DNA of 64,000 bases from Mobula hypostoma (taxonomy: Eukaryota), in the NCBI RefSeq assembly GCF_963921235.1, contig NC_086097.1:76386001-76450000 (forward strand), read 5' to 3'. Below, piece after piece: positions 1-64,000 of this stretch. The stretch's first letter is position 1. Each line of letters opens with the position of its first letter. The notes beneath the pieces are model-generated. The model did not search any database. It was given only the letters and a program-made list of their open reading frames with translations, and was not told the origin of the DNA. The position numbers and the translations under genes are program-made.

Positions 1-1544
1 AGAAAAAAAATTGAGAGCATATTATATCACTAATAAATAAGTTAAAAGTACACATTAGGATAAGGTAAAGCAAGCACTCACATATATTATCATAGCACCT
101 ATCCCACAGGGTAGATATCCCACTCAAACAATTAGTTTGGGACTGGCTTGCAGCAATTGGAAGATCAAATGTATGGCATCCAACTTGCACATGATGCTTC
201 TAACTTCTGCACATGCAAAAGTCAGAAGCATTATGAACTATAATCTGGCAGTTAATCAATAAGTGAAAGAGGCATCACACTCAGCCTTTCTGAACTTGAT
301 ATTTCTGCCTTTTAAAACTAGAAACAGAAAGGTAAGTCTTGTATTACAAACCATAGAAGATTTTTAATAATATTTATGCAGTAATTGCTAATGATTGCCT
401 ATTGCTTAGGCACAATTATTGATGTGGAGTCATATCCTTCCAGTATCAAATTTCCCAAAGGAATTTAAAAGAAAACATGTCACAAGTTTACTTTCTTACA
501 TACCCATTCATTCTTTTAATCAGTCTTTTTTTCACTCTCTGCACCTGATTAGATATTGAATTTATCCCTTTAATTCACTCACTTTTCAATCTTTCCTTCA
601 TTTACTTCCCAAACCTTAAATGGTTCTTAAACGACTTTGCACTGTTTACTCAGGCGCCAGATGTCTTGTTTCTCTCAATGCACTATCATCAATTTGCACT
701 AGAAGTTATATAGATCAGGATTCCAGTCTGTTCAATGTTTTAGAAAGATGTGATATCATAATAAAACAACTTTAGCTAGCCATGTCTTTACATGCATCTC
801 ATATAAATTTAAGTAGAATCAGCATGATTCAAAGTTTGCATCAATCTGATAACATAATTCAAATGCAATGAATAAAAGTAACCAGTGGGGTTTTTGGAAC
901 TTGTTTATAGAGAGGCCACCATGATCGATCCAGTGAAGTTGGTGTGGGAGTGCACAGGCACCATGAGACTGGCAGAGATATGAATCACGTCCTTCGGAAA
1001 CTACACTATTCTATAAACTACAGAAGTACCAATGAAAGACGGCATCTAATCTTTGCTGAAATGTTAGTTAGCAGTCTGGATTGATCCCAAAATGCTGCAA
1101 GCAATGTAAACACATTTACATTACTGGTAATGTCTGTTATAAGTAAAATTAATTAGAAATTTTTAAAATGGAGAAAATAAAATTAAATGGCCTTACAAAG
1201 CTAATTATATTCTCAAAATTCCTCAATGTTTCAGTTCTATGACATAATATGGCACAAACTGATTTTTGCAAATGCTTTTGATCATATTTGGAAGAAGCCC
1301 ACACAAGAACATTATTCAAGTTTGCCAATTCATTCATTAACCTAAATTTGGTGAAACTATTTAGACTCTATTCTGTTAAATATGCAAGCTTACAGGAAAA
1401 AAAGACCTCCGCGTATAGGTCTCCTTAAATATCAATATGACTGTCTGTGTGGAGCCCCAGGAAATGGGTAAGACTTTTAATGGATATTTCTCATCGGATT
1501 TACTGCAGAGAAGATCATGGAAGCCAGAGTACTGATGAAATTGA

Positions 1545-1900
1545 GTTCTGATGTCTTAGACCATACAAGTTTGCAGATAATACCACTATGGTGAGCCAAA
1601 TCTCAAATAATGGTAAGTCAGAGTACAGGAGGGCCTGGTGTCATATCTACGACCCCCATCTTCCTCTCAATGTCAGCAAAACAAAAGAGCTGGACTTTGG
1701 GAAGGGGGTGGTGCATATGCTCCTGTTTACATAAACAGTGCTAACATTGAGTGTGTTGAGAGCTTCAAATTCCTTGGAATGAGCATCACCATTAGCTATC
1801 TTGATCAAACCACATCAATGCATGGCTAAGAAAAGTCACCAGCAGCTCAATTCCTCAAGAGGCTGAATAAATTTAGTATGTCCTTTTAGATTCCCACCAA
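1545..1900 (+). mobile_element. Degenerate Rex1/Babar-type LINE RT fragment
   Basis: aagtttgcagataataccact (KFAD.T) and the ORF segment VESFKFLG. Confidence 0.65.
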
Positions 1901-1954
1901 GTTTATAGTCTATTTATTAGTATAATTTTATGATCTACAAGCCATTACAATTTA

Positions 1955-3805
1955 CATGTCCACCCTACATATGAATGACAGCGATGCCTCTCTTCCTGAT
2001 AGGCTGAATGCTTTCTATACATGATTTGATGTAATGAATGATGTGACATCAGGGAAAATCCTCTCTCCCTTGAGGAATAGACACGCTGTTTGACTGCAGC
2101 CGAGGAGAAGAGGATCCTAAACAGGGTAAACCCACGCAAAGCTGTGGGGTTGGACAACATACCTAGTCAGGTGCTAAGGGATTGTGCAGCTCAGCTAACA
2201 GAGGTCTTAAAGGATATCGTTAACATCTCTTTGCAACAGTTCACTGTTTCTGCAAGCTTCAAAGCAGCCACCATACCACTCATTTCTTGGCCTTTCACAC
2301 TGTCCCATCCTACCTAGAAACCAGGTTGTCATGGTAGCATAGCAGTTAGTGTGAGGCTATTGCGGTTCACGGTGTCAGAGTTCAATTCTGGTGTTCTCTG
2401 TAAGCAGGTTTGTACATTCCTTCCTGTATGCACGTGTTTCCCTACCATGGTCCAAAGACGTACCGGTTAGTAGGTTAATCGGTCATTGTAAATTGTCCTG
2501 TGTTTAGGCAAGGGTTAAATTGGTGCGTCGCTGGGTGACGCGGTTCAAAGCGCTGAAAGGCCTGTTCTACGCTGTATCTCTAAATAAAGTAAAGTAAATG
2601 AAATGATGCCTCATTCGCCAAGACGTTGTTCATCAATTTCAGCTTGGCGTTTAACACAAACATTCCTAGAGGCTAGAGTGTAATCCATCCTCATTGTGTA
2701 ATCAGTACCCCTCTTTGTAACTGGATCTTGGGCTTCTTGATGGTAAAATGCCAGTCAGTTTGAATTGGCAACAACATCTCAAACTCCATCATGCTGAGGA
2801 ATGGTGCACTCCAGTGTTGTGTGCCCAGCCTGCTATTGTTCATGCTGATTACCCACGACTGCACTGCCAGATTCAGCCCAAACCGCATCATCAGGTTCAC
2901 TGATGCTATTACAGTGGTTGGCCTCATCAGCAACAATGATGAGTTGGCTTACAGAGAAGAGGTAGAGAAGAGGTAGAGAGGCTTGTTAAATGGTGTGAGA
3001 ACAATATCCTGAGTTTCAATGTGGACAAGAGAAAAGAAATGATTGTGGACTTCAAAAAGGCATAGTATGGCCACTCTCCATTGCACATCAATGGCTTTGC
3101 AGTGGAGGGAGTGAAGAGCACCAAATTCCTTGGGGTGCACACAACGGATGATCTAACCTGGACCCACACCTCCTTACTCGTCAAGAAGGCACAGCAGCAT
3201 CTACAATTTCTGAGGTGATTGAAACATTCAAGGCTCCTCACCCCCCATTCTAACAACTTTCTGCAGGAGCCGCAGTGGGAGTATCCTTTCCGGCTGCATC
3301 ATTGTGTGGTGTACAAGCTGCAAGGCATCAGACTACAAGACCCTACAGAGGACACAGAGGACAGTAGCAGCCATCAAGAGGATCATTAGCTCTTCCTCCC
3401 GCACCCCACCCCAACAATTTCCGGGAGCCTCGCAGATAAAGGGCCCAAAGATTGCTACCACCCATTCCACAACTTCTTTGACCCACTACTGTCAGGAGGG
3501 AGGTACAGCAGCATCAGGATTAGGACTGCCAGACTGCTAACAACTTCTTCCCTTAAGCTGTGAGACTAAGGAATACCCTGCCACCACTGTGGTCTCATCA
3601 CTAGGACAGAAAGCTGCTTACCGCTTTCTGTAATGTTTCATGTTTACCTGTGCTACACACCACATGCATTTTGAATTATATTTTATGAACTTATTTAGGG
3701 TAATATTTTGTTTTATGTGTTGTGTGTGGTATATATATTGTGGGTGCACGTGGTCCAGAGTTGTACCATATGTACAGTAAGATGCCAATAAATTTGTACG
3801 TGAAT
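1955..3805 (+). mobile_element. Degenerate Rex1/Babar-type LINE (RT to 3' UTR), interrupted by a SINE
   Basis: ORF pieces RVNPRKAVGLDNIP..VLRDCAAQL and THDCTARFSPNRIIRFTD..TVVGLISNNDELAYREEV, with multiple frameshifts. Confidence 0.8.
2325..2600 (+). mobile_element. tRNA-derived V-SINE (HE1-like)
   Basis: tRNA-like head (ggtagcatagcagttag...gagttcaattc), core tccaaagacgtaccggttagtaggttaat.ggtcattgtaaattgtcc, CR1-like tail and (taaag)n end. Confidence 0.75.
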
Positions 3806-3809
3806 TTTT

Positions 3810-4320
3810 ATCAATGCACTATATACTGTATCTTATCTGGATGCATCACAACAACTGCTCTGTGTATGACCACAAGAAACTTCAGATTTGTGGACACAAC
3901 TCAGCACATCATGGAAATCAGCCTATTCATCCATGGACTCCATTTACACTTCTCACTCCTTGGTACAGCAGCCAGCATAATTAAAGGCAGCACTTCACTG
4001 TACGTTCTTCCTTATCCGCCATCTTATCAGGGAGAAGATACAAAAAACCTGAAAGCACATACTACAAGGCTCAAGGACAGCTTCTATAAGACTACTGAGT
4101 GAACCCCTAGCATGAAAAGATGGACTTCGTCACACACCCTACCTTCTTCATAGACTTGCACCTTATTGTCTGCCTGCAATGCACTCTCTGTACTGTAACA
4201 TTTTATTCTGCATTCCATTACGGTTTTACCTTGTACTACCTCAATGCACTACTGTGATGAAATTATGTGTATGGACAGTATTCAAAACAAACCTTTCACT
4301 GTGGCGACAATAATAAACCA
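3810..4320 (+). mobile_element. Degenerate Rex/Babar LINE 3' end
   Basis: ORF ends LKAHTTRLKDSFY. Its 3' UTR resembles 34100-34380 and 53385-53565. Confidence 0.65.
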
Positions 4321-4332
4321 ATATATAAATTA

Positions 4333-5335
4333 CCAAAGATGCTGCATTGACAGTCTTAAAGCATATAGTGTGCATGTGCCGGTCGTGCATGCAACCTGTT
4401 ACAGCCGTTCCAGACCAGTATTCTTACTTTTTTCTTCTTACTTTTTAACTTACATTATGTTTTGTATTTTTTTTTGCATGGTAACACGTTGAAGCTGCAC
4501 CCTCTCTAACATGCTGGTAGAGAGAGTTTTATTTGGGTTTTTAGCACTGGAAATAGTTACATTCCGACACGCCTCATTAGTGGGACAGAAGCGTGGTAGC
4601 ATTGTGTATTCCAGGGACCAGCTTATGCTGGCCGGTTTAGCGAGCAGAGCGGCGGACACCCCTGCTGAAATCTGGAGGAAAACACACAGAGGATGCAGAG
4701 GGGGATCACAAAGTCGAGGAAAGAGGACCGGGTCGAGACAACAGAGACTTATGGAGAAGAGCAGTTTGGTGGGTAATAAAATGGACGAGTTCACGGCGCT
4801 AGTCAGGCGTCAGAGAACATTTCGGGGGTGCAGTGTTATGTGTTTTACTGGAACGGGGCTGCATGAGGACATACCCGATCAAAACTTTTCCATGGATGGC
4901 TTCCAGACTGTTCAGGCTGACTGGAAGTGCACTGAGAGCAGTAAGCGTAAAGGAGTTGGGTGCTTACTGTTCTGGTCAACAACAGATGGTGCAATCCTGG
5001 TCATATTACGATCAAGGAACGCGTTTGTAGACCGGATATCGAACTTTTTGCTGTTGGACTTCGGCCATATTCCACCGAGATACAACACTGGGCGGCACAG
5101 GAGGTTGTTCCTGCCTGTGGCCATCGAACTTGCAGCTCCTCCCGTGGAGGGTCAGACACTCTGAGCCAATAGGCTGGTCCTGGACTTATTTTCCATCTGG
5201 CATAGTTTGTGTTTTGTTGTTTGATTGTTTGTGGTTTTTGTATTGCTATATTTATGCTCTATTCTTGGTTGGTGCGGCTGTAACGAAACCCAATTTCCCT
5301 CGGGATCAATAAAGTCTATCTATCTATCTATCTAT
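4333..5335 (+). mobile_element. Internally deleted Rex/Babar LINE retaining 5' endonuclease start and 3' end with (TCTA)n tail
   Basis: APE-like GNKMDE...CSVMCFTGTGLHEDIPD...DGF is joined at about 5070 to the C-terminal ttccaccgaga...cctgtggccatc sequence seen in the 14.5 kb and 46 kb copies. Confidence 0.8.
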
Positions 5336-5344
5336 TTATTAAGG

Positions 5345-6615
5345 TGGTTAATTACCAGGAACTGAAAAGTCCATTCTTGCACTTCATGGGGAGCTAGGGA
5401 AGACATTATGGAGGCCCTTGCAGATATATTTGTGTTATCTTAAGCCATGGGTGAAGTTCTGAAAGACTGGAGTGGAGCTCACGCTGTATCATTATTTAAA
5501 AAGGGCAGCAAAGGCAAGCCAGCTGAGCCTTATACCATGGTGGCTAATTTACTGGAGAGGAATCTGAGGGACAGGATTTATTTATTTACTGAGATACGGC
5601 GAGAAATTGGCCCCTGTGAGCCTTTGAGCCAAGCCGCCCAGCAACACACCTCCCACCCCCGATTTAACCCCAGCCTAATCATGGGACGATTTACAATGAC
5701 CAATTAACCTACCAACCGGTACGGCTTTGGACTGTGGGAGGAATCTTGAGGAAAGCCATGCAGTCACAGAGAGAACGTCCAAACTCCATACAAACAGTGG
5801 CGGGAACTGAACCCAGTCTCTGGTACTGTAAAGTGTTGTGTTCACCACTACGCTACCGTGCTACCCCAGTCAGTATTTGGATAGACAAGGACTGATCAGG
5901 GTAATCAGCATGGTTTTGTGCCGGGGAATCTGCTAAGGTTTTTCAAAGTGATAAAACTTATGAGCAAAGTCGTGGATGTTGATCAAATGGACTTCAGCAA
6001 GCCCATTGATAAGGTCCTGCATCGAAAGCTCATCTGAAAGATTACATTGCAAAGGCTCCAGTGAGAGCCAACTAAGTGGATACATAATTGGCTTGTTAGG
6101 ATGGAGAGGGATGATGGGTTTGGTAGACTGGCGAGTCTCTGTTCCCACTGATTCATTACACATATAAACAGTTTGAAGACGTGGCATAGTTAACACTTGA
6201 GAGGAATAGTTAGAGGCATAAGACATGCAGATAACACCAAAATCAGAAGCAGGTTTAATATCACTAGCATACGCTAAATAAACAAAGGTTATCAAAAATT
6301 ATAGGGGGTTCTCGATCAGCTAGGTAAGTGGGCTGAGAAATGGTAAATGGTATTCAATTCAAATACAGTAAGTGTTAAGTGTTGGATTTTGGAAGGTAAA
6401 CTAGGGTAGGAATTTTAAAGTGAAAGAAAGTTCCTAGGATAAGGAAATTATTCCTTGGAGTGGGCAGAGATATAATAACAAAATGTTTTAGACATCTGTA
6501 CAGGTAAATGGATAGGAAAAATTTACATGGATGTGTGCCTAACTTTGACAGGCATCTTAGCATGGATGAGATGGGGCAAAGGACCTGTTTTCATGCTGTA
6601 TTATCTATGACTGTA
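5345..6615 (+). mobile_element. Degenerate CR1 LINE fragment, interrupted by a V-SINE
   Basis: Remnants of EDW..A....LFKKG, cagcatggttttgtg and gacttcagcaag, plus a CR1 3' tail (gggcaaaggacctgtttt). Confidence 0.7.
5575..5867 (-). mobile_element. tRNA-derived V-SINE
   Basis: Reverse complement of the same core as 2325-2600 (tttacaatgaccaattaacctacc), with the tRNA head at the right end and a (ttta)n tail at the left. Confidence 0.75.
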
Positions 6616-7814
6616 TAATTTGAACTCTTTACATGCTTTAATGTTAAGGCTGATGTCAATATCAATGCTAAAGTTTCTTATTTATTTCCTACATGGGAGA
6701 TCAATGGACTCCGGTCATCTTATCAGAAGCAGTTCAGTATCCCAGCAATAGAATCATAGAGCCAGAATCTTTCCTTCCCCACTATTCTCACTCTTCATTT
6801 CCAAGGGGGTGATGCTCAGTTAACTTTATCCTCCACTCATGATCCCTGCAGCAAAGACAAGCAGTCAGCACAGGAGGAGGAATTAGAACCCAGGCCAGAG
6901 GAAGAGAATAAACATGCAGCAGGTTCACATCAGATCACTACAGAAACAGAATAAAGGAGAAAAACCAGGCTGTATAGTAACAGACACTAACCACTTCCTG
7001 GAGTAAGTGCTTTGGGAGCTGTCCAAGTCTCACGTTATATTAGGTAAAGCATGAGAAACTAATGATTTCATGCCTTTAGGAAAATATAAAATTTTGTTAA
7101 TTGACAAGTGGACTAATATTAAGAAAAATCTAATGCAGGGTCAGCGACCTTAACCATTAACTTCTTTACTCTGTTCACAGATGCTGCCTAACCTGCTGAA
7201 TATCTCAAGTCTTCTTTGCTTGAATCTCATATTTGCAGAATCCACAGGTTTTTTTTTGCTTCAGGAAAGAATATGTTGTCATCATATACTCAAGAAATGA
7301 GATAATCATTTACTTGCTGTTTTTTGAGGAGCTTAGAATGAGTTAAGGCAATGTGCACTTATATGGTACTAATACATTCAACCAGTGGCAATAGCTGTAT
7401 TACTATGGAGAGGAAAGAAAGTTGTCTTGTTTTCTGGGAGGAGACTGGTGGTTGACAGAATTGTCTAATGTTATAAGAAGAGGGGAAGAGAAATTGAGGC
7501 TGTGGTATCATAGATAGCTATGTTCCCTCAAAGCAAGTACAGTATTTAAGCAATGGCATGTGCTGCGATGTCTCACTTAAATGCTTTAAGAACTTCCTGT
7601 TACTTCTCTTCCATAATAACTGCATTCAGAAGTATATCCACTAGGATTTCCACACCTGCTCCTGACAACTGTTAACACCAAGTGGGACAAATTAGAACTT
7701 TCCTCATGGGTGACCTTATGTAAAACAAACAGGTGCCTAATAGAATAAAAATGAAAGACTTTAAAATACATTTCTTAGTTGCCAAATGCTGCAAAACAAG
7801 AATTGATTCTATTG

Positions 7815-8392
7815 TCAGGGTCAACCATGGATGTTGTGTTCTAGTTGTCTATGCAAGCTAGGGCTGTACAATGTGGAGAGCAAGCTGTTTCCCACACAGC
7901 TGACAAATCCAAAAGAACAGCATAGACCGATACAGTTTGGCACCAGAGGCATTGCAGGAGTTGCCACTCAGTGTTGAACTCAACATAGGACTGCCTGAGG
8001 GACTCAAGTTCCAAATTTTTTTCCCTTGGGGTTTACTTCCAAAACCTTCCCCATGAGTGAATATAGCCTCAAGGTAGCGGAGGCTTGAGATCAGAGTTTT
8101 CCTTCTCCTTGGTCAGCTGCCAGCGACACCCTGACATGCCCCATCTGCCTGAAATGACTGGTTTTAAGCCACCAGTAACCCACCTTTGCCCCTTCCCCTG
8201 TCAGTAGAAATGATTCTGCCAGGTTTAGGAGCTAAAGCCATACACGAGGGCCAGGAGGTGGACTTGTTTGTCAAAAGCTATTTAAGATGAACGCCATTGG
8301 GAGCATTTAATAGGTCACATGAGCTCATCCCCATGACACTTAACCCATCCCCCCTCCGCCTTCACCACCAGTTACGATAACCTTAAGGAACC
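7815..8392 (-). mobile_element. Non-coding interspersed repeat, probably RTE-related non-autonomous element
   Basis: GC-richer block with no ORF. Family assignment is from recollection only. Confidence 0.35.
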
Positions 8393-8754
8393 CAATTTTA
8401 ATGAAGCTAGCAGAAATATATAAAAAAAACAAGGTTAGCCAATCCCAGAGAAATCACTTAACACAACTCCTGAGATTCTACAGATTCCTCTTTCTTACAA
8501 ATGGCTGCCATCCAAGCTGTATCTCCTTCATTAGACCCTGTGTTATTGGAGATACAGAAACCAGTTCCAAAGACTTAAAGAACTCCTGCTTTAAAATCAG
8601 GAACAGTTGTGGGTCACAGGGCTAACATTCCTATCCACTATACTTCTTCCTGCTCTGTCACTTCTGTGCATTTTCAACCCACAACAAGCAAATGCAGATT
8701 AAAAGTAAACTTATTCAGTTACTTTAATGAAATCCAAGATGATACAATGAAATT

Positions 8755-9410
8755 CACAGAATCATAGAAATCTGCAGCACATTACAGGTCCTTCAGTCCG
8801 CAATGTTGTGCCGACCACATAACCTTTTCTAGAAACTGCCTAGAATTAACCTACTGCATATCCCTTTATTTTTCTAAGTCCCTATCTAAAAGTCTCTTAA
8901 AAGACCCTATTGTATCCGCCTCTACCACTGTCACTATCAGTGCCTTCTAAACACCCACCACTCTCTGTGTAAGACATTTACCTCTGACATCCCCTTTGTA
9001 CCTACTTCCAAGCACCTTAAATCTATGCCCCCTCGTGTTAGCCACTTCAACCCTGGGAAAAAGCCTCTGGCTATCCACATGATCAATGCCTCTCATCATC
9101 GTATATACCTCTATCAGGTCACTTCTCATCCTCCATCACTCCAAGGAGAAAAGACCAAGTTCACTGAACTGATTCTTGTAAGGCATGCTCTCCAATCCAG
9201 GCAACATCCTTGTAAATCTCCTCTACACTCTCTCTATAGTATCCACATCCTTCCTGTAGTGAGGTAACCAGAACTGAACACAGTCCTCCAAGTGGGGTCT
9301 TACTAAGGGCTTATATAGCTTTAACATTACCTTATGGCTCTTGAACTCAATCCCACAGTTGATGAAGGCCATCACACCATATGCCTTTTTAACAACACTA
9401 TCAACCTGCA
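8755..9410 (-). mobile_element. CR1 LINE 3' fragment
   Basis: VVKKAYG..AFI..GIEFKS...LYKPLVRPHLEDCVQFW and MRSDLIEVY. Confidence 0.85.
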
Positions 9411-12014
9411 TCTTGATCCAATTTAAAACCTTATACAGTGGATTGGTTTCATCTGTTGAATACGAAATATACATTTGGAGTTATGGAATGAAATCCCACA
9501 TGCAGTGTTATATTGCTCTTCATACTTCAACTTCACAATGCTATTAAAATGCAGATGTTATTATTATGTAATTTTAGATGTTTGAGTTTTATTACTTTTT
9601 TGTTGTTGGCATATTACTCAGTAAAAATTCATGGTTTTAACAGACTTACCAGGTTATTTCTGAAGGATACAAAATGGTTATCTGTCAACATATCAACTAA
9701 AAGATCTAAAAATTCTTGAAAAGCCAAAAAGCTACAGATACTGAAAATCTGAAATAAAAACCAAAAATATGCTGGAAATGCCCAGCACACCAGGCAGTAT
9801 CTATGAAAAGAGAATCAGTATTAGCATTTCAACTCAATGACACTTCATTGGATCTGACTTCTTTTTTCCAGGTGCTGGAAACTGAAGTGAAGGCTATTTT
9901 TTCAATTATGCATTGAAAGGTTCATTCAATCATCAGAAGCAAAACATCTGTATCTGTTTTCCACATTTATGGCCATACTTATGTTCGAAAGTATCAGATG
10001 TACTTGATTTTCAATCCTTTTAACTTCTGAAAAAAAAATATTCAGCATATTGTGAGGTTAGGAGGGGCATCTAAGGGTGTATATAGCAGAAGACCATGTG
10101 ACATAGGAGCAGAAGTAGGCCATTTGGCCCATCGAGTCTGCTCCTCCATTCAATAATGGCTGATTCTTTTTTCCCCTCCTCAGCCCCACTCTCTGGCCTT
10201 CTCCCCTTTCGATGCCGTGTCCTATCAAGCTCGGCCCTAAATGCACCCAACAATCTGGCCTTCACAGCTGCCTGTGGTAATAAATTCCACAAATTCACCT
10301 CCCTCTGGCTAAAGAAGTTTCTCTGCATCTCTGTTTTAAATGGATACCCCTTTATCCTGAGGTTGTGCTCTCCCACCATGGGAAACATCCTTTCCACATC
10401 TACTCTGCCCAGGCCTTTCAACATTCAAAAGGTTTGAATAAGATTCCCCCCATCCTTCTAAATTCCAGCGAGTATAGACCCAGAACTATCAAACATTCCT
10501 TGTATGATAACCCTTTCATTCCTGGAATCATCCTTGTGAATCTCCTCTGGACCCTCTCCAATGCCAGCACATCTTTTCTTAGATGAGGACCCCAAAACTG
10601 TTCACAATACTCCAGGTGATGCCTCACGAGTGCCTTATAAAGCCTCAGCATCACATCCCTGCTCTGTATTCCAGACCTTTTGAAATGAATGCTAACATTG
10701 CATTTGCCTTCTTTACCACTGATTCAACCTGCAAGTTAACCTTTAGGGTGTTCTGCACAAGGATTCTTAAGTCCCTTTGCATCTCGTATTTTTGGATTTT
10801 CTCCATTTAGAAAATTGTCTGTATATTTATTTCTTTACCAAAGTGCATAACCCTGCATTTCCAACATTGTATTTAATTTGCCATCTTCTTGCCCACTCTC
10901 CTAATCTGTCTAAATCCTTCTGCAGCCTACCTGTTTTCTCAATGCTACCTGCCCCTTCACCAATCTTCGTATCATCTGCAAATTTGGCAACAGAATAATC
11001 TATTCCATCATCTAAATCATTGATGTAGAGCATAACAAAATGCGGACCCAACACTGACCCCTGCGGAAGATCAATAGTCATTGGCAGCCAACCAGACACA
11101 GGTCCTTTTATTCCCACCCGCTGCCTCCTACCAATCAGTTAATTCTCCAACCATGCCGGTAACTTTCCTGTAATACCATGGGCTCTTAACTTGGTAAGCA
11201 GCTTCATGTGTGGCACCTTGTCAAAGGCCTTCTGAAAGTCCAAATATACAACATCTGCTACATTCCCCTTAACTATCCTACTTGTAATCTCCTCAAATAA
11301 TTCCAACAGGTTTGTCAGGCAAGATTTTCTCTCAAGGAAACCACGCTGATTTTGTCCTATCTTGTCCTGTGTCACCAAGTACTCCATAACCTCATCCTTA
11401 GCAATTGACTCCAACATCTTCCCACCTCTGAGGTCAAGCTAAGTAACTGGTCTATAATTTCCTTTCTGTTGCCTTCCTCCTTTCTTGAAGAGTGGAGTGA
11501 CATTTGTAATTTTCCAGACCTCAGGCACCATGCCAGAATCCAATGATTTTTGAAAAGTCATTTCTAATGTCTCCACAATTTCTACTGCTACGTCTTTCAG
11601 AAACCTAGGGTGCAGTTCATCTGGTCTGGGTGACTTGTGTATCCTTAGGTCTTACAGCTTTTTGAGCACCTTCTCCCTTGTAATAGTAACTGCACCCACT
11701 TCTCTTCCCTCACACCCTTCAACATCTGGCACACTGCTGGTGTCTTCCACAGTGAAAACGGATGGAAGTACTCATTTAGTTCATCTGCCATTATTATTTC
11801 TCTGGCCTCATTTTCTTGCGGGGCTATATCCACTCACATTTCTCTTTTATTTTTTACATACTTGAAAAAGCTCTTACTAGCCACTTTAATATTGCCTGCT
11901 AGCTTGCTTTCATATTTCATCTTTTCCCTCTTAATGATTATTTTATCTGCTCTCGGTAGGTATTTTAAAAGCCTCCCAATCATCTATTTTCCCGCTAATT
12001 TTTGCTTTGTTGTG

Positions 12015-13173
12015 TGTAACACTACTGCTATGCTGTAGGTATTTCATTTTTAGCAGATCTGTAAGAGCAATCTATTCTATTTTCAGCCTGTTTGGGTTTG
12101 AGCTGAGAAAAGGGGCCTTGTTGTTCAATTTCAGAATGTGGTGTCAGCCATTCAGGATGGTGGAACTGAGAAGAGGTTCCAGAGAGTTTTTAGATAGATA
12201 GATAGATAGATAGACATACTTTATTGATCCCGAGGGAAATTGGGTTTCGTTGCACCAAATGAGAATAGAGTATAAATATAACAATATAAAATCATGAATA
12301 ATTAAATAATAATATGTAAATTATGCCAGTTGGAAATGAGTCCAGGACCAGCCTATTGGCTCAGGGTGTCTGATCCTCCAAGGGAGGAGTTGTAAAGTTT
12401 GATGGCCACAGGCAGGAATGACTTCCTAAGACGCTCCGTGTTGCATCTCGGTGGAATGAGTATCTGGCTGAATGTACTCCTGTGCCCAACCAGTACATTA
12501 TGTAGTGGATGGGAGACATTGTCCGAGATGGCATTCAACTTGGACAGCATCCTCTTTTCAGACACCACCGTCAGAGAGGGACGCAGGTGAGGGACACTGG
12601 TTGGGTCAAGGATGTTGTTGGCGGTAGCTGGGAGAAGACAGGAGGAAAGATGGTTGAGGAAGCCGTCCCTGTTGCACAAGGTGATTTCTGCAGATGAATG
12701 GCTTCAAGGAGGAAGAACCAATACTCCCATGGGAGAGCCCATTTGTTTTGAGTGACATTCAGAAGGTGCAGTGTGTATATTGAAAACAATGGCTTCTGGG
12801 AGATTGGTGGCCCACCATACTTATGTGACTGCTTAAATATAATGGGCCCTTTTTGTTTTATCCTTTCCTTTCTTTAATAACTGATTGCTTAAGTTAACAT
12901 TCTGAAATATGCTTCTCTATAAACATATGCAGTGTACAATCTGTTATTTTTTGCTGACAGTCAATTGCCAGCGGCAGTAAATCACACAGCATTCAAACTG
13001 GGTTTTAGGTGGGAGAGACATCCCAACCTCACGGACTAGGTGGGACCAAAGTAGTATACACCCTAGACATAAGAAGCCTGAGAAAGGTCGGTTTCTTGCC
13101 ATGAGCCCAGTGGCTGTTAGCGAGGGGCTAACAGGCTGCATTTCCAGAGACACCCAGTAAATACAGGGTTTCA
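12015..13173. mobile_element. Solo-LTR-like insertion within the CR1
   Basis: TGTAAC...GTTTCA termini. The CR1 reads contiguously across it (tttgctttgttg | tattccctctc). No clean TSD was seen. Confidence 0.55.
12191..12578 (-). mobile_element. Young 5'-truncated Rex/Babar LINE with (TCTA)n tail
   Basis: ORF end SLTVVSEKRMLSKL...KSFLPVAIKLYNSSLGGSDTLSQ is nearly identical to the 14.5 kb and 46 kb copies. (TAGA)n lies at 12191-12214. Confidence 0.88.
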
Positions 13174-14544
13174 TATTCCCTCTCTTACACCTTCACATTA
13201 GCTTTGACTTCCTTTGACAGCCATGGTTGTACTATTTTGTCATTTGAGTATTTCTTTGTTTTTGGAATACACCTATCCTGCACCTTTCTTATTTTCCCCA
13301 GAAACTCACGCCATTGCTGCTCTGCTGTCATCCTTGCCAGCATCTCCTTCCAATTTACTTTAGCCAACTCCTCTCTCATACCACTGTAATTTCTTTTACT
13401 CCACTGAAATACTGCTGTGTCAGACTTTACTTTCTCCCTATCAAGTTTCAAGTTGAATTCAATCATATTGTGATCACTGCCTCCTAAAGATTCTTTTACC
13501 TTAAACTCCAAGATTACCTCCGCTTCTTTACATAACACCCAATCCAGTAGAGCTGATCCCCTAGTAGGCTCAACGACAAAATGCTCCAAAAAGCTATCTC
13601 ATAGACATTCAACAATTTCACTCTTGAGATCCATTGCCAACCTGATTTTCCCCAATCGACCTGCATGTTGCAATCTCCCATTACTATCATAACGTTGTCC
13701 TTTTGACACACCTTTTCTGTCTCCTGTTGTATTCTGTGGTACACATCCCAGCTCCTGTTGGGAGGCCTGTGTATAACTGCCATCAGAGTCCTTTTACCTT
13801 TGCAGTTCTTTAACTTAACACACAAGGATTCAACATCTTCTGATCCTATGTCACATCTTTCTTCTGATTTGATGTCATTGTTTACCAGCAGAGCCATGCC
13901 ACCCCCTCTGCCTACCTTCCTATCCTTCTGATACAATGTGTAACCTTGGACATTCAGCTCCCAACTACAACCATCCTTCAGCCACGATTCAGTGATGGCC
14001 ACAACATTAAACCTGACAATCTGTAATAGTACAGGAAGATCATCCACCTTATTTCTTATACTCTGTGCATTTGAGATATGACACTTTGAGTACTGTATTT
14101 GCTACCCTTTTTGATTCTGCATCCCTAATGCTCTGGTACTCACCCTACCGACTGCAAATTTGTCATATCATCAGGCTGCCTGCGTGCTATCTTTGCTTTT
14201 TTACCATCCGTCCTATCCTGAGTCCCTTCACTCAGGTTCCCACCTCCTGCAACACAGACTAATATGTCGACAGTTTCTGTCTGCTGACTGCAGAAGTACT
14301 TTGAGAATGAATTTAACAATTCAACTCTTTCTAGAGACAATAGATCATCTTTGCAGAAAGAGCATGAAAAAAGCTGTCTGTAGGTAACATTTTACATGTT
14401 AAGGTTATTACCTTGAAACATTAACTCACAAAGACACAAGAAAGTAGGAGCAAGAAGGCCACCATGCCCCTCAAGCTTGACCCACCATTCAACATGATCA
14501 TACCTAATCTATGCTGGCCTCAACTCCTCTTCTGCACTTGTTCT

Positions 14545-15181
14545 GCAATTGACAATAAACTGGACTGGTCAAAGAACACTGAGGCTGTCTACAAGAAGGG
14601 TCAGAGCCTTCTCTATTTCCTGAGGAGACTGAGGTCCTTTAACATCTGCCGGACGATGCTGAGGATGTTCTATGAGTCTGTGGTGGCCAGTGCTATCATG
14701 TTTGCTGTTGTGTGCTGGGGCAGCAGGTTGAGGATAGCAGACACCAACAGAATCAACAAACTCATCCGTAAGGCCAGTGATGTTGTGGGGATGGAACTGG
14801 ACTCTCTCACGGTGGTGTCTGAAAAGAGGATGCTGTCCAAGTTGTATGCCATCTTGGTCAATGTCTCCCATCCACTACATAATGTACTGGTGGGTCACAG
14901 GAGTACATTCAGCCAGAGACTCATTCCACCGAGATGCAGCACTGAGCGTCATAGGAAGTCATTCCTGCCTGTGGCCATCAAACTTTACAACTCCTCCCTT
15001 GGGGGGGGGGGGTCAGACATCCTGAGCCAATAGGCTGGTCTGGGACTTATTTCATAATTTACTGGCATAATTTACATATTACTATTTAACTATTTATGGT
15101 TCTATTACTATTTATTATTTATGGAGCAACTGTAACGCAAACCAATTTCCCCTGGGATTAATAAAGTATGACAATGACTAT
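14545..15181 (+). mobile_element. Young 5'-truncated Rex/Babar LINE with 7-bp TSD, inserted in an old CR1 3' end
   Basis: ORF LYFLRRLRSFNIC..FYESVVASAI. TSD TTGTTCT at 14538-14544 and 15182-15188. Tail is (TATGAC)-like. Confidence 0.9.
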
Positions 15182-15374
15182 TTGTTCTCCATGAACCTCA
15201 ATTCCTTGATCTTTCAAACATTTTATTTCTACCTCCACCATTGTTGAGGGTGAAAAATTCCAGAGGTCACTCTGAGATGGAATTTCGAAGCACCACTCTT
15301 TTAAATGACCTGCCTCTTGCCTCCGCATTTTATCCACTTGTGACTCTCCCACTAGTGAAACTATCTCAACATCT

Positions 15375-16312
15375 CCCCATTGCTGTACACTCTGCTCACA
15401 CGTGACTGCACAGCCAGACATCTGAGCAATTACATCATCACATTGGCCAACGACACGACAGTGGTGGCGATTATCACTAACTACAATGAGACAGCCTACA
15501 GTGAGGAGGTGCAAGAGCTCGAAGCCTGGTGCCAGGCAAATAACCTCTTCCTTATTGTCAACAAGACAAAGGAGATGGTTCTTGACTTCAGGGAAACTTG
15601 CAGCACTCACCCTCATCCCTTACATTAGTGGCACAGCAATGGAAACCGCAAGCAATTTCAAACTTCTGGGAGTGTACATCACACACAATCTCTCATGGTC
15701 CCAGAACACATCCTACACAATCAGAAAAGCTCACCAATGCCTCTACTTTTTGAGGAGGCTGAAGAGAGCTGGACTTTGCACATCCATACTCATGTCATTT
15801 CACAGATGTGCAGTAGAGAGCATCCTAACAAGCTGCATCACTGCTTGGCACGGAAACTGCACAGGAAGGCTCTACAATGGGTAGTCAAAATTGAAAATGT
15901 ATCACGGGCACTATATAAAAAGGTGCCAGAAATGGGCCGATAACATCATTAGCAGATCCCACGCACGCTGCTCATGGACTGTTTGTCCCACTCCCATCAG
16001 GGAAGAGGCTACATAACATCCAGGCCAGGGCCATCAGACTCAAAAACAAGCAGTAAGGCTGATCAACACCTCCACCCACTAACTCCACCACTACCTTATT
16101 ATTTCCCATCTGTCACCTTATGTACATCCTAACATTACAATCAAACCATGTATATAACCTATTATGGTGTGTTTATTATTATCATTATTATTATTATGTT
16201 CTTTATCTAACATGTTCCTTTTTGTGCTGCATCAGATGTCGAGAAACAATTACTTCATTCTCTTTATGCTTGTGTACAGGAAACTGCATTAAACAATCTT
16301 AAATCTTGAATC
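15375..16312 (+). mobile_element. Degenerate Rex/Babar LINE RT and 3' end
   Basis: LYTLLTRDCTA...NDTTVV...WCQANNL..VNKTKEMVLDFR and KAHQCLYFLRRLKRA. Confidence 0.8.
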
Positions 16313-16817
16313 TGTGAAACACCCATTGGATCTGATATGTTTGAATAAGGACATCTTATTACTTTTAAAATGTAATTTTTTTTATCTCCACATAAGAAAG
16401 TACCTTACTCAATAGATCAGAAAGTACCTTGCTTAATAGATGTGCATAGTTTGCTGAGGATTATCTGCAATTTCTGTTACATTTAAGGCTAAATTTCATT
16501 GTTGAAACTGGGGATAGGATGCCTTAATCAGGCAGAGTAACTGATTTTCTTGCCGTATTTTAGTTCTGAGATGTTACAATGTGGCAGCAATTCCAAAGAA
16601 ATATAAATTTAAAGATGAAAAATTCATGATGTGGAATAACATTATGAAAAATGACCATTGAGATATGTTAACTGAGGAAGTAAAATTAATGTGATTATAA
16701 GTAGTTTCATGCCACTGCAGTCCTAAAATAATTGTTTTATAATTTCAACAGCAGATCGTCATCTATATCTGTACCCACTATTAAGGATGTTAAGGAACTC
16801 ATAAAAAGTTAACTAAC

Positions 16818-16968
16818 CTTTTTTGTTTTGTTTGTCTTTTGATAGGTGTCTGATAATGGCTTCTTTTTTTCCTTTGTTGCTGCTTTAGAAAAAAGCTCTT
16901 CAAATTTTTCAGCATCTTGGATACAAGGTTCTTCTAATGATTCCCAAATTGTTGACACTTCAGCATCA
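16818..16968 (-). CDS. FMN1: Formin-1 FH2 exon (151 nt, phase 2 to phase 0)
   Basis: Acceptor ttatcttag, donor AAG|gttagt. Translates (S)[50 protein letters not shown], matching FMN1 TLWDSLEEPDI...EFEYLFSK...KKKPLSETYEKKNKVKK. Its phase completes the split AG|T codon of the previous exon. Not in the ORF track. Confidence 0.93.
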
Positions 16969-19900
16969 CTAAGATAATAGAGTAAATAATTATTTGTAAT
17001 ATACTGGACTTCCTACAAGATAGATGTATTGCTTTAACATGAACAATTCATTAAGTGTAATAAGAGAAAACAAAGCAAATTAAAAACTAAGCTGTGACAC
17101 AAACCTTTATGGTAGCACGCCAACTCAAAAAAAAAAGTGCAATTTGAAACATGCAAGCAGAAATTTATCAACAATGTCCAATTTTTGGGTAACTGATAGA
17201 TTTCCCAATGTACCAACAAGGCAGGCAAATCTATATATTTGTTATAATTGTTACGAATCAGATTTGCACCATCCACCTAAATGATAAAGGCCAATGCATT
17301 GCCATTTAGCAATTCATCTAAAACAGGCAACCAATTTTATTGCATATGCAAGTTAGAAAAATAACATGTGTTTGACATTGAATGGCAGGAATGTTTGAGG
17401 GGCATTTCGGCAGGCACACATGGACAGGCAGGAGGAGAGGAGACAGATCATATGCAGGCAGGTGGGAATTTCTTATATTGGCATTATGGTTAGCACAGAC
17501 ATGATAGACTGACACCATAGTTCCTTTGTTGCATTGCTCTATGTTCTATGTAATGAAGTGGGCATTGATCCACTCCTCTCCATCTGATTACACCCTAGTT
17601 TTGTTTACTCAGGGATTTTTGTTAGTTTTGAAGTGGTTCAGTCTTATTTATGTTTTGCTGGCAGTCAATTAAGGATCAGAAACAAATGCTGCAATTGCCC
17701 ATGACCTATAAATGAACAAAAGGATAATAATCACTGTTATCACATGTCTCTTCTCACCATTGACTTGAGGATCTGGCATTTTCCTAATGATCCTCCCGGC
17801 TTTAATCACAGACTCTTGCTCATTTTCCTCCAATATAAAAGTGGTTCCCATTGTAATTGCATAACAAAACCTTGCCAGTTCTTGTTCTAATAACATTTTC
17901 CAATTTTTTACAAAAAAGATCTGTAATCACCCAAAATAATACAACATCAACAATGAAACTCTGATGGTTCCCCCACCCCCCACCCGGCCTCTGAAAGAAA
18001 CATATGGAAGAGAAAGAGAACTTACAATTAAAACTGCTTGGAGCTTATATTTAAGAAACTATATCCATTCAAGTCATTGGGTCTGGACAGAAATACAGAG
18101 TAATACTGTGTTTGGTATACAGAAGATACTAACTGGAATTAGGAAGTGTGATATGATATTAATCTGAAATGATAATTTTTCTGGCTATATAAAGTATATT
18201 TTGGATAAATGCATAATTACCTAAAGGAAAATTCTTTCGAGGACAGTCATGAAATTGCTATAAGTTGAAAGTTGTGGCAGTGAACAAGACATTGCAGTAC
18301 AGGCAAATACAACAGGTAAAAGGAATTGAGAAAACTTGGAATGATATTCTTTCAGCAACATCAAGTGTGCTTTTTTCAAATAAAATACACTATGTCAAAG
18401 TCCTGCATAGATTTCTATTCATATATTCCATTGTAAATTGAAAATTTAGCATTTGTAACACCATGATCATAAAGATAATCAGAAAAATACAGGGTTGGCA
18501 AACATGTGCCCTAACTGACTCTTATCCGCTCAGTTCTACAGAACTGCAACAGAGGTCCAGCCACAGCAGCTGGAATGTTTTCATCCACAGCAACATAACT
18601 TTCAATTCCAGATAGCTGTTTTAATTCTTTCTGAATAAGTAAAACAAAATCAATTCCATTTTCTCATTGGGTCTTCTCCATAAGAAAGGGCAGTTGGATG
18701 AGGAGTACTGTAAAATATTCTGTTTGTGCTTTGTATCTTGTTGCTATTAAACCAATAGGTTTTACAAGGAAATGATGCATCTGGTGCAACATAAATATAG
18801 TGCCCAAATAATATTTTTAAACTAACTCAACCTTATTTGTTTCAAAACTATTATAGTGCAGTAAAAAGGCTATTTGTTATTAATTGTGAATATGTCCCTT
18901 GGGCCAATATTACATACATTAAATAAGCAGGCTTTCTCCATCATATTAAGAAGCAGTTTAATTTTATGCCTCAAATAAATTTCACTAAATGTATTTGTAT
19001 AACTTTAGGAACATTTACAAACAAAGCAGTTCAAAATGCCTTGTAAAAACCGTAATTGGAACTTTCCACTCATTCATCATCAAAACAAGGAAAAATAGTC
19101 ATGAACTCATTGACTGGGCAAGAATTCCTTCATTGTTTGCAGAGCTGATAGAAATGGCCTTGTGTGAAAAATGTGGTTTCTTTCTATATGATGTAATTGG
19201 CGTGAGTGTGTGTGTGTGTGTGTGTTCATATTCCATTCAGAGGTTCATCATGGGCAATTAAGTAATAGTGATAGATCTTGGCATATTGTGAGAACTAAGT
19301 GTTAAATGGAGAAGACAGAGGGTTTAAAAGCAAAGATTAGATCAGCCAATCTTATTGAATAGCAATAGAAGCCCAAGTGGATGGATAGGTAAACCCATTT
19401 TTCTGCTCCTGACAACAGATGACTGAAAAGAAAACAGTGTATATTTGCTATATATCCTTCCATCATCGAAATCATGCTTCATAAACATTACCAATCTACA
19501 TTAGACCTAAATCTTATGAACTTATTACTTCAAATTGATATTCACTAATGAATTTGAAATTTAGCATTGAAGCATCAGATCTACATCATCACAGCTTAAG
19601 ATCTTTTATTCAGTGGGGCAGAATTTCTGCTTGGGGAATATATGGTGATTTCTCATAGGATAAATCCTTCAGCCCACCAATTCCAAGTCAATGCCAATCT
19701 TCAAGCAAACATTTACACTAATCCTACATTCAACATACATTAAACTCCCCCCATTTCCATTATCCCCCCACAGATTCTATCACTAACCCACATAATAGAG
19801 CAATTTGTGGTGGCAGATTAACCCAACAACTGACACATCTTTTGAATGGAATCATGTTAACATATTCCTTCAGTGAACTCCAGAACTGTAGTTCTTCACT

Positions 19901-20430
19901 GGGTACCTTCTGAAAATGCAAATCCACTGCAGCAATTGGTTAACTGGTTCCCTTCTATCCACCCTGCTTGTTACATTTTCAATGAGGACTAAGAAGATGT
20001 GTTCAAAGGTCTTTTATATAGACACATAAATATGGAGGGAGTGGAGTTCAATAGATCAAGTGCAGGCAGAAGAGATTTAGTTTAATTTTGCAGAAGTTGT
20101 GGGCTGAAGGGCCTGTGCCTTTGCTATCTAGGTTGATGTTCAATGCTGCTTGATGTTCCAACATAGTTTCCCCTTTCATGTTGAGTTTACATGAGTACAT
20201 CATAATTTTTCAAATGTCCAGCATTCTTTTGGCTGTAAATGTCTAATTAACTGTCAAATAGTTATTGAATTTTTACCCACTTCTTTTCTTGAACAACAGT
20301 ATTAATATTTGTGATGGAGAATTAAAGTGACAGACAATGAGTGGCTCAGGGTCACCCTCGTGGACTGGACTGAGTGGGACAAAGATCAATCAAGATAGCA
20401 GTGCAAGTCAGTAGGCTTGTAATGTTAATT

Positions 20431-20623
20431 AAAAGAAGAAAATCTGTAGATGCTGGAAATCCAAGCAACAGACTCAAAATGCTGGAGGAACTCAGCAGGC
20501 CAGGCAGCATCTATGGAAAAGAGTGAACAGTTGATGCCTCGGCCCAAAACGTCGACTGTTTACTCTTTACCTTATATGCTGCTGGCCTGCTGAGTTCCTC
20601 CAGCATTTTATGTGTGTTGCTTG
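20431..20623. mobile_element. Penelope-derived fold-back mini-element (two inverted terminal repeats)
   Basis: Arm aaaatgctggaggaactcagcaggccaggcagcat and its complement. Flanking direct repeat GCTTGTAATG[T/C]TAATT. Confidence 0.8.
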
Positions 20624-20649
20624 TAATGCTAATTGTTAGCTTAAAACAG

Positions 20650-21510
20650 GTGCTCCCCGAAGCAATCTGACGGACACTGAATGTAACACAGTACATCACA
20701 GTGGAAGAAGTGCAAGTGAATTGTTGCTTCACCTGGAAAGACTGATTGGGTCCCTGGATGGTGGAAGGAGAAGAGGTGGAAAGATGAGTGTTGCATTACC
20801 TGCACTTGCAAGGGAAAATGCGAAGCATCAATTGGTTGGTGGGAATGGAGATAGACTAGTTGCTAGTGTAACAAGCTTACAGGCCCTTATTGCTATCCTG
20901 CTTATTCTTGTCCCACCCTGCCTCCTGAATGACTCTTTGTCATTCTCCCAGTTCCTCTGCCTCCCTGGTATTAATGCTGATGATAAACCTGCATATAGGT
21001 GCTGATGATATGTCTTCCTCTTCTTAAAGAGTGGCTTGCCCTTTGTCATTGTTAACAAAGCCCTTGACTGCATCATCTCATCAATTTCCCATGCTTCTAC
21101 TAGGATGGAGTTCCTCTGGTCCTTCCACTGTACCAGCCCTCCAACAGGTCATTCTTTGCAATTTCCACCATCTTCAAGGACATTTCACTACTACCGACAT
21201 TATCCTTCTCCTCCTCTTCAGCATTTTACAGGAAACATTCCCCTCATAACTCCCCTGTTTACTTTTCCATTCGCACCAACCACTTCCCTCTTTATGGCAC
21301 TTCCCCTTGCAGCTACAGATGATACAACACTTTTACCTCTTCACTTTCCACCATCTCGGGTCCCAAACAGTCTTTTCCAGGTGAAGCAAAGATTTGCTTG
21401 CACTGCTTCCCATTTAGGGTACTGCATTCAGTATTCACAAGGTGATCTCCTCTAAACTGGAGAAAGCAACTGCAGATTGGGTGACTGCCTTGCGGAGCAC
21501 CTGTCGTCTT
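20650..21510 (+). mobile_element. Degenerate Penelope-like element fragment with an inverted leading piece
   Basis: SLFQVKQRFACTASHLGYCIQYSQ resembles the GIY-YIG region at 59840-60119. Confidence 0.6.
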
Positions 21511-22021
21511 GTTGCCTGACCTGCTTGCTAGGCAGATCTTCCTGCTCCACACTTCACACTTTACAGACCAGATAACAGTGCTCACAACTTATTGCCAGTG
21601 CACCATAATGACTCTATATCTTGATCTTCTCAGCCAAAATCATTTTCAATACTGTAATGATTTCACCTTTAATAATGTCTTCTCACCCTTTTTGAAAAGG
21701 CAGGGAATGAAGGGATATACAGTAGACTATGCACAGACAGATGGAATTAGAATAATTTGGCATTAAGGTCAGCACAGACATCATTGGCTGAAGTGCTTTA
21801 CTGTTCTATGCATTTGCCTTTTCTACTTAAATATTAAGTAACACCATATTTAGCTGTCAGCTTTAGTCACTATCGCTGCAATTGTTACTACATCATACAC
21901 ATTTCATTCTCTTTTGCTATCAATCATATATATGTTGTGTGCATTTAAATAAAAACTGCATTTAATTTTATCCTACCATTTGTCAACTCAATTCTATTTA
22001 AAGTTGCACCCTTATTTGCAT

Positions 22022-23470
22022 AAACACAAGATATTTTCTGCGGATGCTGGAAATCCAGAGACACACACACACACAAAATGCTTGAGAAACTCAGCAATCT
22101 ATGTAAGGGAATATATGCGGTCAGAAAACCATGGACCAACATGTCGGAATGGGAATAGGGAGTCAAACTGAAATGCCAGGCCACTAGGAAATCCAGCCTT
22201 TTGTAACAGATAGACGGAAATCCCAGTTCTTTGAAATCCCCCTTTTTGATCTCTCTGCTTCCATCTTTGGAGAGAAAATATCTACTGAATTTTTAGAAAA
22301 TTTTTTACAAACCTACTGACTCTCACAATTATCTTGACTGTACATCTTCCTACACTGCCACTTGTAAAAATACTACTCCCTTTTCTCAGTTCCTCTGCCT
22401 CAGGATGAGGGCTTTCCATTCTAGAACATCTGAGATATCCTCTATTTTCAAAGTACAGGGTTTCGATGCTGGCCTCAGCCACATCTCTTCCACTTCCCGC
22501 ACATCTGTCCTCACCCCATCCTTCTGCCACCTTATTGGGGATAGGGTTTCCCTTGTCCTTACCTGCCATTCCACAAGCCTCCATATCATGCACCTCATTC
22601 TCTGCCACTTCCACCATCTATACAGGACTTTATCACAAATCACATCTATTCGCACCCCCACCCCCCCCCCCCGTCTACCTTTGGGAGGGATTGTTCCCTA
22701 TGTGACTCTCTTGTCCACTTCACCCTTGTCACTGATTTCTCACGGCACATTACTGCAAGTAGGGCAAGTACTTCACCTGGGCCTACACCTCCTCCCTCAC
22801 CATCATTCAGGGCCCCAAACAATCATTTCAAATGAGATGACACTTCACCTGCATGTCAGTCTGGTGAGATCTGGGGTTTCCCGGTGGCCACCCACGGCAA
22901 TTTGACTTTCCATTCCCATTCTGACATGTTGGTCCATGGCCTCCTCTACTGCCACGATGAGGACACAGTCCGGTTAAAGGAGCAACACCTCATTTTCCTT
23001 TTGGTAGCCGCAAATCTGATGGCGTGAACACTGATTTCTCTAACTTCTGATGATTATTAACCCCTCCTCATTCTCTCTTTTTTCATTCCCCGTTCTGGTT
23101 TTACCCCTTCTCTTCTCCTCACCAGCCTATCACCTCCTCTGGTTCTCTTCCTCTTCCATGGTCCACTGTGCACTCCTATCAGCTTCCTTCTTTTTCAACT
23201 CGTTTTACCTCCCAGCTTCAGCTTCCACCTCTCACTTCCAAGCTTCTTACTTCATCCCCCTCCTCTATCCACCCATTTTCCCTCTTACCCGGTCTCACCT
23301 ATCACCTGCCAGCTTGTACTCCTTTTCCTTCCCCAGTTTCATATTTCGGATTTGCCACCTTTGTTTGCAGTCCAGATGAAGGGTCTCAGCCTGTAATGTC
23401 GACTGTTTAGTCCCGTCCATTGATCCTGCTTAACTTGCTGAGTTTGTCCAGCATTTTCTGTGTATTGCTC
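22022..23470 (+). mobile_element. Degenerate Penelope-like retroelement (RT C-terminus + GIY-YIG) with inverted 5' piece
   Basis: tacaaacctactgactctcacaattatcttgac (YKPTDSH.YLD) and gagcaacacctcatttt (EQHLIF). Terminal repeats are in opposite orientations. TSD CTTA[T/C]TTGCAT. Confidence 0.8.
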
Positions 23471-23741
23471 TTACTTGCATGCCCCATCACACTCTGGTTA
23501 TTACACATGTTGTAACCTGGCCTTGTGTTTCTCCTTTAACTTTCCATAGTTCTGCCGACCTAAAACCTCCACCCACTCAACCCTTCAGTTAATGCCTTAC
23601 CCATATATCTAATTACTCTGAAGTGACCAGACACCATGAAAACTAGATATTCCCTTGTGCCATCATAATGATGCAACTGGAGAAAAAGGTCCAGATGGAT
23701 CAACAAAAACAGGGGGGTGATTCTCATATTAGAATCTAAAC

Positions 23742-23820
23742 TAGAGTTTCCCAGCCTGGGGTTGACAGACCCCTGGGTTAATGGTAAAAAGTCATGGCAT
23801 AAAAAGATTGGGAACCCCAG
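23742..23820. mobile_element. 79-bp hAT/Charlie-type MITE
   Basis: Imperfect TIRs tagagtttcccagcct / agattgggaaccccag. 8-bp TSD atctaaac / gtctaaac. Confidence 0.65.
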
Positions 23821-24811
23821 GTCTAAACTGTGTCTGGAAGCTCTTCAGTCAGTGTTCTTGTCACCAATGAAACAAAAACTGCACATTTAATGAAAGGCTG
23901 GCTGAGAAAATATTCAGAAGTCTGCATAAACAAAATATATCATCTGAACAAATTAATAAAAAGCAGTATCCACTTAACACTAACTGAAAATTTACTGTAA
24001 TTAGGCCACTTCAAAAAGTCAAAAAAATTGAAAACTTGACAGTGTTGGATACCAAATAGATATTAAGCTTTAGAGATGAAAGACTGATGGGCATAATCTA
24101 TAGCTTTAATTCCTGGCCAGCCTTTCAGGTTTTAAAATACAATCAATGTCAATACAAATAGGAAATTATCATCAATTACCTGAAGGTATGTGCTGTACCT
24201 AGGATAAGGAAATCGAAGCTGCTTCCAAGATTTCTTAGCACTTACTGATTTAAATACGACTAATCACTGTTTTTATAACCATATTTTAACCTTGCAGATA
24301 AAAAATTACACAGCACAATAATTAGTGCTTTGTAAGTTCCTTAGTACTATGTTGAGAAGGTGAAGTGAAAAGCAAAAACATTGAATTATAATTATTGGAT
24401 TAGACATTTTGAGTTAGTCTGAGTTTAAAATGTTGGGATATAAACTTGTACAAAACAAGAAATGTTACCAATGTTAAATCACAGATATCAAAGATAGAAT
24501 GCACAAACAAACACTGTTCATGACTGCTGGCAGTTTAAAATCGAAGCAATATGCATTTTTCAGTTTAAGTTTATGTACTGTATCATTGTATTATTTCTTT
24601 GTAATCAAATGGTTTGTCAACAGAGAATCCTTAAGGAAAAAAAATGGATTTCTTTCAGTGTTACAAAAGTCAGATTCTGCCAAAAGCTACCCATTGATTG
24701 ATATAACTATTTACTCCTTGCTTATATTCAGTATAGTTAATGAAGAAACTTAAAATATATGTATTAAGTACAAGTTTATATGTCAACACAACTGGCCTTT
24801 ATTTTCAGTAC

Positions 24812-25566
24812 CTGGAATCCTTTAGCTGAATCCTTGTCCAATATAAAGGCCTCATTGGAAGACGCGGTTCAATTACGGGTTTCCTTATGTGTCTACTTTT
24901 CTTCAAGTTGAAATTCGTGGCATTTGGATTTCCAAATGGGAATGGTGGAGGAGGAGGTGGTGGTGGTCCAGAGCCTGGGAGAGGAGGTGGAGGTGGAGGT
25001 GGAGGAGGTGGTGGTGGTCCAGAGCCTGGGAGTGGAGGTGGAGGTGGTACCCCAGAATCTGGGAGAGGAGGTGGAGGTGGAGGTGGAGGTGGAGGTGGAG
25101 GTGGAGGTGGAGCGGGTACCCCAGAATCTGGGAGTGGAGGTGGAGGTGGTACTCCAGAATCTGGGAGATGTGTTGTCAAACCTTGAGACTGAGATTCGGA
25201 GACTTGTGAGGATGAGGACAATGAAGCTTCCTCATTTGTCACCTGTAGAGAGTGAGGCGACTGGCCATTCAAGTTCAAGGAAGCAAGGTTCAATTTTCCT
25301 GGAACAGTTAGACTGCTTCTGGGTGTCCGGTTATCTTCTTGGTTTAATTGTATGAATGATTCTCTGTCAGTCTGAATGCAAACATTGCGAAACGTCTTTG
25401 GCACAAATTCATCTGCAGTGGAAACAGAAACATCTCTTGTTTCAGATTTTCCCTCCTTTGTTTTATTTTCCAAGTTATTTTTCAATTGTGCAATGGATTC
25501 TTCATGCTTAGATATTGCTTCAGCGTGTTCCCCACGGACATGGAAAAGTTTCAACTCAAATTCTTG
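24812..25566 (-). CDS. FMN1: Formin-1 coding exon: coiled-coil tail, FH1 polyproline region and start of FH2 (755 nt, phase 0 to phase 2)
   Basis: Translates QEFELKLFHVRGEH...KTFRNVCIQTDRESF...polyPro...RKPVIEPRLPMRPLYWTRIQLKDS. This matches recalled FMN1 motifs (KTFRNVCVQTDRETF; PMKPLYWTRIQ). Acceptor is ttttctgtttcccaacag and donor is AG|gtactg. The first 13 aa of the 266-aa ORF are intronic. Confidence 0.93.
24942..25168 (-). repeat. FH1-encoding (CCA/CCT)n repeat; five LP[D/G]SG(V)-Pn units
   Basis: Plus strand shows (GGAGGT)n runs separated by ccagaatctggga / ccagagcctggga spacers. Confidence 0.9.
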
Positions 25567-26979
25567 CTGTTGGGAAACAGAAAACAAATTAATAACATTG
25601 TACACTTATCGGGGCATATAATTATGATTTTGGCCTTTATTTTGACATTAGCTACTTAAGTTTTACAAGCACTTTCAGATTTCACACCATATTTTGCTCC
25701 AGTGTAACAAGTTTTGCCCATTGTTCTCACTGTGCTGAGTCACAAGTGTTCTGGGATGAACCATTCATAATATACCATGGGCAGTATTCCTGATAATTTG
25801 ATGAAAAGTCCAGGCCTACAGTATTGCTACAGCAACTATAGCATCTGAATAGGAAGAACCTTAATAAAAGAAGTTAGAGAGAACCATTTTGTTACACAAC
25901 TCCAAAGATTTGGGCAAAAAAAAGTCCTGGACTTTATAAAAGGAAGCATAGAGTACAGGACAAGAAAGTTATGATGAGATATAAAACTGTGCATTGTACA
26001 ACAACTGGAATGCTGTCTCCAAGACTAGACTAAGCACTTTAGAAGGATGTGAAGGCTTTGGATAGCATGCAGAAACTTTCACCACGACTTCCATGACCAT
26101 GTACTCCCTGTCTCCAGTAATAAAGCCCAGCCTGGCAAGATCTTGCCTGGCAGCATCAATGAATTATTCACATTTATCCACAGATCTCCATGTCTTTGTA
26201 CTTCTTTTAGAATTTAGATTTTTAGACCCTCAAGTTTATATTGCTTCTTCTCCATCAATAGATAATATTTGGTTTTTTTATCTGCCTATTAGACTACCGT
26301 TCCAATATCTCTTTGAAGTATATTACCATTTACTACCCATCCCAATTTTGGGCCACTTGCATTCTCTCTCTCTCTGTCTCTTTTCCTCTTCTGAACATTC
26401 TATAATTATCCTGGTTCTAACTTGTGTTGACAACTTAGCACTTATCATCTTCATATTTTCTGTGTTGCTTTACCCTCTATTGCGTTAATCAACAAATGAT
26501 CTCTTAATTAATCTTCTTCATATGAATATAGCTAGATGAAAGCTGAAACATCACCACCTTGAAGATATTCTGTTGTGTAATTACAGTTTTGCCTTAGAAG
26601 TTTTGATTCCATTTCGTTTGAGCCAGCTCTGTTCCCTTCCCGTTCAAATAGTCACTTCTCCAGTTGACAATTTTTAAACTTCGAATGGTTTCTGTATTTT
26701 TTTCCATACATATCTAAACTTCATGATCTGTTTCCTAGAAAGACTCTTATTGCTAGTTCTCAACCTGTCCTGGTACATTTTCCAAATCCAAGTCCAACAA
26801 GTCATCTTAGCCATTGGGTCAGGTAAAGAACATTGCCTTGAGCACACTTCATAAACTCTTACACCATACTGCCCCTTAGAATCAGTGTTTCTGATAGTTC
26901 TTCCCCATTATTACTACTCCATGACCTTTGTACAACTCTGTAATTTGCCTTCAAAATCATCTCTCAATATCCTTTCAAA

Positions 26980-27595
26980 TCAGGGCTTTGAGTACAAGAG
27001 TTGGGATGTTATTTTGAATTTAGTGACATTGGTGAAGCCAAATTGAATGTATTGAATGTACTGTAGTTCTAGTCATCTATTGTACCAACAAGAAAGATAT
27101 CAATAAGCTTGACAAAGTGCAGAAAATTTATGAGGATGTTGCGGGGATTTAAGGACTTGAGTTATAGGGAAATATTGAATAGCTTAGGACTTTATTACCT
27201 GGAGTGCAGGCGAATGAGAGAAGGTTTGATAGAGGTTATGCAAAATTATGAAGTTATAGATGGGGTGAATGCATGTAGACTTTTTACTCTCAGATTGGGT
27301 GAGACTAGAACTAAAGGTCATAGATTTAGTGTGAAAGAACAAATACTTATGGGGAATCTGAGGAGAAACTTCTTCACTCAGATGGTGGTATGAATGTGGA
27401 ACAAGCTGCCAGCAGAGGTAATAGATGCGGGTTCAATTGGAACATTAAGCAAATTTTGGATAGGTACATGGACAAAGAGAGTTTGGAGAGATATGGTCTG
27501 GGTGCAGTTAGATGGGACTTGGCAGAAAATCAGGTTTTTATGGAATAGATGGGCTGAAGGGCCTGTTTCTGCCCTGTAGAACTCCATGACTCCAT
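26980..27595 (+). mobile_element. CR1 LINE 3' fragment within older degraded CR1 sequence (about 25920-29550)
   Basis: LSYREILNSLGLYYLECRRMREGLIEV and WNKLPAEV, with tail gggctgaagggcctgtttct. Confidence 0.8.
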
Positions 27596-27895
27596 AACAT
27601 TGGTTGGCAGCCTGTAGAATAGTCTCAGTCATGTAACTATGGCCCTGCTGTTCATTAATATAATCTGAGTTATTATAGGAAATCATCTCTCTTCGGCACT
27701 GCAATGCTTCCTTTAATCAATACTGTCACTTCCTTTCTTTTATCCCTTCCCTATTTTTCTGAAAAACATGAATAATTAGAAACCATCCCTGCCTTTTATT
27801 TAAGGCAAGTCTCCATTATTGTCATGAATTCAAAACTCCACATGATTAATTTAGCTTGCAGATCACCAATCTTTTATGCCTACATAGGGGTATAT

Positions 27896-28061
27896 AGGGT
27901 GTCAGGGAAGGGTAGCACCTCTGGTGGGGGAACAGGTGGTTAGTCCACCTTTGGTTCCCATCTGGCACTCAACTCTCACCTGTGGCTCCTCGTAGCTGTT
28001 TGCATGCGACAGCAGCCACACCCCAGGCAACGGGTTCGACAAGCCAGCTAAACCAGCTGAG
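27896..28061 (+). ncRNA. HDV-like ribozyme motif (partly mutated copy)
   Basis: P1 gggtgt/acaccc, P2 ctcacctg/cagctgag, P3 ggc/gcc, L3 tcctcgt, J4/2 gctaa. Confidence 0.55.
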
Positions 28062-28430
28062 GGTAGCCGATGGGTCTCAAACCCTCTGTGAGATAGGGAA
28101 TTGTCTATCCCAGCATGTGAAGACAGACTCTGGTGGATTGAGCGTACAAGACCAATGGAAGGTCCAACTGTCAGGAAGGCGGTCTTTGCAAGTGTCGTGG
28201 AACGTGTAGAGCACGACAAGACACAGAAGTTGTCCTGGTCATCCACTGCGCCTCGGCCCATCTCCAGCCGTCTTGACTTTTGTCATGCCACTGGATCCAG
28301 ATGGGAATTGGGGAGAGAGAATGAGGCTGACACTGCGCAACTCTCCCTCACTTAAATCCAAATCACGCGCTAGTCTCGATACCATCACCATGGTGTCGAG
28401 GTCTTCATCGACGTCAACGATGGATGAACA
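27896..28430 (+). mobile_element. Non-autonomous retroelement (RTE-like 5' region) with HDV-like ribozyme fold
   Basis: Homologous to 36600-36960 on the opposite strand, with nested pseudoknot pairings at the 5' end. Confidence 0.6.
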
Positions 28431-31400
28431 ACATATCTATATACATGTCCTGGTAAATCAAGCTCAGACTTTTTTTTCCCCATTCTTTCATAATTTGGTC
28501 CTGCCTGAAAATATTCTGGTGCTTTCATTTCAAATCTTCTTTTTCCACCTTCATATATTCTCTTTTTTGTTTCTGTAGCCAACCTCGCCACACAACCTTG
28601 CTTACGAATCTGCAAGGACATTGTCTTGGTTCTGTGAGGTGTAATCTATTTAGTTTCTATCGGTTCCACCAAACCCCAACAGAACAGGTCAAATTCATCC
28701 GAAGTCCTTCGTCCAGCCACACATTTGTCTTCACTAACCTCTAAGCTAACGGGTGCATTGGATGATCTGGAGATTGTCATCTTCAACATTGTGTGTCTTA
28801 ATCTCTTTCTAAACTCACTAAAATATGCATGAGAGTCTCAAGCTTGTTATACTGCCCATGTCACCATTACAATATGGACTGTGACCTCTGGCTGTTTACT
28901 GCCCTCCAATCACCACCCTCCAGAATGTTCTGCAGCTGCAAGAGAGGCAGTATGCCATCTAGGTATTACCCCTACAACCACAAAAATATCATCCTGCTAA
29001 GTCTAATCAAAAAAATCATGAATAATTATACTCTCTTCACCTTTTTTACTCCATTGAGCCACCCAAGATACCATGGCTTTGGGTCTTGCTGCATTTGTCA
29101 GAGAAAGCCTCTCCCTCATTGACACATGGCTGACAGGAGATCAAAATATCTTCAATGATCTCATTAAGTATTTGCCTACTCTTTTTTTTGCCAATCTGGC
29201 TAACAGGCATTCCCAATCTTACTGTAGTCTCTTAAGTAGTTGGGTGATCACCATGAAACATACTTTTTAATAAACCATCAGCTTCTTGGATGGCAGCTAC
29301 TGCTCACACTGTAGAACTCAGATCTTGGGTTCCAAGATAGTCAAAGCATTCTGCAGTTCCCACATTGCGTGGGATAGGCATTCTACAGATTTTAAGGTGC
29401 CATGCCATGTCTCTTTTTATTAGATTAATTCAATTTGCTGAAAGAAATTATTAAAATGCTTACTTCCCTTAATGATTCTTTTAAATTTTCAGCTCTTTGT
29501 ATAAACACAATGCTTGTTTAAATTCACAGGACTTATGATTCACCAACTTCTCTTAAACTTACCAGCCTTGGTCTCATGTGTTCCTGTTAAACTTAATCAG
29601 GCTCCAATCTCTTGCTCCTTTTACCCTCACAGTCATTTGCACACACTTTACTTGTAATTCAGCAAAATTTAAATTTATATGCTTTTAATTGCACATGTCG
29701 TATGCAACATTCAGTTTTGTAATTTGGCTTTCCAGCATTTGAATGACAACAATACATGAGGTTAAAGTTATTTCCTAAGCAAAAACTATGCAAATAAATT
29801 AATGAGGTACACACATTATAAAAAGTCATAGACAAGTAGTGGAAATAATAAAACAAAGTCTAATAGAATTCTGGCCTTTGTGTCTGGAGATACAGGGGGA
29901 ACAATGGGAGGGTGTGGGACAGAAGTAAACTGCAGCATAACTTCAAACTTTTGTTTCTTGTCATCCAGATAATAGTTACTGGCATTCAATTTGTTTTTAA
30001 ATGAGTTAATTTTCATGACATTCATACCCTAGTCATGCATCCCCATGCCTATAAACTTGAACTTCAACTTGAAGGCAATTCTGCATTAAAGGCAAATTAC
30101 AGGCAATTCTGCATTTAATTTCAACTCTCACACTGCTATTCCAACATTACAAGCATATATCATCACTGAAAATTGAGATATTGAAGATGATATAAATCAG
30201 AAATTAAAAACAGAAAAAGGTGGAAGTATTCACAACTCAGACAGCTTCTGTGAAGAAACAAACATTACTCTGCTCTGCTAATATTCCCAGCATTTCCTCC
30301 TTTTGTTTACAGCTAAAGAGAACTTGTTTCTTATGACCAAAGTGAATGGCATCCAGAGGGCACAGATTTAATATGAATCAAAGGCAACACACGGAGCTTT
30401 CATTAAACTTGACTAGTATTTATAGAGCAAGAGCAGAGAAGTAGGATTAATTGAATGACTTCAGTATTATAAGAATTGCAAGAAGCCTGATAGACGGAGT
30501 GCATTCCAGTGTATTAGATCACTCTTTGACATTTATTAAGGAATTTTTACGCATGACTACTTCACTGTCCAATTATTTGAGAAAGTGTGGGCTTAATTTG
30601 CAGAGTTCACTAAAAGAATGGACCTCGAAGTCAGCATACGCATTTTAGTTACAAGGTAATTTTAAGCATGCATCAAAATAATTACCTCCTGTATTAAAGA
30701 TTCATTTTTCACAAAATACTGAGATGAGTCACTTATTTCCATGCTGTTCACACTGTGGTTTACCGAAAATTACTTTTCAAAAAATTACAGGAACCAGAAG
30801 CAATTCATCTTTTTTCAACATCAAGAAACATCCCCACATAGGCTTCACCAGTAATCCTTCTGACAGCAATTATATCTCCCGCACTGGCTTCAATTAAAAA
30901 TATCAGTAATGTTGTAAAATGATCTCCTGGTTATTTAAATAATATTTAATTTGTAGCTTATATCATTAGAATTTTAATAATAAAAATCTGTGGGACATGA
31001 CTGAAGCGGAGAACTGTAACATGGCGCATAAACGTACTGCGCCACTGCATGGCAGCTGGCAGATCTACAGCTATAGACATTAAAAACTCATATTTATTCA
31101 GCTTATTAAAGGTGGCACTAAATGATCCCTTCAGATGTCTTATAGGTAGAGAAACCAAGCGGTATTCCTGCACAATATCTCTGCTCTTGGCAAATTATTG
31201 TCAGGAAAAAACAGAGCAGTTTCTCTGATGGGAAAGTGATGCAGGAACAATGTTCAATGAAATGCACGGCTTCTCCCAATTGATTCACAGAATAAGTACA
31301 ATGTTATATAAGCAAAAAGCAATGTCACAGAATTATTTTGTAAAAGTTTGAGAAGCAAAGTGAAATGGCAAAATATATTTATCTTATTTAATAATCAGTG

Positions 31401-33369
31401 ATTAATTTAGCCAATAGTTTACGTGGCCATTAAGTTGATATTGTGCTCCAAGCAGGAAGGCAGATCACTTGAACCGCTTAAAGAATGTATAGGGTCAGCT
31501 ACTTCAGATATCCCATACTGTACGTTTACATGTTGACCTTTAGAAAACGTGATGTAGAAATGATCGACAGAACGTGACGGTAAAGGGTATAGAGTAAATC
31601 AGCATTTTAGGCTTAAGGTTATAAACAAAAAACAAAACTACAGCCTCTGTAGCTGCAGTGGCATAGCTGGTAGAGCTCAAGGAACCTAGGTTCAACCCTC
31701 ACTTTTGATACTGTCTGTGTCGAGTTCAGTGTTGGATAAATGAAATGTGGATGAGGTTTTGAAGAGGGTGAAGATATTTAACAGGATAGTACAAGAAGAA
31801 CATAAGGAGACAGAAAAGGTGAATTTTATATTGCAGCCAGGGAAATTGGCAAAAAAATCAAAAGTGGTATTCAAGATCACGAGAGCCGAACATTTCAAGT
31901 GCTCTCAAATGGACAGGTTAGATTGCACAAGGACATGAAAGACAAGTTTAGTTGTGGAATACTGTGCTGAAAACTTAACTTGCAATGCCTTGAGAACAAT
32001 TGAACGACCATTGCATATTTTAGGACTTGAGAATGTGATGCCAGAATTGAGGCCAGTATGGGGGGGTGGAAGTGTTGGAGCAGAGGGGAGGGAGGGAGGG
32101 CTGGGTACCACAAACCTGAGTGTGGCTGGAGCGTGGCTGTGGAAAGAGGGACTGAGGATTCAGGGAGTAGGAGAGATGGGAAATACTAAGGATTGAAGCT
32201 GGCAATTAGGCTATGGGGGCTTGGAGGATCAGAGGGTTGGGAAGATTGGATGTTCTGGTGGTCAGGAGTGCACTGTACGGCAAAATGGTGAAGGTTATGT
32301 CAGGGTCTTTCTTTACATTGGTCTCAATTGAGTGCTATATTACTAAAATGTGGTTGGTCTGTGAAGGTTCAGTCTGATGGTGACAAGATAACTTCATCTA
32401 GGTTCTCCTACGAAGCTCCAAGAGGGACAATGCACGGTGAAAGATATCATCCTGGGTGCTGCGTATGTGGACAGAACATGAGGAGCACAAGCGTGTTTAA
32501 AACCAGGAATTTCCAAAGTGATCCAAAATCCAGAATCTGAAAAAATACTATCATGCATTTAATTTAATTCTTGTGGTGTTTCAATTGGAAAAAAATTTTC
32601 CACTGCCACGATGATTGGTCACAGGGAAATAAGTACAAGGTAGGACAAAATCCAACTGCTGGAACAAATCAGTGAGTCAGGCGGCTTGTCTGGGGGCAAA
32701 AGGACAGTCAATGTTTCAGGTTATGACCTTGTATTAAGACCAGAAAGGTTGATCACCTCTTTATCGCCACAGTAGGTTATTGCTTCAGATTCCAGTGTCT
32801 GCATTCTTTCGCATCTCCAACAGATAAAAGTTGATGGCCAAAAGAAAAAGTAGGATGGAGATTAGATATTTTGTTCAAATTTACAATGGATTGTCGAACA
32901 TAATAAGAGGATGGATGTACATTCAAAAGTAATTTTGAGTGTGAAAAGTGAATTAATTTAAAAAGGAGATATTTTCATGACCTTACAGAAAGACTCAGGG
33001 CATGAGACTAACAGGATGTCCTTTGAGAAACAAACAATAGTTTAAATGCTTCCTTCTGTAAGGTATAATTCTATGAATGAGAAAGAAAGATGCAAGTAGC
33101 ACCCAACTGAAATACAAGGAGACACCAGAATGGTCAACATGTACTTTTGAATTCATTGTAATAAAATAAGATGTTCTCCGTTTTGTGCTCAGTTATTTGT
33201 GGCTATTTCAGTTATAGTGAAAAACTTGGATAATCAATGAATAGCGTCAATATCTCAATCAACAATGAACAATATTTCTGGAACCTCTGGACAGTAAAGA
33301 CTATTGTTTATTGAGTACAGTTCTGCATTCAATACCATGATTCCAAGCATATTCATCTCCAAAATCCCA

Positions 33370-34385
33370 GACCCGTTACAGAACGCAATCGGTAAAGATA
33401 GGTAGCAACAGCTCGACCATGATTACTCTCAACACCAGTGCACCAGATGCTTCATCTTCTGCCCACTACTTTACTCCTTATACACTCATCACTGTATGGC
33501 CACATTCCACTCTAATTCCATCGACAAGTTTGCAGGTGACATCACATTGTTGCCCATATCTCAGATAATGATGAGCCCAAGTAGAGGATGGAGACAGACA
33601 GCTTAGTGACATCATGGCCTGACAACAACCTTTCCCTCAATGACAGCAAAACAAAAGTGCTGGTCACTTTCAGCAGTGCTGATTCTAAGATGGTTGAGAG
33701 TATCAAATTCTGAGGAGTTAACACTACTACAAGCCTTCCCTGGTTCATTAACATAGACACCATAGTCAAGAAGTGCTCCTACTTCCTCAGGAAGCTAAGG
33801 GAATTTGGTGTATCCCCTTGACTCTCATCAATTTTTAAATTGATGGCCCCTAGAAAACATCCTACTTAGATACATCATGCCTTGGTATGGCAATTGCTCT
33901 GCCCACGATCACTAGAAGCTGCAGAGAGATGCGAACACAGCTAAGCATATCACAGAAACTAGCCTACCCTCCATGGACTCTTTTTATACTTCTTACTGCC
34001 TCACTAAAGTAGCCAGCATAATTAAATACCCTACCCACCCAGACTTCTCACTTTCTCGCACTTCCATTACGCATAACAAAAAAGTCAAAACCTGAAACCT
34101 CCAGGCTCCAGGACAGCTTGTATCCTGCTGTTATAAGACTATTAAATAGTTCCCTAGTACAGTAAAATGGACTTTTTGACCTTACGATCTTCCTTGTTAT
34201 AATCTTGCATTTTATTGGTTACTTGCACCGCGATTTCTCTGTAGCTGTTAAACTGTGTACTGCATTGTTGCTGCTTTACCTTGTTCTACCTCAATGCACA
34301 GTGCAATAATTTGATCCATGTGAACTGTATCCAAAACAAGCTTTGTACTGTATTCTGGTACGTGACAAACTACTCCAATTCCAAA
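33370..34385 (+). mobile_element. Degenerate Rex/Babar LINE RT and 3' end
   Basis: ctcaacaccagtgcacca, aagtttgcaggtgacatcac and tacttcctcaggaagctaag motifs. Confidence 0.75.
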
Positions 34386-36331
34386 GTAACCTCTGACCTC
34401 AGACTGCCCTGAAAAAAGTTCTGATAAGCTCACTCCTGTCAAAAACCTTCTTCAAGTTTTTATTGTGCATCTCAAATCTCAAATCAGAGGCATTAGAAAA
34501 ACTCTTGATAAGCAATTAAACATGTAAAAATATATGTGTATATATATATATAAATATATAAAACTTGGTGATTCTCTAAAAGTGACCTGAAGTGCACCTA
34601 ACTTGTTAGCTCAAGATGCCTGCATTAAGCACTGGACTCTGAGCCAGGTCCAGCAGCAAAGCACAAGGTCAAACCCACCGGGATCCCAGTGCTGGCTCAT
34701 AACGCAAAGGTACAAAATCAGGAAAGAGATGGCCCATGCCTTAGGGTTCTCTCCAGAACCAGCAGTTGAAGAACATCATACTCTGACCTGATGAGAATGT
34801 TATTTGGGAAAGAGAGGTGTAGTATTTTCTTCAGAGGAAGAGCTCCTTATTAAAATGTCCCTACAATATTAGCTTGAGAAGGTAAATATTATGTGGAAAA
34901 CATCCCAATCATATATGCTGCGTCATTTTCCTTCTCTCCAAATCACACTTCTACTTCCATTATAATTGAATACAAAGGAATTTTGAATGAGAATCCCATT
35001 TCTGGATCTCAGTCCTCACTGCATGGGTGCAGCAAAAATACTTAAGTGGTCTCTCAAGCTCTTAGGGTATCAGAAACAAATCTTCCTCAGAGTGGAAGTA
35101 GCAAAAATTCCTCTGACCTCCAATAACTGGTTTTACAATTTAGTTGGTAAGCTTCAAATAAGATCATCTTTCTGGTATCAACTGCTTTGAGCAATACTTG
35201 AGTCTCATGTGAATAACATTACACACATAACTTCCACTCTTTCTGGCCCAACTTAAGCATAACTACATGACTTTAATGTATGATTGACAGGCAGCTCACT
35301 TTGGAGACTGTAAATTGGATCACTACTACGATGAACATATCACATAAGCTCAAACTTAGGAATTACAGTAGGAAATTTTTACTGAAACAAAAGCAAACGT
35401 GCTAGAAATACTCAACAAATCACAGCACATTTGTAGAAAGAGAAACAGAATCAACATTTCAGACAAAGGCTCTTCATTAAAATCTAAATCTTTGTCCCTG
35501 ACCTGATACAATGATTGCTTCTCTCCTACAGATGTAGCCCAACCTCTGAGTAATTCAAGAATGCCCTATGCTTATTTTGTATTTCCAGAATATGCATTTT
35601 TATTTTCAGTTAAACTAAAATTGCTTTAATGATCCTGCAGCCGTTTTAATATATCCAGAGTTCCTCTGACAGTAGATAGTAAAATAAACTGACAATAGCA
35701 AAAATGAAACATTAAATTTAACATATTTAAGGTTGAATGTAATCACAAGTAATTTGATGAAAATTCAAACCTTATCTAAATTTCAGTACTGAGCCCAAGC
35801 TCTTATGCAGTATGGAAAAAAAAATCATTATTTAAAATGGATGACACGACTGTCAAATTTGTACTATTCTGAATACGGTACTAAGGCTATACAAGATGTC
35901 AATCTAAAGGCACAGGAACAAGTTTGCAAATATTCATGAGACATCAAACATTGTAAAAATACAAGTAACACGGTGGATTCCAGTTAATTGGGTTATCAGT
36001 TAATCAGGGCAGCCACTTATTTACAACTCTCAAAGAACAAAAACTAATCGAGAAAATAGCCGGGATTTACTTTGTTTATTTGGGTCATTATGCTGCTTAA
36101 TTGGAACAGGAGACTGCTGCCAAACAGTTTCTAACTGGCATCAGTCACGTGAAATTGTGTGGTCATTACACACTACACAGTACTAAGAGCGAATAGTTTT
36201 CAAATAGCGTTAGTTGCATGCATTTGTGCTCAAAAAGCAGTGATTTCTGTCACTGATAGTTGTCAAGAAATAAGCAGTAAGCCAACTTAGAATTGTTTTG
36301 CTCACTGCGGTTTCAAGCATTCAGGCTTGGG

Positions 36332-36595
36332 GGCACAGCTTTAAGGTGCTTGGTAGAAGGTACAGGGGGATGTCAGTGGTAAGTTTTTCCACACAGAGAG
36401 TACTGGGTGTGTGGAATGCACTGCTGGCGACAGTGGTGGAGACAGATACAATAGGGTCTTTTAAGAGACTCTAAGTTAGGTACATGGCGCTTAGAAAAAT
36501 AGAAGGCTATGCTGTGGAGAAATTTTAGGCAGTTTCTAGAGTAGGTTACATGGTCGGCACAACATTGTGGGCCGAAGGGACGTAATGTGCTGTGA
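36332..36595 (+). mobile_element. CR1 3' end nested in the DNA transposon
   Basis: Reverse complement of the 8760-9030 CR1 tail (acaacattgtgggccgaaggg). Confidence 0.8.
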
Positions 36596-36599
36596 GTAG

Positions 36600-36960
36600 A
36601 TATCACAAACTGGGGTCTTCCTTGGTTGCAGTGGTTGACCATTACTTCTTCTGTGCCCTTCGCTCTCCACAAAGCTTTGCAGAACCACCTTCTTGGCTGT
36701 TGGATCTCACCGTTGATCTTATCCATCCAGTTTGTCAGAGCTGATTTCACATGTTAGGACAGGTTTGCCCGTATTCCACCTGGTTATGAGGCCTGCCAGC
36801 CACCCTCACCTGGTTTAGCCTGCCTGTCGAAGCAGTGTACCGTATTCTGGCCGCTGTTGCATGCAAACAGCTAGTTGGAGCCACAGGTGAGTGAGCTGCC
36901 CCAGAATGGACACACCGAGCCCTTCACCAGAGGTGCTACTCTTCCCTGGACACCCCATGC
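36600..36960 (-). mobile_element. Second RTE-like 5' element copy with HDV-like fold (36805-36956)
   Basis: Shares ggggtgt..agggaag.gtagcacctctggtg, ctcacctgtggctcc, agctgtttgcatgc.acagc.gcca and gctaaaccag.tgaggg with the 27.9 kb copy. Confidence 0.6.
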
Positions 36961-38440
36961 ACGGCAGCATACCCTGGATTAATTCCTCCATTGATAACAA
37001 TTGGGAACTAATACACTGTTTTATTGTACTGTCGTAGCATTGGAGGTGTTCTAATTTGTTGTGCTTTTCATTTAAATATATAAAATTTGTTACTCAGTTA
37101 AACAGTAGTTTGCCTTTTTCATACTTTTTTAACTATTTCCATGAAACTTTGGCTAATTGGAGCAGCTGCTTAACTGTGCTAGTCCATTTGTGTCCCAATT
37201 AACTTGATTCTACTGTATTTAGAAATTTCTTGAGGCGAGAAATTTTATCTTGATTGGCAATGCCAATAAGCACTGGAATAGAAGTTATTGTGTCATGGAG
37301 AACTGCTATATTGCAATATCATATTCACAGACGGAGGAGAAATTTCTCGACTTTAAGGTCAGGGGGCTAGAAATTTGTATGAATAATTGGAAGTCAATTA
37401 TATTCCTCTACAGAAAATTGACTTAACAAGGAGAGGAACAGTTTATGCACGTTTCTGGGAATAATGTTGCCATCTATAGGAAAATTCAAATCCATTTTGA
37501 TGGGATTTTCTTGTCCAATAGAAATTCCTTCCCCCTCCATGTGACAATCTCCCAAATGACAGCAATTCTAGAGCAATAAGCAAATTTCACTTGTTGTGAA
37601 TTTTTCAACCCCACCGCTCTAAAATGTCACAGTTCTTATTTATTTATAGGAATAAAAATGTAAGCATTCAGTCAACCAAATATTCTGGCGATGCGTTCAC
37701 AAATAAAAATGAACAAGAAAAGATGAATGATGCTTCAGTGATTCACTGCTAAACACTACAAGCTGGTTAAGTTCCATGTTGAGACCACAGAGAAAAATAG
37801 ATTTTAAAGTAGGTTTCTAAAACTCCAAAAAGTATTTTCATGAAGAAAAATATCTTGACCATTTTCTGCTTCATTTGGCTCTCTATGCATTGTGTGCTAT
37901 AACTGTATTTCTGTCTGACAAAAACAAGAGCCAAGATTACTAAAAAAGAGCAAAGTGGCAAATTTGTGGAAAATAGTTGCTAACACCATATGTGACACCA
38001 ATCCCTTAGCTTTCATGTTCAATTCATAGATTTTGTTTGTTTTAAGTCAATTGTTTACATGAGTAGAAGGCATTAGAAATAACCGATCCAAATTTCCCTT
38101 AACTCCTGTTTAGGTATATGTTTCATGGAGGAGGAACTAACTTCTGGGATGAGAGGGTTGTCCTATCAGGAGAGGCTAGACAGTTTAGATCTGTACTCCT
38201 CTGAGTTTATTTGGGTGACTTTATCGAATAGACAAGATTCTAAGTGAGCAGACGTTGTGATGTTTTCACTAATATTAGAGCCATAAACAAGGAAATGTTG
38301 CTACAAAGTAAGTGTCAGTTATTTGAAACTGAGTTACATATACATCACTTTCTCAGACAGTAGTAAATCTCTAATTATCTACCTTCAAGGATGGTGGAGG
38401 CTAAATCATTGAATATATTTATGTTAGAGGTAGTGAAATA

Positions 38441-38856
38441 TAGTAGATTCTGGTTAATTGTACCACTGGTTAACTGGGACAGCCACTTATTTGGGACAAT
38501 ACTTAATGAACAGAAACTAATCAAGACAAGAACTGGGATTTCCTTTGCTTCATTGGGATACTACTCCACTTAATTGGGACAGGGGACTATTATTGAAATG
38601 TTTCTAACTAGCATCAGTCACATGCACTTGGGTGACCATTAGTCACTATACTGTGCTTAGAGTGAGCTGTTATGTACCCCTAGGATTCATATTTTCTGTG
38701 AGCTGTCACTTTAAAATGTCAGGAGAATGAGACTGACTTTTGGACACTGTTTGGGGGGGGGAGAGAGGGAGAGGGGGAGAGGGGGAGAGGGGGAGTGGGG
38801 GAGGGGGAGGGGGAGAGAGAGAGGGGTTGGAGGTATTTGATGGAGATTCGATGTGA

Positions 38857-38895
<39 letters not shown>

Positions 38896-39758
38896 GAGCA
38901 GCTCAGACAGTGTCCAAAAGTCAGTCTCATTCTCCCGACATTTTAAAGTGACAGTCCACAGAAAATATGAACCCTAGGGGTACATAACAGAGCGATTTTT
39001 AAATAGCATCAGTTGCGTGTTTTTGTGTTCAAAAAGCAGTAATTTTTGTCACTGGTAGTTGGTGAGAAATAAGCATTAAGACAATTCAGAAGTGTTTTGC
39101 TCACTGTAGTATCAAGCATTCAGGTTAATGTATGCAAGAAACGGCTGGGGGTGAAAACAAGATGACTTCACTACTTCAGCAAGTTAGGAACTACAAAGAG
39201 TTTGATGATATCCACAATCTTTTTGGAATGTTACAATGAAAATATAGATTTGGACAATGCAACAGTTTCTAACTAGCATCAATCGCATGCACCTATGTAG
39301 CCGTTAGACACTACACTGCTTAGAGCAAACTGTTGTAAAATAGATCAGTTGGATTGCGCATGCTAGGTTATTCATTTGGGCTGATTCACACCGAGTTAAA
39401 AAGCAGTGATTTTTGACACTACAATACCTCAATGAACACAGTCATTATCTGCACTAGGTGCCTGTGCTGATTTTATTCTTTTACAGTTAACAAAAGAACA
39501 CGACAATGTACACTGTATGAATTCCTCCATAGGTAACTACTAGGAACTAATACACAGCTTTAAAGTACTGTATTAATATTGGCAGCATTCTAATTTGTTC
39601 CATATTTCATTTAACTGCATAATTTTTTACTCAGTTAAATGGAAGTTTGTCTTTTTTAAACTATTTCCATGAAACCAGAAACCAGCTAATATGGGCAGTT
39701 GCTTAATCAGGCCAAAATGTACTAGTCTTGATGGGTTCCAACTAACCAGAATCCACTG
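38441..39758. mobile_element. Tigger/pogo-like non-autonomous DNA transposon inserted in a CR1 3' fragment (from about 38125)
   Basis: TA-tagtagattctggttaattg ... caactaaccagaatccactg-TA. Confidence 0.75.
38668..38989. mobile_element. Fold-back MITE with 86-bp TIRs, TGT...ACA ends and a 4-bp TSD (Ginger-like)
   Basis: TIRs at 38668-38753 and 38904-38989 differ at 5 of 86 positions. GAGC lies on both sides. Confidence 0.8.
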
Positions 39759-39794
39759 TATATGAAAGATTGAGAAATTGATAGTTTAATCTCA

Positions 39795-40490
39795 GTGCAG
39801 AATGGTATCAAGCAGGGCTCTTCATTGTTCCAACATTTTCCTCACCACATCAGTGCATCTGAACAATAATTTTTCACTGGGATCAAGGTAACCTATAGAA
39901 CAAAAAGGAAACTATTCAACTTCTATTACCTCCACTCAAAAGCGAAGGTCACTAAAACCTCAGACAACCAGCTGCAGAATGGAGGTAATGCTTACACAAA
40001 TGCATATTTGAATGCCAACTTCAAAGTCATTTTCACCAAAGTACATGACAGAATGGGGCTTATACAGTACATCCATAAGGCAAAGGTCCTCTATTGACTT
40101 GCCTCTACTGTACAACATTGCCCCCACCAATAAAGATCTATGAGAAGTCTCTACGAAGTGTGGACCACTTCAACAATATCTCCCAAACTGCTCTAATGAA
40201 ATCCACCAAGAAGTTTTGTGTGCCAGCACAATCTTTGGCTGTCTGAGAAAAAAGTGTTTGAAAATCAAGATTTAAAAACACATTGAATCTAATGGCCAAT
40301 GAGTTAACGATCCCCGTCTTCCTGTATGCTCAACTTCTATGCTGCCTTGTATGCATGCATGACACTGGTCTCCCAAAATAAGCACCCTACTCCAAATTTG
40401 TCACGGTGAGTAACTAGTAAGTGGTCAAAGGAAACAAATGAAAAATATCCTCAATGTACTGTCAAATATTGGCTATTAAGATACCTGGAA
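39795..40490 (+). mobile_element. Highly degenerate RTE-clade LINE RT fragment
   Basis: ggtatcaagcagggct...gttccaaca corresponds to the RTE GVKQGC..AP motif. Confidence 0.5.
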
Positions 40491-43400
40491 ACTTTTTTCT
40501 ATAACATGGATGTCAATAACGTCCATAAATATCTACTTCTATAAAAGCAGTACAAATCTATCAGGTTTTTACACTAAATAACTTTACTGTTTTCTTTAAA
40601 CAAGTTAATGCCAACAGCATTGAGACATTTTCAATACTGAGTGTCACAGGAAGTGCTTCCCACTCTCACTAGGACTTCATATCAGCCAAGGGAAAATAGC
40701 GTTATCACAGGAAGAAGGAAGTTTACATGATCTATGTACAATTGGGTTATCGGGCTATAACCAGTAAGAAGAATTGAACATGGAGGCAACATTAAGCCCC
40801 TCAACCTATTCAGGTAATTAAATCTGAACTAGTTACTGAAACTAACATGTCAAATGAAACTAGCTCGCTTCTGATATTAAAAAAAAACTAGAGGTTCAGG
40901 TGTCATTTTCAATGTGATGTAATAGTGATTTGCAAAGTTCAGTAATAAGAAAATCATTGTCAAATTAGTTTGTATAAAATAATTCCAATCAAATAATGAT
41001 CATTTTACTTAATGGAAACATTTATTATCACTAACACAGAACTATTCATTTGTTAAAAGACATAATTTACCACGAATGGTTCTGTATAATATCAAGTAGA
41101 AATGCACTTTAATGACAATAAAATGTTAGTTTTGCATCTGGACAGCATTAGCTCTAGAAGTAGTTGTTCCTTAAATAAGAAGCACCTTGTATCCCCAGAA
41201 AACACTTTTAACTTGGAAAATAGCCTGATTTTAAACTGGCACCAAGAGCCATATTAAATCTGCACTGGTAGTAATTGAATAATTTATGCTGAGATTTAAA
41301 TTATTCAAATCATTTGCATTTGACTTACTTCAGTAAACTGCAATGACACAGCTTAAAAATATGAAAGAGCAACATAAGTTTAGTTTTAGTCGTAGCAAAC
41401 TCTTTTATTTATTATATTCAGATATTGAAGTGTAAACACCACCATTAACTTTCTTTTAGCGAAAGACCTGCTGCTATTTGATCTATTTCATACCTGTTGA
41501 AATAGCACGTGAAAATCAAACATTGCTTGACAAATGTGCTTTAATGGAACGTACTGTATGTTCATTTCTGAAATCTTGACCAGGTGCTAAAGAGTTATAT
41601 GCTCCTCCAAATAATTTATCCCAATCAGGCGACTTATTGTATGGCTTTACATTCAAGGTTCATCAATGGTTAATCAACAATATGTAAATCTGACAATCTC
41701 ATGTTACAGCTATATTGACTATACAGATCAGATAGTCTGTGAAATACAATATTAATTAAATGTACTTTGTATTTACATTAGTTTTGCAAAAGTATGAGTA
41801 ATTAATATAAATATATATTCTTTAACTTTTACATATTAAAATATGGATATTTTGTTACATTAAATACATTTAAATTCTTTCTTTGTAGATCTGAAGAAGC
41901 AAGGGAACACTGGTGAAAAGAAAAAACTTTAAAAAAGTTAAATGCTTTTTATTGTATGATGTTAATAAGCATCTGAGTTCTTTACAAAAGGTTTGCATAC
42001 AAAAACAACTTGTAGAGTTATTCTAATCCTAATGATCTACAAAAAGTACCTCATCAATTTTAACTATGGGTTCTATCTTTCTCATGCTGCTAGATAATTT
42101 TCAAGTTAATAATGCTCTGCATTGTTCCCACATCAGTATTTTCTTGGAATAGTCGTCTTTTCTATTTATCAAACAAATCGATCTCTCCTTCAGTCTGCTT
42201 CCTGGTGAAAAAATCTTCATTGCTACCTCAAAAGTTTTCTATCAGATGTGACAAAGAACAGTAAGATAACTCATGTTTTATTGATATATGTGAAAAGGCA
42301 GAAGGAGATTTTAAAATTTAAAGAGATATATTGCCTTAAGCTAATGACTACAGAGCAACTACTTGCAATGGGCATAAGACTTTAAAACTTTCCGCCTTAA
42401 AGAAGTACATTACAATTCTCCTGGAAAATCACCAGATTCCCATTGCAACTCATGTGAGCAATCTGCAGAAGCCACTGGAAATGCTGTTGCCAGAGTTTCC
42501 AACTCATATTGCAAGCAGCATTATTTTTCTATATTTGTTGGATCACATCACTAAAGGCGCATGTGCTGACTGCACTGGCTCAGTTGGACCAGCCTTCTTT
42601 TGATCAGCTCATCTTCTGATGAACCACTGTTAAGGTCAATAACATGGAAGAGGAAATAAACGTTAATTAAAACGAGATAAGATTCCCTCTTTCCACCAAG
42701 GCCAGAAGCATGATCTATAGCCACCAGAGTCAAAACCAAAGAAAACTTAGACTTTGTACTTTTTTTTCCAGCATGCATTTAAAGATATAAACACAATTGT
42801 TTCAACAGGCTTCCCAACAAAAGAAAGCACTTATGATCTGTTCCCTTCTTGACGATATTAAGTTATTTAATATCAGAGAGAGGCCAAGTGAATATTGTTC
42901 ACCAATGCATGAAAGGATCCTTTAAAAAGTTGTTAAGTCTTAGATCCACTGTCATATAACCAGTTAATTTTGGAACCATCAGTAAGGACAAGTCATTTGA
43001 CCCTTTTTCACCTGATCTTGATTTAGGAAATGGATTTCTGTAGTTAGATGGCACATTTATTAATTACTCTTTGATTTTGATGGTATTTCATCAAGAATGG
43101 CACTCTTGCTGTGATATCATGAGAGCTACAGTGGTGCCTAATTTTAATGGAAAGCTGGTGGAATATCTGACAAACAAGAAATTTTATGTTTTCTTTTGGT
43201 AGATATTTTAGTCACATGATCACCATTGTATTGGTTACTTTGGGCTATACGCTAATATATATCTATTGTCTTGTTAGAGTTATGTCCTGCATTTCGTTAA
43301 AACCTGAGTCATAAACCAGGTTTTGGAGCAATCTGGGCAAGGAGATAGCAAGCTGATTTCAATAATATTTAACACAATTGGCAACAGGAACACCAGCTCT

Positions 43401-43896
43401 AAGGTGCTTTGTAGCATTAGAGATGACAGCTTGGCTGAAACTTGAATTCTAGACTTTCTGGCTGATTGACAGGTTCCCAGATGAAGGCAGAAACCTCTTC
43501 CCAAAGAGTACTTAAATTTTTCTCTTTGATATAACTAAATCTGTACTTGATATTACTTTCAAAAACGCCAACTAAAAGCTACTACAAAATTGGGAAACTG
43601 TGATCAGAGGCATTTAGATGAAAGCTTCTGGATAATCCAAAGACTTGGTCAAAGCCAGATCTTGAGCTGAAAACGTAGGAAAAAATGCAAGACCTTTCAT
43701 GACTGAGAGAAAACCTGAATGTTTTTCCCCTGTGGATAATCCTTACAATGCTGTGAAGTTTACGAGCAAAAGGAGTTTTTGCCCAGCATTAGGCCATCAA
43801 ACTATTATTGATTCTGACATACTGGTGAAAAAATAGAGCCACTGGCAGATAGTAAAACAGTTCCTAAAAGGCAACCTCTGTATTCAACAGATGAAA

Positions 43897-44318
43897 CCTA
43901 CAAAGTACCCAGGACATCTTTAGGGAGCGGTGTCTCAGAAAGGCAGCGTCCATTATTAAGGACCTCCAGCACCCAGGGCATGCCCTTTTCTCACTATTAC
44001 CATCAGGCAGGAGGTACAGAAGCCTGAAGGCACACACTCAGTGATTCAGGAACAGCTTCTTCCCGTCTGTCGTCCGATTCCTGAATGGACTTTGAAGCTT
44101 TGGGACACTACCTCACTTTTTTTTAAATATACAGTATTTCTGTTTTTGCACATTTTTTAATAACCTATTCAATATAGGTAATTGATTTACTTGTTTATTT
44201 ATTAAGTTTTATTTTTTTCTCTCTCTCTGCTAGATTATGTATTGCCTTGAACTGCTACTACTAAGTTAACAAATTTCACATTACACGCCAGCGATAATAA
44301 ACCTGATTCTGATTCTGA
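43897..44318 (+). mobile_element. Rex/Babar LINE 3' end
   Basis: Nearly identical to 63645-64000. Ends aataaacctgattctgattctga. Confidence 0.8.
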
Positions 44319-44699
44319 AATGAACTCAATAGATGGCTTGAAGTATTTTTTATTGTAACTCAGTACATGTAATAATCATAAACAATTTCCAATTCATTTA
44401 TTTCTATTTACAGCTCCTCCAAATACAGTACTGGTTACTCAGCAGCCTTTTAGCTAGCATCTCCACCACTAGGAAGTGTTATTGAGTTTTTCCTGGTTTC
44501 CATACCATCTCCCTGATTCTCTCCAACCCTTTTCCCTACCTCTGAAATCAAAACATATTTGTTGCCACTATCATTTTCATGTCTACAACTTGATTTTAAC
44601 CATTTCTCTTTCCACAGATGTTCTCTTACTAAGTGGGTTTTTTTAGGTTATTATTTCAGTTTTTCAACATTTGCAGAATTTTACTTCTCTATCTTTGCA

Positions 44700-44838
44700 C
44701 CTTAGTCCTGATGAAGGGTCTCAGCCCGAAACGTCGACTGTTTACTCTTTTCTATAGATGCTGCCTGGCCTGCTGAGTTCCTCCATTATTTTGTGTGTGT
44801 TGCTTGGAATTCCAGCATCAGCAGATTTTCTCTTGTTT
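44700..44838 (+). mobile_element. Solo Penelope terminal repeat
   Basis: Same sequence as the termini at 20.5, 23.4, 54.4 and 59.6-60.5 kb. Confidence 0.8.
44704..44739 (+). ncRNA. Minimal type-I hammerhead ribozyme motif
   Basis: AGTC-CTGATGA-A-GGG-tctcag-CCC-GAAA-CG-TC-GACT. Confidence 0.7.
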
Positions 44839-45724
44839 ATGAATAACTGCTGTTCACTTTTCATCACTGTTCATATTCTTTTTAAGGTGATTGAGAAATC
44901 AAATAAACTATTACAAATAGTTTTAAAAAATAAACCTACACAATAATTTAATAATACTTTTAAGTATTGAAATATATAACAAATGCTATCTGGCATTACA
45001 GACTGCCTAATCAAGGACATCACCAGTGAACAAGGTGAGGATGGAACATCTGTTCTACTTCTGGGTTCAATGAATAAAAAATTCAAAACAAATGGGATGT
45101 AAACATAATACCATCATTGAGTAGTTGGGAAGGGATCACTTTCAAAAGGCCTATCGCCAATAAAATTTATGCCACACCATAAAATGGAAGATTGCGTCAA
45201 ATTTGATTATTTATTACCTCATTTATTGGCCCATTTCACCTATTACTACTGGCATGAAAGTGGCTTAATTTGAAGGGCACATTTGTCTTAAGGTTACTAT
45301 TAAAAGATGTGGACAGAGGAAATAAAGTGATCGTCAATATTAGGTCAGGACTCGGGAGGACATGCTGACAGTTCAAGTCCCTAAGAAACTGGCTATTCTT
45401 TATCACTGAGCATTGACATTGCATCTTCCATGATTTCCACTGGCAGAATGCAACATTGCTGCAATTCACCATGACTTTTGCCAGCTGCTAAATTGGCATC
45501 AGGTAAGACCTGGCACAAGAACAGTAAACCCTTTCTTTTCAACAGAGGGGAATGGCAAAAAGGGACAAAGACAAACGTACTTAAATGCATGCGATTATAT
45601 AAATTACTTTTGTGTTGAAGTACTTTTTTCTTTTTCTAAAGGTTATCTGATTATATAACTATTTTTTTCAAAATTTTTTGAATACATTGATGTTCAAACT
45701 CTATGATAAGCTTTGACACCTCCT

Positions 45725-48700
45725 TAGAGCTGCTAGGGAAGGTTTAAACTAATTTGGCAGGGGGATGGGAACCGGAATGACAGAGCGGAGGAGGGGGAAA
45801 ACAGAAATAAATCTCAGATAGTGAGCAGTAAAGATGTCAGGAAGGACAGGCAGGGGATGAGGCAAATTTGCAGCCATTGGGATGAGCTGCAGTGCAATCA
45901 AAGCAAATAGTACCAAATACTGGACTTAGGGTGTTATACTTAAATGCACGCAGCATAAGGAATAAGGTGAATGATCTTGTCATACAGCTACAGATTGGTA
46001 GGTATTCCTGAGGAGACTGAGGTCCTTTAACATCTGCCGGACGATGCTGAGGATGTTCTATGAGTCTGTGGTGGCCAGTGCTATCATGTTTGCTGTTGTG
46101 TGCTGGGGCAGCAGGCTGAGGGTAGCAGACACCAACAGAATCAACAAACTCATTCGTAAGGCCAGTGATGTTGTGGGGATGGAACTGGACTCTCTGACAG
46201 TGGTGTCTGAAAAGAGGATGCTGTCCAAGTTGAATGCCATCTTGGACCATGTCTCCCATTCACTACGTAATGTACTGGCTGGGCACAGGAGTACATTCAG
46301 CCAGAGACTTATTCCACCGAGATGCAACACAGAGCGTCATAGGAAGTCATTCCTGCCTGTGGCCATCAAACTTTACAACTCCTCCCTTGGAGGGTCAGAC
46401 ACCCTGAGCCAATAGGCGGGTCAGACACCCTGAGCCAACAGGCGGGTCCTGGACTTATTTCCTGGCATAATTTACATATTACTATTTAACTATTTATGGT
46501 TTTATTACTATTTATTAGTTATGGTGCAACTGTAACGAAAACCAATTTCCCCCGGGATCAATAAAGTATGACTATGACTATGACTATTGTGCCCATCACT
46601 GAGACATGGCTATAGGATGCATGTCTCTGGGAGCTGAATGTCCAAGGATACACGGTGTATCGGAAGGATAGGCAGTTAGGCAGAGGGGGTGGCGTGGCTC
46701 TATTGGTAAGAAATGATATTAAATCATTAGAAAGAGGTGACATAGGATCGGAAGGTGCAGAATCTTTATGGGTTGAGCTAACAAAATGCAGGGGTAAAGG
46801 GACCCTGATGGCAGTTATACATAGGCCTCCTAACAGCTGCCGTGATGTGGACTACAAATTACAACTGGAAATAGAAAAGGCTTGTCAGAAGGGCAGTGTT
46901 ATGATAATTGTGGGGGATTTTAACATGCAAGTGGATTGGGAAAATCAGGTCGGCACTGGATCTCAAGAGAGAGAATCTGTAGAATGTCTATGAGATGGCT
47001 TTTCAGAACAGCTTTTGTTGAGCCCACTAGGAGATCGGCTGTACTGGACTGAGTATTGTGTAATGAACTAGAGATGATTAGAGAGATTGAGGTGAAGGAA
47101 TCCTCAGGAGGCAGTGATCATAACATGACTGAGTTCACTGTGAAATTTGAAAATGAGAAGCTGAAATCCAATCTGTCAGTATTTCAGTGGAGTAAAGGAA
47201 ATTACAGTGGCCTGAGAGAGGAACTGGCCAAAGTTGACTGGAAAGGGACACTAGCGGGAAGGACAGCAGAGCAGCAGAGGCTGGAGTTTATGCGAGAAGT
47301 GGGGAAGGTGCAAGACAGGTATATTCCAAAAAAAAAAGAAATTTTTGAATGGAAAAGGGATGTAACCGTGGCTGACAAGAGAAGTCAAAGCCAGAGTTAA
47401 AGCAAAAGAGAGGGCATACAAGGAAGCAAAAATTACTGGGAAGACAGAGGATTGGGAAGTTTTTAAAAGCTTGCAAAAAGAAACTAAGAAGGTCATTAAG
47501 AGGGTAAAGATGAGCTATGAAAGGAAGCTAGCAAATAATATCAAAGAGGATACTAAAAGCTTTTTGAAGTATATAAAGAGTAAAAAACAGGTGAGAGTAG
47601 ATATAGGACTGATAGAAAATGATGCTGGAGTAATTGTAATGGGAGATAAGGAGATGGCAGAGAAACAGAATGAGTATTTTGCATCAGTCTTCACTGAGGA
47701 AGACATCAACAGTATCCCGGACACTCAAGGGTGTCAGGAAAGAGAAGTGTGCGCAGTCACAATTACGGCAGAGAAAGTACTCAGGAAGCTGAATAGTCTA
47801 AAGGTAGATAAATCTCCCGGACCAGATGGTATGCACCCTCGTGTTCTGAAGGAAGTAGCTGTGGAGATTGCGGAGGCATTAGCAATAATCTTTCAAAAGT
47901 CAAAAGATTCTGGCATGGTTCCGGAGGACTGGAAGATTGCAAATGTCACTCCGCTATTTAAGAAGGGGGCAAGGAAGCAAAAGGGAAATTATAGACCTGT
48001 TAGCTTGACATCGGTGGTTGGGAAGTTGTTGGAGTCAATTGTCAAGGGTGAGGTTACAGAGTACCTGGAGGCATATGACAAGATAAGCAGAACTCAGCAT
48101 GGTTTCCTTAAAGGAAAATCCTGCCTGACAAACCTATTGCAATTTTTTAAGGATATTACAAGTAGGCTAGACAAGGGAGGTGCAGTGGATATTGTGTATT
48201 TGGATTTTCAGAAGGCCTTTGACAAGGTGCCGCACATGAGGCTGCTAAACAAGATAACAGCCCATGGAATTACGGGAAAGTTACATACGTGGATGAGCGT
48301 TGGCTGATTGGCAGGAAACAGAGAGTGGGAATGAAGGGATCCCATTCTGATTGGCTGCTGGTTACCAGTGGTGTTCCACAGGGGTCGGTGTTGGGGTCGC
48401 TCCTTTTTACGTTGTACATCAACGATTTGGATTATGGAATAGATGGCTTTGTAGCTAAGTTTGCTGATGATACCAAGATAGGTGGAGGGGCCGGTAGTGC
48501 TGAGGAAACAGAGAGTCTGCAGAGAGACTTGATAGATTGGGAGAATGGGCAAAGAAGTGGCAAATGAAATACAATGTTGGAAAGTGTATGGTTATGCACT
48601 TTGGTAGAAGAAATAAACAGGCAAGACTATTATTTAAATGGGGAGAGAATTCAAAGTTCTGAGATGCAACAGGACTTGGGAGTCCTCGTACAGGATACCC

Positions 48701-49387
48701 TTAAAGTTAACCTCCAGGTTGAGTTGGTGGTGAAGAAGGCGAATGCAACGTTGGCATTCATTTCTAGAGGAATAGAGTATAGGAGCAGGGATGTGATGTT
48801 GAGGCTCTATAAGGCACTGGTAAGACCTCAATTGGAGTACTGTGTGCAGTTTTGGGCTCGTTATTTAATTTAATGCGCTGACGTTGGAGAGGGTTCAGAG
48901 AAGATTCACTAGAATGATTCCAGGAATGAGAGGGTTAACATATGATGAACATTTGCCCACTCTTGGATTGTACTCCTTGGAGTTTAGAAGAATGAGGGGG
49001 GACCTCATAGAAACATTTCGAATGTTGAAAGGCATGGGCAGAATGGATGCGGCAAAGTTGTTTCCCATGGCGGGGGAGTCTAGTACGAGAGAGCATGACT
49101 TAAGGATTGAAGGGCGCCCATTCAGAACAGAAATGCGAAGAAGTTTTTTCAGCCAGAGGGTGGTGAACCTGTGGAATTTGTTGCCACGGGCAGCAGTGGA
49201 GGTCAAGTCATTGGGTGTATTTAAGGCAGAGATTGATAGGTATCTGAGTAGCCAGGGCATCAAAGGTTATGGTGAGAAGGCGGGTGAGTGGGACTAAATG
49301 GGAGAATGGATCAGCTCATGATAGAATGGTGGAGCAGACTCGATGGGCCGAATGGCTGACTTTTGCTCCTTTGTCTTATGGTCTTAG
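45725..49387 (+). mobile_element. CR1 LINE: end of ORF1 plus essentially full ORF2 with few disablements; Rex insertion inside
   Basis: ORF1 end RAAREGLN*, then YLNARSIRNK, GGGVALLV, GGSDHN, the 278-aa RT piece, SGVPQGSVLG and KFADDTK. Tail is tcttatggtctta. Confidence 0.92.
46006..46587 (+). mobile_element. Young 5'-truncated Rex/Babar LINE with (TATGAC)n tail nested in the CR1 endonuclease region
   Basis: 123-aa ORF nearly identical to 14.6-15.0 kb. It interrupts CR1 QIGRY|..V.ITETW. Confidence 0.9.
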
Positions 49388-52300
49388 ATCGAAGCTTCGC
49401 TTAGATGTCTGGCAAAATTATTTCAGCTGATTCATGAGCAGGACTTATTTTGGTCAGCTCGTTTGATGATATTACTTGCAGAAAGCCTACTGCTGCACAG
49501 GGCCTTGCTGTTTTTGATCAGAGCTGTTTGGGCAGCCAGTCAATGGAGGTAGACCTGGAAAAGATAAATTTAAGCTTACCACTTAAATAAGGAATGAATT
49601 CTGCTGGCTTACTGCTGGCTGGACGTTCTCATCCACTGTCTATATGCAAGTTAATGTTAAAACACACTTCATAATTAAAATAAATTTAAAGCACATTTTA
49701 TGTTGATGTATTTAGTTTTTCCTCAGTGATAAGGTATTGCAATTCTCATCTGAACCACCAGAGGGAGGACCACAAAGTGAGGGAACTCATGACAAAGAGC
49801 ACAGTATGGCACAGAGTGACTTTAAGATACTTTAACTATACATTATTTCAACATGCACAGTAATCTAAGTAAAATTATTTCAGTTGCAAATGAAATTCTA
49901 AAATAATTCATTAAGTTAAAGTACCAAAACTCAGGAAAGTATTTTAACATAAAATATCTACAAACGTAGAAGTGAAATTTCTGGCAGTTTAAGTTTTTTT
50001 CACCTTGTAAGGAAATCCTCAGTTCATCTCTACTACAGAAACACCAGTTAAATCCCTCATGTAAACCTCTGACCTCCATTATTTTGTGTCAACGGGAGCT
50101 ATTAGGCTCGGCAAAACAATAATAGCCAAAGACTATTTATGCAAAAAAAAAAGCCCCTTGATCAGTATCCAGCTTGCAAAAGAATATTTCTTTTTTCTGG
50201 GATTCCGTATGTATTTCTCTGAAGGAGAAAGTAGATAAAAGTTTCCTTTTGGAAAAATAAACTGAAAATATAGTACCTTTATATTACTTAAGTAAAATAA
50301 AGGCATTTCTTCTGATTTGACATAAGATATTGGAGCTAGAGTAAAACTACACGGTCTCTCATGCCTGATCTGATATTGAGTAAGATGAAGCACAGCTTCA
50401 TTTTCCACCTGGTCTAAAATCCTCTAACACTTACAACGTCTAAAACCCTTACCTATTTCAGAGTTGAAAGCATTCAGTATTTTAACCTCCACAGATCTCT
50501 TGACAACGAATCCCATCAGACATACAACCTTTTGTGAGACTTTCCTGAGACTATGACCCTATGTTCTGGATTCACCCTTCAGAGGACACATCCCCTCAGC
50601 AGCAACCCTTCAAACTATCCCAGGAACCTATACTTTTCAAGACAAGTAATGATTCAAAACATCTTGTTGATGACATGGACCTGAATATCCATCACTATTC
50701 TAGCACACATTTGTGGATCTACGAAATTAGGAGAAAATCTGGATATGTCAGGTACAGCACTTGTCACTGTGCTCCCATTTGATACTGCAAGGGTGATACT
50801 TGGGGTCAATATGGTAATTTAATTTTCTTTCTAGCTGCTGGGAAGTGAATTTAACTTGGCAAACTACCGCTGCCAGAGATCCTGATTGATTGTAACTTTG
50901 TGATACTGTTGATTTTCAATCAAAAGTTAATTGTGATGAAATATTTTCAAAAATGATTTCATAATGTTGCTCTGGCCATCAGCCAAACAATGCTTGTAAA
51001 TGATGTACTTTAGATTCTTACACACGCCCAAATTATTGTGCAGTTCTCCAATTATGGAAGCCAAGTCCAGAGACATTACTGTGATGCACTTATAAATTTA
51101 ACCCTTAAGTTGAATAAGCCCCTAATCAGCTACCAAAATTGGCATTAAAAGAGGCACAAGTTAAGTCTCTCTTTTTTGATTTGGGAAGATTTCTTTGGAC
51201 TTTCCTAGTGCCAGAAGGAGAGATCAGACCTCCCTCCCTACAGGCTTGGCATTTTGTCACTTCTCACTCATTCCTCTTTTTGAGAACCACTTTCATACTA
51301 AAGAGCAAGCTGCTTCTTTCTATCCCTGGCTATTTCAGGTAAGAGAACATTACTTTCAAAGGTGTGGCTTATACTCTGATGATCCAGATGAATCATCACC
51401 AGGTAAAGCAAAAAGAGCCACATTAGAAAATGCTCATTTATTCTTCCTAAACACTGAGGGTAAAGCTATACTCTTAAAACCTGTTTTTCCATTATGCACA
51501 TCAGGTTCAGGTAACCTCTGTGACTGAATTTGTCACACTGAATCCAGTGGCCTGCCTCCATTAAAAACTTGGTTGAAACTCTATTCGTGAACGATCCTTG
51601 CAAATTCTGACCTTCTATTCTGAACACTTTGGAGCTACCACTCAGGTAATGAAAGAATATGACTAATTGTATATATTTTGCAGCCTCATGAAGAGCAAGT
51701 TGTGAAGTGATGTTCACACTGAAACAATAATGAAAACATTATTCATAAGATAGTTCCAAACAATTGCTTAAAAAATTGGGAAATATTCTTGAGAAAACTA
51801 CGGGACAACATGATACAGATGTGATAAAGAACAGAGAGATCTTTTATTAAGAGCCTTACTGAAAATATAACAAATCTTTATTCTGACCCCTTTGACCATG
51901 AATCCCCACTCTACCCCATGTGAATGCTAGTCTCATGGCCTTATTCATCTAAGTAGTTTATTATCACCTCTTACCCTAGAAATCTTAATCAGTAGTGACA
52001 TTGAGTATTACATCCCAAAAAAATGCAACAAATAATGGTGAAGTTTTGTTGTGAATATATTGTATGTACTTTGATTAAATGAAATTGTTGGTATCTTTTG
52101 CACTAAAAGCCTCTGAAAAATCCTGTCAAATTATTGATGATTTTTCAAATCCATGAAAAGCTATACTTTGTGTTCAGAATTGCTCTATCCCTCAGATTTG
52201 AGGAAAAGAACAGCAAAAGTGTGAAGGAAGAGAGTATGAATGATACCAAATGGTCTATAAAATAAGAGATTATAGATTTCTTCACATATGCAATGCTCTA

Positions 52301-54344
52301 GAAGACCATGGAACTGAGCAGCAGCGCATGAATTCTGATGGTACCAGCCATGAATTTGCACTCTCATTCTGTGGAAGAAGAGACTTGTCACTGTTAGTTA
52401 AGAGAACTTAGATGAACTTTTACCTTAGTAATAAATAACAGGCAATCACAGGTGACCAAATTTACACTGTTAAATCAGCAGCGCTTCACTGTATTAAATA
52501 CAGTAAGTCAGCGGTGCCTTATTAAGGCAAGCATTTCATTACATATCCTTCCCTAAGGACTCACTACATCACACACATCACAACAAGTAAATACTGAGCT
52601 ATTAGCTGTAGGCAGATTTCCTCCTAATATTGAAAGCCATTGAAAGACTCCATACGGCCATTCTCTTGACTACATTAACAGAAAAGTTTTTCATTTTCTT
52701 AATGCTCAGCTAGTTTGTGATGTGCATCACCCATATTGCATGCTATTCCAGAAGTTGCCAGGATTGTGTTGTTCCTTTTCAGTGCCTTCTATGTCTATGA
52801 AATATAATAATAGCTTAATTAACCAAATAAAACAACAATGTTCCTGGCAGACCGCTCAGTAATTACATACCATTTCAAATATCACAAATGACCCTGAGCC
52901 ACCCTCGCTCATGTATAATTAGAAACAGTCAGTAAAATGAAGGATAGCATGCTACATGTATAATAATTGAACATATTAACTCTGCTCTAGTGTGTGGACA
53001 GGATGAATGGAGACCAACTAAACAGTCCAGCAATTCTGTCTGAGATTATAAAAGCAGATAACTTGCTATTCAAAAGGGATCATTCTTTTCAATAGATGGT
53101 AGCAAGAGAAAAAGCAGATACAATGAAAAGTTTGGCTTGGAGCAAGAGGAGGCACACAGGAGGTTGCACCTTCAACTAATCCAAGTTAGTCAACATAACT
53201 TTAGAACTTACAGCTTTAGTTCATACTTGATTAACTTAATTGATTTATTTGTAAGTATATTATTCTATTATTTATTTCTAGGACACAGGCATCATTGGCA
53301 ACATCAATACTCATTCCCCAATCCTGTGCTCGTCATCTCTAATATATATAAAGATGGTCTTGAACTCCCAATTTATCTCAAAGAGGCCTTTGCACTTCAC
53401 CTACTTGCATTGCACTTTCTCTGCAACTGCAACACGAGATCCTGCAGTATTTTCTTTTTGCTACCCCAATGTAATAATGTTTGCCACGATCTGTCTGGAT
53501 GAGATGAAAAACAAAAGCTTTTCACTGTATCTCGGTACACATGACAATAGTAAACCAATTTCGGTGTCCAGAGTAAAATAGTGATGTCAAATGCACTGCT
53601 AGTGGTTCATGGTCACATTAAGATAGATGGAAAGGTGGTACATATCCTTCTTTAAAGAATATTAGACCAGATGGATTCTACAATCTGTTATTTTCTTGGT
53701 TGTATGGATTCTTGTTTTCTTTTCAGATTTATTTAAGAAACTGAATTTAAACTGCCACGGTGGGATTGAATTCATGCTCATTTGAATCCAGATTTATTAG
53801 TCTGGGTTTCCAGATTATTGGTGCAGTAGTATAATTATTATGCTACCATAGCACACGAAGTAAAGGGCAATCCTTGCTGATTATGGAATTATTGTATATT
53901 GTTTATTTGGAGAGATATTTAACATTGGTCCTTAAAATAGACAAGTGGCAATGGTCTAACTTCATGGAATCAATGGGAATCTATTAACATGCATTCACCA
54001 ATAACTGGTTAATACGGCCATTTACCTGAGGAGCACCACAAAGTTTACTGAGTTCCAGATTTCCTGTGAATGGGAGATTGATGTACATGATATTTGTTAT
54101 GTATGAGTCTGCTCTCTACCGCCACCTCCCCCCCCCAACGCAAATGCACTGAGTAGTATAACTATGCCCTACTCAAACTAAACAGACCAAGGAAGGATAA
54201 ACTTTTGTCATTTTAGTCCAACCATACTTCTGGTAATGTGATTAATACTTGTTATTTCTAACCCAATTATGCTTTTGTTATTATTAAAAATTATTACAAA
54301 TGTTGATTCTTTTTCTTAGAGCCTTTAAGTGCTGTTGGAAATTT

Positions 54345-54523
54345 AAACAATGCAGAATTTGAATAACACACACAAAATGCTGGAGGAACTCAGCAGGCCA
54401 GACAGCATCTATGTAGAAGAATAACCAGTCGACACTTCGGGCAAAGACCCTTCATCAGGACTGGTGAAGGATCCTGATGAAGGATCTCAGCCCGAAACAT
54501 CCACTGTTTACTCTATTCCATAG
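54345..54523. mobile_element. Penelope fold-back mini-element, right arm truncated
   Basis: Inverted arms meet at cccttcatcaggact...atcctgatgaagg. Confidence 0.7.
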
Positions 54524-54524
54524 G

Positions 54525-55190
54525 TATTATGTCAATGCTGACTTTGGTGCTTTGTGGGAAGGGGACCCACTCTCGGGTTCTCACGACTGGGCAGCATTTG
54601 ATATGCCAAGCACATGGCCTGGAAGACTAGCATGTCTTCAGGGTTCCGGGATTTCATGGCTCTGGAGGTGGACGAACTTGAGTTTAGTGCCACTGCAGAA
54701 ATCTGGTGTGTTGTGGGAGATGGAAGATCGAAAGCAGTGAACTGGCTGCTGGCTGTGTGCCCAGAGACCCAAATTCTTTAGGCACAGAGCTCAGAACAAG
54801 CAATGCAACAGACTTTTAACATCATAAATCAGCGAGCTGTTTCTTATGTCTCCCCTCTCACTGTGAAACAGGGACACCTCTTTTTCCCTTATTAGGGAGA
54901 GAGAGAGAGCCTGCGGTATGACGAATTACTGGTGAAAGAGTAGTCTTTGGGGTACTGCAAATCTGTGTGTTTATTGATGCTTTGCTGCACGCTTGAGTGC
55001 TCGGTGGGGGGCACTGATGCTTTTTTTGCTGGTGGGGGAGGGAGGTTGTTGTTTTGCTGCTGCTTATACGTGGGAGGGGGGAGCTGGGGGGGACTTTGAG
55101 GCATTCCTCTGTTTTCATGGATGGTTGCAAAGAAAAAGAATTTCAGGACGTATATTGTATACATTTCTCTGACATTAAATGTACCTATTG
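54525..55190 (+). mobile_element. Non-autonomous retroelement with a Rex/L2-type 3' tail
   Basis: GC-richer non-coding body ending aagaatttcagg...tgtatacatttctctgacattaaatg. Family uncertain. Confidence 0.45.
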
Positions 55191-55999
55191 TACGTTTTAA
55201 TCTAACCTAAGATCTATCTAACCCTTCCCTCCCATATAGTGCTTTATTTTCTTTCATTTAACTAGCAAAGGGATCTCCTGTCCCCTTCTATCTCTTCTAT
55301 TTCCATTCTTAATCTTCTTCCTAGCTATCCTCTAACTGTCCTGTAAACAATTAAATTACATATTCAGACAGAGATATAATATAAAGATTTTTACTTCTCA
55401 TGCACGTGAAGGATGTAAGAAATAAAGTCAATTCAAATCAATGAATGATAGAAAATGGAGCACTATAGGGGAGGGAAGGGCTAGATAGATCTTAGGTTAA
55501 ATTAAAGGATTGACACAACACAGTGGGCTGAAGAACCGGTACTGTACTATACTATTCTATGTTCTGTGTTCTACAGTTATCCAACTTAACCTATAATCTT
55601 CATCAACCTTAGTCCTACCTTGCAAACTATTGTATTAAATTGAACTCAGAATTATTCAATCCACTAGTAAAGTTCCTCAAGATAATTTTGAATTGATTTA
55701 TGATCCCTATTAACTACCGTGTCTAATTTGTTACCATTCCAGTGTTTGTGAGCAACCTGTGCTAAATGAGAAAGAAAATTACGAACTCTTCTTCATGCCA
55801 CCCCATACTTCCCTCGGACTTTTTCATGATTCTGCTATACCTTAGCTCAAAACATTGGAAAATAAGTATGATATTTCAACCTTATAAAATCAATGGCAAT
55901 CTTATCTTATTTATCTGTAATTAAATACATTTTCAGTTTGTTGCTACCATGATCTAAAAAACGGGCACTTGAATCTTGCCTCTTAAACCTTAAGCATGC

Positions 56000-57000
56000 T
56001 TCTTTCTTTCTCTTGACTAGATGTTCTACATCTTTTGTCAACTATGGTTCCTTCACCCAACCGTTCTTTCCCTGCTTCAATAGGACAAACCTATCCAGAA
56101 TCCCATGCATGTGCTCCAAGAACAAACTCCACATTTCAATTGTGCATTTCCCTGACTCCTGTCTACATATTATGTCAAGGCTACATCTTGGACATATCTA
56201 ACAAGTTCTGTCCATATACACCTTTTGCATTAAGGAGGTGCCAATCAATATTAGAGAAGTTGAAATCACTCATTATAACAAAGCTATTATTTTTACACCT
56301 TTCCCAAATCTGCTCCTCAGTGTTTCTGTCGTTATTGGAATGTCTACAGAACTGCCCCACGGCCCCATCCTCAAGCCCCTGTCAAATTAGTTTGAACCTT
56401 TCCCAATAGCTAAAACAAACCTGCCTGCAAGGACATTGGTCCTCCTTGAGTTCAGGTGTAACCCATCCATTTTGTAGTGGTCCTACTCTCCCCAGAAGCG
56501 ATCCCAATGATCCACAAGTCTGAAACCCTGCTTCCCACACCAATTCTTCAGCTACATATTCAACAGCCAAATCATCCTAAAGCAATCCAGAGATCACTAC
56601 CCTTGGGTTCTGGTCTTTAACCTCCTATCTAGCTCCCTATATTCCCAGTTCAGGATCTCATCCCTTTTCCCCACCCATGTTGTTGGTACCAATATGTACC
56701 ATGGCTTCCTGCTGTTCACCCTCCCGCTTTAGAATGCTGTGGTACCAATCTGAGACATTCCTGACCCTGATACCCAAGTTTCTTTCATGTCCACAAAATG
56801 TCTGTTCTCCTAACTATTGAATCCCCTATCACCACTGTATTGCTCTTCTTCTTCACCACCTCCTCCCACCCCCCATCCCTTCTGAGCCACAGAGCCATAT
56901 TCAGTGCCAAAGACTGGTCGCTCAGGCTCTCCCCTGATAGGCCCCCCTCTCCTGACGGTATTCAAAGCGGTATACTTGCTATTGAGGGGAAAGGCCACAC
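56000..57000 (-). mobile_element. Degenerate CR1 fragment (ORF1/ORF2 junction region)
   Basis: cccctgtcaaattagtttgaacc (GLN* junction), cccatgttgttggtaccaatatg (HIGTN) and gaatcccctatcac (VIGDS). Confidence 0.65.
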
Positions 57001-57749
57001 ATAAACTATCTTTCTGATCTCAAAACTAGAAGGAAATATTCGGATTTCAGTATGACTAAAAATTATCAGAACAGTGTGCCTAGGCTTTTACTTAAAACAG
57101 AAAGAATGTTGGGCTGTGGAGCAAGGGATATAAATCCAGAGAGGTAATTTAAAACTGTATTTGGCCCTGGTGTAACCACATATGGAGAGTTGCGTGCAAA
57201 TTTGGTCTCACTATTTATAAAAGTATATTCATTTATTGGAGGAAGTACAGAAAAAATGTTGTTTCCAGAACCCCAGGAAATGATGTATGGGAAAAGTTAA
57301 CCATCCTGTGTTCTTTCTCCTCTGGAAAGAAAAGGATGAGAACAGTTATGTTAGAAATGTTTAAAACTAGAAGAGCTTTGAAAATAGATCAGAGCAAGAC
57401 TTCCTGCTAAGCACAGATTTTAAACATGAGCTACATTTTCAACTGTAAAAGTAACAAAAGAAAACAGCAAACAGCGGTAAGCTGTAGTTCAAGTTAGGGT
57501 CATACAGCTATACATCATGGAAACAGGCCGTGCATCCCAACTCATCCAAGCCGACTAGGGCACCTACCTGAGCCAGTCCTATTTGTTTGCATTTGGGCCT
57601 GTGTCCCCCTAAACTTTTCCTGTCCAGTTGGAGCGGTGAAACAAGAAATTCCGATAAAAGGATCGAGGAACAAAACAGATCCTTGTCAATATATGGGGCA
57701 TGTGGTCAAGCACTGCAACAAGAGTTGTAGTCACCTAAAACACTTGAAA

Positions 57750-58050
57750 ATTTCTACAGATGTACTGTGGAGAGCATTCTAACTGGCTGCATCGCCATCT
57801 GGTATGGCGGGGGGTGGGGGGTAGTGGGTTTACTGCACAGTAAGCTGCAGAGTGTTGTAAACTTAGTCAGCTCCTTCATGCACACCAGCTTCCGTAATAT
57901 CCAGGACATCATCAATGATTGGTGCCTCAGAAAGTTGGCAATTGACAGGATTTCTTTTCTCTCTATTATCATGTATTGCATTGTAGTGCTGCTGCAAAGT
58001 TAACAATTTTCACTACATATGCTGGTGATATTAAACCTGATTCTGATTAT
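57750..58050 (+). mobile_element. Deleted Rex/Babar 3' fragment
   Basis: ESILTGCIAIWYGG...LQSVVNLVS, with a taaacctgattctga tail. Confidence 0.7.
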
Positions 58051-59533
58051 GATGTGGTAAGTTGGACTTCTGTCCCCATTTACAATATACTGAACCAGGT
58101 AGTACTGGTGAGGACATCTATTTAACACTACAGTGTGCTACTTTTTAACTAAAATAGTAACTTCTTCTGAAAATAAACACTAAAAATATGGTGTTGCATG
58201 AACATTTTACCAGCCTCTATTGTGATGAGTGGGTTACCCACTCATTTCATGCTGGAAGTGCACAATCCATCACCTTGGTGAGATAAAGGAGTGCTTTGGA
58301 CCCAAAATGGTGTTAGACTTTTTGCTTAATCTGCACAACAATGAAATAAGTGTTTCATTTTCCTTTCTTGAAAATGGTTTGCTGTGAACATGCCAATGGA
58401 GGACAAGCTACACTCAGTACAAATAAATTCACATACCATTTGTAAAAATTCCACTGAATATTCTGAGAAGCAGCTGAAAGTCTATGACAGTACTGAAGTC
58501 CAAAATGGGTCCTATTCCCCCCTCCATAAAAAATATGTTGCCATTATCAGTGATACAAGAACCTCACATTGAAATTGGAGTCAGTGGTGACCTACCTGGC
58601 AGGGCTCAGCAGACAGACGGTCCCAGTTTGTTAATCTCTTGTAAATGAATTTCAGAGTTGGGTTTGTCTTGAACTTACCTGTTCTGGTGCCAAAATTATT
58701 TGCTATATTTCCATGTTAGAGCAACCAATTTCTAAACTGTCAATGTGAAATGCCAATGATTGTCATTACTCAGCATCATGTTGCTAACTATATTTCATTT
58801 TGAAACACAGGGCAAACTTTTGCATAAGTATGCTGGTATTTAATGAACTCTTTAGGAGGATCAATATTTTAAGATGATACCCAAATAACACAATGAGACT
58901 TAAATGGTATTGGCATCCACACCAGCATACTTTTACTGAGTTATATTTGACTGCTAAATACACCTTTTTCTCAATGTAACAAGGTAGAAAGAGAATATTG
59001 ATCTTTGGTGCATTTTTTGGGTCCACTTTTAGTGTATCAGCAGCTCAAGATACATCATCTTCCTTAATTCACAACTTCATCTCAATATCTCATGAAAGCC
59101 TAAATTTAAGTAATTCCAAAAGAGAAAAGGCTTTGAGATTTAAAGTGCACACAAAATGCTGGAGGAACTGAGCAGGTCAGGCAGTATCCATGGAGAGGAA
59201 TAAACCGATGAGACCCTTCGTCAGAATTGTATATGTGTTACGCTGGATTTTCTATAACTGCAGAATCTCCTGGTTTTTAAAATTTAAAACATGTTTTTAA
59301 ACAGTCCATCCTCAGTAAGAACCTCATTTTAGCTCACCAGTCAGACTTTATTGCTATTGTAAGTTCTGGCACAATGAAAGGATCCCGTAGTCAGAGAGCA
59401 CATGCATCTCTTTTGAGAGGTTCTGAAATACCTGTAATCAGTGGCCAGCTAACTTAGTGTCAGCAACAGAGCAGCTCCTAGAGAGATGCTTCCAAATAAG
59501 TATGTTTATTAAAACCAAGTAGAGTTTTATTTT

Positions 59534-60519
59534 CGCAAACACAAGGAATTCTGCAGATGCTGGAAATTCAAGCAACACACATCAAAGTTGCTGGTGAACG
59601 CAGCAGGTCAGGCAGCATCTCTAGGAAGACGTACAGGTCGACGTTTCGGGCCAAGACCCTTCGTCAGGACTAACTGAAAGAAGAGCTAGTAAGAGATTTG
59701 AAAGTGGGAGGGGGAGGGGGAGATCCAAAATGATAGGAGAAGACTGGAGGGGGAGGGATGGAGCCAAGAGCTGGACAGTTGATTGGCAAAAATTGTTCCT
59801 CCAACCTGAGTGTGGCTTCATCTTTACTGTAGAGGAGATCCTATGGGTGATATACTGCGTCCAGTGCTCCCGATGTGGCCTTCTATATATTGGCGAGAAC
59901 CGACGCAGACTGGGATGCTCTGTCCGCCAGAGAAAGCAGGATGTCCCAGTGGCCACACATTTTAATTCCATGTCCCATTCCCATTCTGATATGTCTATCC
60001 ACGGCCTCCTCTACTGTAAAGATGAAGCCACACTCAGATTGGAGGAACAACACCTTATATTCCGTCTGGGTAGCCTCCAACCTGATGGCATGAACACTGA
60101 CTTCTCAAACTTCCGCTAATGCCCCACCTCCTCCTCGTACCCCATCCGTTATTTATTTTTATACACACATTCTTTTTCTTTATCTCTCTCTCCTTTTTCT
60201 CCCTCTGTCCCTCTCACTATATCCCTTGCCCATCCTTTGGGTCTTTCCCCCCCCGACCCCCTTTTCTTTCTCCCTAGGCCTCCTGTCCTATGATCCTCTC
60301 ATATACCTTTTGTCAATCAACTGTCCAGCTCTTGGCTCCATCCCTCCCCCTCCTGTCTTCTCCTATCATTTCGGATCTCCCCTCCCCCTCCCACTTTCAA
60401 ATCTAGCTCTTCCTTCAGTTAGTCCTGACGAAGGGTCTTGGCCCAAGACGTCGACTGTACCTCTCCCTCTAGATGCTGCCTGGCCTGCTGCGTTCACCAG
60501 CAACTTTAATGTGTGTTGC
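59534..60519 (+). mobile_element. Penelope-like element: GIY-YIG endonuclease C-terminus between inverted terminal repeats, 14-bp TSD
   Basis: VIYCVQCSRCGLLYIGE...PVATHFN...LEEQHLIFRLGSLQPDGMN. About 220-bp inverted arms (59571-59790 and 60308-60520). TSD TAGAGTTTTATTTT. Confidence 0.9.
59636..59671 (-). ncRNA. Minimal hammerhead ribozyme motif (sense to the FMN1 pre-mRNA)
   Basis: Minus strand AGTC-CTGACGA-A-GGG-tcttgg-CCC-GAAA-CG-TC-GACC. Confidence 0.65.
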
Positions 60520-63500
60520 TAGAGTTTTATTTTATTATCTTAAGAAATATCAACATTTTGGAATTTTATCAAACATAAACCATTTTAAATGCGATATTGG
60601 AAAAGCATAGTATACAAATTTATTGAGGTGTTTTCTGAGAACTTTTTAACAAAATGACATGAAGGGTTGCTTCAGAGTGAGGCTTTATTTGTAGTATCAT
60701 AGGTAATGAGACAAACCACATATTCAAGGTAAACAGGGAATATGACATCGTTACCACCAAAACACAGAACACAAGAGCAAGAAGTTCTAATCAAACAAGG
60801 TTTAATTGCTAGGTATTAGTTGGAGCACTGCAGGCAGTTCTGGCAACAACATTGCACGAAATATGTGAATGGAATAAAAAGCAGCTTTGCAAAGATAATG
60901 TCAGCTCTGGAAAATTTTAGCCATAAGAAAAGATTCCAGAGGGTTTGAAACATAAAAGGTTGGGGGAAATACTTAAAATGAGATGTATAAAATTATATGG
61001 GGTCTAAAAACACTTACAAAGGGCTATTTTTTCATTGCATATGTCAGGAACAAGATTTAGACTGAAAGTAATTGATATGTTACAGGAGAGGAGAGGAAAA
61101 ACTCTCAGTGCAGTGAAGATCTAAAATTCCTTCATCATGATAATGACAACACATCAATCTACTCCTCCCTCACTTGATTCATTCCCAGAACTGTAGATCA
61201 GGCAGGGATGCTCTAGCTGGCCAACTTCAACATTTTTGCAAACAATGCACTACCTCTGTGGTTATACTGCTATTTCCACCTTAGCAAATGACTAATTTTG
61301 CCCATTCCTTCTGTTTAGTAGTTTTAATAGCTTTATAAGTTTCTTTTAAGTCAAGCCACACAAGAGAAATCCCCATTGGTGTTAATATGTGGCTCTTTTT
61401 TTTTGAGGGCCCTGTGGATTAAGCTACGTAAGAGGGGTACTTTCTCCAGACTGTGAAGGCATTTTGTCAACGAAAGTAGTCACTTTGTCCACCATAACAT
61501 TGTGGGTGCTGTGATTATTTTAATTTTCAAAATAAACAGCAGCAGTACATATAAACATTTTTGACAGGAAACTTGCATCCTCCCCCGTGTAGAAGTCACA
61601 GGCAAAGTGAATACGTTAATCACAAAAGCTACAAAAAAAAGTAAGGGAGGGCTTTTGCAGAGGTGATCATATCCTATGGTTGAATTAAAACAAAATCTTC
61701 TGGAAGGAATTAAAATTACATATATTTTTAACCCTATAGTCTTTGGTACAATATTTTCACACAGCGACAAAATCAGAGCAACATCCTAATTTCCTGAAGG
61801 AGGATCCCCCTAGGCACATGACATTAAAACTTCTTTACGAGGGAACACACAAGCCTGGAGGAAAAGATGCCTTTTGAATTGATTGGTTTGCTTTATTTAA
61901 ATTTGGAACTTCACAAAATCCAACATGAAATGCTTGTTTGGGTTTATCAGTCATGGACTTCACCTTGCCAGACAGGCAGTAATGTAGATAAAATGTATAA
62001 ACGTATGTCACAGTATCCAAGACATGTTTTTAATTGGTTACAGGAGGCTTGATATTAACCTGAAACTAGGATTCCTAATAGAGGGGAAAATGAAACAAAA
62101 ACTTATGCTTTCATCTTGAACTCCTGTCTTCATGTCCTCCCTCGACCGAGGAATTTTAAGTCTTTTGTGGATACCTACCTTTAAATGCCCACCCCTACTT
62201 AAGTGTAGACTGATAATGTGACACATTTCCCATTCAATCAGTCAGTAGGCTCCTTGCGCAGGTCCAGTCAAACAAGAGCTTAACAGAAACTAATAAATTC
62301 AACCTTGCAATTGAAAAACACTTCAAAAGCACAAAGGTGCAAAACTCACAGCACACCATTCCTACTACCTTAAGCCATGACTGGGAGAACACTTACTAAT
62401 GCTAATTTATGAGTAGGTTTGTCCTGTAAGCTCAAATATATTAGAAACAAGATTAAACAGAGACACAAGCGTCTGCAGATGAAACTGTTCCAATTAATTT
62501 CAACTTGTACTCTTGCTGATGGCAAATACAAGGACTTCTAACACAGTTTCCCAAGTTGTTAATCAGATTCCACAACTTTGCATTTTGCGACGCACAATTT
62601 ATAACTGCATGAAGAATCAGCTTCTCAGATTCAGAAAAAAATCAGTTTTATTAATAAGATTAAGTCACATCATGCTATTTTACCATTTCTGTCTCTCTCT
62701 CTCCATTGGTATTGCCTGACCTAATGATCATTTTCAACATTTTCTGTTTTAGTATTGAACTACTCCAAGATGGTTTATCTACTTAGGAAGTTCATTGTGC
62801 TTTAGAAACTAATTAGCATGGTTGCGTATGTCACTAATCCAATAAATCTTTAATGGTACAAGTGAAAAAAGCTGTGAAAAATGCTGCAAGTACCAAGGAA
62901 CTGAATGAAGTGTGGCACAAACGTCACAACCTTTTTCCACCTGAAACTCTCTTTCCTTGACAGAACTCATAATAGGTGGCCTGTACTGGGATTCCTATCT
63001 TGAACATGAGAATATCATGGCTTGTCCAAAGTAGCCAACTGACGAAGCTGGTTTTCATTTTTCTGCAGCGAATTGAGAGAATTTTGCAGAGACAGAACTG
63101 GTGGTATTCTTACAGAGCCTTGATGTGTCTGCTATATGCACCTCAGAATGCATTTCACTTTCAGTACATAGCCAACTTTTTCCACAATTCTAATAATGCA
63201 GACAAAAGGAATACTTTGCCAGTGTTTTTGAATATTTAAATGTTTCAATCATCTTTTAGACTTGTTGTCCGTTATTCACTTACCCTGCAGTTTAAGAAAA
63301 TTGACTAATACTTTCCATGTCAAAGGTAACTTAGTATCTGGCAAGTATAAATTCAGAAGGGAATTAAAATTTCTTATTTTGGGAAATCTTCACTTCTTTA
63401 CATTTAAAATTTCTCTTTTTATTTTGAGCCTTAATTCTAAAATCAGTGAATTGCATATTGTCATTGTGGAATATTACCTGGCTAGATTTCTTCATAGTAC

Positions 63501-63596
63501 AGCAGCTACATACTAAGATCTATTGAGTAAGGATACACAGTCTTAAAAATGCAATTTCTCTGTAAATGAAAGCAGTGGTCCACATATGAAAAGCTG

Positions 63597-64000
63597 AAAG
63601 AAGCAGCAGAAGGTTGTAAATATAGTCAGCTGCACCTTAGCCAACAAAGTACCCAGGACATCTTTCGGGAGCAGTGTCTCAGAAAGGCAGCGTCCATTAT
63701 TAAGGACCTTCAGCACCCAGGGCATGCCCTTTTCTCACTGTTACCATCAGGTAGGAGATACAGAAGCCTGAAGGCACACACTCAGCGATTCAGGAACAGC
63801 TTCTTCCCCTCTGCCATCCGATTCCTAAATGGACATTGAAGCTTCAGACACTATCTCACTTTTTTAATATGCAGTATTTCTGTTTTTGCACATTTTTTAA
63901 TAATATATTCAATATACATTATTTATTTATTTATGTTTTATTTTATTTATTTTTTTTATCTCCCTCTCTGCTAGATTATGTATTGCATTGAACTGCTGCT
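63597..64000 (+). mobile_element. Rex/Babar LINE 3' end, running off the window
   Basis: Nearly identical to 43897-44260. Confidence 0.8.

Follow-up and report, generated by a model that had tools for sequence, protein, structure and literature searches.

A putative HDV-like ribozyme with a hairpin inserted in L3 heads a family of RTE-type retroelement derivatives

Loop L3 forms part of the active site of the HDV ribozyme, and search descriptors and designs treat its length as fixed. HDV-like ribozymes head the non-LTR retrotransposons R2, RTE, Baggins and L1Tc (PMC6765202, PMC3774820); in the published passages available to us, they free the element from its co-transcript and may help translation (PMC6765202). 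A site in the window (the whole stretch of DNA analysed here, 64,000 nucleotides long) was originally predicted to adopt such a fold with an additional hairpin in L3. The locus raises the question of whether an HDV-like ribozyme can hold a helix in this loop and what such a helix might do. The reading that we favour, and consider probable, is that the site is the front end of an RTE derivative carrying an HDV-like ribozyme with a predicted cut just before position 27887, and that the L3 hairpin likely forms a six-pair pseudoknot with a downstream hexamer.

Positions 27887 to 28433 (plus strand) constitute one copy of a 547-bp repeat headed by the HDV-like fold. We searched an animal genome of 3.5 Gb for this repeat, designated family A, and obtained 5698 candidates, the best 39 of which, apart from the copy in the window, were 88–92% identical to it. 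A 27-mer from the element head had 1757 exact matches, corresponding to at least 1757 copies, and a 34-mer across the hairpin, P3' and P1' had 968 (controls, 0 in both cases). Among 30 copies, the 3' end was recognised in 25, and most carried a target-site duplication of 6–13 bp, a few of these automatic calls being chance. Family A copies end in CAA-type tails. The tail in the window is short and overlaps the second unit (28431–28435) of a probable 5-bp target-site duplication that begins at 27882–27886 (plus strand), which is short enough to have arisen by chance. The family and its boundaries are established. Two other loci were unusual: one copy (L082) is rearranged, with an inverted ribozyme piece directly upstream, and elsewhere (L093) two copies stand in tandem at a distance of 576 bp. 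All or part of the stretch was also contained in 20 sequencing-run rows from 12 studies and several organisms, RNA rows accounting for small shares only. Contigs of one read set (X12) included both L3 variants, and among 40 of 64 differences listed for these contigs the hairpin changes were all of the CpG type.

The origin of the repeat is established by a full-length parent LINE (locus L435). Element bases 1–505 correspond to its 5' UTR (85% identity) and bases 504–547 to its 3' end (86%). The parent has the same head and is 3.3 kb long, with a single open frame of 1109 amino acids between the UTRs that contains endonuclease (APE) and reverse-transcriptase (RT) domains; both parts of the element can be traced to this one APE+RT LINE. 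We take the motifs of this frame to be RTE-type, and the putative RTE assignment is based on them and on the layout. A genome pattern for the start of the parent's open frame had no match. Judged from these alignments, the copy in the window is a bipartite, internally deleted and non-coding LINE derivative, probably of RTE type. Its LINE-derived 5' and 3' parts join at 28373–28401 (plus strand), where the two sides are complementary; in the LINE they lie 3.5 kb apart. The 5' and 3' UTRs of the parent are able to pair (–17.8 kcal/mol) exactly at the joining point of the short element. In four family A copies (L072, L079, L100 and L108), a tRNA-like SINE sits inside the loop of the junction helix and gives a composite subfamily.

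We searched the window with a descriptor that combined P1, P2, P3 and P4, the core bases of L3 and J4/2 and, within L3, a hairpin no shorter than 5 bp. It returned one site, namely that originally described, and one match in 30 shuffled windows. A covariance model, whose training set includes the described site, gave 101 bits both to this site and to another copy in the window (core 36801–36898, minus strand), the next best hit reaching 12.5 bits. Plain minimum-free-energy folding of the described site gave no signal (z = –0.5). The second copy, at 36590–36975 (minus strand), is older, is 3'-truncated, belongs to family B and has the same ribozyme and hairpin; a different P1 considered for it was rejected, as the sequence upstream belongs to a flanking repeat. 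Two copies, about 75–85% alike, of another RT-bearing LINE with tandem-repeat tails also lie in the window at 10071–14101 (minus strand) and 45837–49385 (plus strand), the latter with an RVT_1 domain at 47366–48304.

At the described site, P2, P3, the head of L3, the hairpin, P1', P4, J4/2 and P2' follow one another in canonical order at the places given by the original prediction. On the plus strand, the P2 5' strand occupies 27973–27983; the P3 5' strand (27984–27986) and the L3 head (27987–27993) lie within 27984–27994; P3' (28015–28017), P1' (28018–28024) and P1.1' lie within 28015–28026; P4 spans 28031–28046; and J4/2, with the candidate catalytic C 28048, is followed by P2' (28052–28063) within 28047–28063, which includes a one-base bulge. 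We compared this arrangement across six related sequence sets: A, B (older than A), E (an old full-length LINE), F, G and the more distant C. The family presents the nested double pseudoknot of P1, P2, P3, P1.1 and P4 in canonical order, and P1.1 is broken in the copy in the window. Nucleotides are named here by HDV position. The equivalents of G1, U20, C21/C22, G25, G38/G39 (the GG of P1.1), C75 and A78 are kept in the majority sequences of A, B, E, F and G, and L3 positions 23–24 vary among these families. Compensatory changes between families are established in P1 (pair 6), P4 and P2, where one pair takes all four Watson-Crick forms (C-G, U-A, G-C or A-U). In other words, of the three helices in which the original prediction called for covariation, P1 and P2 covary, whereas P3 is invariant and, like P1.1, silent on this point. 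The parent LINE, the 5' ends of the copies and the helix covariation all support the view that an RTE-type element begins with an HDV-like ribozyme.

The position of P1 required correction. Its 5' strand had been placed at 27897–27902 and the cut before ggggtgt; the true strand is the terminal seven-base unit at 27887–27893 (plus strand), nine bases upstream, and the predicted cut accordingly moves nine bases, to just 5' of G 27887. The terminal unit was present at this distance from the 27897 strand in 28 of 30 unbiased copies, selected with an internal pattern in the order of the genome, and conservation began at its first G (25/30 copies, compared with at most 18/30 at upstream positions). 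In family G, pair 6 of P1 has changed from G-C to A-U, with A in the terminal unit in 20/20 copies and T in P1' in 27/30, and the second unit is unable to pair with P1'; we identified the terminal unit as the P1 strand because of this swap and of the second unit's failure to pair. Positions 27897–27905 instead pair with 27962–27970 as helix P1.2, which closes a J1/2 domain (27897–27970, plus strand). G1, formerly reported as substituted, is therefore intact at 27887, and the G>A change at 27896 affects another base. Once P1 is corrected, the 5' ends of the elements coincide with it: the same 28 of 30 family A copies begin there, as do 15 of 25 anchored family E copies. A T precedes G1 in 16/28 copies of A (L061–L090), 13/15 of E and 10/20 of G, and in some copies it lies outside the target-site duplication.

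The families differ in the length of L3, which is 28 nt in A, B and E, 7 nt in F and G, and 8 nt in C. Because 28 nt falls outside the range of 7–8 nt, the A/B/E ribozyme is a variant rather than a standard member of the HDV-like class. The hairpin responsible (27995–28013, plus strand) has 6 bp, including a U-G pair, and a 7-nt loop with the hexamer 28002–28007; it is fixed in A, B and E and absent in F, G and C. Sister families with a 7-nt L3 keep the same P3' directly before P1', which bears out the claim that the hairpin was grafted at the 3' side of L3. The insertion point can be placed between L3 position 26 and P3', since P3' abuts P1' in every family. A, B and E are 72–79% identical to one another, and all bases of the catalytic core are kept. 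The hairpin stem is paired in 93.6% of cells and unchanged among these three families; it therefore shows no covariation at the family level. We also considered that the first three bases of the hairpin might act as the other strand of P3 and close a normal 8-nt L3, leaving the extra sequence between P3 and P1'. This pairing could form in A, B and E (with one G-U), yet it is worth –1.2 kcal/mol compared with –6.5 kcal/mol for the arrangement described above, and it would disregard the P3' that the sister families keep before P1'; we find it hardly credible.

A tree of 26 endonuclease rows (27 were tried and one was dropped as too short) left A, E and F unresolved, and C and G fell outside them under midpoint rooting, which makes a short L3 the probable ancestral state. 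Further insert-bearing families were sought with two loose genome patterns, and the matches listed (100 of 131 for one pattern and 56 for the other) comprised only A/B-type copies, two family E copies and chance matches. A 600-bp element ('family D', L324–L348) was rejected as an insert-bearing relative and is unrelated; it has about that length, begins sharply at its 5' end, is represented by 429 candidates and contains several hairpins, and by eye it could not be fitted to the HDV fold. A pattern search of viral contigs gave 120 matches, and none of the 80 examined passed the descriptor. Metagenomes yielded one contig with the same head (L311), again with a 28-nt L3 and hairpin. This contig carries an animal-like copy in which a change in P2 is compensated and the 5' unit is duplicated, and it is probably host DNA. 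In RTE family C (L150:1400–1513, L141, L143, L148 and L155), a canonical HDV-like core lies within the element, about 200 bases from the apparent 5' end rather than at it. It had been argued that fixed-length descriptors would miss the variant; this is true by construction. Rfam had no match at the described site, but its silence lends the argument no support and says nothing about the insert, because canonical sister ribozymes (in L477, L448 and L150) are also missed by Rfam.

The loop of the inserted hairpin is complementary to a hexamer at 28113–28118 (plus strand), about 50 bases 3' of P2' and about 100 bases beyond the loop. We searched for loop and hexamer with the two centre positions as wildcards. 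The loop and hexamer centres were AT and AT in family A (43 and 43 of 44 scored copies; 50 examined), AT and AT in B (23 and 23 of 27; 30 examined), TA and TA in E (15 and 15 of 19; 30 examined), and AC and GT in F (16 and 15 of 16; 17 examined). Two pairs are thus swapped on both sides in E relative to A, and a combination of the A loop with the E hexamer, or of the E loop with the A hexamer, would form only 4/6 pairs. This coupled change is established, and the hexamer is the predicted partner of the loop. In five sequence sets of about 480 nt each, the loop had exactly one 6/6 partner, always at the aligned site, although one such partner per 480 nt is about the chance expectation for a single family. 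The six pairs were 93.6% formed in 26 real copies, compared with 6–42% when slid, a figure that counts one inherited event many times. Of 500 shuffles, which ignore relatedness, 214 reached the observed number of swapped pairs. The covariation comprises few independent events, namely one double swap (E) and one separate arrangement (F). A and B have the same base in 329 columns; E departs from them in 46 of these, with eight adjacent doubles, two of which are the loop centre and the hexamer centre, with pairing kept. Counting double changes within the loop yielded six matches, which alone is uninformative. A small hairpin lies directly 5' of the hexamer (28096–28111, plus strand; 2/4 counted pairs swapped between families). 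A local hairpin as partner for the hexamer was rejected, since it fits B, partly fits E and fails in A.

In family F, a hairpin of six pairs and a 7-nt loop lies outside the ribozyme, on its 3' side. Within the 170 bases that separate P2 from the F hexamer, GCGUGU, the loop of this hairpin, GCACGC, is the only 6/6 complement of the hexamer. Because this loop is neither a palindrome nor a repeat of the hexamer, F favours pairing over a dimer signal or a repeated protein site. The F hairpin is equivalent to the A/B/E insert in its arrangement and may be homologous to it. F-clade LINEs in which the ribozyme is partly or wholly lost kept the hairpin and hexamer in 15 of 22 loci examined. Since E swaps both sides and F has its own hairpin and hexamer that survive loss of the ribozyme, the insert probably supplies half of a 5'-UTR pseudoknot that is separate from the ribozyme but interlocked with it. 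The original description of a grafted domain holds for the insert, but the hairpin is no free appendage, as its loop covaries with a hexamer outside the predicted interval of 27896–28061.

Young F-clade RTE LINEs (L398, L404, L407, L413 and L415–L431) have had the ribozyme head partly or wholly replaced by captured GC-rich sequence. The captured sequence contains a glyoxalase-family frame (Pfam PF13669, E = 2e-11), which we take to be MCEE-like, and is probably a borrowed promoter or 5' exon. Several of these LINEs have open frames of 1000 amino acids.

Other explanations of the hairpin have to be weighed against this pairing. One is that an active HDV-like ribozyme merely tolerates a functionless bulge, the match between loop and hexamer being due to chance or shared origin. 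Position 26–27 of L3 faces solvent, which would suit such a bulge, as would the stem without covariation and the chance expectation of a single 6/6 match per family. However, the double changes in E's loop and hexamer keep the pairing and F repeats the match with other letters, and we regard this explanation as unlikely. Another is that the loop of A, B and E, which is self-complementary (both versions are six-base palindromes), could drive loop-to-loop RNA dimers by analogy with the CPEB3 ribozyme, whose dimers are described as forming through the palindrome of L3 (10.1101/2022.09.22.508989). A dimer of this kind needs no change in the hexamer, yet the hexamer changes, and the F loop is not palindromic; it therefore seems very improbable. 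Pairing of the loop with the hexamer might also take place between two molecules.

In nearest-neighbour folding, pairing of the loop with L3, or of U20 with the base after the hairpin (an extended P3), was preferred to or rivalled the expected structure. The predicted probability of the hairpin was 0.42 in A, 0.90 in B and 0.11 in E (0.11–0.93 overall) and rose to about 1 when the loop was blocked, in a test that is partly circular. These values weakly suggest that the hexamer may help the core to fold. The competing folds, which consume L3, could also indicate that the insert disabled catalysis and that the fold survives as a 5'-end structure for protection or protein binding, the 5' ends arising otherwise. 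The spread of F-clade LINEs without a ribozyme and the report that the HDV fold aids R2 template function as a structure (PMC11331408, as far as the passages available state) agree with this view. It is quite improbable, given that the core bases are kept in A, B and E and that copies begin at G1 in the proportions given above.

Returning to the interlocked pseudoknot, we propose the following course. As retrotransposon biology suggests, intact copies would be transcribed from outside promoters; the heads of intact A, B and E copies would then cut themselves before G1, and the RTE protein would copy the cut RNA, by way of the 3' end inherited from the LINE. The hairpin and hexamer would form a 5'-UTR module with its own role, which might be RNA stability, protein binding or translation start, and which in A, B and E would be threaded through the ribozyme. 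With the hexamer bound to it, the loop would no longer mispair with L3, so that full activity may need the downstream 55 bases. A stronger version, in which a mobile UTR module in the catalytic loop makes a triple-pseudoknot ribozyme and acts as a folding switch, with cutting only after the transcribed hexamer has captured the loop, is possible but doubtful.

The copy in the window is itself damaged. The substitutions formerly reported in P1.1 (the first G to A at 28025) and P2 (mismatch at 28057) are real, and in addition A 27892 is mismatched with C in P1, P4 has lost two of its pairs (4/6 left) and J1/2 has a 17-nt deletion. G1, C75, the loop and the hexamer are intact, and P1.1 has lost one of its two pairs (G38). 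Even conservative P1.1 changes in HDV are reported to cost about tenfold in the passages available (PMC1874588), and because of this the copy is probably inactive; the damage in P1.1, P2 and P4 supports the earlier suggestion that it may be so. Ten of the 30 unbiased family A copies passed all core checks. The copy had also been described as antisense to FMN1. It is antisense to a formin-type exon at 24805–25605 (minus strand), in which an FH1 poly-proline tract with an 11-residue proline-rich repeat runs into an FH2-like start, but the name finds less support: Pfam and PDB returned nothing, and the Atlas gave only an FH2 lead (0.78). The element points away from this minus-strand gene and would not cut its pre-mRNA.

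The fold with a hairpin in L3 is real and represents a structural variant of the HDV-like kind. A natural family with a helix in L3 shows where the core can be extended, and its sisters without the helix can serve directly for comparison. The linked changes of loop and hexamer suggest that RTE 5' UTRs contain an RNA element which persists when the ribozyme is lost, and this makes the role of these UTRs testable. Constructs that end at P2, which is the usual design, may under-report activity.

Variation reported for HDV-like ribozymes concerns J1/2, P4, J1/4 and the spacing of L3, in the available passages of these papers (PMC3774820, PMC4870747, PMC4908430, PMC5786205, PMC6326823, PMC6765202, PMC9901934) and of further ones (PMC4035085, PMC10879173, PMC1874588, PMC3414825, PMC11331408, bioRxiv 2022.09.22.508989). 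A full-text search, covering main text and with 'L3' not searchable alone, returned neither a helix inserted in L3 nor a pseudoknot between a loop and a hexamer in the UTRs of RTE elements. As far as these accounts go, family A shares with the ribozymes of non-LTR elements the order and pairing of P1, P2, P3, P1.1 and P4, the bases U20/G25, C75 and A78, and G1 as the first base of the element; in contrast, its L3 has 28 nt, including the 19-nt hairpin, instead of 7–8 nt, and its loop is tied to a hexamer. The ribozyme drz-Agam-2-1, in which a P1.2 domain in J1/2 speeds cleavage, resembles family A in its short linkers, long J1/2 helix (P1.2) and extended P2; its peripheral domain, as described, is in J1/2 only, with nothing in L3 (PMC4908430). 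Like the bipartite RTE elements and R2 SIDEs of the cited passages (PMC5786205, PMC3414825), family A consists of the parent's 5' UTR and extreme 3' end only, is about 0.55 kb long, retains the ribozyme, and has no ORF and no tRNA head. Unlike R2 SIDEs it is not site-specific, and it differs from these bipartite elements in that its halves join in a helix that the distant UTRs of the parent can also form. Finally, the CPEB3 ribozyme likewise has a self-complementary sequence associated with L3 (10.1101/2022.09.22.508989); there, according to the portion available, the palindrome makes up L3 and is in competition with P1.1, whereas in family A it lies in the added hairpin and covaries with a partner in cis.
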